Positions 1-64,000 of a stretch of DNA of 64,000 nucleotides are shown here, one piece after another. Source of the stretch: Candidatus Bathyarchaeota archaeon (GTDB lineage: Archaea; Thermoproteota; Bathyarchaeia; 40CM-2-53-6). Below the pieces are notes generated by a model. The model searched no databases. It was not told the origin of the DNA and saw only the letters and a program-made list of their open reading frames with translations. The stretch lies in NCBI GenBank assembly GCA_963833125.1, contig CAWHWX010000001.1, positions 192,001 through 256,000 of the forward strand, in the 5' to 3' direction. Position numbers and translations under genes: made by a program. Within the stretch, counting starts at the first letter, position 1. Every line of letters begins with the position of its first letter.

Positions 1-577
1 GGAATCTCCGAATGATTTGTCAGTTACATGGGTACCCGGAGGAGTTGACCATCCTTTGGTTTGATCGCCAAGCCCAGTTTGATAGTATAGTTCGTGATAT
101 GGTTCTGAGATCTCAGAGGGTTTTACGTCGAATAAATAGTCATCACCGTGAGGGACCATCCAACCCTCGTCTTTCGTGTCTAGAAGAAGCAAGAGTTCGT
201 TGGGGTTGAATGCTCTATTTCCTGAATCGTCCGGAGAGGGGAGGTATTCAACGTAACCGTAGATGTAATTCTGGTCACACTTGAGACCGGCAAATGCGTA
301 GCCAGTCTTTCCGCTAAACAGGTAAGTACCACCCAGCGCGTTTCACTAAATCAATTCTTGTCGAATCGTTCCAAACGTCATGCCACTGTCCGTCCATAGG
401 AATGTTCAGCGGCTCATTTGAGATTGGGACGTATATCGAAGGAACAGTAGACCTTGGGAGCATGTTTGCCAAGACCTTTGGGAAGAGTTTCTCTATCCTA
501 GTCGGTTTCAGGGCATAGCCGAAGCCTGTTGCAGCGAATAGGCTCCCTGAAAGCTTTAGGAAGGCTCTTCGATTCAT
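1..577 (-). CDS. Tat-exported protein with DOMON/CBM9-like sugar-binding domain (frameshifted near 340, runs off window)
   Basis: N-terminus MNRRAFLKL is a twin-arginine motif. IPMDGQWHDVWNDS is followed, in another frame open to position 1, by GLKCDQNYIYGYVEY...LLLLDTKDEG, a pattern resembling DOMON-like domains. Confidence 0.55.
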
Positions 578-739
578 CTGTTACCATTCAAATATTCAAT
601 TGTGTGCTCTTATCAAGCTGTTCGATGGTAGCGTATATCTACCAGTAGAATGTTGCTAAATCGTAGTCTCTCTGAAACTCAACTGAGCAGTATCATCAGA
701 TTTTGGAAGATCCGCGTCCAACTTCGGTAGAGCAATACA

Positions 740-2495
740 TTAGGTAGATGTCTGCTTTAGCGCGGCGAAATCTAGTGTGTAAAGCTTGTCTTCCGATTCA
801 AGGGACAAGTTAGTATTATAGAATGGATCCCATCTCAATAGTTTTTCCCATTTCTTTGTGAAATATTCGTAGTCACTTAGGGGAAATGTCCGTCGGGTTG
901 AGCCCTCGAGATGATAAAGCGCAGAGTATGGAGTGTAAACCGTAAGATATCCCAATTCATACGCTCTAATACACAAGTCCACGTCGTTACCTCCAACCGT
1001 CAAGTTCACATCGAACCCTTTCAGACGGTCGAAAAGTTGACGCTTGATCATCATACATGCAGCAGTTACGGCTATGCAGTTTCTAATGACATGGGCAAAT
1101 CCAAAATAGGTAGAATGCGAGTCGGGAGTTCCGCGAAATGGATGACCGGCCGAACCCCCACAACCAAGGATTACACCTGCGTGCTGAATTCGCATGTCTT
1201 TGTACAGAAGTTTGGCTCCTACGATTCCCACCTCCGCACGGTTCTCCAGGATACTGACCATCTCCTCCAACCATCCGGATTCTATCACTTCAGTGTCGTC
1301 GTTGAGAAATAGTAGGTAGTTTCCGTTTGCGCGTTCAGATGCAAAGTTGTTTATCTTTGCGAAATTGAACTCTTCGTCATATCTGATGACTTTACATGCC
1401 AAAGATCGTAGATATTCCATAGTTTTCCTTTTCTCGCTGCGGTGGTCGACAACGATTATTTCGTAGTTCTTGTAGCTCGTCCTCGTCTCAATGCTTTCTA
1501 AACACGTTTTCAGTAGGTCTGGTCTGTCGTGCGTGACAATGATGATGGAGATCAATGGGCAGTTCGCAAGTTTGTATCGAGTCCGATACCATTGATTGTA
1601 TCCGTCTAAGACCTCTGCCTCAATACCTCGTCGGTACATGGCTTCCTTCAGCGCCTTCTTCGCAGCATCTCTAGCAAATGGTTTTGCTGCAAGAGAGGAG
1701 GCGGTAGATTCACTCGTTCTGCGCCAGCTGTAAACCGGCTTCGCCACATGGCCGATCCTGTTAGATCTTTCTGTCACTCGCAGGGCCAGGTCGTAATCTT
1801 GTGCTCCGTCAAAGCCCTTGCGAACGCTCCCGACTGCCAAAAGAACATCTTTTCGGTAAACTACGAAGTGCGGGACATAGTTCATCGAGAGAAGTAGATC
1901 TGGAGACCAATCGGGTTTGAAGAATGGATCAACTCGGTGCCCATGCTCGTTGAGTATGTCTTCGTCTGTGTAGATGAAATCTAATTCAGGTCGAACATTC
2001 AGTGCCCTTGCAACTTCGAACAAAGCGTCCTCCGCAAGCTTGTCATCGTGATCTAGGAATCCAACAAATTGACCATTTGCCAGGGAGAGCGCTTGAGCAG
2101 TGGCTCCGGCGATTCCTTCATGCGTCTTCAGAAAAGTGGCTTTGATGCGATTATCTTGGCGGGCATAATCTTGAATGGTCTCTCTCAAGAGGTTCCGCTG
2201 ATAAGTCGTCTGCAATGCATAATTCCCAATTTGGGTAGATCTGTGCTCTTACTGACTCGATCGCCTCTGTCAGCCACTTCGGATCAGGATTATAGACTGG
2301 CATTAGAACGCTAATCGTAGGTTTCAGCAGAAAGCGACCGATTTCCTGAGCGGCATCATTGCGCATACTCTCCGTGTAGGCGAAGCGCGAAATCCAATCG
2401 CTATACCTGCCCATCTTAGTTGCGTTCCGTGACCGCAATCGTGCATAGAGCCTGAAGGGTCCGGTGATTGCTTTTCTGGATTTTGCCCAGGTCAT
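740..2495 (-). CDS. Two-domain GT2 glycosyltransferase (O-antigen/RfbC-like), frameshift near 2200
   Basis: ISVLMPVYNP...WELCIADD (2151-2495), then FLDHDD, FFKPDWSPD, GAQDYDL and a second GT2 domain ISIIIVT...FLNDDTEV...HAGV. Confidence 0.9.
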
Positions 2496-4270
2496 AGACC
2501 CTCGTAGTCTCCGTACTTGACTTCGGGCATTTCATTCGAGAGTTGGAATAGGATGGTCGTAGGATAGATTTTCGTTGAAGTATTGGTCGCCATGTGAAAT
2601 TATTTGTTGATATTTCGGGAACTCGTTCACTTTCCGCTGGCGGGGCAGATCTTGTTCCACCATAATTAGTTTGGCGTGAGGAGTGTAAACGACTCTGCGG
2701 CCTATTCCTTGTTGTGAGAGGCAATAGCCGATGTCAGCTGCGGTTTCAAGATTAGTGTCAAACCCTCCGAGCTTACGGAACACCTCGCTAGGGGTGGCTA
2801 GACAGTAACCGGATACTGCATTCAGGTCTCTGAACCATTCAGTGTGTCCCAGAGCGAGGGAAGATACTTCTCGAGCACCTCTGAAGAGATAGTCTGAAAG
2901 ACCAATGATAATTCCTCCATGCAGTATCCTATGATCAGCTTGTTAGGATCATGCATCCAACCGCTCCCACCTTGTTAATTGAAGCCCACCCCGCTAACTC
3001 TTCAAGCCAGTCTGCACTCGATACCTCCGTTAGAGAGTTGAGGAACACCAGTACTTTGCCGGAAGCATTCTTCGCCCCTTCGTTGTACGCCGCATACTGC
3101 TCAAATCGAGAATGAAAGTGGTACAGAGCGCACTTTACGAATATCAAGGTCCATCTGATCAGGAGTTACGACGATTATCTCGAAATTCTTGTATGACGAC
3201 TTATTTTTGACTGAGTTAACGCAACGACGAACGACCGTCTTTTCAGTGCCGGTGATGATTACTGAAACAAGAGGGCTATCCGGAAGCTTCCATCTAACCC
3301 GCAACGCGCCAGATGCGTGTCGCTGAGCTTTCCCATCTATCTGATTTCGTTCAAGATATTGATCTACAACTCGGAGCTGCGCCGTTTTAGCGTACGGTTT
3401 TGCATGGAATCCGACTGCTGAGACTGAGGAGGGTGCCTCTCTCCAATGATACAAGATCTTGGGTATGTGGGCGATTTTATCACTGTGCTCGGTGGTTCTG
3501 AGGAACAGATCCCAATCCTGCGCACCGTCGGTTTCGGGCCTGAAGCCCCCCAAGCTCCTAGTGAGCGTTGAGCTGAGCACACAGAGATGTGTAAGGTAAT
3601 TTACGGAAAGCATCATGTCGGGAGACCAATCAGGCTTGAAAAGAGGGTCAATCCGTTTTCCGTCGAACATCATGCGGTCCGAGTCTGAGTAGATGACAGC
3701 GCTCTCGGCATTTTGGTTTAGGAGGGACACGACCTCAAATAGTGCGAAAGGAGCCAGAAGATCGTCGTGATCAAGAAAGGTAAAGAAATCACCACGAGCC
3801 AGATCCAGCGCTTTGTTCGAATTTACTGAAATTCCCAGATTCCGCTCCAAGAATTCGATTCTCGTGTTCTTATTTTGCTTCGCAAATTCCCTGAGATAAT
3901 CTCTTACCTCTTTCCTTGAGCCTCCATCAACGATGCATAGTTCCCAGTTCTCATAGGTTTGCGCGACAACGGAATTGAGCGTTTCAGTCAATAGATCGAG
4001 TGGAGGATTCCAAACAGGAGTTATTATGCTAATCAGCGGATGATAGTCGAACTTCTTCGCAAGAAGAGGTTGTTCCGCAAGGGCGGCATCAGACGGTTCG
4101 CTTCGCGCTATCCAGCGAGCATAATCCTGATCAGGCACAGACGGACCGAGAACGTAGAACGCTCGCATTCGAAGTTTCTCTAGTGCCTGTGAAGTTAGTG
4201 AACTAAGTCCTTCGTTTCTCGCGATATGGAGACTTCGTTGCACAATTTTCCAGAGTTCAAGTAACTCCAT
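2492..4270 (-). CDS. Two-domain GT2 glycosyltransferase, paralog of the downstream gene (several frameshifts in 3' half)
   Basis: ISIITPVWNP, FLDHDD, FKPDWSPD, GAQDWDL. Pieces 2935-3147 and 2532-2783 give the degenerate second GT2 domain. A shifted frame ends in an ATGA overlap with the next gene. Confidence 0.85.
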
Positions 4271-4633
4271 TTAGAACGTCAACTCCAGACGAACAGCAAT
4301 CGCTTCCGGCCACGGAGTTCCGGCTGACGGATCGACGAAACTTGACTCCTCCATATACTCGTGCTGTATTCAAGTGGATTGAAAACTCTGGTTCTCGACT
4401 CTTATCTTGAAGGCATTTGTTGAGTTGCGTGTGGTTCAATTAAGGTTGTCATTGGACTCACGGATTATCAAGTAAGAGTTGTTCGTCGAAGTACACTCCA
4501 TTTGGATTGCTAAGGGCTGTCAAAAATCATTTATCTGTCATTGGGGGTGAGCATGCGACATAAGCTTGCAACTGGATGAGAAGCGTTATTTGGCCGTTAT
4601 ATTTTGAAAGACGAACGAGTGCGTTGAGAAACT

Positions 4634-5403
4634 TTGTCCGGCACCATCAAACATTATTTTGATACTACGGTGGTGTTGGCTCAGAAAGACTTCAAGATCC
4701 GCTACAGGAATTCTGTCCTCGGGTTCCTCTGGTCTCTGCTCAATCCGCTTGCGTACATGTTGATCCTGAGTCTAGTGTTCAGCTTTCTTCTTCACCAAAA
4801 TATACCTCACTATGCAGCGTGGGTTCTCATTGCAATCCTTAGCTTGGAGATTCTTCACCGTTGGCACCAGTCAAGGATTGATGTCGATCGTTGGAAATCC
4901 GTCATTAGTGACCAAAATCTATTTACCGCGTTATTTGATAGTCCTTTCAAATAATACTGCGAATTTCATCGGCGCAGTGATGGAATTCGTGGCGTTACTG
5001 CCCTTGCTCGTGTTCTTGGGTGCCAATTTCACGATTGACGTGATCTTGCTTCCTCTCTTCCTAGTGTTTGAGTTCTGCCTCATATTCGCTTTGTCATTAT
5101 CCCTTGCATCGCTCAATGTCAAGTACCGAGACTTCTATCAACTATGGGATATCGCGCTTCAGCTGGGTTTCTGGTTATCACCAATCGTCTACGATGTCAG
5201 TGCTATTCCATCACGATATCAGTCACTATACCTGTTAAACCCGATGGCGCGCTTGATAGGAGCTCTGCGAGGCAATCCTGCTCTTCAATCAACTGCCGTC
5301 AATATCCGATTATCTCGTAATGCTCGGTAGCATAGCAATTTTGATGACTATGGGATTCCTGATATTCAGGTCGGTCGAAGGAAAATTCGCGGAGGAACTT
5401 TGA
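4634..5403 (+). CDS. wzm: Polysaccharide ABC exporter permease Wzm/RfbA (frameshifted)
   Basis: DFKIRYRNSVLGFLWSLLNPL; YRDFYQLW...FWLSPIVY...LNPM; ends ...GKFAEEL* at 5403. Confidence 0.92.
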
Positions 5404-5413
5404 AACGTCGCTC

Positions 5414-6181
5414 TTGAAAATAGACGGAGTTTGGAAGAAATTCACGATTCCGCACGAGAAACGAGCCAATGTCTTTGACTACTTGGCGAGCGTACTGTCT
5501 ATCTTCGAGGGAGAACGGTACACGTTTGAAACGTTTTGGGCGCTGAAAGACATCAATGTGAACTTGGATTACGGAGAGTCTTTGGGAATTATTGGCTCGA
5601 ACGGAAGCGGGAAAAGCACTCTACTAAAACTAATCGCGCACATCATGAACCCGGAAAAGGGACTCATTACCCTTAACGGTTCTTCTGCGTCCATACTTGA
5701 ACTAGGTTTAGGTTTTCACGGCGATTTGACCGTTAAGGAGAATGCCGTCGTCTATGGGGTGTTGATGGGAATCCCTCGTTCAGAAATTAAGAAACGCATT
5801 CCTGAAATTGTTGATTTTGGAGGACTAACCAGATTTCAGGATGCTAAACTCAAGACACTATCAACGGGAATGAGTGTACGACTTGCTTTCTCGATTGCCA
5901 TCCAAACAAAAGCCAACATTTTCCTAATAGATGAGGCACTTGCAGTAGGTGATGCAGAATTTCAGGAGAAATGCTTCCGCAAATTCACCGAATTCAAAAG
6001 GGACAAGAAATCAATCATCCTCGTATCACACAACATGAAGTTAATCAATCGATTCTGCGAAAAAACACTCTACCTGGCTAATGGAGAAGTAAGAACGCTC
6101 GGAAACAGCGACGAAGTTACGAGCCGGTACTTGCAAGACGTTAAATCAAGTGACGGGACAATCAACAACACGCTGTCCTAA
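5414..6181 (+). CDS. wzt: Polysaccharide ABC exporter ATPase Wzt/RfbB, no C-terminal carbohydrate-binding domain
   Basis: FWALKDIN, Walker A GSNGSGKST, LSTGMSVRLAF, LIDEALAVGDAEF; 255 aa. Confidence 0.95.
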   Translation: MKIDGVWKKFTIPHEKRANVFDYLASVLSIFEGERYTFETFWALKDINVNLDYGESLGIIGSNGSGKSTLLKLIAHIMNPEKGLITLNGSSASILELGLGFHGDLTVKENAVVYGVLMGIPRSEIKKRIPEIVDFGGLTRFQDAKLKTLSTGMSVRLAFSIAIQTKANIFLIDEALAVGDAEFQEKCFRKFTEFKRDKKSIILVSHNMKLINRFCEKTLYLANGEVRTLGNSDEVTSRYLQDVKSSDGTINNTLS

Positions 6182-6365
6182 CCTCAATTCGTATGCGGCT
6201 CAAGAGGATCGGGGGCCGCAATCTCTTGTCACTGCTAGTGACCGGAGTTATTGCGACAAATCTGCTAACTTCGAACACGTCGGTATAAATGTTTGAACTG
6301 GAAAGATGTTGCACTGAGATTTCTGCACGGGGGCTGGAGGGCGAGGTTGAAGGATTTACCTAAAG

Positions 6366-7473
6366 ATGAAAGAATCTGAGGGCAACAATCGAAGAAGTTT
6401 CCTCCGCAAAATCTTGACAGTTACAGCTTCTGCTGGCGTCGCTGGGTTACTCCTTGATCGACTACCCGGGAAAAGACGTTATTCCGCCGGTTCAGGCCGA
6501 TAACCCAATGGAAGATTGACACTGCGAACACGGGAAGCAGTATAACGTCTTTCTCCAGCGGTGGGAATGCAGCTCTAATGGCTACGAATACTATGAATGG
6601 TGCTGCGCTTCAGGGGACCTGTACTGTTGGAACCGGCGTCTTGGGAACTACTACTACTGGCACGGGTGTGCAGGGAACGGCATCATCTTCACCTGGTGTG
6701 GCGGTGGCCGGTTTCGGATCTGGAGGAGGGACTGGGGTAAGTGGGCTATCTGACACGGGGGTGCCGGTCTTTGCCACTAGCGGCGGATTCGAGGAGTATC
6801 AATTCCTCAAGTCGGGTGGTTCGCAGTATAGCCGGATGCATGCGACTGGGGATGGAATTAACAGGTTTGCTGTGAACATGAGTTATGATGGGACGCACTT
6901 CAACTTGGATAATACGGCGGATAACGGCGTCTCATTCCTAGTCAATTCAAACCTTAACGCGAGCTCCATCTTCGCAATCCAATACATCTCCCCAGGTTCT
7001 AATCCCGTCCTGCTCCTGTAAGTCGTACTTGGTCATGAAACCGAATGGAAACGTTGGAATCGGAACCGCCACGCCCAGCTTACCTACTCGACGTAGCTGG
7101 CGCCGTGCATGCTACCAGCTTCCCCACCAGCTCGGATATGCGTTTCAAGGAAGATATTCAACCCATCGATAATGCGCTTGAGAAAGTCTTAGCCTTGAAA
7201 GGCGTATACTTCAAGTGGAATGATCTGCACCGTGATGTGTTGAAGAGAGATAATACTGTGAACCGGCAGATCGGGTTGGTTGCGCAGCAAGTCAGGGAGG
7301 TGCTTCCTGAGGTTGTGTCGGAATGGGCTGATCAGGGTGCGGAGGACTACCTAGCCGTAGACTACAGCAGACTCACTGCAGTTACTATCGAGGCAATCAA
7401 GGAACTGAAAGCAGAGAATAACACGCTGCGAGACCGAATCGGAGTTCTTGAAAGAAAACTAGCGGCAAGCTAG
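6366..7473 (+). CDS. Tat-signal Gly/Thr-rich fibre/adhesin with C-terminal Peptidase_S74 intramolecular chaperone (several frameshifts)
   Basis: ATG 6366 gives MKESEGNNRRSFLRKIL...; after shifts come PPVQA, GTGVxG repeats, GNVGIGTATP...LDVAG and TSSDMRFKEDIQPIDNAL...IGLVAQQV...VDYSRLTAVTIEAIKEL. Confidence 0.8.
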
Positions 7474-8111
7474 TCTTCTCTTCATTTTTTCCCGTCATAA
7501 GCCGTTGAAGGTCCGACTCGTGAACTACAATCTGATCATTTCTTCTCGAAAACCGTACAAGCGAACGTACTATATTCATCAGCAGATTCGTTTTAGGCCG
7601 TAATGAGAAGTGCTTCCTCAAGCGTCTCTGCAGATTTCCTAATGAATAATCACGAAGATTCTCATGGTTCCAAGGAGGTTGCAGTGGAAGGAGTCTCACT
7701 GCCCTGTTGGGTGTTTTTAGAAGCAGACAACCATCTTCCGTCAAGACCCGCCGCAGTTCGGACAAGAGGATATCTGGCTGGGGAACGTGTTCAATGGCTT
7801 CAAAGCATGTCACTAGTTGAAAGGACGATCTCGTGAACCCCAATCTCCGGGCATCCATGACTGACACTCCCAGATGCTGCGTAGAGGCGGACCATTTTGA
7901 CAATTGACTGATTTTGGTCCTATCTATGTCTGAGGGCTACAACCTGGTTGGCCCTCTCGGCCAACCATAACGAGCCGTGTCCCGGATCGCATGCCACATC
8001 TAGGATTGTCTTCCTCGAAGCAAGTTGACCAGTGTAAACGTATGGGGTAAGAAGGCGTATGAACTCGAGGTTGGAAACACCCTCGGGTTTTGAAGGTAGT
8101 TCGAAGTTCAA
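7472..8111 (-). pseudogene. Class I SAM-dependent methyltransferase, fragmented
   Basis: ILDVACDPGHGS and FQLVTCFEAIEHV...RRVLTEDG...TPN lie in different frames and look internally deleted. Confidence 0.65.
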
Positions 8112-8199
8112 GTGGTTCCGTTTTTCGTTCAGAGAATTTTAATGCCGCATGCCCAATGACCCAACTCCAGTAAAGCTAACGAGCATTTTCTTCTATCAA

Positions 8200-8554
8200 T
8201 TTCGGCGCCAAACTAGACGCCACTACACGAATCCTTGGTACAATTCAATTGTTATTTCCTCGTTTTTCTTCATGTTGAATTTCACCTCGACGGTCCATAC
8301 ACCCCGTCCCATTCTTCTCATTGAGTAAGGGTTCTTCACTAAGGAAATTATCCCCCTGGCAATAGCAATTCGATTCCAGTGTAGTGATCAGGAAAATTCG
8401 TACCCTCCCAAAATGAACGATCGCCACACACTACATCTATGACATCATCAACAGATTTTACGTATTTGTCGATGGTTTCCCATTTCCTAGATTCTCCGAT
8501 AGAACCCTCTCCGCTGGACCCACCTTTCTTGTAGAGTTCTTCCCAATATCCCAT
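8200..8554 (-). pseudogene. Small methyltransferase-like fragment
   Basis: YWEELYKKGGSSGEGSIG...VIDVVCGD is a typical start of glycan-locus methyltransferases; truncated. Confidence 0.5.
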
Positions 8555-9038
8555 GTTTATTGTCACACAATTGAAGAAACCCGTTAGCCGCTCATCCTTT
8601 ATTCCCGATAGGATTTGAATGAATGTTAACCACTTATTTTGACCTTTGATTTCGATGCACGCTACTATCGCAGATGAGGGCTATCCTATACGATTCAAAC
8701 TAGGCTAGGCGACGGAGACTTTACAAATCCAGAAATCACACGTGAATCGGCAATTTCTAACTAGGAAATCCATAACGAGGCTTCGTGCGACTCCCCACCC
8801 TCACAAGATTTCTGTTACTCCAAACCGTTTCGCTTGCAACCGATAACATCCACAAAGAAACGGAGGAAAAATAGATTAATCATCTGAGCAAGATGGAGTG
8901 TGACGCGACTTGCCTAGAAATATGGGCCATCATTCAGTATCGTTCTGTTTTGGTAATTGGAAACTGATGGTAAGAGCGTATGAATGGCAGAGCGAGATAT
9001 CCGGAAAAACGCTAATTCCTGATTAAGCCCTTGGGAAG

Positions 9039-10023
9039 ATGATTAGACTGAGAATCGTCGGAATGATGCCCGTTTACAATGAAGCGGACATTGTCGGACA
9101 GGCAATTGAACATTTGGCATCACAAGAAATCAAGCTCGTAGTTTTGGACAATGGTTCAACCGACGGCTCTTTCGAAATCATCAAACGCTATGTCAGCAAA
9201 GGCGTACTTGAAGTCCAGCAGATGGTGACAGAGAAATTTGAGCTCACGTTAATGTTGAGAAAGCTTTTCGCGATGACAATTGAACACAATCCGGATTGGA
9301 TATTACTTAATGGGGCGGACGAGTTTCTTGAGTCGCCTTATCGCGGCTTCACTCTCAACAACGCCATTCTAATCGAGGCGAAGAGGGGGTATAATCTGAT
9401 CCAATTCAACAATTTTGAATTCCTCCCGACGGAAAAAGATCATGATTCTCAAGAAAGCGATGTCAAGAGGCGGCTTCGGTATTACAGTTGGCACGATGAC
9501 GACCAATTTCGATGTTGGAAGGTATTCCCCGGTATGAATGTTGATGAGTTCGGTGGTCATAAACCATCTTTTCCACCCGGGGTGGAAATGAGAGTTTCTC
9601 CGAACAAATTCGTCCTTAGGCATTACAAGATTCGGTCATATGAACACGGACTAAGAAAGATATTTCGTGATAGATTACCACGATACAGACCGGAACAGCG
9701 TGCAAAAGGTTGGAATGTTCACTATGACAATTTTAGCACCAGCCGAAACTATTTTGTTATCGACTCAAGCAAACTCACACGTTATGACGACGATGGAAAT
9801 TGGAATTTGGCAAAGACATTTGATGGTTCTTTTGGGGCGTGGAATCCTCCTTCGGCCACCGAGGAGATATTAAGGCTTCAAGATGAAAATGCACAATCTG
9901 TCCTCGGAACTCAGGAAACGTGATCTGATTATCACCGAGCTAAACAATAGCTTATCCTTGCATCTGGGGCGAAGAGTTCCTTTTGGGGCTCGCATTCGCA
10001 AGTTGTTGGTTCCGAAGAAATAG
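9039..10023 (+). CDS. GT2 glycosyltransferase (Glyco_tranf_2_4-like) with C-terminal coiled coil; frameshift near 9888
   Basis: MMPVYNEADI, LDNGSTDGS, GADEF, LRHYK. The corrected frame ends ELRKRDLIITELNNSLSLHLGRRVPFGARIRKLLVPKK*. Confidence 0.85.
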
Positions 10024-10100
10024 ATGTCTCATTCGGTGCGGTATATTCTACCCGAGGCTGCTAAGAGTCGGGAATATTTGAAGGGAAATTCTATGATCTT

Positions 10101-11460
10101 TCAATTAAGAGGTTTCCCTAGGATTTTTCGATAAATCGAGTGTAATCCAGCTCTGAGCGTAGATAGGAGAGAGGAGTATAGCTGCATCTCCAATCTGTGT
10201 ATTCTTCTAGATTCCTCTTCCACTAGCTCTGGCGGCATCGTGAATTTCTCTCGGTAGAATGTGGGTGTGAAGTCGTAGTCTTTGACACCTTGTGTCAACG
10301 ATGTCATTATCTGCTTGCAGGCTTCGAGATGATCATGATGTTGTTCTGCGTAACGTCTGCCTGCATATGCCAACCTACGGCGAAGAGAAGCGTCGAGAAT
10401 TACTTCGCGTAACTTGTCGGTAACTGTTGACTCTGTGATGTCGATGACCGGACAGTCTGAAGGGGTGCGTTCTTGCTCGGCGGAATTTCTTGAAAGCACA
10501 ACATTTCCCGTCGCCAAAGCTTCGCCAACTAGAATCCCGAGAACATTTATGTACAATTGGTCTATGACGATGTCTGATTCGGTCAATAAACTGCGTATCG
10601 TGGAATTAGGGACGTTCGTGACCATTTTGAACTCGAATCGAATACCCTCTCGTTTGAGCTGATCGACTGCGGAAAGGATGCGGGCGGTCCCCTTTATTTC
10701 TGGATTGCTGGGGCAATGCAAAACGATCGGGACTTGCCGTTCGGGTACAATGAACTGGTATTCTGATAAGACGAGGGGATCTGGAAGTTTCATGTAGGGT
10801 CGGACTTGGAGTTGTCCCATATTCGGTTTAGAGAGTATCAGGTCCAGCGTAACGTTCGGCGGTTCTAACGGTATTAGTTTTCATCGAAAGGAAATCGTCA
10901 GGACGGACGTTCGAAAAGTCGACGTATGGTCTAAGTCTCATTGGTGGAAAAAGGAACCAGGGTTGGGCGTAGGCTTCCTTCTTTAGGTAGGACAAGAAGG
11001 GTTCAACTTCCTTCTCCACACCTAATGAACAAGCCTCTTGCTCGTAAGCTTGCCAATACCGAATATCAGTTCCGCAGAATACACAGACGATTTTCTTACC
11101 AAACAATTTGAGAATTGGATAATCCCAATACCTCGGCAGGAACGAGGTGCCCCAAAAAAAGATGAAAACTTGGCAAGTAATCAGGCAAGACAGAAACTGG
11201 CGGAAAATGAACATCTGACGTTTGATCCAATAAAATGCCTTCTTAGAAATCCCTAAACGTGGATCAATGAATTGTGCCGGGGGGCCGACAACATCATCAA
11301 TTACTACATCGTATTGAGCTTCCGTATAGAGAGGGTTTCTAAACCATACGATCGTACGAGTTCGATAGCCAAGTGACTGGAACCCCTTAGCGTACGTAGT
11401 AGCCTGATTCGCAACATCCTTGAGACCAATGAAGATCCGCTGATTATTCTCTCCTCACTA
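10101..11460 (-). CDS. GT-B (GT4-like) glycosyltransferase, frameshifted; start approximate
   Basis: RIFIGLKDVANQATTYAKGF near 11420; FCGTDIR; LHCPSNPEIKGT; SDIVIDQL...EALATG. Confidence 0.75.
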
Positions 11461-11562
11461 ATGCTACCTGGAAGCTCCAGGTTATCAGAACGCATGGCAA
11501 TCGAACAGGTCTTCGTCGGGTAGCTGCGTACTGTACTTAGGATTGTACCGCTTGGGAACATG

Positions 11563-13490
11563 TTACCGGTTGATGCAACTTCGTCGAGTTTGATTAGAAG
11601 CAGATGAATTTGCAATAGCCTCCTGATCAGTCTGTGATGTGGGAACTTGAACAAACTTCACTTTAATCTGAGAATCGAACGCATATGCCTCAGGTGTAAT
11701 GAAGGAGATTTCACGGATTTGCTTGATTACGCCCCCGAAGAGATTACCGGGAACAGCCGAGACTACGAGCCCATCCATTCCGTTCCCGAACACAAAACGG
11801 TATGTTCCGGTTGTTCCGTCTGCAAAGTTTAGCTGGACGAAGACCTGGGGAGCTTTGTATAGCAAGTTTCCGATGTCTCCAATGAGATTGTATTGCATTT
11901 GGACTTGAGCGATCATATAGCCACTGTAGTTTGACGGGACGGGAATTGTACCGCCGAAAGTCGACTCGACATCCTCGATAACCGACTGTGACCCGCAATA
12001 ATTCTCCCCTCTGCGCAAGACCATGAACGTTCCATCAAATCCGGATACTTGGTAATGACACATTAAGGCTCGAATGGTCAAGGGTTCATCAAAGAGAGGA
12101 TACCGACCATCAATTGAAGCAGGCTCATACAACACAAAATCGGGAGCATTGGAATCCAAGAAGTGGCGAGAGTTCAAGCCATCCAGATACGATGTATACG
12201 CCTGATAGCTTTGGAATACTGGTCTCGGATCCCACGTTATCCCATTACGCGAGTGCCATTGCCACATCCCAAGGAAATACATCTACGCTGTGGTTGGAAA
12301 GCGTCTCGATGGTGTGATCGGAAAGCTGGTACTGATTTCTAACATAAGAAAGACTCGAGGAGAACACACTTGATGAAACGCTTGGGTTGGACATTAACTC
12401 AATTGTATCTGTGAAGTTTGTCGGTGAGTACCTACCCCCTATGATGAAGTTTCCGGGGTAAATGGCCACACCTTGACAGACCAACAGCAAGGCCAACATG
12501 AGGATGCGACCATTCCTGACGACTCTTTTGCGTTCCTTAATCTGGGCCAACCCGAAGAATAGTGCCCATGCTCCGAAGAAAACAATGATATGACTTGGGT
12601 CTTGTCTAACGAAGCCTTCTTTGCAAGCAAAGACAGAGAAAGCCAAGCGAAAGGATCACGACGGGGGAGAATTTCTTAGTTCTCACTTCACGAATGAAAT
12701 AGAGCACGAACGCCGCAACTGCAATTATTCCAATGTAAGCCTCCCACGGCGGTCCGTCTACTGCCATGGCGGGCCCAAAGCCGATCACTATCTGATACGA
12801 GCCAACTACAAAAGAAGCTAGAGTCCCAACGCTCTTAGTTAACGCAATTCCAGCGAAGATGAAAACTGAAGAATATGCAGCTAACGATACGAGAGTAAGT
12901 CGCCGGCGTCCTTTGAAGTATAGAAACCCATCCCCAAGAATCATAGTTGCAAATACAGCAAGCCCAATATCGAGTTTGAAAAATGGCGTCGTCGCAGCAA
13001 AAGCCGAAAGCAAAGGAAAATACCAGTAACGTTCTTCCACAATCAAGTAGATAGCAATCAGTAAGAATACGGCTGCAAGTAGGAACGGTTCCTGCAGCAC
13101 CGATTCGATGATAGTTCCCGAAACCGCAAGAGTTACTGCAGTGAAGAGGCGGTGTTCATTCTTCAACACGAGGAGCAGAAGAGACAAGTAAAACAGCGTA
13201 TGGATTGTGATTCGAAATACGACCGCCTCGATCCATAACATTGTGTTAAGACCGACTGGGAAGAACAAGTAACCAAGCGGACCGTAGGTAAACAATATGT
13301 CTCTGCCAAAGATCAATCCACTCGCCACAGCCATATGCAGTGCCTGAACCCAAGACAAATCCAAACCACCTCCTGCCTTCAACAATGGAGTGGGAAAGGT
13401 CGCTAGCCATGCGACCAAGAAGCAAATACCTACAACAGAGTCGGTTACGCTCACTCTGCTCATTGGTGATAAACTAATTCTAGGTTCCAA
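11563..13490 (-). CDS. Large polytopic membrane protein with extracellular C-terminal domain (GT-C-like candidate), 2 frameshifts
   Basis: GLDLSW...FGRDILFTYGPLG, many hydrophobic helices, KEGFVRQD, PRPVFQSYQAYT, SIDGRYP. Spans ORFs 12606-13490, 12245-12646 and 11563-12282. Confidence 0.7.
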
Positions 13491-13629
13491 ATCATATCAC
13501 ACTTCGAGCGCGTAAGCGATCCTATTGCGAAACTCTTTGAGAACAGACCCTGCCGAGGAAGCATCGATCATATGCGAATTTTCAACTCAGAAGTGAGTTT
13601 ACCGGAAAAATCAACAACGATTTCTGATG

Positions 13630-14208
13630 TTAACTTTCAGCTTCGTCACGCGTTTTCGACTTTAGCCCGAGTACGGCGCGCGCTCTCAACTCACCGCGCT
13701 TTGTTCCATCTGGGAACATCCGATCAATTCTTGAAGTGAATGATCGGATCGCTCTGTAGCTGAAGCTGGACCGGACGCTTTCAAGCTCGTTTTTCCCTCC
13801 CTGCAATCGCAACCATTCGTTATTTTCGTACCATCCCGCAAAATCGTCAACCTCAGCAGCTGAGGAGTCAATGCCAGTCGATAAGCAGTCCCTAGCCCAT
13901 AGCAGGAGACCTGAGTAATCGCCGTCCTCAACCTCTGGATATGCGGATTGAAGATCAGGCCGGGTCTTGTACAGAACCAGCAGTCTCGCCATAGGCCCAC
14001 CGATTCGCATACCCTTTACAGATCTATTACGACAATCTGTTAGCAGGTTTCTGTACGGTCTTACTCGAGGATAGGCGAGGTCCCAAGCCTCATGTTCGCT
14101 TAGCCGACTCAAATGTTCTGCCCACAGCATGAAGTATCGAAGATCTCCTATAGCGACTTCGGGAAACAGCCGTCTAAGATCTCCTCTTTCGTAGTAGAGC
14201 TTTAGCAA
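13630..14208 (-). CDS. Glycosyltransferase-associated repeat protein
   Basis: Two repeats: LYYERGDLRRLFPE...WA and LYKTRPDLQSAYPE...WA. Confidence 0.6.
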   Translation of the reverse strand: MLKLYYERGDLRRLFPEVAIGDLRYFMLWAEHLSRLSEHEAWDLAYPRVRPYRNLLTDCRNRSVKGMRIGGPMARLLVLYKTRPDLQSAYPEVEDGDYSGLLLWARDCLSTGIDSSAAEVDDFAGWYENNEWLRLQGGKNELESVRSSFSYRAIRSFTSRIDRMFPDGTKRGELRARAVLGLKSKTRDEAES

Positions 14209-14215
14209 TTCTGTC

Positions 14216-14950
14216 CTAAGTTCGATTTCCCGACGCTGATTCTTGGATAGTGCACAGATGAGTGTTCCACTTCTTGCGAATCCTTTCGAGTGCTTTTAGA
14301 GGTAAGTTGTCGTCGCGTGAGATTCCACGCTGGGGGTGTTCTATGGTATCGAACATTGGCCCCGGAAGATAGGAACCTAAATGTCCGGCTTTTGCGATTC
14401 GGGAGATCATGTCCCAGTCAATAAATCGTGGCACAGAGGTGTCAAAACCTGGAAAAATATCTCGACGCATCGGAGAAGCTGCATCAATGTAGTTTGACAT
14501 ATATCCTGAATAGATTCCTTCTAGAAGTAGCTCCTTGTCGAACGGACGAGACTTAAATTCCCCGACGGCTTCTAATTTTCCGTTTTCATACCGAAGGATT
14601 CCGTAGTCACCATAGACAAACCCCACGTCATTTGATATCAAAGAGACTGCCTTCCACACTGCTTGAGGGTGCAGGATGATGTCGTCAGCTGAGAAGAGCA
14701 CACATTGCCCGCGGGATTTCTTGAAGCCGAGATTCCATGCTGCCGCTGCACCGATGTTTCTTCCGGGTTCAAGAACGAGAACGTTCGAAAGATCGTGCAG
14801 CGACTTGTTCAGTAGGTCCTTCGGTGAATTGTTGATCAATATGACTTGGTAAGGGTTAGTTTCTTGGATGCTCTTGAGCACGTAGGGCCAGAAAGGCTTG
14901 CGGCTTAGCTTCCAGCAAGGAACTATGATTGACAACGTCTTATCAGTCAT
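14216..14950 (-). CDS. GT2 glycosyltransferase
   Basis: LSIIVPCW, NIGAAAAWNLG, FSADD, FIDWDM. Confidence 0.85.
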   Translation of the reverse strand: MTDKTLSIIVPCWKLSRKPFWPYVLKSIQETNPYQVILINNSPKDLLNKSLHDLSNVLVLEPGRNIGAAAAWNLGFKKSRGQCVLFSADDIILHPQAVWKAVSLISNDVGFVYGDYGILRYENGKLEAVGEFKSRPFDKELLLEGIYSGYMSNYIDAASPMRRDIFPGFDTSVPRFIDWDMISRIAKAGHLGSYLPGPMFDTIEHPQRGISRDDNLPLKALERIRKKWNTHLCTIQESASGNRT

Positions 14951-15176
14951 TAGACGTATCGTGCCCTTAGCATAGTGAAACTGACACTACCGAAAAATCT
15001 TTGTCTTCTGCACGAATCGCCTGATTTGATAATCCTAGTTTAAACGGTCCTGTAGAAGTCAAATCCTTTGTGTTTTGCGGCTAAGGGTTTTTACTCATGG
15101 TCCTCTCGTAAATCCTCCATTGGACTTGGTTCGCCAAACGTAAAGCGCAAATTGTAATCTCAGCGAGACGTTAAGA

Positions 15177-16283
15177 ATGAAAGTAATGTTTGTCTTGGGT
15201 GCGAGGCCTCAATTCATTAAGTCGGCACCCGTGATTCATGAGCTCCTGACCAAGAGTAATGTCACCCTACAGTTGGTGCATTCGGGGCAACACTATGACC
15301 AACAATTGTCGCAAGTATTCTTCGATGAGTTTAGACTTCCAAAACCCATACTAAACCTCCAGGTGGGTTCAGGTTCTCACGCTGCCCAGACGGCAAGAGC
15401 AACGATAGGGGTTGAGCAATCAATACTCCAAGCCAAACCCAATCTCGTCCTAGTTATCGGGGACACGAACACTACATTAGCGGGCGCCCTGTCTGCAAGT
15501 AAACTCCGTGTGCCAGTCGGTCACGTAGAAGCAGGCGCTCGTTCACAGGATTTTCTAATGGCTGAAGAAATCAACAGACGCGTTACAGATCATGTAAGTA
15601 GCCTGTTATTCGCCCCGACTCGGACAACTGCCCAGAACTTGTATCGTGAGGGTATCCCAAGTCAGAATGTTCACTTGGTAGGGGACACCATAGTTGACGC
15701 TCTCAAGGGAGTTTTGCCTATGGCTTCAATCGCTCAAAGTCGCTTGCTATCCAAGTTGAAAGTTGAGCCAAGAGAATACGTGCTGGTGACGGCGCATCGA
15801 GCAGAAAATGTTGATGAATTACGGTGCCTCAAATCTCTCGTGACCTCGCTTGTTTACATATCTAGACGCATCAAAATCATATTTCTCATGCACCCAAGAG
15901 TCAAACTTAGGTTGACGAAGTTTCATCTTCTTCCAATATTGAAGCGGCAACAACGAATTACTTTAACGCGGCCTGTAGATTACATAAGTTCAATCTGCCT
16001 ACTCGACAACGCCGCTGCCGTGCTTACTGATTCAGGCGGGTTGCAGAAGGAAGCCTTCCTTCTCGGTGTTCCATGTGCAACGATGCGCAAGGATACAGAA
16101 TGGCCGGAAACAACCGTCGCGGGTGCTAATGCTCTCGTCGGTTTGGACAGTGATAACATTTTGGATGCAATCACCGAAGCGACCGATAATGACGCCCCGC
16201 ATACGCATCGTCTAACTAAGACAGCCTTTGGAGACGGAAAAGCGTCAAAGCGCATCGCTAAAATTGTGGCAACATACGAATGA
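15177..16283 (+). CDS. wecB: UDP-N-acetylglucosamine 2-epimerase (non-hydrolysing)
   Basis: GARPQFIK, HSGQHYD, GDTNTT, HVEAGARS, EEINR, TDSGGLQKEA. Confidence 0.96.
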   Translation: MKVMFVLGARPQFIKSAPVIHELLTKSNVTLQLVHSGQHYDQQLSQVFFDEFRLPKPILNLQVGSGSHAAQTARATIGVEQSILQAKPNLVLVIGDTNTTLAGALSASKLRVPVGHVEAGARSQDFLMAEEINRRVTDHVSSLLFAPTRTTAQNLYREGIPSQNVHLVGDTIVDALKGVLPMASIAQSRLLSKLKVEPREYVLVTAHRAENVDELRCLKSLVTSLVYISRRIKIIFLMHPRVKLRLTKFHLLPILKRQQRITLTRPVDYISSICLLDNAAAVLTDSGGLQKEAFLLGVPCATMRKDTEWPETTVAGANALVGLDSDNILDAITEATDNDAPHTHRLTKTAFGDGKASKRIAKIVATYE

Positions 16284-16403
16284 GCGAATTGATTGAAAAC
16301 TTCAAAGTCAAGTCGCAGAAAATTCCTGTGTATGATGCAATCAGCTGAAATTATTCCAGTTATTAGAACGTGGCTCGGAAAAATCGATGGATGAGTAGCT
16401 CAA

Positions 16404-17576
16404 ATGCTATTGTCGACACGCGCACGTAGCATTACGCCCCAAGTAGTGGCGATAATACCATCGGTCATTCCGTCGACCACTATCAATGTTGTTAAGCCAT
16501 TAACCCACTTGCAATTTGCACGCCTCATTTCGGCCAGGATATACCTTGAGGATAGTTTGGTGCCGTTAGACGATCTTGCGAAGGCTGACTTAGTTGTCTT
16601 CTGTCGCAATGTCCAGCCGATTTACGCGCAGTGGTTGGAATTCGTCCTAAAGAACAAGATACCATATGCGTATGACCTAGACGATAATTTCTTTGACATA
16701 CCGAGCAGAAATCCGGTTGCAAAATACTATCGGCCCAAACAGCTGGCCATGTTGAAACGATACCTAACAAATGCAAACTTAGTTCGAGTCTACTCAAACG
16801 AGTTGCTTGCGAAGATCCACGATTTGAACTCAAAAGTAGTGAGGGTTCAAGGGCCTATGGATATCCGGCTGATTCCTGAAAAAAGGTCCACTCGACGCAC
16901 AAGGCGAATTAAGCTGGCATACGAGACAAGTTTAGTTCTGGGTCACGAATACGAAGACATCTATATCGGACCATTGATGCGCGTTCTTGAAGAATACCGT
17001 GGAAAAATCGAACTGCATTTTTGGGGTCATCTCCCACGAAGACTACGAGGAAGTAAGGATGTGTATTTTCATCCATTTATGACAAATTATGATCGGTTCA
17101 TCAAGAGTTTTGCAAGTTCGAATTACGACATTGGTCTGGCTCCACTGAACGATGATAGCTTCACTCGCTCGAAGAGCGACAATAAATTTAGAGACTACGG
17201 AGCGTGCGGAATCGCCGGGATCTACTCTAAGGTGCGAGCCTACACGGAGTCAGTGGTAGACCATGAAACTGGGTTGATCGTCGAGAATAATCCTGAAGCA
17301 TGGCATAATGCAATCGTTAACCTGATCGAGGACAAACAACTTAGGGAAAAAATTCAGCGACAAGCAAGAGAATACGTTCAGATACACTACTCCCAGCGCA
17401 TGTTCGAGGAGGTGTGGTATAGACACATTCGGTATGTATTGGGTCAGCGGGGCTTGATTGATCATTTGCTTATGCTGGTCCTTAGCGTGCGTACTCACAC
17501 CACTCAAGGAGCATTCGCCAGGTTGATTTCATATATTGGATTCCGAATAACAATGAGACACGGCCTTCCAGATTAG
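16404..17576 (+). CDS. GT-B glycosyltransferase
   Basis: YDLDDNFF, DIGLAPLNDDSFTRSKSDNKFRDYG, ETGLIV. Confidence 0.85.
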   Translation: MLLSTRARSITPQVVAIIPSVIPSTTINVVKPLTHLQFARLISARIYLEDSLVPLDDLAKADLVVFCRNVQPIYAQWLEFVLKNKIPYAYDLDDNFFDIPSRNPVAKYYRPKQLAMLKRYLTNANLVRVYSNELLAKIHDLNSKVVRVQGPMDIRLIPEKRSTRRTRRIKLAYETSLVLGHEYEDIYIGPLMRVLEEYRGKIELHFWGHLPRRLRGSKDVYFHPFMTNYDRFIKSFASSNYDIGLAPLNDDSFTRSKSDNKFRDYGACGIAGIYSKVRAYTESVVDHETGLIVENNPEAWHNAIVNLIEDKQLREKIQRQAREYVQIHYSQRMFEEVWYRHIRYVLGQRGLIDHLLMLVLSVRTHTTQGAFARLISYIGFRITMRHGLPD

Positions 17577-17751
17577 AAGGAATCTTGTCGTAAACTGAAT
17601 CATCCATTATGGCCAGAACGATCCCATCACTCTATATTATGTTGTTTTTGTAACTGGGAACCGATGATGGTTGAGGTCCATAAATTCTAGAGCAAATTAT
17701 TCGGCTGCGAAATGGACTAGTTCGTGCTTAACTCCTTGAGGAGCTGATTAA

Positions 17752-18747
17752 TTGAGAATAGTTGGGATGATACCGGTTTATAATGAAGCGGACATGGTCG
17801 GACAAGTAATTGAACATTTGACATCACAAGGAATCAAACTCGTTGTGTTGGACAATGGATCAACTGACGGCTCTTTCGAAATCATCAAACACTATGTCAG
17901 CAAAGACATACTTAGTGTCCAGCGAATCGTAACTGAGAAATTTGAGCTCACGTTAATGTTGAGAAAGCTCTTCGCGATGGCAATTGAACAAAATCCAGAC
18001 TGGATACTACTTAGTGGAGCGGATGAATTTCTTGAATCACCCTATCGCGGGTTCAGTCTCAACAAAGCCATTATGATCGAGGCGGAGAGAGGATATAATC
18101 TGATTCAATTCAACAATTTTGAATTCTTCCCGGCGGAAATAGATCATGATTCTCAAGAAAAGGATGTGAAGAGGCGGCTTCGGTATTACAGTTGGCACGA
18201 TGACGACCAGTTCCGCTGCTGGAAGGTATACCCCGGTATGAATATTGATGAGTTCGGAGGTCATAAGCCCTCATTTCCACCCGGGGTGGAAATGAGAGTT
18301 TCTCCCAACAAATTCATCCTTAGGCATTACAAGATTCGCTCGTATGAGCACGGATTAAGAAAGGTATTTCGTGAAAGGTTACCACGATACGCGCCGGAAC
18401 AGCGTGCAAAAGGTTGGCATATTCATTACGACAATATTGGCACCAGCAGAGACTACTTTGTGATTGACTCTAGCAAACTCACACGTTATGATGACGACGG
18501 AAATTGGAATTTGGCAAAGACATTTGATGGTTCTTTTGGAGCGTGGAATCCTCCTTTCGGCAACGAGAATATATCAAAGCTTCAAAATGACATCAATAAA
18601 CTCATGCGAGAACTGGATGGACTTCACGGAGAGTTAAGGAAACGTGATCTGTTCATTACTGAACTCAATAATAGCTTGGCCCTGCGTCTCGCCCGAAGAA
18701 TTCCTTTTGGAGCTCATATTCGCAGGCTGCTGGGTATGAGGAAGTAA
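17752..18747 (+). CDS. GT2 glycosyltransferase, close paralog of 9039-10023
   Basis: Long identical peptide stretches shared with the 9039 gene (e.g. RRLRYYSWHDDDQFRCWKV, GNWNLAKTFDGSFGAWNPP). Confidence 0.9.
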   Translation: MRIVGMIPVYNEADMVGQVIEHLTSQGIKLVVLDNGSTDGSFEIIKHYVSKDILSVQRIVTEKFELTLMLRKLFAMAIEQNPDWILLSGADEFLESPYRGFSLNKAIMIEAERGYNLIQFNNFEFFPAEIDHDSQEKDVKRRLRYYSWHDDDQFRCWKVYPGMNIDEFGGHKPSFPPGVEMRVSPNKFILRHYKIRSYEHGLRKVFRERLPRYAPEQRAKGWHIHYDNIGTSRDYFVIDSSKLTRYDDDGNWNLAKTFDGSFGAWNPPFGNENISKLQNDINKLMRELDGLHGELRKRDLFITELNNSLALRLARRIPFGAHIRRLLGMRK

Positions 18748-18898
18748 CCTTTCAATCAGTCAACCAATATTTGCCATCCAACGAATTCAGGTCATAGACC
18801 AACACATATCGACTTTTTTGACTGCTTCATCGACTGATGGCTTCGCGCGGAACGTGTTGAAGCGCGGAAATAAGGCGAACAGAAGAGTCAAACTATCA

Positions 18899-19977
18899 TC
18901 AAAAGTTACCGGAGACGTGTTCGAATAGGATATCAAGCAACTTTCTGAGCTGGGTGTGTTCCTTGGGTTGGTATCTTCTGAGGTCAGGGAACATCTCCTG
19001 CAAAATTTCTACTTCTCGTACACTTCTAGTCCCTTGAACCCTAAGACGGGCGGCGAAGGTGCTCCTAAAGTTACGCAGATTCCATAGAACCCCGTTCAAC
19101 AACGCGACGGTCTTGCGTGATTCGAAGGGGACGAACCCTAGGGTGAGCAGTAATGTGTAGAGGAAGTAGTTTCGAAGTGCCCAGCCAAGAGAGGATCCAC
19201 AGTTCTTGAGTATCGCACGCAGTACGTTGCGGTGGGATAGATACAATTTCTCAGGGTCGAGACCGCTTGTTTCCCTTGATCCGGAGTAGTAATGCGCGAC
19301 TTTGGCAGCCGGCTCGTAGGCTAACTTGAAGCCTCTCAACCGAAGCCTCCAGGATAGGTCAACATCTTCCACGTAAGCGAAGAACTTTGAATCGAATCCG
19401 CCTATGAGGCCGAAAGCTTTCTTCCGCACCAACATTGCTGCCCCGCACACTGAGAAGGGGGTTATGGGCAGGTCATCGTACTGACCACGATCTCGCTCGT
19501 ATTTGCCTATGTCGACGAAGCCTCGCCAGTATTTTATGCCCATTGCCCCTACCGAATCTAGAGTTGTGAGTCCTTCATAGTAACAAGCTTGCACCCAACC
19601 GCCGCTACATCCGGGTTCATCTTCAAACGCTCCACTAGAAGCTCAATCCAGTTTCGCGTCAGAATCGACGTGTCGTTATTCAGGAAGAGAACGTATTCGG
19701 CTTCAACCTCAGCGACCGCGTGATTGTAGGCTTCTGCAAATCCAAGATTAGTTTGAAATGTTAACATCCGCACGGATGGAAATGTGGTTTTGACGAAATT
19801 TTCGGACCCGTCTGTGCTTCCATTATCAATTACGTAAACGATAGAGTTGGGGTAGGTTGATTGTATAACTGAGGGTACGCATGTTTTGAGCCAGTCGATT
19901 CCGTTGAAATTAAGAATTAAAACGGCGACTCGCGGTGCATGAGCCTTGGTTAATTCGGCTGTAGCCGCTTTAACCAC
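18899..19977 (-). CDS. GT2 glycosyltransferase (WbbL/rhamnosyltransferase-like), frameshift near 19570
   Basis: VLILNFNG, DNGSTDGS, NLGFAEAYN, FLNNDT; GAAML...GGFDSKFFAYVEDVDLSWR. Confidence 0.88.
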
Positions 19978-20045
19978 CTGCTTATCGTCCCTCGGTTGCT
20001 TGAACCGTCTTGGCTGGCTGAAATGCGATATCGGGCGTGAATAGT

Positions 20046-21020
20046 CTATTGGAGAATCGCTGACCGTTGCTTGATCCATTCTAGCGTAAGAGCTAAGCCT
20101 TGTTCAAGGTTGACTTTCGGCATCCAGCCAGTCGCCATAATCTTTGACACCTCAGGGACCCTTCTTTGCACATCGTAAGTGTAGCTTGGGAGATGTTTCA
20201 CTTGGAACGGTTCCTTGCGTCCACATAACTTCCAAATCCTTTCAGCCAGCTCTAATACAGACGTCTCCACGCCGTTTCCAATATTGAAATCAGTGTTCTC
20301 GTACTTCTCAGCGAGGTACACGATGGCGTGGGCGAGGTCATCAACGTAAGTGTAACTTCTAGTCTGCTGCCCAGAGCCAAGGATTTCCAGCGGATATTGA
20401 CCTGACAGTGTCTTCTGTATCAGGTCAGGAATCACGTGTGCATACCCCACGTAATCTCCCGCCATTTCTCCAGGCCCGTAGGCGTTGAAGGGTCTGACTA
20501 TGAGGTAGTTAACCCCATACTGCTCCTGGTATGTTCGTGCTATGTATTCTGCGACAAGTTTTGAGAAACCGTAACCGCTCATAGGCGGCGGCGTCATCTC
20601 AAGCGCTGTCTCAGGGGTTGGGAAGACTGCGGCTCGTTCGAACACCATCGATGAGGATAAGCAGACGACCTTTGTCTCAGAGTCTCTAGCTGCCTCCCAG
20701 ATGTTGAAATTCATTATTGAATTGTCGCGTAGGCTTTCGGCTGGTGTCTTGTGAAAGTATCCGATTCCTCCGATTTTTGCTGCCAAGTGAAAGCAAATTT
20801 CAGTGTTTCTCATCGTCTTCCTAGCCACCTCTGAGGCCAGAAGGTTCGAGGTTGTGAATTCTATGCGATCAGATACTTCCTCCAAGTTCCTTGCCGCGCC
20901 TTTTGATAGATCGTCCGCCACCGTCACCTTAGCGTCTAGGCTTACGAGTTTTCTTACAAGTCTGTGCCCTATGAAACCGGCTCCGCCGGTGACGAGCACT
21001 CGCTTGCCGGTCCAGCTCAT
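20046..21020 (-). CDS. NAD-dependent nucleotide-sugar epimerase/dehydratase
   Basis: VTGGAGFIG, YGFSK (YxxxK), RPFNAYGP, RSYTYVDD. Confidence 0.93.
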   Translation of the reverse strand: MSWTGKRVLVTGGAGFIGHRLVRKLVSLDAKVTVADDLSKGAARNLEEVSDRIEFTTSNLLASEVARKTMRNTEICFHLAAKIGGIGYFHKTPAESLRDNSIMNFNIWEAARDSETKVVCLSSSMVFERAAVFPTPETALEMTPPPMSGYGFSKLVAEYIARTYQEQYGVNYLIVRPFNAYGPGEMAGDYVGYAHVIPDLIQKTLSGQYPLEILGSGQQTRSYTYVDDLAHAIVYLAEKYENTDFNIGNGVETSVLELAERIWKLCGRKEPFQVKHLPSYTYDVQRRVPEVSKIMATGWMPKVNLEQGLALTLEWIKQRSAILQ

Positions 21021-22297
21021 GCCTTGCCGAACCTCATGTAACGAGTCTTTTTGAAATCTGTGGGCTTATAGACACCCCACACGTCGTAGAATATCTTGCA
21101 TCCCGATTCATCGATTCTACTCGCTATGTTTCGGAATGCAGAATGATTCGTGGCCAAGATGACCGCATCTGGGCTAGTCAGAACTTTGTCTAGGGTTTCG
21201 GTACCTTTGACATGCGGATCATGAACCAGAACTTCTGCGCCGTACGCCTTGAGTATATCGATGAGTTTCACGGAAGGTGACAGGCGTGTGTCGTCGCTGT
21301 CTGATTTGAACGCGAGACCAAGAACAGCGACTCGGAGTTTGTAGAGGGGGCCCAATTCGCGCATCAAGGATTGGGCAACGTGCTGGGGCACGCCTTCGTT
21401 CAGCTTCCATGCTGTAGAAATAATGCTGCTGAAGGTTGTATTGTTGTCCAGCAGAAACCCATCCTTTCCAAGACAAGGTCCCCCAGCAAAGCCCGGTGCT
21501 GGAATCTTTGACCGCTCATAGCCCTCGTTAGCGACTCTAACGATTTCATGCGCATCCTCCCCATATCTTTCAGACCATATCGCAAACTCGTTTGCGATCG
21601 CGAAGTTGACGTATCGGTAAATGTTGGTGAACAGTTTTGCGAGTTCCGCGCCGGTTGGCGTGGTTGAGACTATCTTCTTTTTTGGGTTAATCTTTCTAAA
21701 TAGTTCAGACGCAATTTCTGCACTAACGACGTCTGCCGCTCCGATGATTTCGGGCAGTTCGTAGAGTTCTCTGTGAGCGTTTCCTTCAAGAATTCTTTCA
21801 GGGCAAACGGCGAGGGCGAAGTCTTTTCCAATTTGCAGACTAGTCTCTTTCACTAACATAGGTCGAACGATAGTCTCCATTGTTCCTGGGACTGCGGTTG
21901 ACCTGAGTAGAATGGCTTTGTTTCGTAGATCTGCCGCCAAGACCTCAAGCACGGCTGATTGGAGCTGAGAGTAATCGAGCTGGTACTGATTCCCGGTGGG
22001 AGTTCCAACGGTAAGGATTACTATGTCTGATTTCTGAATTGTCTCCTTGGCAGAACCTGAAACGGTCAGCATTCGATCGTGTACGACGGTGGCCAGCCAG
22101 TCTTGAAGTGCTGGGTAATGAAAGGGCATTTCCCCTTTCGCGATGGAGGAAAGCCGCTGCTTATCGATGTCTACGCCTATGACTTTGAGGCCTGATCGCG
22201 CGAAGACAATAGCTAGCGGAAGCCCAACTCGCCCTAAACCGAGAACGCTCACCACAGCAGTTCCGTTTCGAATTTTAGCCGGAATATCAGCTAGCAT
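21017..22297 (-). CDS. wecC: UDP-N-acetyl-mannosamine/glucosamine dehydrogenase
   Basis: GLGRVGLP, CPERILEG, AELAKL..N.YR, GGPCLGKD, GLAFK; co-located with wecB. Confidence 0.85.
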   Translation of the reverse strand: MLADIPAKIRNGTAVVSVLGLGRVGLPLAIVFARSGLKVIGVDIDKQRLSSIAKGEMPFHYPALQDWLATVVHDRMLTVSGSAKETIQKSDIVILTVGTPTGNQYQLDYSQLQSAVLEVLAADLRNKAILLRSTAVPGTMETIVRPMLVKETSLQIGKDFALAVCPERILEGNAHRELYELPEIIGAADVVSAEIASELFRKINPKKKIVSTTPTGAELAKLFTNIYRYVNFAIANEFAIWSERYGEDAHEIVRVANEGYERSKIPAPGFAGGPCLGKDGFLLDNNTTFSSIISTAWKLNEGVPQHVAQSLMRELGPLYKLRVAVLGLAFKSDSDDTRLSPSVKLIDILKAYGAEVLVHDPHVKGTETLDKVLTSPDAVILATNHSAFRNIASRIDESGCKIFYDVWGVYKPTDFKKTRYMRFGKA

Positions 22298-22427
22298 CCT
22301 GTTTCCCTAACCCTAGTTTGAATTAGGCGACATTTGCCATATAACCAGTCTCTAATATCCGCATGAAATTACAGAGGCTAGGAACTGGGGTTTGTTCGTG
22401 TCAAAAGGAGAGGAACACAGTAAGCCC

Positions 22428-23145
22428 ATGCTCTCAGTGGTGGTACCAGCTTACAAAGAGGAAGAGTACATAGAACAAACTCTCCGGGATCCGACGCGCA
22501 TGCAATGACTCGAGTGTTTCAACTGAAATCATCGTTGTTGTAGATATAGTGCCTGGAGATAAGACATCTGACTACGTCCACAGAGTTTCCGAAGGCAACC
22601 CCGATATCCGCGTCCACGAACGCTTGGGAAAGAGGGGAGTTGGTGACGCGGTCAGGACGGGAATTGGGATGGCCAAGGGAGAGGTTCTTGTTGTTGCAAT
22701 GGGGGACCAAAGCGAGGACCCCAACGAGATCGTCAGACTAGCCAAGAGCTGCGTTGACTACGATATTGTCTTCGCAAACAGGTTCAAGCACGGGAAGCCG
22801 CGTGGTTATCCGTTCGTCAAGTACGTGGCTAATCGGTCGTGCAATTATGCTGTCAAGTGGATTGCTGGGATTCCATATTCAGATACGACAAACGCCTTCA
22901 AAGCTTACAGACTCGAAACGCTAAGACGCGTTCAGCTGACTTCAGACGGGTTCGAAATATTCCTAGAAATCCCATTAAAGATCATGCAATGTGAAGGGAT
23001 TAGAAGTCGAGAAATCGAAGCTAGCCACGTCGTCAGAAGAAAGAAGACCCCAAAGCTCTCAGTTACAAAGGACGGCTACCGCTACCTCCGTGTGCTCCTA
23101 ACCCCACTCCGGTCTCATCCCAAAATGCTGGATAAGAAAATATGA
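22428..23145 (+). CDS. Polyprenol-phosphate glycosyltransferase (DPM1-like GT2), frameshifted near 22500
   Basis: MLSVVVPAYKEEE at 22428; GKRGVGDAVRTG, MGDQSEDP, DTTNAFKAY. Confidence 0.85.
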
Positions 23146-23327
23146 TAGCTGCTGAGACTCGAATTAGACTTTCGCTCAAATCGGGCTAATCATGTAGGCA
23201 ATGGATCCGTTAACGATAAGTTGTCCGGTTTCACACCGAAACCTATCATCTGATACTTCCGTGCCAGCTCTTCACACAGCCTTGTGCGATGGTTCCGCTG
23301 CTTCCAACAACAAGAATTTTGCGGTTT

Positions 23328-24150
23328 TCATGTTCTACCGAAGGCTCGTCGTACTGTTTTTCCAAAGGGAACCTTTCTACCAATTTTCAAACTTAGGCTG
23401 TTGTTCAGCGTTTCGATTTGCTTCTGATAGTCTAGTTCTCTAATGCTAAGCGCTTCGATTTGCTTCTGATACTCTAGTTCTCTGCTGGTTACAACTTGGT
23501 GAAAGAGATGCACTATATGCGTTCGGTCTGCCGAGGTGGATTGCTGTTGAAATTCAGGGTACGATGAGATCGGATAGAAATATTCTGGAGAGAGCGCTTT
23601 CTCGATTAGGTTGAATCTTTGCAGATATTCTGTGAATATCGGAACGAGGCCGCCCGGTTGCCACGTCTTGGGATCAATCTGGATACAGTATTTGTATAGT
23701 TGATTAAGCATCTCAGTGTTTTTCGGGAATTTAATGACGGCGTTGCAAACCATGGTTGGTAACTGCGTCCGCGGGTTCCATGCGTTTTCCCAGGCGAATA
23801 CGTAGTCTAGTTTGAAGAATGAGGTCAGTGGTTTAATTAAAATGCAGTCCGTGTCGAAGTACCATCCTCCCTTTTCGTAGAGTAACCTGTAGCGAAATAG
23901 ACTGGATATAGCTGGAATTGCTATTCGGTCCAATGCTCGCCGTCCAACGGTCCGCAACTTCACGTGGCAGGAATTCGCTCGCGTCATGACAAACACATCC
24001 GGGAACGCGAACCAGATCCAAGTTCTTATCGTATGAGTAAAGATGAATTGTAACCCCCGGGAATCTTGTGAACGACCTTAAACACAGTTCAGCGATCCAA
24101 GTAAGCGGCCCCTCGTACCAGAAGAACTGAAACTCATTAGAATTCGCCAT
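23328..24150 (-). CDS. DXD sugar-binding (GT32-like) glycosyltransferase with C-terminal coiled coil, frameshifted
   Basis: QFFWYEGPLTWIAELCLRSF; SLFRYRLLYEKGGWYFDTD. Confidence 0.8.
23411..23483 (-). repeat. Tandem repeat with 42-bp period (14-aa unit) in the GT32 C-terminus
   Basis: RELEYQKQIEALSI / RELDYQKQIETL; ttcgatttgcttctgata occurs twice, 42 bp apart. Confidence 0.9.
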
Positions 24151-24279
24151 GCAGCAAAAGTGGGTCAGGTGCTGTAAATATCTATGTTCGTCGAGTTCAC
24201 CGATTCCCGATTTCGCGACACACTTCTCACGGAACGATGACGGTCTGTATCACACCAGCGTAGGGAACGACTGCCAGGA

Positions 24280-24711
24280 TTAGCCTGTGGGGGTGTATGT
24301 GGCGGTGTACGTGGTGCTTTGGGTTGGGAAGCTGGAGATGGAGCATCCGGGTCCGAGCTTCACGGTCACGGTGACGACTCCTGGGCCGAGGGTGATGGTT
24401 TGCGAGAAGGGGTATTCGTTGATGCCGCCTTGAAGCGTATACGTTCCGGTAGGGGCTACTATTGTGGCTACTCCATTCGGGCCAGTATATGCCCACTGGT
24501 CCGACGTGAGGCTTCGTAGTTGGACCGGAGCGTACGGAATCGGGTTACCGGCACAGTTGAGAACCGTAACCATAACCGAACCGGTACCTTGCTCTGGTGA
24601 AATTCTGACGTCGCTGATGACCACACCAATAGCTCCGGGAACGGTGGATATCGCAAGAAAAGTAGTTACAACAAGCAACAGGCCGACTAATCCAAATTTC
24701 CGCAAACCCAT
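24280..24711 (-). CDS. Secreted carboxypeptidase-regulatory-like beta-sandwich protein
   Basis: Signal peptide; GNPIPYAPVQL...YTGPNGVATI...GTYTL; Thr-rich tail. Confidence 0.7.
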   Translation of the reverse strand: MGLRKFGLVGLLLVVTTFLAISTVPGAIGVVISDVRISPEQGTGSVMVTVLNCAGNPIPYAPVQLRSLTSDQWAYTGPNGVATIVAPTGTYTLQGGINEYPFSQTITLGPGVVTVTVKLGPGCSISSFPTQSTTYTATYTPTG

Positions 24712-24890
24712 AACACTAAGATAATCAACTCACGGGAAGGAATATCAGAGTTACCCTCATTTATCACACGGGCCTACTTCTGCCTAGTCGGTGTTGATCT
24801 GATAGATAACAAGTAGGCGTCGCCCATCTGCAAATATGCTAGCGCCTTAGCGCAACCATTTAAGGCTCGATGTGGTGTGGTTAGGCTGCT

Positions 24891-25076
24891 ATGTCCAGGC
24901 TCATCCTTGAAAGAGAACTTCACCTGATTAGGGAAAGGCTGGAAGCGATTGAAGAAGCCCTCGGCGAGGAAATAACCGATGACGACAAGGAAGCACTCGA
25001 AGAAGCGTTAAAGGAGCACCGAGAAGGCAAGACAATCGCATTCACGCTGCCTAGGTCAAGGACTCGCAACCGTTGA
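24891..25076 (+). CDS. Putative antitoxin
   Basis: Small acidic protein (EEITDDDKEALEEALKEHREG) overlapping a relE-like gene. Confidence 0.75.
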   Translation: MSRLILERELHLIRERLEAIEEALGEEITDDDKEALEEALKEHREGKTIAFTLPRSRTRNR

Positions 25077-25320
25077 AGGTCTTCCTGTCACGCAAGGCAT
25101 CGAAAGCACTCAATGAAGCTCCTTCAGAATTGAGACGGCGGCTTGACGAGAAGATCTCTGAACTCTCTCTAACACCCTTTCCACGGGCTGTAGGAAACTC
25201 AAAGGAGTCCAAGACTCCTACAGACTAAGAGTCGGTGATATCAGGATATTGTACGCAATACTGGCGAAAGACGAAATACTGGTCTTCAAAATTGCGCGTG
25301 GCGAAGGCGCCTACACTTAG
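25073..25320 (+). CDS. relE: RelE/ParE family toxin (frameshift near 25185; absent from ORF track)
   Basis: TTG start; KVFLSRKASKALNE...TPFP-GCRKLKGVQDSYRLRVGDIRILYAI...FKIARGEGAYT*. Confidence 0.85.
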
Positions 25321-25353
25321 CTTGTTAAAACAATCTGCAACCGCGAACATTGA

Positions 25354-25379
25354 TGGTGGGGCCGGTGAGATTTGAACCC
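25354..25379 (-). other. tRNA 3'-end remnant (tRNA-Pro-like), possible att scar
   Basis: Minus strand GGGTTCAAATCTCACCGGCCCCACCA gives T-loop, acceptor 3' strand and CCA; no 5' half. Confidence 0.6.
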
Positions 25380-25501
25380 ATGAATCGTGGGGCTAGTGGC
25401 TACGGCGATGGTCCGATGCTTGCGAGTCATCGCAGTTGACGGGTCAGAAGATTCCTACTCGTCTAAGCAATTAGCCGACAAGTTAACAGAGCTTCAATAT
25501 C

Positions 25502-25635
25502 TAACACAGCTCAGCGAGCCAAGTAAGAGGACCTTCGTTACCAGAAAAACTGCAACTCGTTGGGATTCGTCATGCAAGCAAAGTGAAGCAGGTGCTGTAA
25601 ATAATTGTATTCGTCGAGTGCACCGATTTTCGCAT
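25502..25635 (-). pseudogene. Truncated duplicate of the promoter and 5' end of the GT32 gene (24080-24215)
   Basis: ATG 25573 gives MTNPNELQFFW-EGPLTWLAELC versus MANSNEFQFFWYEGPLTWIAELC. Upstream caggtgctgtaaata...ttcgtcgagt.caccgatt is shared. Confidence 0.85.
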
Positions 25636-25706
25636 TAAGGACCGGTTGGTTCCTCAACGTAGGTGCTAAAAGTAAGGACGCTAGGGGATTTCCTCTCGTC
25701 TGATTA

Positions 25707-26006
25707 GTGGAGTTACGCTTTGCAATGCGTCAAGTTGTGTGGGGGTGGCGGCGGAGTACTTGGGACGAAGCATCTAGTAGGCTTGTGTATTTCTCCGCAG
25801 ACTGTGACTACCTCAGCAACTCCGCCAAACTGCACGACTCACGCCTAGTGATCATCAGGCGAGGAGATGCCCTCGAAGATCTTCATGAAAAAGCACTCAA
25901 GGTTAAGGGAGCTCACGTCGAGTTCACCAAAAACAAGCTCTCCCTTTCAATCGGATCCATTCGCGGTGAGGATGAGCAGAGAATAGAAAGGTTGGATGCG
26001 GGTTAG
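25707..26006 (+). CDS. Hypothetical protein, possibly the N-terminal part of the Sir2 protein
   Basis: Ends 5 bp before the Sir2 ORF; one indel would fuse them. Confidence 0.5.
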   Translation: MELRFAMRQVVWGWRRSTWDEASSRLVYFSADCDYLSNSAKLHDSRLVIIRRGDALEDLHEKALKVKGAHVEFTKNKLSLSIGSIRGEDEQRIERLDAG

Positions 26007-26011
26007 AAGAC

Positions 26012-26749
26012 ATGAGGTACGGGATCTCAGCCATTTTCATCAGACACACGACTGGCAGCGCCGCCTCGAAGCAGATAGGCAGAAAGCGGCCGCATCTCGT
26101 TGTTTATGTTGGAAGTGGGCTTAGCTACGAGGCGGGAATCCCAACCCTTCCATCCATGCACAAACTCTTTGGAGTCGATGGCGGGCCGGGAACCGAATTC
26201 TGTCTCGGACCCGCTGACCCCTTGATCGAACTCTTGAACGCAAAGACGTTTCCCTGGTTTGTGGGTAGGGTGCAACGGTTCCATTCCGCGTGCGCACGTG
26301 CCCAACCCTCTTCATCGCATCGACACTTACAACGAGCATATCGACAGGGACGAGTATCCTTGGTTCTCACGGACAATGTTGACGACATCCTTGAAAGGCG
26401 CTTCTCAATGCCAACGCTTCCCACGAGAGGAGATGGGCTCACATCCCAACGATACGCTGGACTAGATGAGGTTGTCAAGGTTGCTGAATCTGGTCCTCAC
26501 GCTATGCTGGTCATCGGCGTCTCCGCAGATCGACGAGGCGTCATCGAGTCCCTAGCTAAGCTAATGCCGACAATTGTCATCAACCCCGCACTCCCCGTAT
26601 CCCCCTCCTCCAAGAACCTAGACTATCTAGAACCCCTCGGGTTCGATGAAACGGGCGAATCCAAGTACGGACATGTTTTCATAAAGCAACCAGCTCGAAA
26701 ATGCATAGGCAAAGTGCTCTCACTCTTGAACAAGGCAGGCGCGGGTTAG
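26012..26749 (+). CDS. Atypical SIR2-like NAD-binding protein
   Basis: VYVGSGLSYEAGIP, PSSSH, LTDNVDDILE, LVIGVS, VINP sirtuin motifs. Confidence 0.75.
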   Translation: MRYGISAIFIRHTTGSAASKQIGRKRPHLVVYVGSGLSYEAGIPTLPSMHKLFGVDGGPGTEFCLGPADPLIELLNAKTFPWFVGRVQRFHSACARAQPSSSHRHLQRAYRQGRVSLVLTDNVDDILERRFSMPTLPTRGDGLTSQRYAGLDEVVKVAESGPHAMLVIGVSADRRGVIESLAKLMPTIVINPALPVSPSSKNLDYLEPLGFDETGESKYGHVFIKQPARKCIGKVLSLLNKAGAG

Positions 26750-28081
26750 TTGAAGACAATCTCAATCTTCGGCCTTGGGCACGTAGGGTTAGTGAACGCG
26801 GTCTGCTTTACTCGAAGGGGCTACAAGGTAATCGGCATCGATGTCGACCAGCAGAGATTGAAACAGGTACAGAACGCCGAACCCCCCTTCATGGAAGCAT
26901 CCCTGCCCGAGTATCTGAGAGATTCGATAAACAGGAAACTGTTGCAAGCAACGGATGACACGTCGTTAAACGCTAAAGCCGACTACTGCTTCATAGCCGT
27001 GGAGACTCCGGGTAAGCCGGATGGAAGCGTCGACCTAAGTCACATCGAAGAGGCTTCAGTGGCGATAGGGCGGTCTCTTCGAAACAGGGATAAAAGCCAG
27101 CTAATTGCGATAATGAGCACCGTCCCTCCTGGAACCGCCCGAAACCTCGTCACCCCAATCCTTGAGAAAGAATCGGGGAAGAGGAGGGGCGAGGGGTTCT
27201 ATCTTTGCTCGAATCCGGAGCTGTTTCGTCAGGGTGAAGCGATTCACGACACAGAACAACCCGACCGCATCATAATCGGCGGCGACGAACAAGACATTAC
27301 AAAACTCGAAAGATTCTACAGAGAATTCTACGGTGATAGAGAGTACAGGGTACTACGCACCACGCATGAGAACGCTGAGTTAATCAAATACGCGAACAGC
27401 GCATTCATTGCAGCAAAGATCAGCCTCATCAACTCCATCGCCGACATCGCCGAACGAATCCCCTACGCCGACGTGAAAGTTGTCGCAAAAGGCATCGGCC
27501 TCGACCCGCGGATCGGGCTGGGAGCGTTACAGGCTGGGGTTGGGTGGGGAGGGCCCTGTCTTCCAAAGGATACCCTCGCCCTCACAAAGTTCAGCGAATC
27601 CCTAAACCTCGGCACTGAACTCCTCCAAGCAATTAGGGCAGTCAATGTCGCGCATGGTTACAAGGCTGTAAAACTTGCAAAAGACCTGTTAGGTTCGCTG
27701 AAGGGAAAGAGGATTGCAGTCTTGGGGTTGGCGTTCAAGGCTGACACAGATAACATGAAAGACGCCCCATCAATCGCAATCATCAAAAACCTCCTAACCG
27801 AAGGCGCACATGTAGTGGCGTACGATCCAAAATCCACCTCAACCGCAAAGAGTATGCTCGGAGACGAAGTTCAATACGCGATCGACGCACTCTCATGCAT
27901 CGATCAAGCCGACTGCTGCATCATCGTCACGGAATGGAATGAATTCAAACAAATTCGTCCAGAAACGTTTCTCAAGAGAATGAAGCAACCCATTGTAATC
28001 GATGGCAGACGGATCTACGATATCGATGTGTTCGCTAAAGCTGGTGTCCGTCTGGTGGCTGTCGGAGCATGGAACAGCTGA
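26750..28081 (+). CDS. ugd: UDP-glucose/GDP-mannose 6-dehydrogenase
   Basis: GLGHVGL, SNPELFRQG, AELIKYA, GWGGPCLPKD, GLAFK, DGRRIY. Confidence 0.93.
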   Translation: MKTISIFGLGHVGLVNAVCFTRRGYKVIGIDVDQQRLKQVQNAEPPFMEASLPEYLRDSINRKLLQATDDTSLNAKADYCFIAVETPGKPDGSVDLSHIEEASVAIGRSLRNRDKSQLIAIMSTVPPGTARNLVTPILEKESGKRRGEGFYLCSNPELFRQGEAIHDTEQPDRIIIGGDEQDITKLERFYREFYGDREYRVLRTTHENAELIKYANSAFIAAKISLINSIADIAERIPYADVKVVAKGIGLDPRIGLGALQAGVGWGGPCLPKDTLALTKFSESLNLGTELLQAIRAVNVAHGYKAVKLAKDLLGSLKGKRIAVLGLAFKADTDNMKDAPSIAIIKNLLTEGAHVVAYDPKSTSTAKSMLGDEVQYAIDALSCIDQADCCIIVTEWNEFKQIRPETFLKRMKQPIVIDGRRIYDIDVFAKAGVRLVAVGAWNS

Positions 28082-28280
28082 CCGCGTCCCGCACTCACAT
28101 TACTAATCTTTTTTGCAGCGGGAGGGAAGGTTCCGGTCAAATTGTTTTGGTTTAGAGGAGAGTTGAAACAGGATTGTGCTCGGTGCCGAGTTTATCTAAT
28201 CTTGAATTCTGAGTCGGATTTGAGATTGTTTGACCTTAGCTGGTTGTGCTGGTTATTTTTGCGGTCAGATAGAAATACCC

Positions 28281-28478
28281 TCAACGCTTACGATCCCTAA
28301 GCCTTCCTTGACCTGCTGGGTTTGAATGGAAGGCGCTCTTGCCTTCTCTGTGTTCCTTCAGTGCTTCCCTTAACGCTTGCGTGTCCTCCGCCGTCATCTC
28401 TTCGGCCAGCACATCCTCTATGGCCTCAAGCCGTCGTCTGATCAAGTGGAGTTCCTTTTCAAGAATCAGTCTCGACAT
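28281..28478 (-). CDS. Orphan paralog of the 24891 antitoxin; toxin reduced to a few codons
   Basis: MSRLILEKELHLIRRRLEAIE versus MSRLILERELHLIRERLEAIE. Followed by ttgagggtatttctatct, like the relE start, then lost. Confidence 0.8.
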   Translation of the reverse strand: MSRLILEKELHLIRRRLEAIEDVLAEEMTAEDTQALREALKEHREGKSAFHSNPAGQGRLRDRKR

Positions 28479-28792
28479 AGCAAGATGGTAATGAGGATCG
28501 GTTCCTTAAGCGATTATGCTCCCCGCACACGGAACCGTGAACTCTGGTTACATGGGTCCCGCCGGTTTCGAGTGTTGAGTTGGGTGGAGTCTACGGCATG
28601 CTTTCTTATCCACCCATGAGGGACCCACACGAAACCCACAGTGGGCCACACCCTTGTTTTCAAGACGTTTCCCGTGGTGGATGTTCAGCACTAAATGTCA
28701 CTCGTAGTCCTGGCGCTAGAAGCTGACTTTGTACTGATTCCAGAAATGCCTAATAGTACATACCATGGTAATGACCAGAGTACTGACTAAAG

Positions 28793-29020
28793 ATGCGTAC
28801 TGTCACAATAAAATTGGACGATATACTGAAGAAAAAGATGAGTGCCGTAACCATCAATTGGTCCGAATACATTATACTTGCCATTTGCGGACAGGGTGGA
28901 GAGGGAAGAAAAGAAAGAAGCAGCGGCCAAACTATTAGATGGCCTTCAACGAGGATCCCTCCGCGGTCCCCGAAAGGGTTCGTGAACGAGACTATCCGGA
29001 AGACCAGGGAAGAGCGTTGA
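28793..29020 (+). CDS. VapB-type (RHH/CopG) antitoxin, frameshifted
   Basis: MRTVTIKLDDILKKKM...INWSEYI; palindrome taccatggta at 28761-28770 upstream. Confidence 0.75.
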   Translation: MRTVTIKLDDILKKKMSAVTINWSEYIILAICGQGGEGRKERSSGQTIRWPSTRIPPRSPKGFVNETIRKTREER

Positions 29021-29446
29021 AGGTATACGTGATTGATGCCTCCGTAGCCTCAAGGCTTCCTACTAGTGGAAGACCTCTCCTACCGGGCCAAACTTCTTCT
29101 GAAAGGCTTTCTCGACGAATCCGTAGACATGAAAGCTCCCGACCTAATCAAATCCGAAGTAGGCAATACGCTCTGGAAGGCGGTAAAGCAGAAACTGATA
29201 CGGTTGGACGATGCTTCAGAGAAATTATCCTACTTCCATAGACTGAAGATCGGACGAATTGAACTAACAGAACGAGACTACTTAGACGCATAATAGCTCG
29301 GGGCGTCAAGAATAACGCAACATATTACGATAGCCTCTACGTCAAGTCCTCCGAGAAAACCGCTCCGGACTCTGCTAACAGCCGACAACTCGCTCTCACA
29401 ACAAGGCATCAGAAATGTAAACGTCCTCCACCTGAGAGACCTCTAA
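29017..29446 (+). CDS. vapC: VapC PIN-domain toxin, frameshifted
   Basis: KVYVIDASVA, APDLIKSEVGNTLWK, TYYDSLYV, LLTAD. Confidence 0.82.
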
Positions 29447-29479
29447 ACCCTCATCACCAACTCATGTTTTCGTGACCCA

Positions 29480-29894
29480 TCATGTCAGACGTCGTATGAA
29501 TCTTGAGGGAGTCAATATTTCCGCCCGCTTAGACCTGCTGATTGCTAGTAAGTCCTTGTCTCCGGTGATTATGTGCGTCGCCTTAGCCTCTGCGGCGCAT
29601 GAAAGCAGTTTCAGGTCGTCAGGGTCGCAGATAGGGCTCTTACCGGCGCAAGGGGATCGTGAGCTTCGCAATTGCCAGGAGGAAGCTAAATGCCGTTGAT
29701 ACTTCTTCTTCGGTGAGTCGAAACTTCGGCCTTGACAAAACGTCCAGAAACTCTGCAAGAATCTCGGGTGAAATGAAGACATCGATATCGTCATTTGCGG
29801 CTAATCGAAGGAGCTTGGCCTCATTTCCGTTTTCGAAGAGTATGCCTGAAACCAACACATTGGTGTCCAGAACAACTTTCGGTCGAATGGTCAA
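29480..29894 (-). CDS. PIN family toxin, frameshifted
   Basis: VVLDTNVLVSG; CDPDDLKLLSCA...IITGDKDLL. Confidence 0.88.
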
Positions 29895-30169
29895 ATCGCA
29901 GTTTTCTTCCTCTTCCGTCGCACCTGTTCTACTTCAGACTCCACGTCTTTTCTCGTGATTCCCAATCTCTTGATTCTCTTTCTAAGGGCCTTGAGATTCC
30001 CTTCAGCTTCAGCGAGGCCAGTAAGGCTTGCGCCCTTCAGAACGATGCTATCCCCAACTTTGAAGACAAGCAACCCCGCACCCTCCCTAATTCCAAGGGA
30101 ACTACGTATTTCTCTAGGAATCACCACCTGGCCCCTGCTTGAAACTTTCGTCACGTTGACTTCCAACAT
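29891..30169 (-). CDS. AbrB/MazE/SpoVT antitoxin
   Basis: TKVSSRGQVVIPREIRSSLGIREG; overlaps the PIN gene start. Confidence 0.9.
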   Translation of the reverse strand: MLEVNVTKVSSRGQVVIPREIRSSLGIREGAGLLVFKVGDSIVLKGASLTGLAEAEGNLKALRKRIKRLGITRKDVESEVEQVRRKRKKTAI

Positions 30170-30390
30170 GAATCCACCTCAACAAAATAAGAAACATCTT
30201 ACTTTTAATCTCTCCCCACGATTTACGATGTGGGTAAATCCAAACGTCCACCTTTACTATGGCAGGCATGCGGACAAATTGAACTCGGATGGTCCTCAAC
30301 ACCGGTTCCGCAACACTTTAGCAAACGCTTGAAATGTAGACACGAGTCAAATATATGGTTGAGACCAACCTAAACTGAAGGTACTGCGCT

Positions 30391-30636
30391 TTGCAGAAGG
30401 CTAAGGTGATCCATCCTTACACACCAGACAAGATTGTCAGCGCGCATCCGCATCTCAAACTGAAGCAAGTACACGACGCCCTATCGTACTACTACGAAAA
30501 TAGGAATGAGCTCGATGGAAAGATAAGGAAAGACAAGCAATTCGTCCAAGAACTTTCAAAGAAGTTAGGAGCAGAGATTAACAGTTCTACAGTTTCTCGA
30601 AAACGCTTCATGGATCATCTCGGTAGATCCATCTAA
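30391..30636 (+). pseudogene. DUF433-like antitoxin fragment
   Basis: YTPDKIVSAHPHLKLKQVHDALSYYYEN resembles the C-terminal half of DUF433; N-terminal half is missing. Confidence 0.6.
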
Positions 30637-30792
30637 CCCGTTCGGTTGAACCGTACGGAGGACAAGCGCCGTCGGTCTCTGAATGAAATCTTAACAGAAT
30701 TAGTTCCGCGCCTCGTCGCATTGGGTTGAAGGAAGATGCGTATGGTTGCGTTCGCGTTGGAGGGTGGGGTGCGGTGGTTGCGTAGATGGGTG

Positions 30793-32122
30793 TTAGAAAG
30801 ATCGGGTGATTGGTTTGAAGTTAGGTCGGGTTTGCTGGTGGGATGCGTAGATGGCTAACGCGAGGCTCCATAGTTGGTCGTCATGTGTGCCGGTTGGGTG
30901 GCTGAACTTGAGCGTTCCGGCTTTGGTGGGTTCGCATTGTTGTGCGGTCATTTGGGTTAGGAGTTGTTGATTGTCTCTTGGGAGTGTGAGTTTGCCTTGT
31001 TCTAATGCGAGTTTGAGTTTGCCCATGATGTCTTCTTTCGCTTGTGCGGTTAGGGTGATTCCTTCTATTCCTCGCATGAATTGTTTGGTCTCTTCGTAGG
31101 GGCCTTCACCCACTCCGGTCTTGTCGAGGCATCCTCCGGCAAAGGCGTAGGCCTGGTTCAATCTCCTCACTGTGCCTATTACCGAGGTGTATGGGGTTTC
31201 TAGCGGCAGTTCGTTAAGGTAGATGAGGTGAAGTTGGTCGTGGTCTTTCTCTAGGATGGCTATTGCAGAGTGGTCTGCGTGTTTTCCGAAGTCTATTCCG
31301 ATGATGTATTCGCCTCGGTGCTTTTCCGTTGGTTTAGGTTCTTGGTTTAGCTCGTAGTCATCTGTGCAGGTGAGGATTAGGTTGCTTGGTAGGTAGCTGA
31401 ATTCGTCGTCGATGAAAGCGGCGTTGTATTCACGATTATAATCGTATTCTCCTATTGTGTTTCTTTCCCGTTCAAGTTTCTTGGGGGTGATTAGTGGGTT
31501 GAGGGATGAGGGCCAGGTGTAGGTTTTGAAGCCTAGCTCGGGTTTGCTGAGGGCTTCGTGGAATGGGTGGTCACGCACCCAGGGCGTCGAGATCATAATC
31601 AACCTTGAGTTGTCGCGGGTTATCATGGTGGGTCTGATTACTGAGTCGATGACTAGTCTCGGAATGAAGTTCGCTTCATCCAGGATGACCATGTCTGCTG
31701 TGTATCCTCGGAGAGTTGCTCCGTCTCTTCCGCATGGTAGGGCAACAATCTCGGAGAGGTTTGCGAAGCGGATCTTGGTTCTAGACTGGTAGGTCATTAG
31801 TTTCTTTGCTGGGATGGAGTTTTCGGCTAGGTGGAGGATTTTGTCGAAGAGTATCATGCTCTGTCTTAGGCCGGCGCTGACGATCAAAGTGCGAGTTGCT
31901 TCGTTGGCGAGGGTGTAGTGGAGGGCTTTGATGGCGGTTAGGGTTGTTTTTCCAACTTGTCGGCCGCAGCAGGCGGCGATGAGTGGGGATTGGTCGCGTA
32001 GGAATTCTTCTTGGTATGGGAAGGGTTTGAAGTTTAGGAAGTTTCGTGCGAAGGTTATCGGGTCTCTGATGGAGTCGGCTACGTATTGGGCATATTTCTT
32101 GAAGAGTTCATTTCGGTCTATT
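30793..32122 (-). CDS. terL: Terminase large subunit (ATPase + RNase H-like nuclease)
   Basis: Frame open upstream of 31887 to about 32134: PFPYQEEF, GRQVGKTT (Walker A), LRGYTADMVILDEA (Walker B), ISTP, IGIDFG, DDQLWSLALA. No ATG/GTG/TTG precedes Walker A. Confidence 0.9.
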
Positions 32123-32518
32123 TTTGAGCGCCTCTAAGATAAGCCTCGCCAACTCCTCTTCTCCCTCCTTGCCTGCTTGGGTTGTGATTCGGTCTTTGCG
32201 TGTGACGGCGAGTCCTTTGAGGGCGGTTTCGATGATTTTTCTAAGCTTGGCTTGTGAGTCTGTGACGCGGCTGTAGGTTTCGTCGTTCGCTTTTTCAGAG
32301 TCGAGGAGTTTTTCCACGTTTCTCATGTATATTGTGGCTCTGGCGATGGCGTCGATTTCTAGGTCGTCTACTTCTGGGTCGTAGCTTCCCAGTTTCTTCA
32401 ACTCCCTGATTAGGGCGGCCTTGACGGTTTCGTACTCTTTCGCGTCCTTCTCGGTGAGGAGGGGCACTTTGTGGACTGGGGGTTTGCCGTTTCGTTGGGC
32501 AGGGGTGGTGCTCTTCAT
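32108..32518 (-). CDS. Probable terminase small subunit (P27-family-like)
   Basis: Helical protein directly upstream of terL: ELKKLGSYDPEVDDLEIDAIA...LKGLAVTRKDR. Confidence 0.6.
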   Translation of the reverse strand: MKSTTPAQRNGKPPVHKVPLLTEKDAKEYETVKAALIRELKKLGSYDPEVDDLEIDAIARATIYMRNVEKLLDSEKANDETYSRVTDSQAKLRKIIETALKGLAVTRKDRITTQAGKEGEEELARLILEALKNRPK

Positions 32519-32931
32519 TCCGACGCCCCAGGCGTCTTCAGCCACGCTCTGTTCCGTATGTATTGGAGGAGTAGGGTGTGGAGCAGTGTTTGCTGCGTCA
32601 CGCCGTCCAAGCGTGCTCTCGTCAGAATTTTCTGTTTAAACTCTCTAGAGATGTGGATCGTAACGCTCTTGGTGTGCTTCTGCACGCCGACACCCTGGTT
32701 ATCTTCGAGGCCTGTGTGGATTGCCTGAAAGATGAGAAGGGCCATGTTCGGGAACCCGCTCTCCTCAACCACCCTCCTCAGCTGATCATGTTCGTCGGCG
32801 GATAATCGAATCCTCAACTTCGCCTTACCCCTCCCCCTCGCCGTGGCCTCGTCCCTCGTTTCTTCAGCCGATTCCCCCACACACCCAGCCCGCAGGCCTC
32901 GTAAAGGAGAGTTGAGGTTTGCCGCTACCAT
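32515..32931 (-). CDS. Tandem ribbon-helix-helix DNA-binding protein
   Basis: KLRIRLSADEHDQLRRVV...LIFQAI and SVTIHISREFKQKI...GVTQQTLLHTLL; overlaps the terS start. Confidence 0.6.
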   Translation of the reverse strand: MVAANLNSPLRGLRAGCVGESAEETRDEATARGRGKAKLRIRLSADEHDQLRRVVEESGFPNMALLIFQAIHTGLEDNQGVGVQKHTKSVTIHISREFKQKILTRARLDGVTQQTLLHTLLLQYIRNRAWLKTPGASE

Positions 32932-32989
32932 CGTGGGTAGGGAGGTAGCTGAAACACTCGATTCTAGCCCAACTCAAACCCGAACCAAT

Positions 32990-33172
32990 TACCCACCCCT
33001 CCTAGCTCCGCACACCCTCAGCCGCGACCATTCCCTCCCACACACCACCAGCGAATGCCTCACACAAACCCCAAAACCAACCCCCCCACCCCAAAAAATG
33101 CACCACCCCCCACCACCCCACCCAAACACACACACGTGAATATCCACCCAACCACCAAACACAACTCCACAC
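32990..33172. repeat. Low-complexity C/A-rich tract (G-tracts on minus strand)
   Basis: Runs such as ccccaaaaccaacccccccaccccaaaaaatgcaccacccccccaccacccca. Confidence 0.85.
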
Positions 33173-33306
33173 AGGTACTCGAAAATGACCCTGAAACGCG
33201 TACGCGGTACCATTGTACCGACAATGAAACCCCCGGCCATTCGATTGAGGTGCCGGATAAGGCTTAACTTAATCTAAGCTAGCAAATCCGTTCGAGTCAA
33301 ACCCCA

Positions 33307-33861
33307 TTGATGGATAAGAAGCGGATGCAGGAACTAACTGGTTCATTGCTTGAGGCGATCGGTGAGAACCCCAAACGCGAGGGTCTCAGAGACACACCCA
33401 GGCGGGTTGCGGACATGTTCGCTGAACTCACCGAAGGTTACGCTATGGACCCAAAGGAGATTCTGTCCAGAGAATGGAACGAAGTTAGCGGCATGGTGGT
33501 AGCAAAAGAGATCGGCTTCTTCAGTTTGTGTGAACATCACATTCTCCCCTTCTATGGGAAGGTGCATATCGGCTACATTCCATCGAAGGCGGTTGTGGGT
33601 CTTTCGAAGCTCGTCAGGATAGTAGATTGTTACAGCAAGCGACTCCAACTCCAAGAGCGAATGACTAAGCAGATTGCAGACGCTTTAAACGAAAACCTGC
33701 ACCCGCTTGGGGTTGTTGTAGTGGTTCAGGCTCGTCATTTGTGTATGGAGATGAGGGGTGTGAAGAGCGGCGCAGACATCCTAACCTCAGAAATCCGCGG
33801 CCAGTTTGAGAAGTTCGAGACACGGAATGAGTTCTTCAACATGCTCCGCAAAGAGGTCTAA
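33307..33861 (+). CDS. folE: GTP cyclohydrolase I (type IA)
   Basis: TPRRVA, SLCEHHILPFYG, GLSKLVR, LQERMT, HLCMEMRG. Confidence 0.96.
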   Translation: MMDKKRMQELTGSLLEAIGENPKREGLRDTPRRVADMFAELTEGYAMDPKEILSREWNEVSGMVVAKEIGFFSLCEHHILPFYGKVHIGYIPSKAVVGLSKLVRIVDCYSKRLQLQERMTKQIADALNENLHPLGVVVVVQARHLCMEMRGVKSGADILTSEIRGQFEKFETRNEFFNMLRKEV

Positions 33862-33865
33862 ACCA

Positions 33866-34204
33866 ATGTCATCCTCCACAGAACCCGACATAGTACGTCT
33901 CTACCGCCGTGAATTTGCAGCGGCCCACATAATTGCTGGACACCCAAAGTGCGGCCGCCAACACGGACACAACTATACTCTCCTTGCGAAAGTGTACGGC
34001 AGTAGCCAAGCTTGGTTGGACTTTGAGGACATCAAACGGACGGTGGATGGGTTCATTGATGAGCGGTATGATCATCGGGATATGGGGAACATGACTTGCG
34101 AAGCCCTGGCTAGGCACCTACAAGAACAGCTCAGTATTCTGTTCAAGACTAGGGTGAAAATTGAGCTATGGGAGACTGGAAAATTCGGCGTCGAGACTGC
34201 GTAA
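33866..34204 (+). CDS. queD: 6-carboxytetrahydropterin synthase
   Basis: FAAAH, KCGRQHGHNY, DFEDIK, TCEALA, LWET. Confidence 0.9.
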   Translation: MSSSTEPDIVRLYRREFAAAHIIAGHPKCGRQHGHNYTLLAKVYGSSQAWLDFEDIKRTVDGFIDERYDHRDMGNMTCEALARHLQEQLSILFKTRVKIELWETGKFGVETA

Positions 34205-34239
34205 ATTCGCCTACAAACATGCAATTTCAGTGTTCTAAC

Positions 34240-34659
34240 TTAGTACTTTTCCACTTCTCCGCGTACTTGACCTGCCTTCAGGAGGGCGAAGTGATGAACG
34301 TCTGTGGGGACACGGAGTTTGCCGGTGTTGTGGATTCGATCTATCTTCTGGAAAGCCTCTCGATCAACATCCTTGTCGAACGTCAGCTCTCCACTGTTCT
34401 CAAGGTGGAAGTTACCAAGCTCCTTGTGAAGGCCCATGATGTCGGATTTGGAGAGGAGGACGGAGCCGGCGATGACTAACCTCTTTGTGTCAAATACATC
34501 TGGGCTTTCGGATGGAGTTTGATTCATATATTGAGTTAGGGCTTCGTTTACGAGGTCGGCGACGTTCTTCCCCTGCTGCTTTGCCTTGGCTACCACGTTG
34601 TTGTAGGTATCCCGATCTAACCCGCGAATCAGGACCGCATTGTTTGCCATGATAGCCAT
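34240..34659 (-). CDS. RHH-domain protein with unknown C-terminal domain
   Basis: VLIRGLDRDTYNNVVAKAKQQGKNVADLVNEAL. Confidence 0.75.
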   Translation of the reverse strand: MAIMANNAVLIRGLDRDTYNNVVAKAKQQGKNVADLVNEALTQYMNQTPSESPDVFDTKRLVIAGSVLLSKSDIMGLHKELGNFHLENSGELTFDKDVDREAFQKIDRIHNTGKLRVPTDVHHFALLKAGQVRGEVEKY

Positions 34660-34821
34660 CTCACAAAGTTACCGTGCTTAATCTGATATCTTGATTACAT
34701 TGATAACATCGCTTTCTTATAAATCTTGTTAATTCTAATAACACCCGTTAACGTGTACTATGTGATTGCCTCGCTTGCACGAGCAAACGTGGCATGTGCC
34801 AGAAAAAGGAGGAAAATCAAT

Positions 34822-34992
34822 TTGGTTGAAGACCTGGAAAGATTACTGTTCGAAGAAATCCCTGAGATGGAGACCCCGGGTATCAAGCGGTGCGAGTGGT
34901 GCAAACAGCCTCTCCCTAACGACCGATACCACCTCAAGATCTGCCCCCAGTGCCGCAAGGAATCCATCGACCTCTTCATGAAAGCCCACTAG
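34822..34992 (+). CDS. Small zinc-ribbon protein
   Basis: AGGAGG then TTG; CEWC...CPQC. Confidence 0.6.
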   Translation: MVEDLERLLFEEIPEMETPGIKRCEWCKQPLPNDRYHLKICPQCRKESIDLFMKAH

Positions 34993-35260
34993 ACCCCCGT
35001 GTCGAGGGGGCCTCCCTCTCCGAACAGGCGTCTCGAACGCAAACCACTCAATTTTGAGTATTATTCTCCGTCCCTCTGTATTGATATTCTGGTCTACGTG
35101 GAACCGGGAACGCAAGATCCGCAGGTCAAGTCCCCCCGGCGAACATGTCCCGGTAGACTCCTGGGAAGGCTACTCAAGGGTTGGATGCATCGAATAGCGT
35201 TTTTGCAACCTCTAGTTTGGCTTAGCCCGAAACCAAAAATGTGCAACCCCTCAGCTTTGG

Positions 35261-35929
35261 TTGGGGATATCTGTGGTTAGGGCACTTGTGCTTCTGTCGG
35301 GTGGAATCGATTCTGCGGCCGCACTTTACTTGACGAAGCAGGAGACTGATGATATCTACTCAATGAACATGATCTATTCCCAATCTTACGATGCCGAAGC
35401 TGAGGCGGCAAAGAAGATCGCCGAGGCGGCCCATGTGAGAGAACATTTGACCATCTTCCTTCCGTTCTTCAAAGACATCGAGAAACGATACAAGCCAACT
35501 CCATCCTCAAAGACCTCTTCCGCGTACGTTCCAGCTCGAAACATAGTCTTCTACGGCGTCGCGGCTGCTTACGCTGAAACCCTCAAGGTGAACAAAATAA
35601 TTTTTGGTTCAAATGCTGATGATGCGAAAGAACTTCCTGACGCCCGTCCGGCGTTCATTCAACGCATGAATGAGTTGATACGATATGGGACACGAGCAGG
35701 GAGTGAAGGGTTCCTGATCGAAACTGTCAACCCTCTAATCAACTACAGCAAGAGCGAAGTGCTCAAACTCGCTATAGCGTTGAAGGTGCCATTGCAGTTG
35801 ACCTGGAGCTGCTTCGAGGACGCTAAGGTCCCTTGCGGAAAATGTCGCGGCTGCAATAACAGGAGAAAAGCATTCGACCGGCTTGGCGTGCCGGACCCAT
35901 TGCTTTCAGGCAGAAATCCTAAGAAGTAA
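35261..35929 (+). CDS. queC: 7-cyano-7-deazaguanine synthase
   Basis: LLSGGIDS, YVPARN, PDAR, TWSC...PCGKCRGC. Confidence 0.94.
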   Translation: MGISVVRALVLLSGGIDSAAALYLTKQETDDIYSMNMIYSQSYDAEAEAAKKIAEAAHVREHLTIFLPFFKDIEKRYKPTPSSKTSSAYVPARNIVFYGVAAAYAETLKVNKIIFGSNADDAKELPDARPAFIQRMNELIRYGTRAGSEGFLIETVNPLINYSKSEVLKLAIALKVPLQLTWSCFEDAKVPCGKCRGCNNRRKAFDRLGVPDPLLSGRNPKK

Positions 35930-36163
35930 TTTCAGAGTTACATCGCGTCGGCTAAGTAACCAATAAAAGCCTTGTCCACTCAAGTTCATGGCTGGGGAAT
36001 TGGTAAGCCAATTTTCCAGTCGAAGTACCCCAAAGGTTGTTGAATGCGGCGATGCATTTTTCACTCTGTAGGGTACAATATTTTATACAATTCTGTCGAA
36101 AACTATTAAAGTGCGATAGGGGGCTTACACGGTTCCTTACCTTTTGAGGAGGCAGAAATCAAA

Positions 36164-38750
36164 TTGGTAGCCCACGTTCAGTCATCGAAAAGGAAACCTT
36201 CACCCACCCTCAAGATCGCTCAGATTAGAAAGCGCGATGGACGCATAGTCGCATTTGATAAAGAAAAGATCACTAGCGCCGTTTACAAGGCCATCATCGC
36301 CACTGGCGGAAGAGAAGACCGAACCCTAGCAGAGTCGCTCTCAACGTGCGTGATCGAGATACTCAACGAAAAATACGGCACAGGAACTATCCCCGCAGTA
36401 GAAGACGCACAAGATGTGGTTGAGCGTGCGCTGGTTGAAAATGGGCAGGCGAAGGTAGCTAAGGCATACATTATTTACAGGCAAAAACGCGCCGAGATCC
36501 GTCGGGAGAAACAGCGAGTTCTCGAGAAGGAGGTTATTGACGAGGTTGACAAGGTATTCGACCTAAACGCCTTACGTGTTCTCAAGGCTAGGTATCTGAA
36601 GAAGGATGAGACTGGCAAACTGGTAGAAACACCAAAACAACTTTTCACAAGAATAGCCGTTCACGCGGCCTTACCCGACCTTTTGTACGATACCGAGGTT
36701 TTCGACATCACTAAGAAACAACATCCACACGGACATGAGGCTTTCAATCCGGAAGAATTCCATGAGAAGGTCTCCATTGGGAAGTATCCGCTCAATCGGT
36801 ATCACCTTGAAGCATTGAAGAGAATGTACGACCGATTCGATCTGGGAGGCGAGGCTAAGGTTTCGTGGCAAGCGTTCTTTGATATGCTCAAGAGTGGACG
36901 GTTTAACAAGTTTGAGAAGTCGATTAACTCGTTTTACGAGTTAATGGTAACTCGGAAATTCATGCCTAACACGCCGGCCATCGCAAACTTCGGAAACGTC
37001 CTCGGCATGGGGTCCGCCTGCTTCGTTCTCGGCGTGGAGGATTCTATCGAGAGCATTATGGAGACACTGAAACAAACTGCTGTGGTATTCAAGGCTGGGG
37101 GCGGAATGGGTTATAATTTCTCGAAACTTAGACCGGAAGGAGACTACGTTAGTTCGACCTCAGGCGTGGCCTCCGGCCCGATCAGCTTCATGATGTTATT
37201 CGACACCATGACCGACGTTATCAAACAGGGCGGGATCCGACGCGGCGCCAACATGGGCATCCTCGACAGCAACCACCCGGACGTGGAGAAGTTCATCACG
37301 GCAAAGAAGGGCAACAAGGCGCTTAGGAACTTCAACATATCCGTTCTGATAATGCCTGAGTTCTGGGAAAGTTTCAAGTCCAATAAATCCTACCCTCTCG
37401 TAAACCCCAGAACGGGACAGGTTGTACGCGAAGTAAATGCCCGCCTGCTATTCGACATGATCGTTTACCAAGCCTGGGAAAGCGCGGAGCCGGGAGTAAT
37501 TTTCTTCGACCATGTGAACGAGCACAATCCATTCCTCAAACACCTAGGACCGATAGTGACCACTAACCCCTGTGGCGAAGTTCTACTCTACCCTAACGAA
37601 TCATGCAATCTTGGCAGCATCAACGTCTGGGCATTCATTAAGCATGATGCGAATGGGAAGACAACCTACGATTGGGATGGATTACGCGAAGCCGTGTACA
37701 CTGGTTCCAGATTTCTCGACAACGTCATTGACGTGAACAACTTCCCACTCAAAGCCATCGAAGACATGACGCTCGCAACAAGGAAAATCGGTTTAGGAGT
37801 TATGGGTCTCGCCGACCTCCTCTTTGAACTCCGAGCTACCTACAGTAGCGATCAAGGAAGAAAACTCATGGAAGAACTCATGGAGTTCATCAACTATCAT
37901 TCGAAGATCGTGTCCATCGAGCTCGCAAAGGAACGCGGCCCCCTACCCTACTACAACAAGAGCTTCTACCCCGAAGGAAGGCTTCCCTTCTCAGCATTCA
38001 ACGATAGAAAGTCGTGGCACTTTGAATGGGATAAGATCGCTGAGATGATTAAGCGGCACGGTGTCCGGAACGGTTACACGACCGTCATCGCTCCAACCGG
38101 GAGCATCTCAATGATTGCTGGTTGCAGCAGCGGAATTGAACCCATCTACTCCCTAGTCTTCGAGAAACACGTGAAAGTTGGAAGTTTCTACTACATTGAC
38201 CCTGTCTTCGAACGGGTGATGACGGAAGAAGGGTTGTTCGGAGAAGATTTGCTGAGCGACGTCACAGAACACGGCGGCTCTATCCAAAGGATCACCTACA
38301 TACCCGAAGATTTGAAACGGGTATACATTACAGCGATGGATATTCGCCCCGAAGACCACATACGAGCATTAGCAGCCTTTCCAAAGATGGACTGACTCAT
38401 CAATATCTAAAACGAACAACTTCCCCGCAAACGCCACCGTCGAAAACATGCGCGAATCGTATCTGCTAGCCTACAGGCTAGGTTGCAAAGACGTGACCGT
38501 CTTCCGAGATACATCAATCAAGGGCCAAGTTCTCGTAGCCCCCCGCAAGAAACACGAGTCTTCCCAAAGTCAAGAGAAACCCGAAGAAGAACAGGTACCA
38601 AGCGCACCGAAACTCCTAGCCGTCCCGTTAGTGGGCGGTTCTCAAGGCGTTGGGGAGCAACTCAAGATCTGCCCGCAATGCACAAGCCAAGTCGTATACC
38701 AAGAAGGGTGCTACATCTGCCCCGAATGCGGATGTGGCGCATGCTCCTAA
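36164..38750 (+). CDS. nrdJ: Class II (B12-dependent) ribonucleotide reductase with ATP cone; frameshift near 38380
   Basis: IRKRDGRIVAFD, FMPNTP, SACFV, RRGANM, TNPCGE, IAPTGSIS, C-terminal CxxC motifs. Confidence 0.95.
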
Positions 38751-38881
38751 ACACATAATCTTCGAGCCATTCCCGATCGCACGACCAATCACTGCTCAAA
38801 CCCATCTGTACGTCCCATCAAAATCCACGTCCCCACAGTTCACATTTAATTCCCAACACGGAGACTATAACACAGGTTTCC

Positions 38882-39572
38882 TTGGACAAGAATCTGCTTA
38901 GGGTAGTCAACAGGATTCGGGATAGGGATCTTCGAAAGAAAGTGTCTGGGTTACTTCAGAAACCGTCGATCAAGATCGGTGGCCGTACTTATTCTGGGAT
39001 ATCAATCGAGAAGTCTCCTGCCAGCGTATGGCATCACCACAATTATCCAGGAGGCTTCGTGGAACACACGTTGGCCCTTTACGAACTCTGCATTGGTTTA
39101 ACTAGAATTGTTGAAGAGGGTTTACGGGTGCCGAGTCGATAAGGATCTTGTAATCTGCGGGGTTCTCTTGCACGACATTTTCAAACCCGCCACCTACAAC
39201 GAGAGAAGTGAGGGGAGATATCGTCGTTCGGATTTAGCCGAACGACTTGATCACCTAACTCTCGCGACTGCGGAATTAATCCGAAGAGGCTTCCCCTTGG
39301 AGGCAGTCCATGTCGTAGCGGCAAGCCATGGAAGACAATACGGGCCCATTGGCCCCATGACAATTGAAGCATTAATCCTCCATCTGGGTGATGATGCTGA
39401 AGCCCAGCTTAATGGCGAGGTACTCAGTGCTGCACGCTTCATGATTCGCGAAATTACAGGAAACGAGCCTCAAAGTTTGAGCGGAAAGGAAGCCTTTGCG
39501 GTTGTCAGAACCAAAACGGATCGGGGCTGGGATGGCCTCAGAGATTATCTCACCAAGAAAGGAATTACCTAG
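38882..39572 (+). CDS. HD-domain phosphohydrolase (YhaM-like), frameshifted
   Basis: PASVWHHHNYPGGFVEHT; LLHDIFK; DH; SHG; EALILH. Confidence 0.85.
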
Positions 39573-39647
39573 GGAGCCATTTATGCGTATTATTCTATAT
39601 GGAGAAGTTACTTATTCGCCTTAAGTGTCGTTGGGGTCGATTTCGTA

Positions 39648-41084
39648 TTGTCAAAAATCTCTCTGCGAAGAACCGATCTTTTCACACCAAGGTTTCTGGT
39701 TTGGTGGTGCATAATTTGGGCGCTGCTAATCGGTATTCTGGCGCCCGTTGTGAACGCGTTCACTCCGTTACTGTATAACAGTCCGGTGGCTCACTTGTGG
39801 ACGCCCGACATATTCTGGAGGCTTGTCCTCTACTATCATGGGGCTTTCATTCCGTGGATGATCTCCCTTGCGGCGTTGGCAGTCGCGGCGCTGGGGTTGG
39901 ATTCTATGAAGGATAGGATCGGAGTGCATTTGAAACACTTGGTACTCATCGGAGGGTTCTTCGCTGTACCGCTGGCCGCCCTAGGTGCCATTTTCGACGT
40001 CTACCCCACTTTCGGCTTTGGCATTCCAGTATGGACGCAAGTGGTTTCCATCGGCATAGGTGGCGAGGCAGTGTTCTTCCTGATCCTATCCTTACTAATC
40101 TACCCCAGGCAATCCTCCAAGGGTTTTGGAAGTGTAGGGCTTCCTTACTACATTGTACTGCTCAGCGCCATCGGCGTCATACTGGCCGCACTAATGGGTG
40201 ACGCGTCAGGGTGGATTATTTGGTTTGGTCCATGGCCGGCAATCGTCCCCCAATACATCAACAGCACAATGTACCCGGTACTCGGGTTCTATAATTCAAC
40301 CGCAGTCGTAACTTTTACTCAGGACATGGTTGGCAGCCATTCGCACTTAATGCTGCCATCCGTCATGGCCGCGATAGTAGCCCTCACCCCCGCAGTCTAC
40401 GGTTATGCTAAGTGGGAGAAGAATGAGAAGGCAATCTCAACGATTGGATTGGTAATAATGGGCGTGGGGCTGCTGGGAAGCATATGGGTCTACATCGTCT
40501 CCGGAGTCGGTAACTACTCGATTCCTACGCTACTACCATCGGGCCCCAACGGGCTCGCCGCGGATGATGCCATTACCGGTATTGTGGGTCTAGGAGCCGT
40601 CTTCGTGCTGATTGCATTACTGCTTCATGCAAGTAAAGGTAAGACTACGGAGGATAAGGTTCTGATTAAGGACTCCCTCTTTCTCTCACTAATTGCCTCG
40701 TGGATATTCATTTACCTGCTCATTCCGATCACCGGTATCTATATCGAATTCAACGAGTCGTTTTACAAAGCCGCCGGGATTGGCTTTGATGAGGCCTACG
40801 GTAGGTTCCACCAGGACCTTGCATTCTTCCTGCTACCAGCCTTAGTAACCACCGTTTTGATTTTCGATCTATTCGGATTGTCCGGCAAATCTAGAAGGAG
40901 GGTAGGTTTGCTGTATTTGGTCGGAGCGAGTATTGCTTTCGTCTTCGGCATGCTCTACTCGATGTTCACGTTGGACATGACCTACCTGTATATCGCAGCC
41001 TGTGGGGCTGTACTCATGGGGTTCGGAGCGTTGCTCGGCGCCGAGTATGTGAGAAAATCGGGCAAGGCAGTCCTCCACAATTAA
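39648..41084 (+). CDS. About 12-TM membrane protein with intramembrane His motifs
   Basis: Hydrophobic helices; YYHG, SHSH, RFHQD. Confidence 0.85.
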   Translation: MSKISLRRTDLFTPRFLVWWCIIWALLIGILAPVVNAFTPLLYNSPVAHLWTPDIFWRLVLYYHGAFIPWMISLAALAVAALGLDSMKDRIGVHLKHLVLIGGFFAVPLAALGAIFDVYPTFGFGIPVWTQVVSIGIGGEAVFFLILSLLIYPRQSSKGFGSVGLPYYIVLLSAIGVILAALMGDASGWIIWFGPWPAIVPQYINSTMYPVLGFYNSTAVVTFTQDMVGSHSHLMLPSVMAAIVALTPAVYGYAKWEKNEKAISTIGLVIMGVGLLGSIWVYIVSGVGNYSIPTLLPSGPNGLAADDAITGIVGLGAVFVLIALLLHASKGKTTEDKVLIKDSLFLSLIASWIFIYLLIPITGIYIEFNESFYKAAGIGFDEAYGRFHQDLAFFLLPALVTTVLIFDLFGLSGKSRRRVGLLYLVGASIAFVFGMLYSMFTLDMTYLYIAACGAVLMGFGALLGAEYVRKSGKAVLHN

Positions 41085-41134
41085 GACAGAATTTGCAGGA
41101 AGTAATCACCGTCCGCGTTTGCTAACTGGTGGGA

Positions 41135-41431
41135 TTGATACATTCATCAAGACTTGCATTCTTCCTACTACCCGCTCTAGCCACCAGCCTCCTAGTCTTC
41201 GAAGCATTCAATGTTACAGATAAGACGAGACGGATCATCGGATCCCTGTACCTCGTATGCTCAATTGTAACTTTCATTTTCGGATACACGTATACCATGT
41301 TGACCTTAGACTTCCTCTCGCTGACGGTGGCTGCGTTCGGTGGAGTGCTCATTGGGGTTGGGTGTCATATTTGGCGCGGAATAGCTGAGAAAATCAGGCT
41401 GGGCGACGACATAATCCACAGATACGCATAG
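41135..41431 (+). pseudogene. Partial tandem duplicate of the last helices of the 39648 gene
   Basis: catcaagacttgcattcttcctactacccgct (HQD/LAFFLLPAL) matches FHQDLAFFLLPAL. Confidence 0.75.
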
Positions 41432-41460
41432 TGAATAACCTCATACAACAATCGTGTGTA

Positions 41461-42663
41461 CTAGACAGCATTCAGGTACTGGGCTATTTTCTCTAAGCCC
41501 AGTCGGATTCGTTCTTCTGTTTCGCTCACAAACGTCAATCTGATGTGTCCCATTCCGTTGTCGCCGAAGAACCGACCTGGGATGACCGCCACATTTGTGT
41601 TTCTGAACAAAGTGTCTGCAAACTCTTCTTCCGTCTGGTTACGCTTCGTCAAGTAGTCGCGCATGTCGACGAAGTAGTAGTAGGCACCGGCTGGCTTCAC
41701 GGTTTTGGCCAGTGGGAGATATTGTTGTATCATTCTCCCCATGAAGTCACGTTTCTTAGCGTAAGCGGTCACTGAGTCTTTGATGTATCCCACCTTCATG
41801 TTTTCGTTAAGGAATTTCACCAGAGGGAATTGTGCTAGGCTTTCAGGCGCAAGAGTGCTATACTGTTGCATTTTCTCGATCGCATCAATCACTTGCTTTG
41901 AAGCCAGTGTGTATCCTAGCCTGAGGCCGGGTATGCCAGCCTCCTTCGAGAAACTACACACAGTGATAGTGCGCTCTTTAGCCCCGGGAAAACTACTGAT
42001 CCACACATGCTCCCCTTCATAGACGATGTGTTTGTAGATATCATCGCTGATTATCCAAAAGTCGTAGTCCTCGGCTAGGTCTACTAGGGTCTTGATGAAG
42101 GATTCATTGAGAATTCTACCAGTGGGGTTGTCCGGGGATAGCACGATCACGGCTTTGGTTTTCTTCGAGACAACTTCCTTAAGATCCTCGCCATCCGGTT
42201 GGTAATCGTTCTCGACGTGAACTGAAATCCACTTTGGCCGCCCAAGTGCCAGCCCAATAATCTCCCGGTATCCAAGGTAAGTTGGGTCGGTGAGGATTAC
42301 TTCGTCGTCCGAATCGATGAGTGACATGAGTGAGCCGTAGATGGATTCTGTTGCGCCCGTCGTTACGATTATCTCGGAGTTGGGATCGAAGTCAACCTTT
42401 CCATACTTCTTCACATCTTCAGCCACAGCTTCTCGAAGCTGAGGAATGCCTTTCGTGCCCGTGTACCCGCAACTCCTCAACGGATTTTCCTGCAGGAGAC
42501 GGCTGAATTCGTCAAGAAATTTCTGTGGGGGTGGAAGGCTGGGTGCACCTCCGCCGAAAGAGATTATGTCGCTGCGCTCGTGCGCCTCATCTAGGAGTGC
42601 GGCGACTCTGCGTATGGGGGAAGTGTGGATCTTGTCAATTCGAGATGATAGTTTAGCCATCAA
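41461..42663 (-). CDS. PLP-dependent aminotransferase class I/II
   Basis: SPDNPTG, SDDIY, SFSKEAGIPGLRLG. Confidence 0.93.
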   Translation of the reverse strand: MMAKLSSRIDKIHTSPIRRVAALLDEAHERSDIISFGGGAPSLPPPQKFLDEFSRLLQENPLRSCGYTGTKGIPQLREAVAEDVKKYGKVDFDPNSEIIVTTGATESIYGSLMSLIDSDDEVILTDPTYLGYREIIGLALGRPKWISVHVENDYQPDGEDLKEVVSKKTKAVIVLSPDNPTGRILNESFIKTLVDLAEDYDFWIISDDIYKHIVYEGEHVWISSFPGAKERTITVCSFSKEAGIPGLRLGYTLASKQVIDAIEKMQQYSTLAPESLAQFPLVKFLNENMKVGYIKDSVTAYAKKRDFMGRMIQQYLPLAKTVKPAGAYYYFVDMRDYLTKRNQTEEEFADTLFRNTNVAVIPGRFFGDNGMGHIRLTFVSETEERIRLGLEKIAQYLNAV

Positions 42664-42702
42664 AGGGTCGTTTCTGTCGTGCAGCGTAACCGTTTATACC
42701 GT

Positions 42703-43995
42703 TTACTGCGAAGTGACCGGCTTGATTTTTACGGCATTCCCCATATACGGTTGCAGTGCATCTGGGATAGCGATCGAACCGTCTTTCTCTTGATAGTTCT
42801 CCATTATGGCGACTAGGGTTCTCTCGGTTGCAGCTAGAGTGCTGTTAAGCGTGTGAACCCACTGGGTTGGTTCGTCAGGCTTATCCCTAAACCTGATTTT
42901 GGATCGGACTGCTTGGTAGGCTGTGCAGTTGCTGCAGGAAATGATCTCCCGGTATTTCCCCTGACCAGGCAACCAAGCCTCCAGATCATACTTCTTTGCT
43001 GCAACGGTTCCGAGCTCCCCCGTGCAAACGTTGACGATTCTGTAGGGAAGTTTCAGCGTTTGAATGAATTTCTCCGCGTTGGCGAGTAGTTTCTCGTGTT
43101 CCTCCCAAGATTGGTCGGGTTTGCAGAATACGAATTGTTCAACCTTCTCGAACTGGTGGACTCGGAAGATACCCTTTGTATCTCGCCCATGCGCACCAGC
43201 CTCCTTCCTGAAACAAGGCGTTACACCAGCGTACCTCAACGGCAGAGCCTTCCCCTCCAGTATCCCGTCCATATGTTGGGCAAGCAACGCATGCTCCGAA
43301 GTGGCTAACAAGTAAAGGTCCTCACCCTCAATTTTGTAGATCACATCCTCAAAGTCTGAGATGGCAACTGCGCCGTTGACTGCTTCTCTTCTTAGAAGGT
43401 ACGGGGGAAGCGTTAGCTCAAATCCTCTCTTCTCAATGAAATCTAAAGCGAAAAGAATTAACGCGTGATTAAGTTTGACCAAGTCTCCTCTTAGGTAGTA
43501 AAATCTAGCGCCAGCAACCTTTGCAGCACTCTCCATGTCGATGAGGCCCAAGTTGGTTGCTAGGTCGATGTGGTCTTTTGGTTGGAAGCCGAATTTTGGA
43601 GGCTCTCCCCACTTTTTCACTTCGAGATTGTCGTTCTCGTCTTTTCCGAAGGGGACGCTTTCATGCATGATGTTGGGTAAACCCATGAGAACTGCCGTAA
43701 CTTTCTTTTCAAGTTCGGCCGTTTGTTGTTCAAGTTCCTTGATTTGTGTCGGGATTTGTTCCGCTTGCTTGACTATGCTAGAGGTGTCTTGCCCCTTTCT
43801 TCGAAGTTGGGCGATTTCTTCAGTAAGTTTGTTTCTCTTTGCTCGAAGATTATTCGCTTCGCTCTGAACGCTTCTCCATTTCTTATCGTCCTCGAGTAAC
43901 CGGTCCACCCATGGAATTTTATCAACCTCGCCACGCCGTTTGAGGTTATCTTTGACCAAATCAGCGTTATCGCGAACAAATCTCATATCCAGCAT
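42703..43995 (-). CDS. serS: Serine--tRNA ligase
   Basis: MLDMRFVR, ATSEH, FRKEAGAHGRDTKGIFRVHQFEKVEQF, EIISCSNC. Confidence 0.98.
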   Translation of the reverse strand: MLDMRFVRDNADLVKDNLKRRGEVDKIPWVDRLLEDDKKWRSVQSEANNLRAKRNKLTEEIAQLRRKGQDTSSIVKQAEQIPTQIKELEQQTAELEKKVTAVLMGLPNIMHESVPFGKDENDNLEVKKWGEPPKFGFQPKDHIDLATNLGLIDMESAAKVAGARFYYLRGDLVKLNHALILFALDFIEKRGFELTLPPYLLRREAVNGAVAISDFEDVIYKIEGEDLYLLATSEHALLAQHMDGILEGKALPLRYAGVTPCFRKEAGAHGRDTKGIFRVHQFEKVEQFVFCKPDQSWEEHEKLLANAEKFIQTLKLPYRIVNVCTGELGTVAAKKYDLEAWLPGQGKYREIISCSNCTAYQAVRSKIRFRDKPDEPTQWVHTLNSTLAATERTLVAIMENYQEKDGSIAIPDALQPYMGNAVKIKPVTSQ

Positions 43996-44183
43996 ACTTT
44001 TTCACCCACGGTTGGTTCCTATCGCCCTCAACCATGCTAACTGTGATGTAACGTCATTCTTGAAAGGTTGTCCTTGCGTTTTACTCTTGCGAACCGATTC
44101 TGTAGCCTGGAAGCTGCCATCAAAACGGTTAATTCGCTAACGCCATTTCGTTTGGCTAAGTAGAGAATACCGGATGAATTTCT

Positions 44184-44495
44184 TTGTTCAAATTGATTGT
44201 ACTGTTAAAGAAGAAAACTGGTTTCACAGATGCGCAATTTGCCATCTATTGGCTGGAGACTCACGCAATCTTAGCCAAGAAAATGCCGGGCTTGAGAAAG
44301 TATGTGGTGAACGTAGTTAAGCCGCCTCCCAACAGGGAAGCCGACTACAGCGGTGTTGTTGAACTATGGTTCGATAACGTAGACGATATGAAGAAAGCGT
44401 TCCGTTCAGCCGAGGGCCAAGCAACTGAGAAAGATACAGAAGCATTCACCGCAAGCCGAACGATCATGTACGTCGACGAGCATTCAATCATGTAA
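44184..44495 (+). CDS. EthD family protein
   Basis: YWLETHAILAKKMPGLRKY...GVVELWFD. Confidence 0.88.
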   Translation: MFKLIVLLKKKTGFTDAQFAIYWLETHAILAKKMPGLRKYVVNVVKPPPNREADYSGVVELWFDNVDDMKKAFRSAEGQATEKDTEAFTASRTIMYVDEHSIM

Positions 44496-44505
44496 GACGC
44501 AAGAA

Positions 44506-45690
44506 TCAGTTTGATTGAATCGCGTTTTGGTCTTTGAGTCCATGTCCAGTTATTACACACACAATGCGCTCACGGGATTTAATCAGCCCTAACCTGAATG
44601 CCTTTGCCAACCCCTCGACTGATGCTGCGCTGGCTGGTTCCGCGAAGATGCCTTCGTGATTGGCTAAGAGCCGTTGGGCTCGAATTATTTCGCTATCCGA
44701 AACGGTTAGCATTGCTCCTCCAGACTCCTGCACAGCTCTGAGCGCCTTCTTCCAGCTCGCCGGAGCGCCGATTCGGATTGCACTTGCTGAAGTCTCGGGA
44801 TGTTTCCATGGAATTACGGTGCTATCTCCTCTTGCGTATGCGGTTGCTATGGGGGCTGCGCCTGAGGCTTGGATTCCAAGCATTCTTGGCGTTCGGTTGG
44901 TTAGTCTAAGCTTGCGTAGTTCCGAGAATCCTTTCCAGATGGCGCTAATGTTGCCTGCATTTCCTACAGGGACAATGACCGCGTCCGGGACCTGATAGTG
45001 GAGTTGTTCCCAGATTTCGAATGCTAGTGTCTTCTGGCCTTCAATACGGTATGGATTCAGAGAATTCACGAGGTAGAGTTTGCCTCTCTGAGCCATCTCT
45101 CTAGCATTTTCGAGAGCTCGATCGAAATTCCCGCTTACCTGATCAATTCTCGCCCCATGAATCATGGCTTGAAGAAGCTTCCCCTTAGCGATCTTCCCCT
45201 TTGGAATCAACACGATGGCCCTCAGCCCCGCTCGCGCCGCGTAGGCCGCCATCGAAGCGGAGGTGTTCCCTGTCGACGCACAAACGACAGTTCTCGCTCC
45301 TAGCTCAACCGCTCTCGTAATTGCTACGGTCATACCCCTGTCTTTGAAAGAGCCTGTTGGGTTTTGTCCTTCGTTCTTGAAGTAGACGTCATCAAGGCCG
45401 AAATCTTCTGCTAGACGAACTGAGCGAGGTAGACCTGTTCCACCCTCCCCAAGGCTCACTGCGTTACGGCTTGAGACCGGAAGAATGTTCTTGTAACGCC
45501 AGACCGAAAGCGGCCCAGCCTTCCTAACTGAAGGTGTGAACCTACGCCTCAATGATTGGTAATCGTAACCGACCTGCAGTAGGTCGCCACATTTTGGACA
45601 AGTGTAGATTTGAGTTGGTTTGAATCGACTTGAACAGTTGATGCATTCGAGGTAATGGTAGGGACCTTGTTGCATTGTTTTCATCGACAT
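44506..45690 (-). CDS. thrC: Threonine synthase
   Basis: NPTGSFKDRG, CASTGNTS, PVGNAGN, ITGHGLKD. Confidence 0.95.
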   Translation of the reverse strand: MSMKTMQQGPYHYLECINCSSRFKPTQIYTCPKCGDLLQVGYDYQSLRRRFTPSVRKAGPLSVWRYKNILPVSSRNAVSLGEGGTGLPRSVRLAEDFGLDDVYFKNEGQNPTGSFKDRGMTVAITRAVELGARTVVCASTGNTSASMAAYAARAGLRAIVLIPKGKIAKGKLLQAMIHGARIDQVSGNFDRALENAREMAQRGKLYLVNSLNPYRIEGQKTLAFEIWEQLHYQVPDAVIVPVGNAGNISAIWKGFSELRKLRLTNRTPRMLGIQASGAAPIATAYARGDSTVIPWKHPETSASAIRIGAPASWKKALRAVQESGGAMLTVSDSEIIRAQRLLANHEGIFAEPASAASVEGLAKAFRLGLIKSRERIVCVITGHGLKDQNAIQSN

Positions 45691-45699
45691 GCGAGGGTT

Positions 45700-46704
45700 C
45701 TAGATAACTGTGGCACCTTTGGCGGAGGGTCTCGTGAGAAATACTTGCCGAACTTCATATCCGAGGGATTTTAGGTTGTCCGATACTAAGTCGATGGCAG
45801 GCTGAATAATTCCAACGTTATTTTTCCGCCGATGCTTATGCTCTTCAGAGGTGCTATACCATAGCGCACGAGATGGGCCTGCTCCGCTTATGGTTTCCGC
45901 GACGTGGAATTTGTCGAATAACGTCTTCTTTTCGTCTAGCAAGAACCGCGAATTTACTCCTTCGCCATAGGTGCCACCGTCCGCCCGCGTTGGTTCAACG
46001 ATCGCGTCCCACGGAACAGTTTCTATGATAGCCTTCACATCACCCAACGCGAACGCCGCTGAGACCCTCGCCACATAACCCATCGATTGAATGTGTGCCG
46101 AGGTTCGGATAGTGGAAGGTAGTAGTTGGCGAGTGGCCTCTGTCGACCTCTTCTCTATATTCGGTATCAAGAGCGCCATCCCCAGATCTCGGGGCGGTCG
46201 GATCGTTGTAATCTTCTGCTCTACGCTTAGAGGAGTTTTGACAACGATATTAAATCCGCCCAGCGCTGAAGCGGAGACATTATCCATGTGATGTGATGGT
46301 TCCGCATTTCCAGCCATCTGAACGAGAGACTCTCCTCTCAGACCCAGTTTGAACATTCGGTCCGCGCAGAGAACCGCGCCGACGGCTTCAGCCCCAGACA
46401 ATCCTAACCCTTTCCTCGGTGGGATATTGGCCGTCATTCGCAGAACATATCCGTCTGGTTTGCCAAACTTTTTTGAGACTGCGGAGAGGGCTTTGCCTGC
46501 CGCATTCAGGTTGGGATCCGTGCTTACCTCCGCGGCGTAAGCTCCTTCAACCCGTATATTCCTTATTCCCGATTCGGCCTCTCGGAGTTCTATTTCGATC
46601 CGTGGCAACTCTAAAGCAATTGAAAGCACGTCAAACCCTGCGCCGAGGTTCGCGCTAGACGCTGGGACTCGCGCCCTGACGGCCGGTTTTCTAGTTCCTG
46701 GCAA
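45700..46704 (-). CDS. thrB: Homoserine kinase
   Basis: PASSANLGAGFD, IPPRKGLGLSGA, HMDNV, ISGAGPS. Confidence 0.92.
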   Translation of the reverse strand: MPGTRKPAVRARVPASSANLGAGFDVLSIALELPRIEIELREAESGIRNIRVEGAYAAEVSTDPNLNAAGKALSAVSKKFGKPDGYVLRMTANIPPRKGLGLSGAEAVGAVLCADRMFKLGLRGESLVQMAGNAEPSHHMDNVSASALGGFNIVVKTPLSVEQKITTIRPPRDLGMALLIPNIEKRSTEATRQLLPSTIRTSAHIQSMGYVARVSAAFALGDVKAIIETVPWDAIVEPTRADGGTYGEGVNSRFLLDEKKTLFDKFHVAETISGAGPSRALWYSTSEEHKHRRKNNVGIIQPAIDLVSDNLKSLGYEVRQVFLTRPSAKGATVI

Positions 46705-46777
46705 GTTTTTCGAGTTCTCCAGCGAACCTATGTCCCAGAAAGAACCTATAGCCGACTAATAGAGGCCTACGGCAATT

Positions 46778-47960
46778 CTGGAGGCGTCTGTCATACCGCG
46801 AAAGAGAACCTCTCAGAGAGTAGCGTTAATTTCACCTGAACCATTCACGCTGGCGCTCAGGCTGCCGAAGGGTGCAATTCGGCTCAGCGTTGGCGAACCA
46901 GACTTCCAAACTCCTGATTTCGTGAGAGAGGCAGGGAAGCGAGCAATCGACGAAGGGTTCACTCATTATAGTCCCGCAACAGGGTTTGACGAACTGCGGG
47001 AGGCAGTTGCAGAAAAACTTCGGCGCGATAATGGAATCTCATGCGACTATGAAAATGAGATTTTGATTACCCCCGGTTCGTCTTCAGGGATTTTCTTGGC
47101 AATGTTGGCTCTACTTGACCCTGGAGATGAAGTGTTAGTCCCTGACCCCGCCTGGTTCCACTACATGCGGCTCGTTGAACTTTGCGGAGCGAAACCGATC
47201 GGAGTTCCCCTAAGTCTAGACAAGAGACTATCACTGGATGCACATGAAACGGAGAAACGCGTTACCAAGAAAACTAAGCTTCTCATCCTGAACAGTCCGA
47301 ATAATCCCACTGGGATGGTTCTCTCGAGGGACAACCTCCAAGCTCTCGGGGAAGTCGCCGAAAAACATGACTTGATGGTGATTTCGGATGAGGTCTACGA
47401 GAAAATAATCTACTCGGGCCACGAACACGTGAGTCCAGCTTCCTTGGCTGCGTTCAAAGGACGCACGATTACGAGCAACGGGTTTTCAAAAGCTTACGCG
47501 ATGACGGGTTGGCGGGTAGGATACTTGGCTGGTCCATCTGAAATTGTGGAGAAGGTAGTCGCATTGAACGGATACATTTCGGTCTGCGCAAGCTCCGTCT
47601 CGCAAAGAGCCGCCTACACCGCACTAACCGATCACAGAATGGATCGAGCGATCGAGCAAATGCTCGAAAGTTTCAGTGCGAGAAGGAATCTGGTCTTAGA
47701 ATCGCTTTCTGAGGATCCCCTCACTTCGGGTCTTGCCGCCCGAGGGAACGTTCTACACTTGGATCGATGTAACCCGGAAAGGCTTGTCAAGTGAGGAATT
47801 TGTGCACCAATTAATGGAACGTGAGCACGTCGGAGTGCTACCAGGACCACTGTTTGGTAACCGTGGGGAAGGATTCGTAAGAATCTCCTTCGCGACAGAT
47901 GATGAACATTTGAAGCAGGGGATGGAACGGTTGAGAAGGTTCGCACAGGCGAAAGAATGA
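46778..47960 (+). CDS. Aspartate-type aminotransferase class I/II, frameshifted near 47715; start approximate
   Basis: GEPDFQTP, NSPNNPTG, SDEVYE, GFSKAYAMTGWRVG, FVRISFA. Confidence 0.9.
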
Positions 47961-48010
47961 TGAAAGAATCGAAGCGGTGTCCTTGGATGGAAAAACTGCC
48001 AAGCCTGTAG

Positions 48011-49381
48011 TTAGATGGATGTTAGGTAGTTTTGGACTTCCCATGGCGTAACTTGTTCGCGGTAGTCGCGCCACTCTGATTCTCTTACCTTAATGTGTTC
48101 TCGGAACGCTACCTCGCCAAGGGTTTCTTTGATGAATGGGTCTTTCTTGGCTTCGGCTATCGCCTCACCTACCGTTCTTGGCAACCATGAAATTCCCCGT
48201 CGCTCAAGTTCTTGGTCACTAAGCCGTGCTGGGTCTTCCTTCAGCGGTTCGCCGGGATCAATTTTGCTCTTCATCCCATCGAGACCTGCAGCTAGGAAGG
48301 TTCCCACCGCTAAGTATGGGTTGCAGGAAGGGTCCGGCACACGGTATTCGACCCGTTGGCCTGAACCGTCGGAGTGTGGAGAGGTTGATGGAATTCTGAT
48401 GGCCGCACCTCTATGGTCGTAGCCATAACAGACGTGAGCGGGTGCCCAGCTTCCGGGCAAAAGACGCTTGTACGAGTTTGATAAGGGCGCTCCGAAAATG
48501 CTCATGCCATTCATATGCTTCAACGCTCCCCCGATGAATGCATAACCCAGTTGACTCATCTTGCAACCTCTCTTGTCATTTGCGTCATGGAAGACGTTGC
48601 GTTTCGTTTTCGAGTCGAACAGACTCAAGTGAATGTGGCAACCGCTGCCCGGAAGCCCCGCGAAAGGCTTTGGCATGAAAGACACGAACAATCCACGCTT
48701 TGCAGCGACAGCCTTCGTAACGTCTTTAACTGCTACAAAATCATCAGCAGCCGCCAAAGCATCAGTGTACCTGAAGCTTGGCTCTATTTGCGCGTGCCCG
48801 TACTCTTTCTTCAACCTCTCGAGATGAACTCCCATCGACGAGAGGTTGGACACAACTTCCTGAATGTAGTCGTTGTAAAGGTCGTAGCCGTAACTTGTAG
48901 CGAATTTTGTATTAACGAAGGGCGTTACGTTCTCTCCTTCGCCGCGCAGGACGTAGAACTCAGTCTCACAAGAGACCATGGGAGAGTACCCCATCTCCTG
49001 AGCTTTCCCAATCATCCTCCGCAGGAAGTACCTCGCATCAGTGGCATGCGGCTTCAAATCCAAGTCCCAAAGCTCGCTCATCATTCGTGCACTTCCCGGC
49101 GCGTACGGGAGGGATGAGAAGGTGGTTGGGTCAGGCATTATCTTGAGTTCCGGGGCTTCGGAACCCCAAGAGCCCTCGTAGGCTACCTTATCGAAAACAT
49201 TGAAGCATTGAAGCGCCATGGGAATACCAATTCCATCCCTCATGTGCTCGGCCAAAAAATCCGCATGCGAAACCATTGCACGCGGAATCAGATCATTTCC
49301 AAGCCACTGGAATTTTATCAGATTAATTTTCTCTTCTTTTACCCTCTTCAGAACATTGTCTAACGCCGATTGACTAGCCAT
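48011..49381 (-). CDS. Glutamine synthetase family (GlnA-like/gamma-glutamyl ligase)
   Basis: ETEFY, FMPKP, GSGCHIHLS, NSYKRL, RVEYRVPD..NPYL. Confidence 0.92.
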   Translation of the reverse strand: MASQSALDNVLKRVKEEKINLIKFQWLGNDLIPRAMVSHADFLAEHMRDGIGIPMALQCFNVFDKVAYEGSWGSEAPELKIMPDPTTFSSLPYAPGSARMMSELWDLDLKPHATDARYFLRRMIGKAQEMGYSPMVSCETEFYVLRGEGENVTPFVNTKFATSYGYDLYNDYIQEVVSNLSSMGVHLERLKKEYGHAQIEPSFRYTDALAAADDFVAVKDVTKAVAAKRGLFVSFMPKPFAGLPGSGCHIHLSLFDSKTKRNVFHDANDKRGCKMSQLGYAFIGGALKHMNGMSIFGAPLSNSYKRLLPGSWAPAHVCYGYDHRGAAIRIPSTSPHSDGSGQRVEYRVPDPSCNPYLAVGTFLAAGLDGMKSKIDPGEPLKEDPARLSDQELERRGISWLPRTVGEAIAEAKKDPFIKETLGEVAFREHIKVRESEWRDYREQVTPWEVQNYLTSI

Positions 49382-49592
49382 ATCCTAAGCAGGTGGGGTC
49401 TGTTTTGTTAAGCCTTTCCCCGAGCCTCGTCCAACATACGTGTCAACTCTTGCCTCGATCAATCAAAATAGTTACCGACAAGTGCATCGAGTAAGTTCGT
49501 CCTTGGTAAAAGCGATGTGATTCGGCGTTCGGGAAACTATTTGAGTCTTCAGGCTCAAGTAATTGACTATACCTGGAATTACTTGAGGGTGG

Positions 49593-50225
49593 TTGTCGTT
49601 GCCCAAGACTAGACGTGATGATAAAAAGATTCGAGTACGAGAGCGACCTAAATCGATCCGTGAACAAAAACACCTAGGCAATCATAGGCCTTTGGTTGCC
49701 GTACTCTTACTAATTGTCGTTGCAGTTCCTGTAGTTGTCGCTTGGTATGGATGGACTTACGCTGCGGTAGTAGATTTTACGTTCGGGGGAACCTCTGACA
49801 TTCGTGGTTCTTATCAACTCTTTGCGATGTCTCCGGACCACCCGTCAACGATTGACATCACTCACATATTCGTAAGGAATACCGGCAACACGGACATCAC
49901 AGTTATCGTCACTCTTCAAGCCCTAAATGCAGTCGTCGCTCCAGCTCCGGGCTACTATTATGGGCCCTACACTGACACCGCCAATGTGCAAATTCACCTG
50001 CCGGTCTCAAGCCGGTATGAGATTGCCACATTCTATCTTACGTTACCCGTTCAAGTCCCCACATTCACAATTCGTGCCAGCGTGGCTAGAGTAATAGACT
50101 CCTCCAGCTTCACTTCCTTAGTCACTTCAAGCTTTGCAACTATTGAGCCAACCTTGCCCACCACGCTAGTCTACACGAATACAATCACGAATCCACAGAA
50201 CTATGAGCTCAGCGAACAATATTGA
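49593..50225 (+). CDS. Membrane-anchored hypothetical protein
   Basis: Basic N-terminus, one TM helix, beta-rich ectodomain. Confidence 0.65.
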   Translation: MSLPKTRRDDKKIRVRERPKSIREQKHLGNHRPLVAVLLLIVVAVPVVVAWYGWTYAAVVDFTFGGTSDIRGSYQLFAMSPDHPSTIDITHIFVRNTGNTDITVIVTLQALNAVVAPAPGYYYGPYTDTANVQIHLPVSSRYEIATFYLTLPVQVPTFTIRASVARVIDSSSFTSLVTSSFATIEPTLPTTLVYTNTITNPQNYELSEQY

Positions 50226-50339
50226 AATGCGCTCAAAATTCTTGATGAAGCATGTTGCCAAATGATTAGGCGGTCGCGGACGAGCCACACTGGAAATGGC
50301 TGAAGAGTCAGACGGATGCGGTCTGCCGTTCGGATGAGG

Positions 50340-50852
50340 CTAACAGTAGCAGACTATCACGCCGAAAGACGTTGAATGAGTCTGTCCAAACTGATCGACT
50401 CCGGTTACTGTGATTTGTGCAACTTGATTATTGCTGACTGAGACTGTTGAGAACGTGTAGATGATGAGATTACTTGCACCCTGGTAGAGCGGAGGCATAA
50501 GAACTTGCGGCCTGTCGAGTGAACAGAAAGCCCCCGCGGGGCAGCCTGAAATGTACAACGTTACGACCTGAAGAACAGTCGAGTCACATCTGATGGTTGC
50601 TGTCGAGTTAGGACAGTAGGGATCCACCCATACAACTAATCCGCCCGTTTGACCCTGCTGAATCTTGACGAGTGTTGTGCTCGCCGTTATGGTGAAATCG
50701 AAATTATTTACAGGGAATGTCGGAGGAAATGGGTATGGTGGCGATTGTGTTGCGTTGACGAATACGCCACTGACTACTAACGTTAAAGTCAAGGCAAGAA
50801 GGGTTACAGCCACAGCCTTTCCGAAATCGCGACGCAACTGCATACCAATCAT
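50340..50852 (-). CDS. Secreted hypothetical protein (Cys-containing beta-sandwich)
   Basis: Signal peptide; FDFTITAS...ITVTG. Confidence 0.65.
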   Translation of the reverse strand: MIGMQLRRDFGKAVAVTLLALTLTLVVSGVFVNATQSPPYPFPPTFPVNNFDFTITASTTLVKIQQGQTGGLVVWVDPYCPNSTATIRCDSTVLQVVTLYISGCPAGAFCSLDRPQVLMPPLYQGASNLIIYTFSTVSVSNNQVAQITVTGVDQFGQTHSTSFGVIVCYC

Positions 50853-51110
50853 TAAGTTAATCTCACGAAGTGAAGTAAAAACATTAGTGATGTTGATGAC
50901 AAGAATCGTATGGTTCTGCGCGAGATAAGTCCATGAAATACCAGGCTTTAGGCCCTTGGGGGCGAAACTGGATTTTGATCTCCTTATGGTCCCACTTTCC
51001 GAACGAAAGCAACGCCAATCACCAATACCATATGGCCGTGAACCAGCACGCCCGCAAAATTGACGAAAACGAAGTGGGAAACGTAAATAGACCGTGCATC
51101 AACTGGCTCT

Positions 51111-51692
51111 TTGTGTAGACGAACAATGCAAGCGTCTCACCGCGCATTTCTGATACCTATCATATTGTTCTTCGCGGTACTCGCACCCGGCTTTGCACAA
51201 TCAACTCCACAACTATCTATGACTTTGATCGGCCAAGAAGCTGGACATTACGTCGCTCCCGCAGGACAGGCGACAGAGTTGAAGATGGAAATTCTCAACG
51301 TCGAACCATCTGACGTCTACCTATCTGAGGGGAATGTCTACTTGGACCCTGGTTTGAACGGCAGTTGGGAGCTAATCCATTCTGAAGGCATGGGTAATTT
51401 CCACCTCGGTTACCTACAATCAGCTATATGGACATTCGACCTAGCGATGCCGGCAACGATTCAGGCCGCAAACGTGACAAACGGCACACCGCAAGTTTCC
51501 CTCCTGATCAAAGTCGACTATACGACCGCAACCGGCCTCCAACAGGAGGAACAGAACGAATTCCCACTAGGCGTTCCAGGCGCGTCTGTACAGCAACAAA
51601 ACAATTTGATTCGGTTCGCGGTTGTGGGGGTCGTTGCCTTGGCCTGTATAGGCGCCGTTGCCTACATGTCGAAGAGACGTAGGCCACGCTAA
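51111..51692 (+). CDS. Secreted protein with C-terminal TM anchor
   Basis: Signal peptide ...PGFA-Q; C-terminal TM followed by KRRRPR. Confidence 0.7.
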   Translation: MCRRTMQASHRAFLIPIILFFAVLAPGFAQSTPQLSMTLIGQEAGHYVAPAGQATELKMEILNVEPSDVYLSEGNVYLDPGLNGSWELIHSEGMGNFHLGYLQSAIWTFDLAMPATIQAANVTNGTPQVSLLIKVDYTTATGLQQEEQNEFPLGVPGASVQQQNNLIRFAVVGVVALACIGAVAYMSKRRRPR

Positions 51693-51745
51693 TTGCGCGG
51701 CCATCTTTATAGCCCAAGATTCACAATTAGTCTCAGGGAGAGAGC

Positions 51746-52087
51746 ATGAAGAGAATTAGCTGGTCACTGTTCACGTTTGGAGTCCTCGCTCTATTTGTCG
51801 TGTCACAAGGAGTTCCGTTCGCGAATGCCCAATCTAGGATTCTTTACGGAACCGTGTACAGCGCAAGCACTGGCAAACCACTCGGCGCGACAGTAACGTT
51901 GAGCCGATGCTTTAACTCGCAGGCGACTTCGACTGGGTCGGATGGAACTTGGGAACTTTCATTCCCCGCTGGGGCTCTCGGCACAATCACTTTTTCCGCT
52001 CCTGGGTATGTGAGCCAAAGTTTCCAGATCAACATGAACTTTCAATGGTATGACGCCGGGGGCATCATTTCTCTACAACCAGCCTAA
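51746..52087 (+). CDS. Secreted carboxypeptidase-regulatory-like domain protein
   Basis: GTVYSASTGKPLGATVTL...TGSDGTW...FSAPGY. Confidence 0.75.
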   Translation: MKRISWSLFTFGVLALFVVSQGVPFANAQSRILYGTVYSASTGKPLGATVTLSRCFNSQATSTGSDGTWELSFPAGALGTITFSAPGYVSQSFQINMNFQWYDAGGIISLQPA

Positions 52088-52123
52088 CAATAAGCCCTCC
52101 ACGTTTAGGATACACTTCGGTCG

Positions 52124-52504
52124 TTGGTGTCCAAGATGAGGATGAGTTTCAACGTGTTTGCTCTAGTACTACTCGTGAGCTCTACTCTTGCGTCAACCGT
52201 TATTGCGCAAGGGGTAACGATTGGGTACACGATTCATGTTGACTTCTTTGCATACTCCTGTAGCCTAGAAATAACGAAAGTTTCGCTTTTCGACCCCTTA
52301 GGCGATCTCCTTGGCGTGGCGACGAGCCCATATGGTGGAGAAGTTACGATTTCAATTAGAACGCAGACACCCATTTCTACCCTCACGGCAACAGCATACG
52401 GCCAAGCTACGTGGGGCTCTTACTATAGTTGGCTGGTGAGCGGGAGTGGCACCGTGAACCTAGGATCCACTGGAGATTATTGGGTCACTATCAGAATGAA
52501 CTGA
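52124..52504 (+). CDS. Secreted hypothetical protein
   Basis: Signal peptide ...TVIA-Q, beta-rich. Confidence 0.65.
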   Translation: MVSKMRMSFNVFALVLLVSSTLASTVIAQGVTIGYTIHVDFFAYSCSLEITKVSLFDPLGDLLGVATSPYGGEVTISIRTQTPISTLTATAYGQATWGSYYSWLVSGSGTVNLGSTGDYWVTIRMN

Positions 52505-52508
52505 TCGG

Positions 52509-53440
52509 CTATTTGATCTGTCGTTCTGCTCGTTTCTGAACCAGGTCAGCTAGGGCTGCGACGAAGGTTGGGTTTGAATTCAGAGAAGCAGTTCGCTTCA
52601 AGTTAAGGCCATTACTTCGAGCAAAGTCCTGAGCTTCCACATCAATATCATAAAGTATCTCAAGATGGTCCGCTACGAAACCGATGGGCACCACAAGAAC
52701 ATCAGTAAGGCTTCTGCGATCTTTGAGTTCACGCAAGAAGTCTATGAGATCTGGGCCCAACCATTTTTCATTGGTCTGTCCTGCGCTTTGGTATGCGAAT
52801 AACCATTGCTCGCGCCCTAGAAGTTTAACAACTGACTCGCAGGAGCTTTGAAGTTGAGTTGGATACGGATCCTTTGTCTGAAGGATCCGTTCGGGTAAAC
52901 TGTGAGCGGTGAAGAGCAATTCGACCTTTGAAGGCGCTGAAAATTGATTTAGAGCGGCCTGAATTTTCTCTTGGATTGCCTTGTGGAATAGCGGGTGACC
53001 GTACCAGCTCTCAATAAAATCCACATCCAAATGGCCAGAGTTAGCGACTGCCTGTTCTAACGCCTGCTTGTATCCTCCGATGCTCATTTGCGAATAATGA
53101 GGAGCCAGGACGAGTGCGATTATTCTCTCGAAACCGTCGTTAATAATTTGAGGGACGACTTCCCGAATGTACGGATGCCAATGCTTCATCCCCGTGTAAA
53201 CCTGAGTCTCCAAACCCTCCGAGTTCAGTTTCTGTTTGAGAGCCGATGCCTGCGCATTGGTTATGTCGAGTAACGGCGATCGTCCGCCTATCAGCGGTAT
53301 CGGTTCTTCAAATCTTCAACAGCGTCAGGTGTAGGTTTGTGGCCTCTTCTAATGTCGGTGAGGTAAGGCTCGATATCTTCCATTGAACTTGGTGTACCGT
53401 ACGCCATCAGAAGGACTGCTAACCCACCCGTAATGCTCAC
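52509..53440 (-). CDS. hemH: Ferrochelatase, coproporphyrin (CpfC/Bacillus HemH) type; frameshift near 53295
   Basis: LLMAYGTP...DIEPYLTDIRRG, GMKHWHPYI, TAHSLP, YQSAG..WLGPD, FVADHLEILYDID. Confidence 0.93.
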
Positions 53441-54487
53441 TTACCTTGCGTCAATTGAGGATTGTTGAGTTGACTTGTGAACGAATTTTACGAGTTCAGC
53501 AACTTTCTGCACTGAGGCTTCAGGCAGCATGCCGTGTCCCAGATTGAATATGTGTCCGCTCCTACCGTCTACTTTTCTCAGAATCTCCTTCGACAACAGT
53601 TTGACTAGCTCCATGTCTGCGAGCAACGCAGCGGGGTCAAGGTTTCCTTGAATACCAACGTCATAACCCAACCGTTCCCAAGCAACATCGATTGGTATCC
53701 TCCAGTCGACCCCGAAGACATCACCCCCCGCGATCCTCATCTCTTCCAGAAGTGTCGATGTGCCAGTTCCAAAGTGAATTCTTGGCACTCCAGTTTCGCC
53801 CAGTTTCTGGAAGATGCGCTGTGAATATGGAAGCACGTAGTTGTGATAATCTTGCGGGCTAAGGCATCCAACCCAACTGTCGAAAAGCTGAACCGCATCA
53901 ACCCCGGATCGTATTTGTGCTAAGAGATAGGTGGCCATCGACTCTGAAAGTTTCTCCATCAGTGCATGCCATGTCTTTGGATCGCGATACATCAACGTCT
54001 TCACCTTGATGAAATCCCGAGTCGGGCGTCCCTCTATAAGATAACTTGCGATCGTGAAGGGTGCCCCGCAGAATCCAATCAAAGGCACTTTTCCATCCAA
54101 CATTTTCTTCGATACACCAATGGCTTCTAGGACAAAGGGCACATCGCTTGCCGGGTCCAGCGCCTCCAAAGATGTCACGGAATGCGCGTCAGTGATTGGT
54201 TGTTTGATGAGTGGGCCGACACCTTCCTCAATTTTGAACTCCACTCTCATCCCTTCTAGAGGTAACATGATGTCGGCGAACATAATTGCGGCGTCTACGC
54301 CTAAAGTGTCCACAGGCATTGTAGTGACCTTGGCGCACAGTTCGGGGTTCTTGCAGATTGAAATGATATCGTGTTTCTCTCTGATCTTCCTGTATTCGGG
54401 TAGAAAACGGCCTGCCTGGCGCATGAACCAGACTGGTGTCACATCAACTGACTGACGCCTGCAAGCCCTAATGAATCGATGATCCAT
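53441..54487 (-). CDS. hemE: Uroporphyrinogen decarboxylase
   Basis: PVWFMRQAGR, LIGFCGAPFT, QGNLDP, FNLGHG. Confidence 0.97.
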   Translation of the reverse strand: MDHRFIRACRRQSVDVTPVWFMRQAGRFLPEYRKIREKHDIISICKNPELCAKVTTMPVDTLGVDAAIMFADIMLPLEGMRVEFKIEEGVGPLIKQPITDAHSVTSLEALDPASDVPFVLEAIGVSKKMLDGKVPLIGFCGAPFTIASYLIEGRPTRDFIKVKTLMYRDPKTWHALMEKLSESMATYLLAQIRSGVDAVQLFDSWVGCLSPQDYHNYVLPYSQRIFQKLGETGVPRIHFGTGTSTLLEEMRIAGGDVFGVDWRIPIDVAWERLGYDVGIQGNLDPAALLADMELVKLLSKEILRKVDGRSGHIFNLGHGMLPEASVQKVAELVKFVHKSTQQSSIDAR

Positions 54488-55793
54488 CTTTCGAAACGGC
54501 ACTCCTAGGTCTCAATTGCTGAAACGCTCGCTTTGCAGCGTCAATCGTTTTCCTGACATCTCGTTCGGAATGGGCTGCTGAAACAAAAATTGTCTCGAAC
54601 GGAGAGGGAGGGAGGTAAACGCCGTGTTCCAGCATGGAATTGAAAACTAGCTTGTAGGCAGAGATATCACTGGACTTTGCGGAACTGTAATCCTTGACCT
54701 CAATGTATGTGAAAAACAATCCTAGCATTGACCCAATCCTATTCAACCATACGTCGCAGTCGTTTTCTCTCGCGGCTTCCAGTAGCCCTCGTTCCAACTT
54801 GGCTGAAGTCTTTTCTAGTTTCTCGTAGAAGCCTCGCCTCTTGATCTCGGTCAACGTAGCGATCCCCGCGGTCATTGCGAGCGGGTTTCCGGAAAGGGTT
54901 CCTGCTTGGTAGACGGGGCCGGTCGGTGCTACAAGATCCATGATCTTCCGCGAGCCACCGTATGCGCCGACGGGCAGGCCGCCGCCGATGATTTTGCCTA
55001 AGCATGTGAGGTCTGGTTGGATGCCGTAGAGCTTCTGAGCTCCACCTAGGGAGGCTCGGAATCCTGTAATTACTTCATCAAAGATGAGAAGGGATCCATA
55101 TTTCCGGGTGATTTCTCTGAGGTTTCGCAGATAATCTGATTTCGGGGGAACAAGTCCCATGTTTGCGGCAATTGGTTCAACAATAACCGCTGCGATTTCG
55201 TCGGGATGCTCTTCGAAGATCGATTTTACGGGTTCTGTGTCATTGTAAGGCGCAACAATCGTGTCTGATGTTGCTCCTGGGGTAACACCTGCTGAGTCAG
55301 GGATACCGAACGTTGCCATACCCGAACCTCCCTTCACCAGCATCGCATCGGAATGACCGTGGTAACAACCTTCGAACTTCAAAATCCTGTTGCGCTTCGT
55401 GTATGCGCGGGCAACCCTAAGCGTCGACATCACGGCTTCGGTTCCGGAATTAACAAAACGCAACTTTTCGATTAAGGGAAAGGAGTCCATAACTAGGTCT
55501 GCAAGATCGGTTTCAAGTCGAGTCGGAGCCCCATAGCTGGTTCCTCGGGGTAACGCAGTACGAAGAGCCCTTACGACCCTTGGGTTCGCGGATCCAAGGA
55601 TTAGCGCTCCCCAAGAACAAACGTAGTCGATGTAGCTGTTGCCGTCTTCGTCTTGTATCTTTGAGCCTCGTGCTCTCTTAATGAAGAGCGGGGTGCCGCC
55701 CACCGCCCGGAAGGCTCGGACAGGACTGTTCACGCCGCCAACGAGAACCTTACTGGCTTGCTCGTAAAGGGCTCTGGATGCGTCAACCTTCAA
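54468..55793 (-). CDS. hemL: Glutamate-1-semialdehyde 2,1-aminomutase
   Basis: GGVNSPVRAF, NSGTEA, FDEVITGFR, GKIIGGGLP. Confidence 0.97.
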   Translation of the reverse strand: MKVDASRALYEQASKVLVGGVNSPVRAFRAVGGTPLFIKRARGSKIQDEDGNSYIDYVCSWGALILGSANPRVVRALRTALPRGTSYGAPTRLETDLADLVMDSFPLIEKLRFVNSGTEAVMSTLRVARAYTKRNRILKFEGCYHGHSDAMLVKGGSGMATFGIPDSAGVTPGATSDTIVAPYNDTEPVKSIFEEHPDEIAAVIVEPIAANMGLVPPKSDYLRNLREITRKYGSLLIFDEVITGFRASLGGAQKLYGIQPDLTCLGKIIGGGLPVGAYGGSRKIMDLVAPTGPVYQAGTLSGNPLAMTAGIATLTEIKRRGFYEKLEKTSAKLERGLLEAARENDCDVWLNRIGSMLGLFFTYIEVKDYSSAKSSDISAYKLVFNSMLEHGVYLPPSPFETIFVSAAHSERDVRKTIDAAKRAFQQLRPRSAVSKDGSSIH

Positions 55794-55819
55794 CGGAGTT
55801 CACGAGGGATTGAGCTGGC

Positions 55820-56542
55820 TTATCCAAGCAGCGGTAGAATTTCGTCAATTGGCATAGCTATGCATGTGAAGATGGGAGTTTCTAGCTCAGTGTAGCGACT
55901 TGCTTCGCTGCTCCTCAACTCCATGACCAAGTCTGAGAAGTCAGAAGGCTGATCTGTTTCAAAGGCGAGAACGAATTCTTGATCGTCCACGCCGAAGGAA
56001 TATCCTGTGTGAATTTGTACTGAAGGGTACTTGTGTCCAATCTTGAAGTGTTGTGCCATCATCTTGGTTCTATCTTCGTGTGGCAGGAAGTACCATTCAC
56101 GTTTCTTGATGAATGGGTAAACGAACATGTACTTCGAGTTGCTCGACAGGCTGGTTAGAGAGGTGCCCTCCTGTCCTTCATGGTGGTGGCCACCTAGGTA
56201 TTCGGATTTCTTGGTCATGGCTAGATATGAGTATGGTATCTCTAGATACTTTCCAAGATTAGACGATAGAAGTGCTGAGGTGAAGTCTTGGAACCGTTCA
56301 AGCTGTCCTGCAACCGTCCATAGCATGAAGTCGCAGTCGCCACGGATACCCACTAGAGAATAGCTCTTGAGAGGGTTATCTTTCACAAAGCCTGTTACTA
56401 TTGATGCGAACTCGTTTCTCGATGATGATTTTTCCTCAGTGTCGAGTCGTCTCCATTGCGGATCGACCTTGAAGAACGTGTACTTGAGGAATTGCCGCTC
56501 TGTGACTTGAACCGGTTCAACATTCGTAGAGGTTTGTGTCAC
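55820..56542 (-). CDS. chdC: Coproheme decarboxylase / chlorite dismutase family
   Basis: FFKVDPQWRRL, VYPFIKKREWY, MMAQH..IG, YSFGVDDQEF; lies inside the hem operon. Confidence 0.88.
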   Translation of the reverse strand: MTQTSTNVEPVQVTERQFLKYTFFKVDPQWRRLDTEEKSSSRNEFASIVTGFVKDNPLKSYSLVGIRGDCDFMLWTVAGQLERFQDFTSALLSSNLGKYLEIPYSYLAMTKKSEYLGGHHHEGQEGTSLTSLSSNSKYMFVYPFIKKREWYFLPHEDRTKMMAQHFKIGHKYPSVQIHTGYSFGVDDQEFVLAFETDQPSDFSDLVMELRSSEASRYTELETPIFTCIAMPIDEILPLLG

Positions 56543-56543
56543 C

Positions 56544-57554
56544 TTAGTTAGCCTCCCGTAACCATTTGGCCGCGTCTTTGGCAAAGTATGTGATCATGAT
56601 GTTTGCCCCAGCTCGTTTTATGGCTGTCAGTGTCTCTAGCGCCACCCGTTTGTCGTCGAGCCAGCCTTTCTGTCCGGCTGCTTTGATCATTGCATATTCT
56701 CCGCTGACGTTATAGGCGGCTAGTGGGTGACGGAATCGGTTTCGTGCGTCCCTAATTACGTCTAGGTAGCTGAGCGCAGGTTTTACCATTATAATGTCCG
56801 CTCCTTCTCTGATGTCCATTTCGATCTCCCGTAGTGCCTCTCTGCGATTTGGTGGATCCATTTGGTAGGTGCGTCTATCTCCCCATAATGGCGTTGATTC
56901 GGCCGCTTCACGGAATGGCCCATAGAAGGCGGAAGCAAACTTGGCTGAATATGACATGATTGCGGTCTCCTGAAAACCTCGAGTGTCTAGTGCTAGTCGT
57001 ATTGCTTGAACTTGACCGTCCATCATGGCGCTTGGTCCGACAATGTCTGCGCCAGCTTCGGCATGTGAAACTGCGATTCGTGACAATAATTCTAACGTTT
57101 CATCGTTCTCTACTTTACCTTCGTGAATTACGCCACAATGCCCATGATCAGTATACTGACACAAACAAACATCTGTGACGACGACAAGCTGCGGGGCTAG
57201 CTTCTTGATGGTCCGTGCAGCTTGTTGGACTATCCCGTCGGTTGCGTAGGCCTCACTCCCGGAGCTGTCTTTGTGTTTGGGAAGACCGAAGAGCAAAACG
57301 GCAGGTATCTTCAAGCTTGTGACCTCGGCAATTTCATTCTTCAGTTCAGAGATTGAAAAGCGGTAGATACCTGGCATTGAGGGTATTTCTTCGCGGGCTG
57401 ACAGACGTTGATCTACAAAGACAGGATAGATGAAATCGGAACTTGAGAGCCGAGTTTCTCTCATCAGAGTTCGCAGAGACTCATGTTCCCTTAGTCTCCG
57501 GAGCCGATTAATGGGGCGTGTCTTCTCTGAAACTTCATACAGTTCTGATTTCAT
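56544..57554 (-). CDS. hemB: Porphobilinogen synthase
   Basis: DVCLCQYTDHGHCG, SAMMDG, FYGPFREAA, MVKPA, YNVSGEY. Confidence 0.97.
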   Translation of the reverse strand: MKSELYEVSEKTRPINRLRRLREHESLRTLMRETRLSSSDFIYPVFVDQRLSAREEIPSMPGIYRFSISELKNEIAEVTSLKIPAVLLFGLPKHKDSSGSEAYATDGIVQQAARTIKKLAPQLVVVTDVCLCQYTDHGHCGVIHEGKVENDETLELLSRIAVSHAEAGADIVGPSAMMDGQVQAIRLALDTRGFQETAIMSYSAKFASAFYGPFREAAESTPLWGDRRTYQMDPPNRREALREIEMDIREGADIIMVKPALSYLDVIRDARNRFRHPLAAYNVSGEYAMIKAAGQKGWLDDKRVALETLTAIKRAGANIMITYFAKDAAKWLREAN

Positions 57555-58323
57555 TCTTTATCGCCTCTACGAGATCATCAATCGTGTGAGTCCTCGCTAC
57601 AATGTCGACATGAATTCCTAATTCTTTCGTCGCCTCAGCCGTGACGGGGCCGATACATGCGACCTTAACTCCCTTCAACAAAACTGACAGCTCATTTGCG
57701 CCCAGGATTTGAGCGAGATTTCGGACCGTCGACGGGCTAGTGAAAGTTACAACGTCTACACCTTGATTCAAGATCGACCTAAACCGGTCAGCTGACAAAC
57801 TCTCTGGGATAATCGTTCTATATGCTACAACCTCTTCCACTTTGGCTCCACGTTGCCTCAAAAGGTCAGGCAACTTCTTGGAAGCTATGTCGGCTCGTGG
57901 CAATAGGATTCGTTTGCCTTCCACGTCACCTAAACCAACCGCTATCTTCTCGGATAGATATTGTGTTGGCACATAATCAGCTTCCCTACCCAGGTCTTCT
58001 AAGGCAGCAGCCGTCGCAGGCCCTATCGCCGCGACCCTAACTTGTTTCAATTTAGCGAAGGACTCTCCGAGCGCTTTGAGGCGTTGACTAAAGAATTGCA
58101 CTCCGTGAACACTCGTGAATATCAGCCAATCATACTTCAAAATGCCTAGAATCGACTTGTCTAAAGGGTCCGTGTTGTTGGGAGGAACGATTGTGATGGT
58201 TGGGAGCTCTATTGTTGTAGCTCCTAGGTATCGGAGTTTCGCTGAAATATGGATACTCTGTTTTTCAGAGCGCGTGATGAGGATTTTTATGCCTTCGAGG
58301 GTTTTCATAGATGAAGTTTGCAT
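57535..58323 (-). CDS. hemD: Uroporphyrinogen-III synthase
   Basis: ILITR, IFTSVHGV, IGPATA, FTSPSTV, IGPVTA. Confidence 0.95.
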   Translation of the reverse strand: MQTSSMKTLEGIKILITRSEKQSIHISAKLRYLGATTIELPTITIVPPNNTDPLDKSILGILKYDWLIFTSVHGVQFFSQRLKALGESFAKLKQVRVAAIGPATAAALEDLGREADYVPTQYLSEKIAVGLGDVEGKRILLPRADIASKKLPDLLRQRGAKVEEVVAYRTIIPESLSADRFRSILNQGVDVVTFTSPSTVRNLAQILGANELSVLLKGVKVACIGPVTAEATKELGIHVDIVARTHTIDDLVEAIKNEIRTV

Positions 58324-59240
58324 TAGGCTGCCTCCAATACTAGTTGCGCGCCCTTGCTGAGGAGGGACTCTGCTAATTCTTCTCCAACCTTTTTTGGATC
58401 TGATTTGTCTGAAATGAGCTTCGTACGCAAAAGCAATCTTCCATCCGATGAAGCGACCATGCCGTCTATCGTCAATTTCACCTCGTGCACGGTGGCGAAT
58501 GCTGCAATAGGTGTTTGACAGTTGGCTCCGAGTTTTCTCGCGAATGCTCTTTCAGCCTCAACGGCTCTGTGTGTGGGTTCATGGTTTATTCGGGAAAGGA
58601 GTTCAACCATTTCTTCATCGTCCTCTCTAATCTCAACTGCAAGCGCTCCTTGACCGATGGCAGGAAGCATGATCCGAGTCGATAGTAACTCAGTAGCGCG
58701 CCTTTCCATACCCAGTCGCGAGAGACCTGCGGCCGCCACGATTATTGCATCATATTCTCCTGCATCGAGTTTCCGTAGGCGCGTGTCGACATTTCCATGC
58801 ATTTCTAGAATACGCAAGTCGTTGCGTGCGGCTAAGAGTTGTGTCCTCCGACGAGGACTGCTCGTGCCTACCCGGGCTCCACCCGAAAGCTGCTCAAATT
58901 TTTGCTTGTCGCGCGAAATTAGTGCGTCTCTATGGTCGGCGCGTTGCGGGACAGCCGCTATCTTCAAGCCTGTGGGTAGCTCGGCTGTTAGATCCTTCAT
59001 GCTGTGAACCGCAATACGAATTTTCTTATCGAGCAGTGATTCCTCAATCTCTCTTGTGAATAATCGCTTACTGTTGAGAGCGCCAGCTGCAGAGTCCCGC
59101 CTATTGTCTCCTTGCGTTTTGATTGCGGCCACTTCGAAGCGAAAGTTTAACTCGAGTTTCTTTAGGGCCTCGATTATTTGCTTTGTCTGGGCAAGAGCGA
59201 GCGCACTTCCTCTGGTGCCCACGATAATGGGGTTTTTCAC
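58323..59240 (-). CDS. hemC: Hydroxymethylbilane synthase
   Basis: GTRGSALALAQ, AVHSMKD, GTSSPRR, GNVDTRL, GQGALA. Confidence 0.97.
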   Translation of the reverse strand: MKNPIIVGTRGSALALAQTKQIIEALKKLELNFRFEVAAIKTQGDNRRDSAAGALNSKRLFTREIEESLLDKKIRIAVHSMKDLTAELPTGLKIAAVPQRADHRDALISRDKQKFEQLSGGARVGTSSPRRRTQLLAARNDLRILEMHGNVDTRLRKLDAGEYDAIIVAAAGLSRLGMERRATELLSTRIMLPAIGQGALAVEIREDDEEMVELLSRINHEPTHRAVEAERAFARKLGANCQTPIAAFATVHEVKLTIDGMVASSDGRLLLRTKLISDKSDPKKVGEELAESLLSKGAQLVLEAA

Positions 59241-60541
59241 TCTTCGCTTTGCCGTCCTATACCGAAGAGTTCTCGGATCATGGCTTGGAATTTTTCGCCA
59301 TCGCCGTTGGACGTATGTTCCTTTAGCCTAACAGTCGGTTCGTAGAGGAGCTTGTTTACTATCCGACGTGTCAGTAGGTCAACAATGGCTTTTTCGCGAC
59401 TTGGTAAATCACCAAGTTTTCTTAGCGCTCTTGATAGCTCCTTTTCACGGATATTCTCGGCGACCTTCCTGAGGTCCTTTAGGGTATCGTTGGCTTCGTA
59501 GGCTCGCATATGAGTATCGAAATTGTCTACTTGTTTGCGCGTGAGCTCCTCAGCTTTTGCAATCTTCGCTTGGTACACTTTCTTTTGATCTTCCATGAAG
59601 GCTGTTAAGTCGTCGATATTGTACAGCTGCAGCCCAGGGATAAGAGCCGAGTCGGGGTTTACGTTGCGCGGCACACCAACATCGATAACAGTTAGTTCTT
59701 TGCCGTTGCGTTTGACCATAGCGTTCTGAAGATCCTCGGGACCTATCACATAACCTGCGGAGGATATGCAGGTGAGAACAACATCGGCCTTCTGAAGCAC
59801 ACTGGGAATCTCTTCTAGTCCTACGGCTTTTCCTGAAATCTGAGATGCCAGGTCTTGAGCCCGCTGCACGGTCCTGTTCGCAACAAACACCTCGACCCCT
59901 GGAAACGCGGACAAATCCTCGGCTGCGAGGGAGATCATCTTCCCTGCACCCACTAGCAGGATTGTTTCAATGCGTTGCTTCCCCGACAACTCCTTCAACA
60001 TCAGAGTAACGGCGGAGCTCACTGATACCCGTTCTGAATCTAGGCCGCTCAGATTTCTGATGGTGTTCGCGGCTTTGTAGGCGTGGCGGAAGAGTTCCGA
60101 CAGAAAAGGTCCGCTCGTTTGTGTCTGATTCGCGATTCTGAAAGCTTGCTTTACCTGTCCCTGGATCTGCTGTTCTCCTACAGCCAAAGAATCGAGGCCT
60201 GAGGCTACAGAGATCAAATGCAGTACTGCGTCCTCGCCAGTTACAGCATACGTGTACTGTTCGATATCTGCGGGTTGGATGCCGCTCCACTCGCTCATGA
60301 TTCTCCTTATGTCTCTTGCAATATCGCTCTCTAGAGGAGAGACGGCGTAGACTTCTGTCCTATTACAGGTTGACAAAATCACCGCTTCCTCGATATTGGT
60401 TTGGTTAACGGTTGACCTGAGCCGGTCTGGCAACTTCCCTTGAGGACACCAGAGCCGTTCTCGCACATCTATGGGCGCGTGTTTGTGGTTCGTGCCCACC
60501 ATTGTAAGTTTCCGATTTGAAGCGTTCGACATTGTTCTCAC
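59237..60541 (-). CDS. hemA: Glutamyl-tRNA reductase
   Basis: STCNRTE, GLDSLAVGEQQI, VGAGKM, ANRT, DVGVPRN. Confidence 0.97.
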   Translation of the reverse strand: MRTMSNASNRKLTMVGTNHKHAPIDVRERLWCPQGKLPDRLRSTVNQTNIEEAVILSTCNRTEVYAVSPLESDIARDIRRIMSEWSGIQPADIEQYTYAVTGEDAVLHLISVASGLDSLAVGEQQIQGQVKQAFRIANQTQTSGPFLSELFRHAYKAANTIRNLSGLDSERVSVSSAVTLMLKELSGKQRIETILLVGAGKMISLAAEDLSAFPGVEVFVANRTVQRAQDLASQISGKAVGLEEIPSVLQKADVVLTCISSAGYVIGPEDLQNAMVKRNGKELTVIDVGVPRNVNPDSALIPGLQLYNIDDLTAFMEDQKKVYQAKIAKAEELTRKQVDNFDTHMRAYEANDTLKDLRKVAENIREKELSRALRKLGDLPSREKAIVDLLTRRIVNKLLYEPTVRLKEHTSNGDGEKFQAMIRELFGIGRQSEE

Positions 60542-60554
60542 CCGTATTGAACAA

Positions 60555-61142
60555 TCATGTTGGCTTCATGGCTAGGAGAAAGAATTCGGAAAGGTACGCC
60601 GCGGCTTCTGTCGGTTTGTAGTTGCGTCTGAAATGTATCTGTTGAAAAACAAAACGATTCATCATACCTAGAAGACATTCAGCGGCCATTCTCGGATCGG
60701 TTTCACGAAACTCGCCTGACTCGATTCCTTTCTCAACGATAGCATTGAGGACGGATTGAATTCTGGCTAGGTCGGCAGCCAAGGTTTTTCGTCCAACTGA
60801 ATCAAGTTCCTCTGTCGAGTGCCGAACGTACAGACCAACGTTCAAGTGATCCTTAGGAAAGTGGGCAAGGTAGCTGCGTGCGAAAGCTCGTATCTGGGCA
60901 CTTGGTCCCGCCGCTTTCTCGCATTCTTCGTTTAGTTTCGTTATGAAGCCTGTCAGACTTACGCTTTCGCGCACAACCGCGTCAAACAGGGCTTCTTTGT
61001 TTTTGAAGTAGTAGTAGACTGTGGGTGGGGTGACATCGGCGGCTCTGCATATGTCACGCATAGCTACGTTTGAGAACCCACGCTGAGTGAAGAGTTCTTT
61101 CGCGACTTCGAGTATGCGTTGTTCTTGGGTAACCGTAGTCAT
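60555..61142 (-). CDS. TetR/AcrR family regulator
   Basis: ILEVAKELFTQRGF...DICRAADVTPPTVYYYFKNKEALF. Confidence 0.95.
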   Translation of the reverse strand: MTTVTQEQRILEVAKELFTQRGFSNVAMRDICRAADVTPPTVYYYFKNKEALFDAVVRESVSLTGFITKLNEECEKAAGPSAQIRAFARSYLAHFPKDHLNVGLYVRHSTEELDSVGRKTLAADLARIQSVLNAIVEKGIESGEFRETDPRMAAECLLGMMNRFVFQQIHFRRNYKPTEAAAYLSEFFLLAMKPT

Positions 61143-61147
61143 CGAAT

Positions 61148-62311
61148 TCAGCTCAGAACAGGTGTATGCATTGATGTCAGCTCTTCCGCATGTGGAATGT
61201 AAGGGCAAGCGGGGTCTTCTTCCAACGGGTCGCCAAACTCAGCGAAAGCCCTAGAGCGTGAACCTCCACAGATCTCCTTGTATTCGCAAACGCCACACCG
61301 TCCTTTCAGCTTCGAAGAATCCCTCAAGGCGATGAATAATGGGTTTGATCGATATATCGAGCTGAGGCTCTGGCTCGGAACCCTGCCAGTGCTTATGGGT
61401 AGAAAACCGCTTGGATAAACCTCTCCGTCGTAGGTTACGAAGAGAATCCCCCTTCCATCTCTTGTAGGAGTAGACTTCAGAGAGGGGGAACTCGTGGGCT
61501 TTCCTTCAAGCGTTCGCAATCTGTCTGTCAGATTTCGATAAAGCTCCCCGTTCGGAGGTGCGTGACCGTTTCCTCGCTCAGCACGTATTCTTCTGAAGTG
61601 GGGACCCTCCGCGGTTCGCACAGGCACCCCATAATGCGATGCCTCGAAGAGAAAATGCATGATTTCTTCACATTCCGTTGCCTCGAGACTCTCAAGCGAT
61701 GCTCCTCGGCCTGTTCGAATTAGGAAAAATACTTCCCAAGCGACCGCTCCACTCTGCTTTACAATGTGAAATATTTCAGCTAACTCGTTGACGTTGCTCC
61801 TCATCACTGTTGTATTGATTTGTGCCCTCAATCCCGTGCTCTTCGCAGATTGCATCGCCTGGATCGTCTTTTGCCATGTGCCTCTGATTCCACGAAGCCT
61901 GTCATGGGTTTCGGGTGACGCTCCGTCAAGGCTGACGGATATGATATCAACGCCTTTCTCTTTCATTCTAGAAACCGTGGTCTCGTTCAGTTTTGGCGTC
62001 ACGCTAGCCGCCACGGCCACATAGATGGATTTGCCTTTGGCGTAATCGATTAAGTCGAAGATGTCGTCCCGCATTAGCGGGTCGCCGCCGGTAAGTAGAA
62101 GCGCTGGGTAAGGTTGTCCAAAATTCACAAGTTGATCGATGAGTTCCAACCCTTGTAGATAATCTAGTTCACCCGGCATCCGGTTCCTGATCGCTCTCGC
62201 CCGACAATGCCTGCAAGATAGGAGACAGGCCTTCGTTGTTTCCCAACAAACGAAGACAGGTGCCTCGGAGAGATCGCTTCTCATCGTCCACGGAGGTCGT
62301 GTGGAACTCAA
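61148..62311 (-). CDS. Radical SAM/SPASM protein (NirJ/AhbD-related, TIGR04053-like)
   Basis: WETTKACLLSCRHCRA, TGGDPL, SLDG, CGVCEYKEICGGSRSRA...DPAC. Confidence 0.9.
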   Translation of the reverse strand: MSSTRPPWTMRSDLSEAPVFVCWETTKACLLSCRHCRARAIRNRMPGELDYLQGLELIDQLVNFGQPYPALLLTGGDPLMRDDIFDLIDYAKGKSIYVAVAASVTPKLNETTVSRMKEKGVDIISVSLDGASPETHDRLRGIRGTWQKTIQAMQSAKSTGLRAQINTTVMRSNVNELAEIFHIVKQSGAVAWEVFFLIRTGRGASLESLEATECEEIMHFLFEASHYGVPVRTAEGPHFRRIRAERGNGHAPPNGELYRNLTDRLRTLEGKPTSSPSLKSTPTRDGRGILFVTYDGEVYPSGFLPISTGRVPSQSLSSIYRSNPLFIALRDSSKLKGRCGVCEYKEICGGSRSRAFAEFGDPLEEDPACPYIPHAEELTSMHTPVLS

Positions 62312-62367
62312 GTCCTACATTCACACCCGCGTTTTAGAGCTAGTAACTTTTTTCTTGTTTTGGCGCT

Positions 62368-62389
62368 CTATTTAACGTTCGTTATATAG
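62368..62389. promoter_or_regulatory. Inverted-repeat operator candidate
   Basis: CTATTTAACG-TT-CGTTATATAG (9 of 10 positions pair) in the divergent intergenic region. Confidence 0.6.
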
Positions 62390-62432
62390 CTACTATAGAT
62401 TATTTCAGATGGACCTTCATTCCCAGATCAAG

Positions 62433-62453
62433 TCGGTTCGGATTGCGAACCGA
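62433..62453. promoter_or_regulatory. Second inverted-repeat operator candidate
   Basis: TCGGTTCG-gattg-CGAACCGA, perfect 8-bp arms. Confidence 0.45.
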
Positions 62454-62514
62454 TAGTTGAGGGCATTCGTGAAGCTTAAGTTTAGACGTAATACGTCATG
62501 ATTAGGGATGCGTT

Positions 62515-63288
62515 TTGAGTTACCAGAATGTATTGGTTACAAAGGAGGGCGCCATCGGCATAGTTCAATTGAATCGTCCGAAAGTTTTGAACGCCCTCAA
62601 TTTCGAGCTTATGACGGAACTGGTAATCGCGCTTGAGGAATTAGATAGAGAAGAAGCCGTCAAGGTGATGATTCTTACGGGCGGCGAAAGAGCCTTCGCG
62701 GCCGGAGCTGACTTGGCCGAAATGTCGCAGGATACACTGGTTGACCTAGTGCTTGATCGAAGGTTTGAGCTGTGGGATCGCATCAGGAAGATCTCGAAGC
62801 CCATCATAGCAGCCGTTAGCGGTTACTGCCTGGGAGGCGGAAATGAGCTGGCTATGAATTGTGACTTCATTATCGCATCCGAGACAGCGACGTTCGGTCA
62901 ACCAGAGGTAAACGTTGGGATCATTCCTGGCGCTGGTGGGACGCAACGTCTACCGCGCGTTGTTGGAAAATACAAAGCGATGGAAATGATTCTGACGGGC
63001 AAGAGTATTTCGGCGGACGAAGCGTATAGGATTGGTTTAGTTAATCATGTAGTTCCTCCTGAAAGCTTGATGGAGGAAGCTAAGAAGATCGCCACCGATA
63101 TCGCGTCAAAACCTCCAATCTCAATCAGATTCGCCAAAGAAGCGATCTTGAGAGCACAGGACACGACACTTGAAGTTGGTCTAGAGTTTGAACGCAAAGC
63201 GTTCTATATGCTGTTCGCCACTGAGGATGGAAAGGAAGGCATGAAGGCCTTCCTAGAGAAGAGGAAACCAACATTCAAAGGGAAGTAG
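62515..63288 (+). CDS. Enoyl-CoA hydratase (PaaF-like)
   Basis: LNRPKVLNAL, FAAGADL, LGGGNELA, FGQPEV..PGAGGTQRL. Confidence 0.93.
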   Translation: MSYQNVLVTKEGAIGIVQLNRPKVLNALNFELMTELVIALEELDREEAVKVMILTGGERAFAAGADLAEMSQDTLVDLVLDRRFELWDRIRKISKPIIAAVSGYCLGGGNELAMNCDFIIASETATFGQPEVNVGIIPGAGGTQRLPRVVGKYKAMEMILTGKSISADEAYRIGLVNHVVPPESLMEEAKKIATDIASKPPISIRFAKEAILRAQDTTLEVGLEFERKAFYMLFATEDGKEGMKAFLEKRKPTFKGK

Positions 63289-63289
63289 A

Positions 63290-63544
63290 ATGAAACGCCG
63301 GCTTTTTGAAATCGGCTTTATTGGCTCAGCGATTGCCTTAGTTGGTTTGGTTGGCCTACTGAATTGCCTTCAAGGTACCCCATTTCTGGGGGGTCTGAAA
63401 TGCAACTATGCGCTCACGTCAAGTGATTTGGTGATAAAGCTGGGCGCTACCGCGGTTTTTCTTCTCTTTCTTGCATTGCTGCTCGGCCCAGTACTTGCCA
63501 CGCTTATTCAACCAGGTTTCAACAAGCAAAAGAATCCTACCTGA
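63290..63544 (+). CDS. Small two-TM hypothetical protein
   Basis: Two hydrophobic segments; lies between the crotonase genes. Confidence 0.55.
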   Translation: MKRRLFEIGFIGSAIALVGLVGLLNCLQGTPFLGGLKCNYALTSSDLVIKLGATAVFLLFLALLLGPVLATLIQPGFNKQKNPT

Positions 63545-63569
63545 CTTTGAGGGATCGTAAACGAGCCAA

Positions 63570-64000
63570 CCTTACCAGACGATCATTTACGAAAAATCTG
63601 AGAACGTCGCTACAATAACGCTCAACAGGCCGGAAGTACTCAACGCTGTAAACGAGAGAATGGGACGAGAACTCATGGACGCCCTGAAGGGAATCTCGCA
63701 AGACGATGAGGTACGTTCAGTTATCATGACAGGTAAAGGCAGAGCGTTCTCCGCAGGAGAGGATATTCAAGACCTGCGAGGGCAGTATGAGAGAGGCGAG
63801 AATCCTAGACTTGGTGAGAGGCTTCATTACAAATACAACCCTATCATCAGACGCATCCGGCAAATGTCGAAGCCAGTCATCGCCGCCGTCAATGGTGTGG
63901 CCGCGGGAGCCGGGGCAGGAATCGCATATTCTTGCGACTTTCGGATTGTTGCCGAAAACGCAAAGTTCATTCAAGCATTCATTCGCGTTGGCCTTGCACC
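63570..64000 (+). CDS. Crotonase, PaaG-like isomerase (partial, frameshifted, runs off window)
   Basis: VATITLNRPEVLNA; GRAFSAGEDI; YNPIIRRIRQMSKPVIAAVNGVAAGAG; FIQAFIRVGLA. Confidence 0.85.

What the first reader, a model, noticed from the sequence alone, without database searches (positions are those of the whole stretch)
30793..32931. Orphan DNA-packaging module: tandem-RHH + TerS + intact TerL with no portal, capsid or integrase
Seen: three overlapping minus-strand genes. TerL keeps Walker A/B, the ISTP coupling motif and the nuclease acidic residues, and has no frameshift over about 440 codons, unlike many neighbours. No virion genes follow it. Known: viral terL is normally next to the portal gene, whereas gene-transfer-agent loci can be split across the chromosome. 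Inference: a domesticated terminase unit (dispersed GTA, satellite-type packaging hijacker or host DNA translocase/nuclease) under its own RHH regulator.
Basis: partly seen in the sequence, partly recalled or inferred. Interest (0 to 1): 0.8.

Follow-up and report, generated by a model that had tools for sequence, protein, structure and literature searches.

The report
Free-standing terminase cassette in Bathyarchaeia
A three-gene viral DNA-packaging enzyme set sits alone in an archaeal chromosome and belongs to a conserved family of such stand-alone sets, so it is probably kept for a job of its own, although this copy has lost its usual start codon.

Summary
The three minus-strand genes are real. 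They are a tandem ribbon-helix-helix (RHH) protein (32931..32515), a 136-aa helical TerS-like protein (32518..32108) and a TerL frame open for 446 codons (32133..30793) with all catalytic motifs.

One correction: TerL has no ATG/GTG/TTG before codon 83, which lies after Walker A. The start codon of the nearest relative (GTG) reads GTA here.

The genome (87.8% complete) holds no detectable portal or capsid gene.

The trio belongs to a monophyletic family in one Bathyarchaeia genus:
- It occurs in 10 of 22 relatives, often in several copies.
- The family sits in at least 9 unrelated chromosomal contexts, and homology stops sharply at the operon ends where this was tested.
- It is never next to virion genes.
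- It is under purifying selection (TerL dN/dS 0.11-0.19).

Related complete proviruses (TerS-TerL-portal-capsid) exist in the same genus, and a second TerL lineage from them has also produced bare cassettes.

RHH and TerS are fused in relatives and in a true provirus. The RHH protein is therefore more likely the DNA-binding half of the small terminase than a regulator.

Best reading: a selected, free-standing terminase module (packaging hijacker or antiviral interference), not simple debris and not a gene-transfer agent (GTA). The mechanism is inferred.

The parts
32932..33110 (-). G/T-rich non-coding leader upstream of the RHH gene. It is conserved with the G014 copy, with indels, and is part of the cassette. 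It may be a promoter or a recognition (pac-like) region.
   Evidence: Alignments; composition G 0.40. BLAST homology to G014 runs from 32959 to 30791. The weaker alignment extends to about 33110.
32515..32931 (-). Tandem ribbon-helix-helix protein, 138 aa. It is probably the DNA-binding subunit of the small terminase.
   Evidence: The AF2 model gives E36-43 H45-58 H63-76 E88-95 H96-109 H113-126. Foldseek hits 9f0x_E (E 5.6e-4), DndE, Arc and AvtR. The weak Pfam and PHROG RHH hits are below cut-off. It is fused to the TerS-like part in L015, L005 and provirus g230.
32108..32518 (-). TerS-like helical protein, 136 aa. Its ATG at 32518 overlaps the RHH stop as ATGA.
   Evidence: Database homologues are 133-148 aa and start at this Met. 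AF2 gives pLDDT 82 and three helices. HK97 small terminase 6z6e_C matches at Z 8.0, rmsd 2.5 A over 79 residues, 20% identity, which is within helical noise. hhalign against HK97 gp1 gives E 0.093. The gene is conserved upstream of TerL in all family-A loci.
30793..32133 (-). TerL open frame, 446 codons plus stop. It holds an ATPase domain and an RNase H-like nuclease domain.
32080..32082 (-). GTA codon at the position of the GTG start of the nearest relative. This is where the canonical start is lost.
   Evidence: Alignment A4. The ORF lists show no ATG/GTG/TTG before 31887.
31942..31965 (-). Walker A (codons 57-64). It lies upstream of the first canonical start codon, TTG at 31887.
   Evidence: Invariant columns; coordinates worked out.

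Best explanation
The locus is a complete terminase operon of viral origin that now exists as a free-standing cassette of about 2.2-2.35 kb. It consists of a non-coding leader, a tandem-RHH DNA-binding subunit, a helical TerS core and TerL (packaging ATPase plus nuclease).

SHOWN:
- It belongs to a monophyletic TerL clade ('family A') of one Bathyarchaeia genus.
- All examined members of that clade are bare trios in unrelated chromosomal surroundings. Homology stops sharply at the operon ends in the pairs compared.
- Members are often multi-copy, are patchy among species and are under purifying selection.
- The genomes that carry them lack portal and capsid genes, or carry them only in a separate provirus of another TerL lineage.

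INFERRED:
- The RHH and helical proteins together form the small terminase. It recognises a site in or near the conserved leader.
- TerL cuts there and, when a related head-tailed virus supplies procapsids, docks on their portal through its conserved C-terminal tail (FKPxxRSF, shared with the provirus TerL).
- It then pumps in DNA that carries its own site.
- The outcome is either spread of the cassette and neighbouring host DNA (a minimal capsid hijacker), sabotage of the virus's own packaging (interference or defence), or both.

THIS COPY: the TerL start codon is lost (GTG to GTA). Translation here needs a non-canonical start, or this copy has recently been silenced.
For: Operon identity.

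RHH and TerS-like parts fused:
- in G020 (227 aa) and in the G000 C16 copy (214 aa);
- in provirus protein g230 of G013, directly upstream of TerL-portal-capsid.

Stand-alone state:
- 0 hits in G000 for PF04860, PF05065 and PF05133.
- Of 19 G013 provirus proteins, only TerL and g230 have a homologue at a terminase locus of G000. Two other rows (g349p, g504) match unrelated places.
- Lineage-specific HMMs for portal (7 sequences), capsid (8), g548 (5), g144 (4) and g126 (8) give 0 hits. The TerL HMM used as control finds all 3 loci.
- G014 (100% complete, 3 contigs) and G016 (96%, 3 contigs) each hold 3 TerL loci. Neither has a portal or capsid hit in five searches.

Family:
- 467 database homologues; the 120 listed are 57-94% identical and lie on contigs up to 1.58 Mb.
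- Family-A TerL occurs in 10 of 22 genus relatives.
- A clade of 10 genus rows has support 100/97 and all are orphans.
- No close relative was found among IMG/VR viral contigs. The best four loci are 22-30% identical.

Sharp edges:
- Window 30791-32959 matches G014 at 81% and nothing outside matches.
- A metagenome contig diverges exactly at 30791.
- A second lineage (B') shows the same pattern. A 2.07-kb unit is about 90% identical in G000, G014 and G004 with unrelated flanks, and G019 has an empty site there.

Selection: dN/dS is 0.11-0.25 for TerL (0.11-0.19 in all but one measurable pair), 0.20-0.64 for TerS (mostly 0.2-0.4) and 0.22-0.53 for RHH. Codons 18-82 of the window copy give 0.17.

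C-terminal tail shared with the provirus TerL.

Context: toxin-antitoxin genes flank the trio here. PIN, Schlafen/AlbA_2 and wHTH genes flank it in G014.
Against: - No experiment or expression data exist. No RNA run was found.
- TerL in this window has no canonical start. 17 of the 120 listed database homologues are annotated only from codon 83 or 93, including the closest one (94% identity). N-terminal damage is therefore frequent in the family.
- One orthologous copy (G021) carries an in-frame TGA. G004, G007 and G011 hold fragments.
- Purifying selection could have acted while the genes were in viruses that have not been sampled.
- No pac site, terminal repeat, target duplication, integrase or replication gene was found. 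Neither mobility nor packaging specificity is explained.
- The trio has no PADLOC match.
- The TerS assignment is weak: Z 8.0 lies within the range of unrelated helical matches.
- G000 is only 87.8% complete, so absence of head genes is not proven.
- Contexts of the hundreds of metagenomic homologues could not be inspected.
Confidence: 0.55

Rival explanations
1. Ordinary provirus debris. Related head-tailed viruses integrated repeatedly, and deletion left only the terminase end each time. The conservation reflects selection during the viral phase.
For: - Complete proviruses with (RHH-)TerS-TerL-portal-capsid exist in the genus and class: G013, G021, G039, G142, G044, G095.
- The B' orphans nest with a provirus TerL (100/100).
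- Decay is visible: start codon lost here, TGA in G021, fragments in G004, G007 and G011, a decayed copy on G000 C5, and 17 of 120 homologues N-terminally truncated.
- The neighbouring PIN gene is frameshifted.
Against: - No family-A member among 10 loci lies next to any head gene, and no family-A virus is in IMG/VR.
- Random deletion should not leave the same unit with the same edges in unrelated contexts, yet this is seen twice independently.
- Most copies keep 430-450 intact codons at dS up to about 1.5 with dN/dS 0.11-0.19.
- A general survey reports that provirus domestication depletes head and packaging modules rather than keeping them (PMC13626063, passages read).
Confidence: 0.25
2. 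Self-mobile or homing-type element. The RHH/TerS-guided TerL nuclease cuts empty target sites, and the cassette is copied in by repair. This would explain the sharp edges without an integrase.
For: - Cassette-like edges in unrelated contexts, in two lineages.
- Multi-copy and patchy distribution.
- An empty site in G019 for the C16 insertion.
- The window trio sits at a synteny break relative to G019.
Against: - No terminal repeats or target duplications were found.
- The G000 C16 insertion is 5.35 kb and the cassette is only one end of it.
- No precedent for a terminase acting this way is known to me (recalled).
Confidence: 0.07
3. A host-domesticated DNA translocase/nuclease that serves a cellular process such as repair, segregation or DNA uptake, under RHH control.
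For: Purifying selection on all three genes. Chromosomal location next to housekeeping genes: GTP cyclohydrolase I, QueD-like, QueC, ribonucleotide reductase.
Against: - Present in only 10 of 22 congeners, in changing positions, with 2-3 divergent copies in some genomes and pseudogenes in others.
- The DNA-recognition genes evolve fast: RHH is 27% identical where TerL is 75%.
- The C-terminal tail is still like that of a virus TerL.
Confidence: 0.07
4. A dispersed gene-transfer agent whose head and tail genes lie elsewhere in the chromosome.
For: Only the general precedent of split GTA loci (recalled; PMC5026251 seen as a search listing only).
Against: No portal, capsid or other head gene was found in G000 by three Pfam families, 19 provirus proteins and five lineage HMMs. 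None was found in near-closed G014 and G016.
Confidence: 0.03

Closest known systems
Terminase holoenzyme of head-tailed viruses. Nearest solved relatives are Thermus phage P74-26/G20c TerL and T4 gp17. Nearest natural relatives are Bathyarchaeia and Nitrososphaeria proviruses.
   Same: - Same two-domain TerL with all catalytic motifs.
- A small subunit gene lies directly upstream and is translationally coupled.
- The C-terminal tail resembles that of the provirus TerL.
   Different: - No portal, capsid, protease or tail genes beside it or in the genome.
- The small subunit is split into a tandem-RHH protein and a helical protein.
- The closest cultured-virus TerL is only 27-32% identical.
Phage satellites that redirect packaging: SaPI/PICI with their own TerS, cf-PICI, PICMI.
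   Same: - A chromosomal element carrying packaging-specificity genes but depending on another virus for capsids. This is the proposed working analogy.
- A minimal gene content, as in PICMIs (PMC10803314, abstract seen in a listing).
   Different: - No integrase, replication or helper-sensing genes.
- It brings a complete terminase including TerL and nothing else.
- The host is archaeal. In archaea, only satellites of spindle-shaped viruses had been described (bioRxiv 10.1101/2025.02.15.638363, passages read).
TraY of the F-plasmid relaxosome and AvtR (single-chain tandem RHH proteins).
   Same: Best fold matches of the RHH protein. That 9f0x chain E is TraY, and that TraY positions the TraI nuclease at oriT as a site-specific accessory factor, is recalled and comes from no call.
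   Different: No sequence-family membership. The partner here is a terminase, not a relaxase.
Defective or domesticated prophage remnants.
   Same: Virus-derived genes in a chromosome without att sites or an integrase.
   Different: Here the packaging module is what remains. It recurs as an exact unit under selection. The general pattern reported is loss of packaging genes (PMC13626063).

Membership tests
Terminase large subunit (Pfam Terminase_6N + Terminase_6C) | N-terminal ASCE ATPase with Walker A, Walker B and coupling motif | tested here: met
   Pfam 2.8e-10, above cut-off. Invariant G57-T64, D152-E153 and S182-T183-P184. PDB 4zni 2.2e-14 and T4 gp17 6.8e-12.
Terminase large subunit (Pfam Terminase_6N + Terminase_6C) | C-terminal RNase H-like nuclease with conserved acidic residues | tested here: met
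   Terminase_6C 3.3e-6, above cut-off. D281, D337, D418 and D419 are invariant. PDB 5tge 7.6e-17.
Terminase large subunit (Pfam Terminase_6N + Terminase_6C) | Translatable full-length gene with a start codon before Walker A | tested here: not met
   No ATG/GTG/TTG before codon 83. GTA stands where G014 has GTG.
Viral packaging module (terL next to the portal gene in a virus genome) | Portal and capsid genes adjacent or in the same element | tested here: not met
Small terminase subunit (HK97 gp1-like) | Sequence-family match | tested here: inconclusive
   No Pfam, PHROG or NCBIfam hit. hhalign against HK97 gp1 gives E 0.093 over 67 columns.
Small terminase subunit (HK97 gp1-like) | Fold likeness | tested here: inconclusive
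   6z6e_C matches at Z 8.0, rmsd 2.5 A, 79 residues, 20% identity, but unrelated helical proteins score 8-10. Foldseek E 0.74.
Small terminase subunit (HK97 gp1-like) | Gene directly upstream of terL, coupled to it and conserved with it | tested here: met
   BLAST-detectable homologues sit upstream of TerL in complete proviruses L124 and L129.
Small terminase subunit (HK97 gp1-like) | Ring oligomer that binds pac DNA | not testable with these tools
   Needs biochemistry or a structure.
Ribbon-helix-helix DNA-binding proteins (tandem, single chain) | Two beta-alpha-alpha units in one chain | tested here: met
   AF2 secondary structure (pLDDT 70-86 in the units, pTM 0.29). Foldseek 9f0x_E E 5.6e-4, DndE, Arc, AvtR.
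Gene-transfer agent | Head and tail structural genes elsewhere in the same genome | tested here: not met
   Genome completeness is 87.8%.
Phage satellite (PICI, PICMI, P4-like) | Integrase, att sites, replication or helper-sensing genes in the element | tested here: not met
   Flanking ORFs are toxin-antitoxin and housekeeping genes. No flanking repeats were found.
Phage satellite (PICI, PICMI, P4-like) | Packaged into a helper virus's capsids | not testable with these tools
   Needs virus-particle DNA or culture.
Known anti-virus defence systems (PADLOC-DB) | Match to a defence protein model | tested here: not met
   TerL and RHH have 0 families. TerS has only PD-T4-10_A at E 0.022.

The most novel reading that the evidence does not exclude
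Bathyarchaeia carry a family of capsid-less, integrase-less terminase cassettes (RHH + TerS core + TerL) that selection maintains as autonomous units. They would act on the capsids of infecting head-tailed viruses in one of two ways.

- As the most reduced kind of virus satellite yet seen. This would be the first for tailed archaeal viruses, and the first to bring a whole terminase and nothing else.
- As a 'decoy terminase' defence that mis-packages or cuts viral DNA.

The same conversion from provirus module to bare cassette has happened at least twice, in families A and B'.
Probability: 0.3. Interest if true: 0.85.

Novelty: new variant of a known kind. Interest (0 to 1): 0.62.

Why it matters
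If the cassettes are active, they would be a new way for cellular genomes or minimal mobile elements to exploit or block virus assembly in archaea. That could make them a route of gene transfer in Bathyarchaeia, one of the most abundant sediment and peat lineages, for which no genetic system exists.

It would also show that a tandem RHH protein can serve as the DNA-recognition part of a small terminase.

It offers a natural experiment on what a terminase does without its capsid.

If they are only debris, they remain a warning. A terminase hit is a poor marker of a provirus in these genomes: two near-closed genomes carry three TerL loci each and no head genes.

Tried and rejected
- Complex prediction, TerS-like against RHH residues 34-132: no verdict, score 0.00.
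- The look-up of sequencing runs: no RNA holder listed, only two DNA holders with small shares.
- Read laying: contigs only, depth about 1.3 over the start codon, so nothing on GTA versus GTG.
- pac-site idea: a 16-nt motif occurs upstream of the RHH gene and again inside terL in the window and in G014. No counterpart was found in five other family-A loci. Dropped.
- Terminal inverted repeats or target duplications at cassette ends: none consistent. The G019 empty-site alignment shows no clear att or duplication.
- RNA reading of the conserved ~190-nt leader of the G014b/G018/G021/G013 clade: 1 of 64 predicted pairs has a compensatory change. No Rfam match at E up to 1, and none in the window at gathering score.
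- No tRNA in the window.
- A +1 frameshift from terS into terL: reading by eye, I saw no slippery site conserved between the window and G014. No tool was used.
- Empty site for the window's own trio: unresolved. The G019 flanks lie on two contigs and map to G000 contig C9.
- hhalign of TerS against provirus g230: only 12 columns aligned.
- The search of earlier findings: nothing returned.
- Multi-copy repeats at the window cassette edges: none in G000.
- Papers: four of the five full-text searches listed no paper whose title or abstract describes a free-standing terminase family in archaea; the listings were not read in full. The supplements of PMC11697101 (provirus figure and table) were not seen. 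They may show which TerL lineage that Bathy-6 provirus carries.
Full report
WHAT IS THERE

The window is G000:C1:192001-256000 of a 3.07-Mb, 39-contig genome that is 87.8% complete. Sources label the closest homologues Candidatus Bathyarchaeia.

On the minus strand lie three tightly packed ORFs:
- A 138-aa protein at 32931..32515.
- A helical protein at 32518..32108. It is 136 aa from the ATG that overlaps the upstream stop as ATGA, and database homologues start at this Met.
- A frame open from 32133 to the stop at 30793, 446 codons.

The last is a large terminase subunit.
- Pfam: Terminase_6N 2.8e-10 and Terminase_6C 3.3e-6, both above cut-off.
- PHROGs: phrog_2 at 6.5e-39.
- PDB profile hits: Thermus-phage TerL nuclease and ATPase domains, and T4 gp17.
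- Walker A, Walker B, the S-T-P coupling motif and four acidic nuclease residues are invariant in an 18-sequence alignment.

The first protein is a single-chain tandem ribbon-helix-helix. The AF2 model gives beta-alpha-alpha twice. Its best fold matches are F-plasmid relaxosome chain 9f0x_E (E 5.6e-4), DndE, single-chain Arc and AvtR.

The middle protein has no family hit. It folds as three helices with pLDDT 82. Its lowest-rmsd match is the HK97 small terminase (Z 8.0, 2.5 A over 79 residues, 20% identity). Unrelated helical proteins score as high, so this is only suggestive.

THE CORRECTION

TerL is open but not obviously translatable.
- No ATG, GTG or TTG occurs before TTG at 31887 (codon 83), which lies after Walker A at codons 57-64.
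- In the closest genomic relative (G014, 83% aa identity) the gene starts at GTG. The window reads GTA there (32082-32080).
- In the sister clade the start is an ATG. It aligns to ATA in both the window and G014.
- The ATG that overlaps the terS stop is in another frame and stops after 10 codons.
- Codons 18-82 still show dN/dS 0.17 against G014. The loss is therefore recent, or a non-canonical start is used.
- This is not unique. 17 of the 120 listed database homologues are annotated only from codon 83 or 93. They include the closest one at 94% identity.

IS IT ALONE?

Yes, as far as these tools can see.
- The flanks are a DUF433-like ORF, MazE/AbrB-PIN and other small toxin-antitoxin-type genes, and UDP-glucose dehydrogenase on one side. 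On the other side are GTP cyclohydrolase I, a PTPS/QueD-like gene, QueC and ribonucleotide reductase.
- G000 has no match to Pfam portal or capsid families.
- I then found a real provirus in a congener. G013 contig C4 carries RHH-TerS fusion g230, TerL, a 552-aa portal, a 548-aa protein and a 329-aa capsid protein.
- Of 19 proteins of that provirus, only TerL and g230 have homologues at terminase loci of G000.
- HMMs built from portal (7), capsid (8) and three other head-module families of Bathyarchaeia and Nitrososphaeria proviruses gave 0 hits on all six-frame ORFs of G000. The TerL HMM recovered all three TerL loci.

THE FAMILY

G000 has two more TerL loci.
- C16 carries TerL in two frames behind an RHH-TerS fusion, next to an ABC-transporter binding protein.
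- C5 carries a decayed copy at a contig end.

Among 41 genomes, G000 included, 18 have a TerL match. TerL of the window's type (47% identity or more, or fragments) occurs in 10 of 22 congeners, twice in G014.

In every full-length locus the same order recurs: tandem RHH, TerS-like, TerL. In G020 the first two are fused.

An ATPase-domain tree puts the 10 genus rows in one clade (100/97), all orphans. Provirus TerLs lie elsewhere, and the G000 C16-type orphans nest with the G013 provirus (100/100).

The portal and capsid proteins of that provirus are found in only 4 of 41 genomes each. In G013 and G021 they lie on other contigs than the family-A loci. G014 and G016 are near-closed, carry three TerL loci each and have no portal or capsid match in five searches.

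No close relative is in IMG/VR. The best cultured-virus TerL is 27-32% identical.

Across the class, 95 of 301 genomes have a TerL at E 1e-40 or better. Those outside the genus are 29-46% identical, apart from a 52% fragment in G033. Of 16 contexts fetched:
- Three are complete head modules (L124, L126, L129).
- Several are bare modules (L118, L119, L121, L127, L131).
- At least three (L117, L120, L130; possibly L123, L122/L132 and L128) have an ABC-type ATPase after TerL.

CASSETTE BEHAVIOUR

- Nucleotide homology between the window and G014 (81%) runs from 2 nt beyond the TerL stop (30791) to 28 nt upstream of the RHH start (32959). A weaker G/T-rich stretch aligns further up. The flanks are unrelated.
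- G014's second copy is 91% identical in TerL to G018's but sits in a different context. G018 and G021 are truly orthologous, with flanking dS of 0.03-0.25.
- A metagenome contig diverges exactly at 30791.
- The C16-type unit behaves the same way. A 2.07-kb unit is about 90% identical in G000, G014 and G004 with unrelated flanks. In G019 the flanks are adjacent, so G000 has a 5.35-kb insertion there with the cassette at one end.
- Relative to G019, the window trio sits at a synteny break.
- I found no terminal repeats, target duplications or integrase.

SELECTION

Pairwise Nei-Gojobori dN/dS among seven family-A copies:
- TerL: 0.11-0.25 (0.11-0.19 in all but one measurable pair), at dS from 0.27 up to saturation.
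- TerS-like: 0.20-0.64, mostly 0.2-0.4.
- RHH: 0.22-0.53.

Divergence is graded. Between clades, TerL is about 75% identical, TerS about 43% and RHH about 27%. This fits fast-changing DNA-recognition parts on a conserved motor.

In the G014b/G018/G021/G013 clade, a ~190-nt non-coding leader is better conserved than the RHH gene next to it.

INTERPRETATION

Shown:
- A complete terminase operon.
- Its free-standing, recurrent, selected state.
- The lack of head genes.

Inferred: RHH plus the helical protein form the small terminase. The evidence is the fusions in G020, in G000 C16 and in the provirus, together with their position.

Inferred: the module still works with capsids. The extreme C-terminus of family-A TerL (FKPxxRSF) is shared with the provirus TerL despite only 31-40% overall identity. 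That C-terminal tails of terminases dock on portals is recalled knowledge.

I therefore favour a hijacker or interference role on infecting head-tailed viruses. Plain debris is the main rival.

A general survey found that provirus domestication loses packaging genes rather than keeping them (PMC13626063, passages). Satellites of tailed archaeal viruses have not been described (bioRxiv 10.1101/2025.02.15.638363, passages). A Bathy-6 study reports a 46.8-kb siphovirus-like provirus with terminase and integrase (PMC11697101, passage). Its supplements were not available.

VERDICT

The GTA reading is not supported. The 'domesticated or hijacker' reading is plausible and broadened to a family. The mechanism is unproven.

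Noticed in passing
L005:8706-8820 (G000:C16:449705-449819). Full copies include G000:C12:129277-129397 and G000:C1:384255-384370, all outside the window.: A MITE of about 190 nt with 14-nt terminal inverted repeats (GGTAACGTCAAGTT...) and 8-bp target duplications. There are at least 27 matches in G000 and many in G014, G018, G013 and G004. Its central 115 nt is homologous to the 5' end of the RHH-TerS gene of the C16 cassette, and read in frame it encodes an RHH-like strand.
   Followed up: partly
L005:9257-10730; L059:14454-15903; L092:9993-11724; L091:9652-11042: In the second TerL lineage the ATPase and nuclease domains lie in two overlapping frames. The split is conserved in 3 complete proviruses (G013, G021, G039) and 3 orphan cassettes (G000, G014, G004). 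It is therefore either a genuinely split TerL or a programmed frameshift, not damage.
   Followed up: partly
L070:8995-9205, L072:8995-9205, L074:6122-6332, L071:9020-9230: A non-coding leader of about 190 nt upstream of the RHH gene. It is more conserved than the RHH coding sequence (37% aa identity between G013 and G018). There is no covariation support and no Rfam match, so its function is unknown.
   Followed up: partly
L117:10640-12085, L120:7746-9266, L130:10650-12071: In other Bathyarchaeia families the TerL module is followed directly by a ~480-aa ABC/SMC-type ATPase. It matches PADLOC mad3 (down to 5e-17) and mad8. The domain is generic (39 ORFs of G000 match its HMM), but the pairing recurs.
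   Followed up: partly
window 29480-29894: The PIN toxin gene next to the MazE/AbrB-type antitoxin is split over two frames here. It is an intact 153-aa ORF in G019.
   Followed up: partly
window 30391-30636: An 81-aa ORF with a weak DUF433 match lies convergent to TerL. A 79%-identical stretch lies just downstream of the family-A TerL of G020, in the other relative orientation.
   Followed up: no
window 30240-33309 compared with G019 contigs C14 and C102 and G000 contig C9: The trio sits at a rearrangement junction. The genes that flank these points in G019 (S8-type peptidase and rhamnose genes; ParB-like to 3-methyladenine glycosylase) lie about 32 kb apart on G000 contig C9. The G019 gene names were read from the translations and not tested by a search.
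   Followed up: partly
L081-L085, L087 (one Alphaproteobacteria MAG): Six loci in one bacterial genome carry a TerL-like gene about 28% identical to the query, with the same match range. This could be a transposable Mu-like prophage family or another multi-copy element.
   Followed up: no
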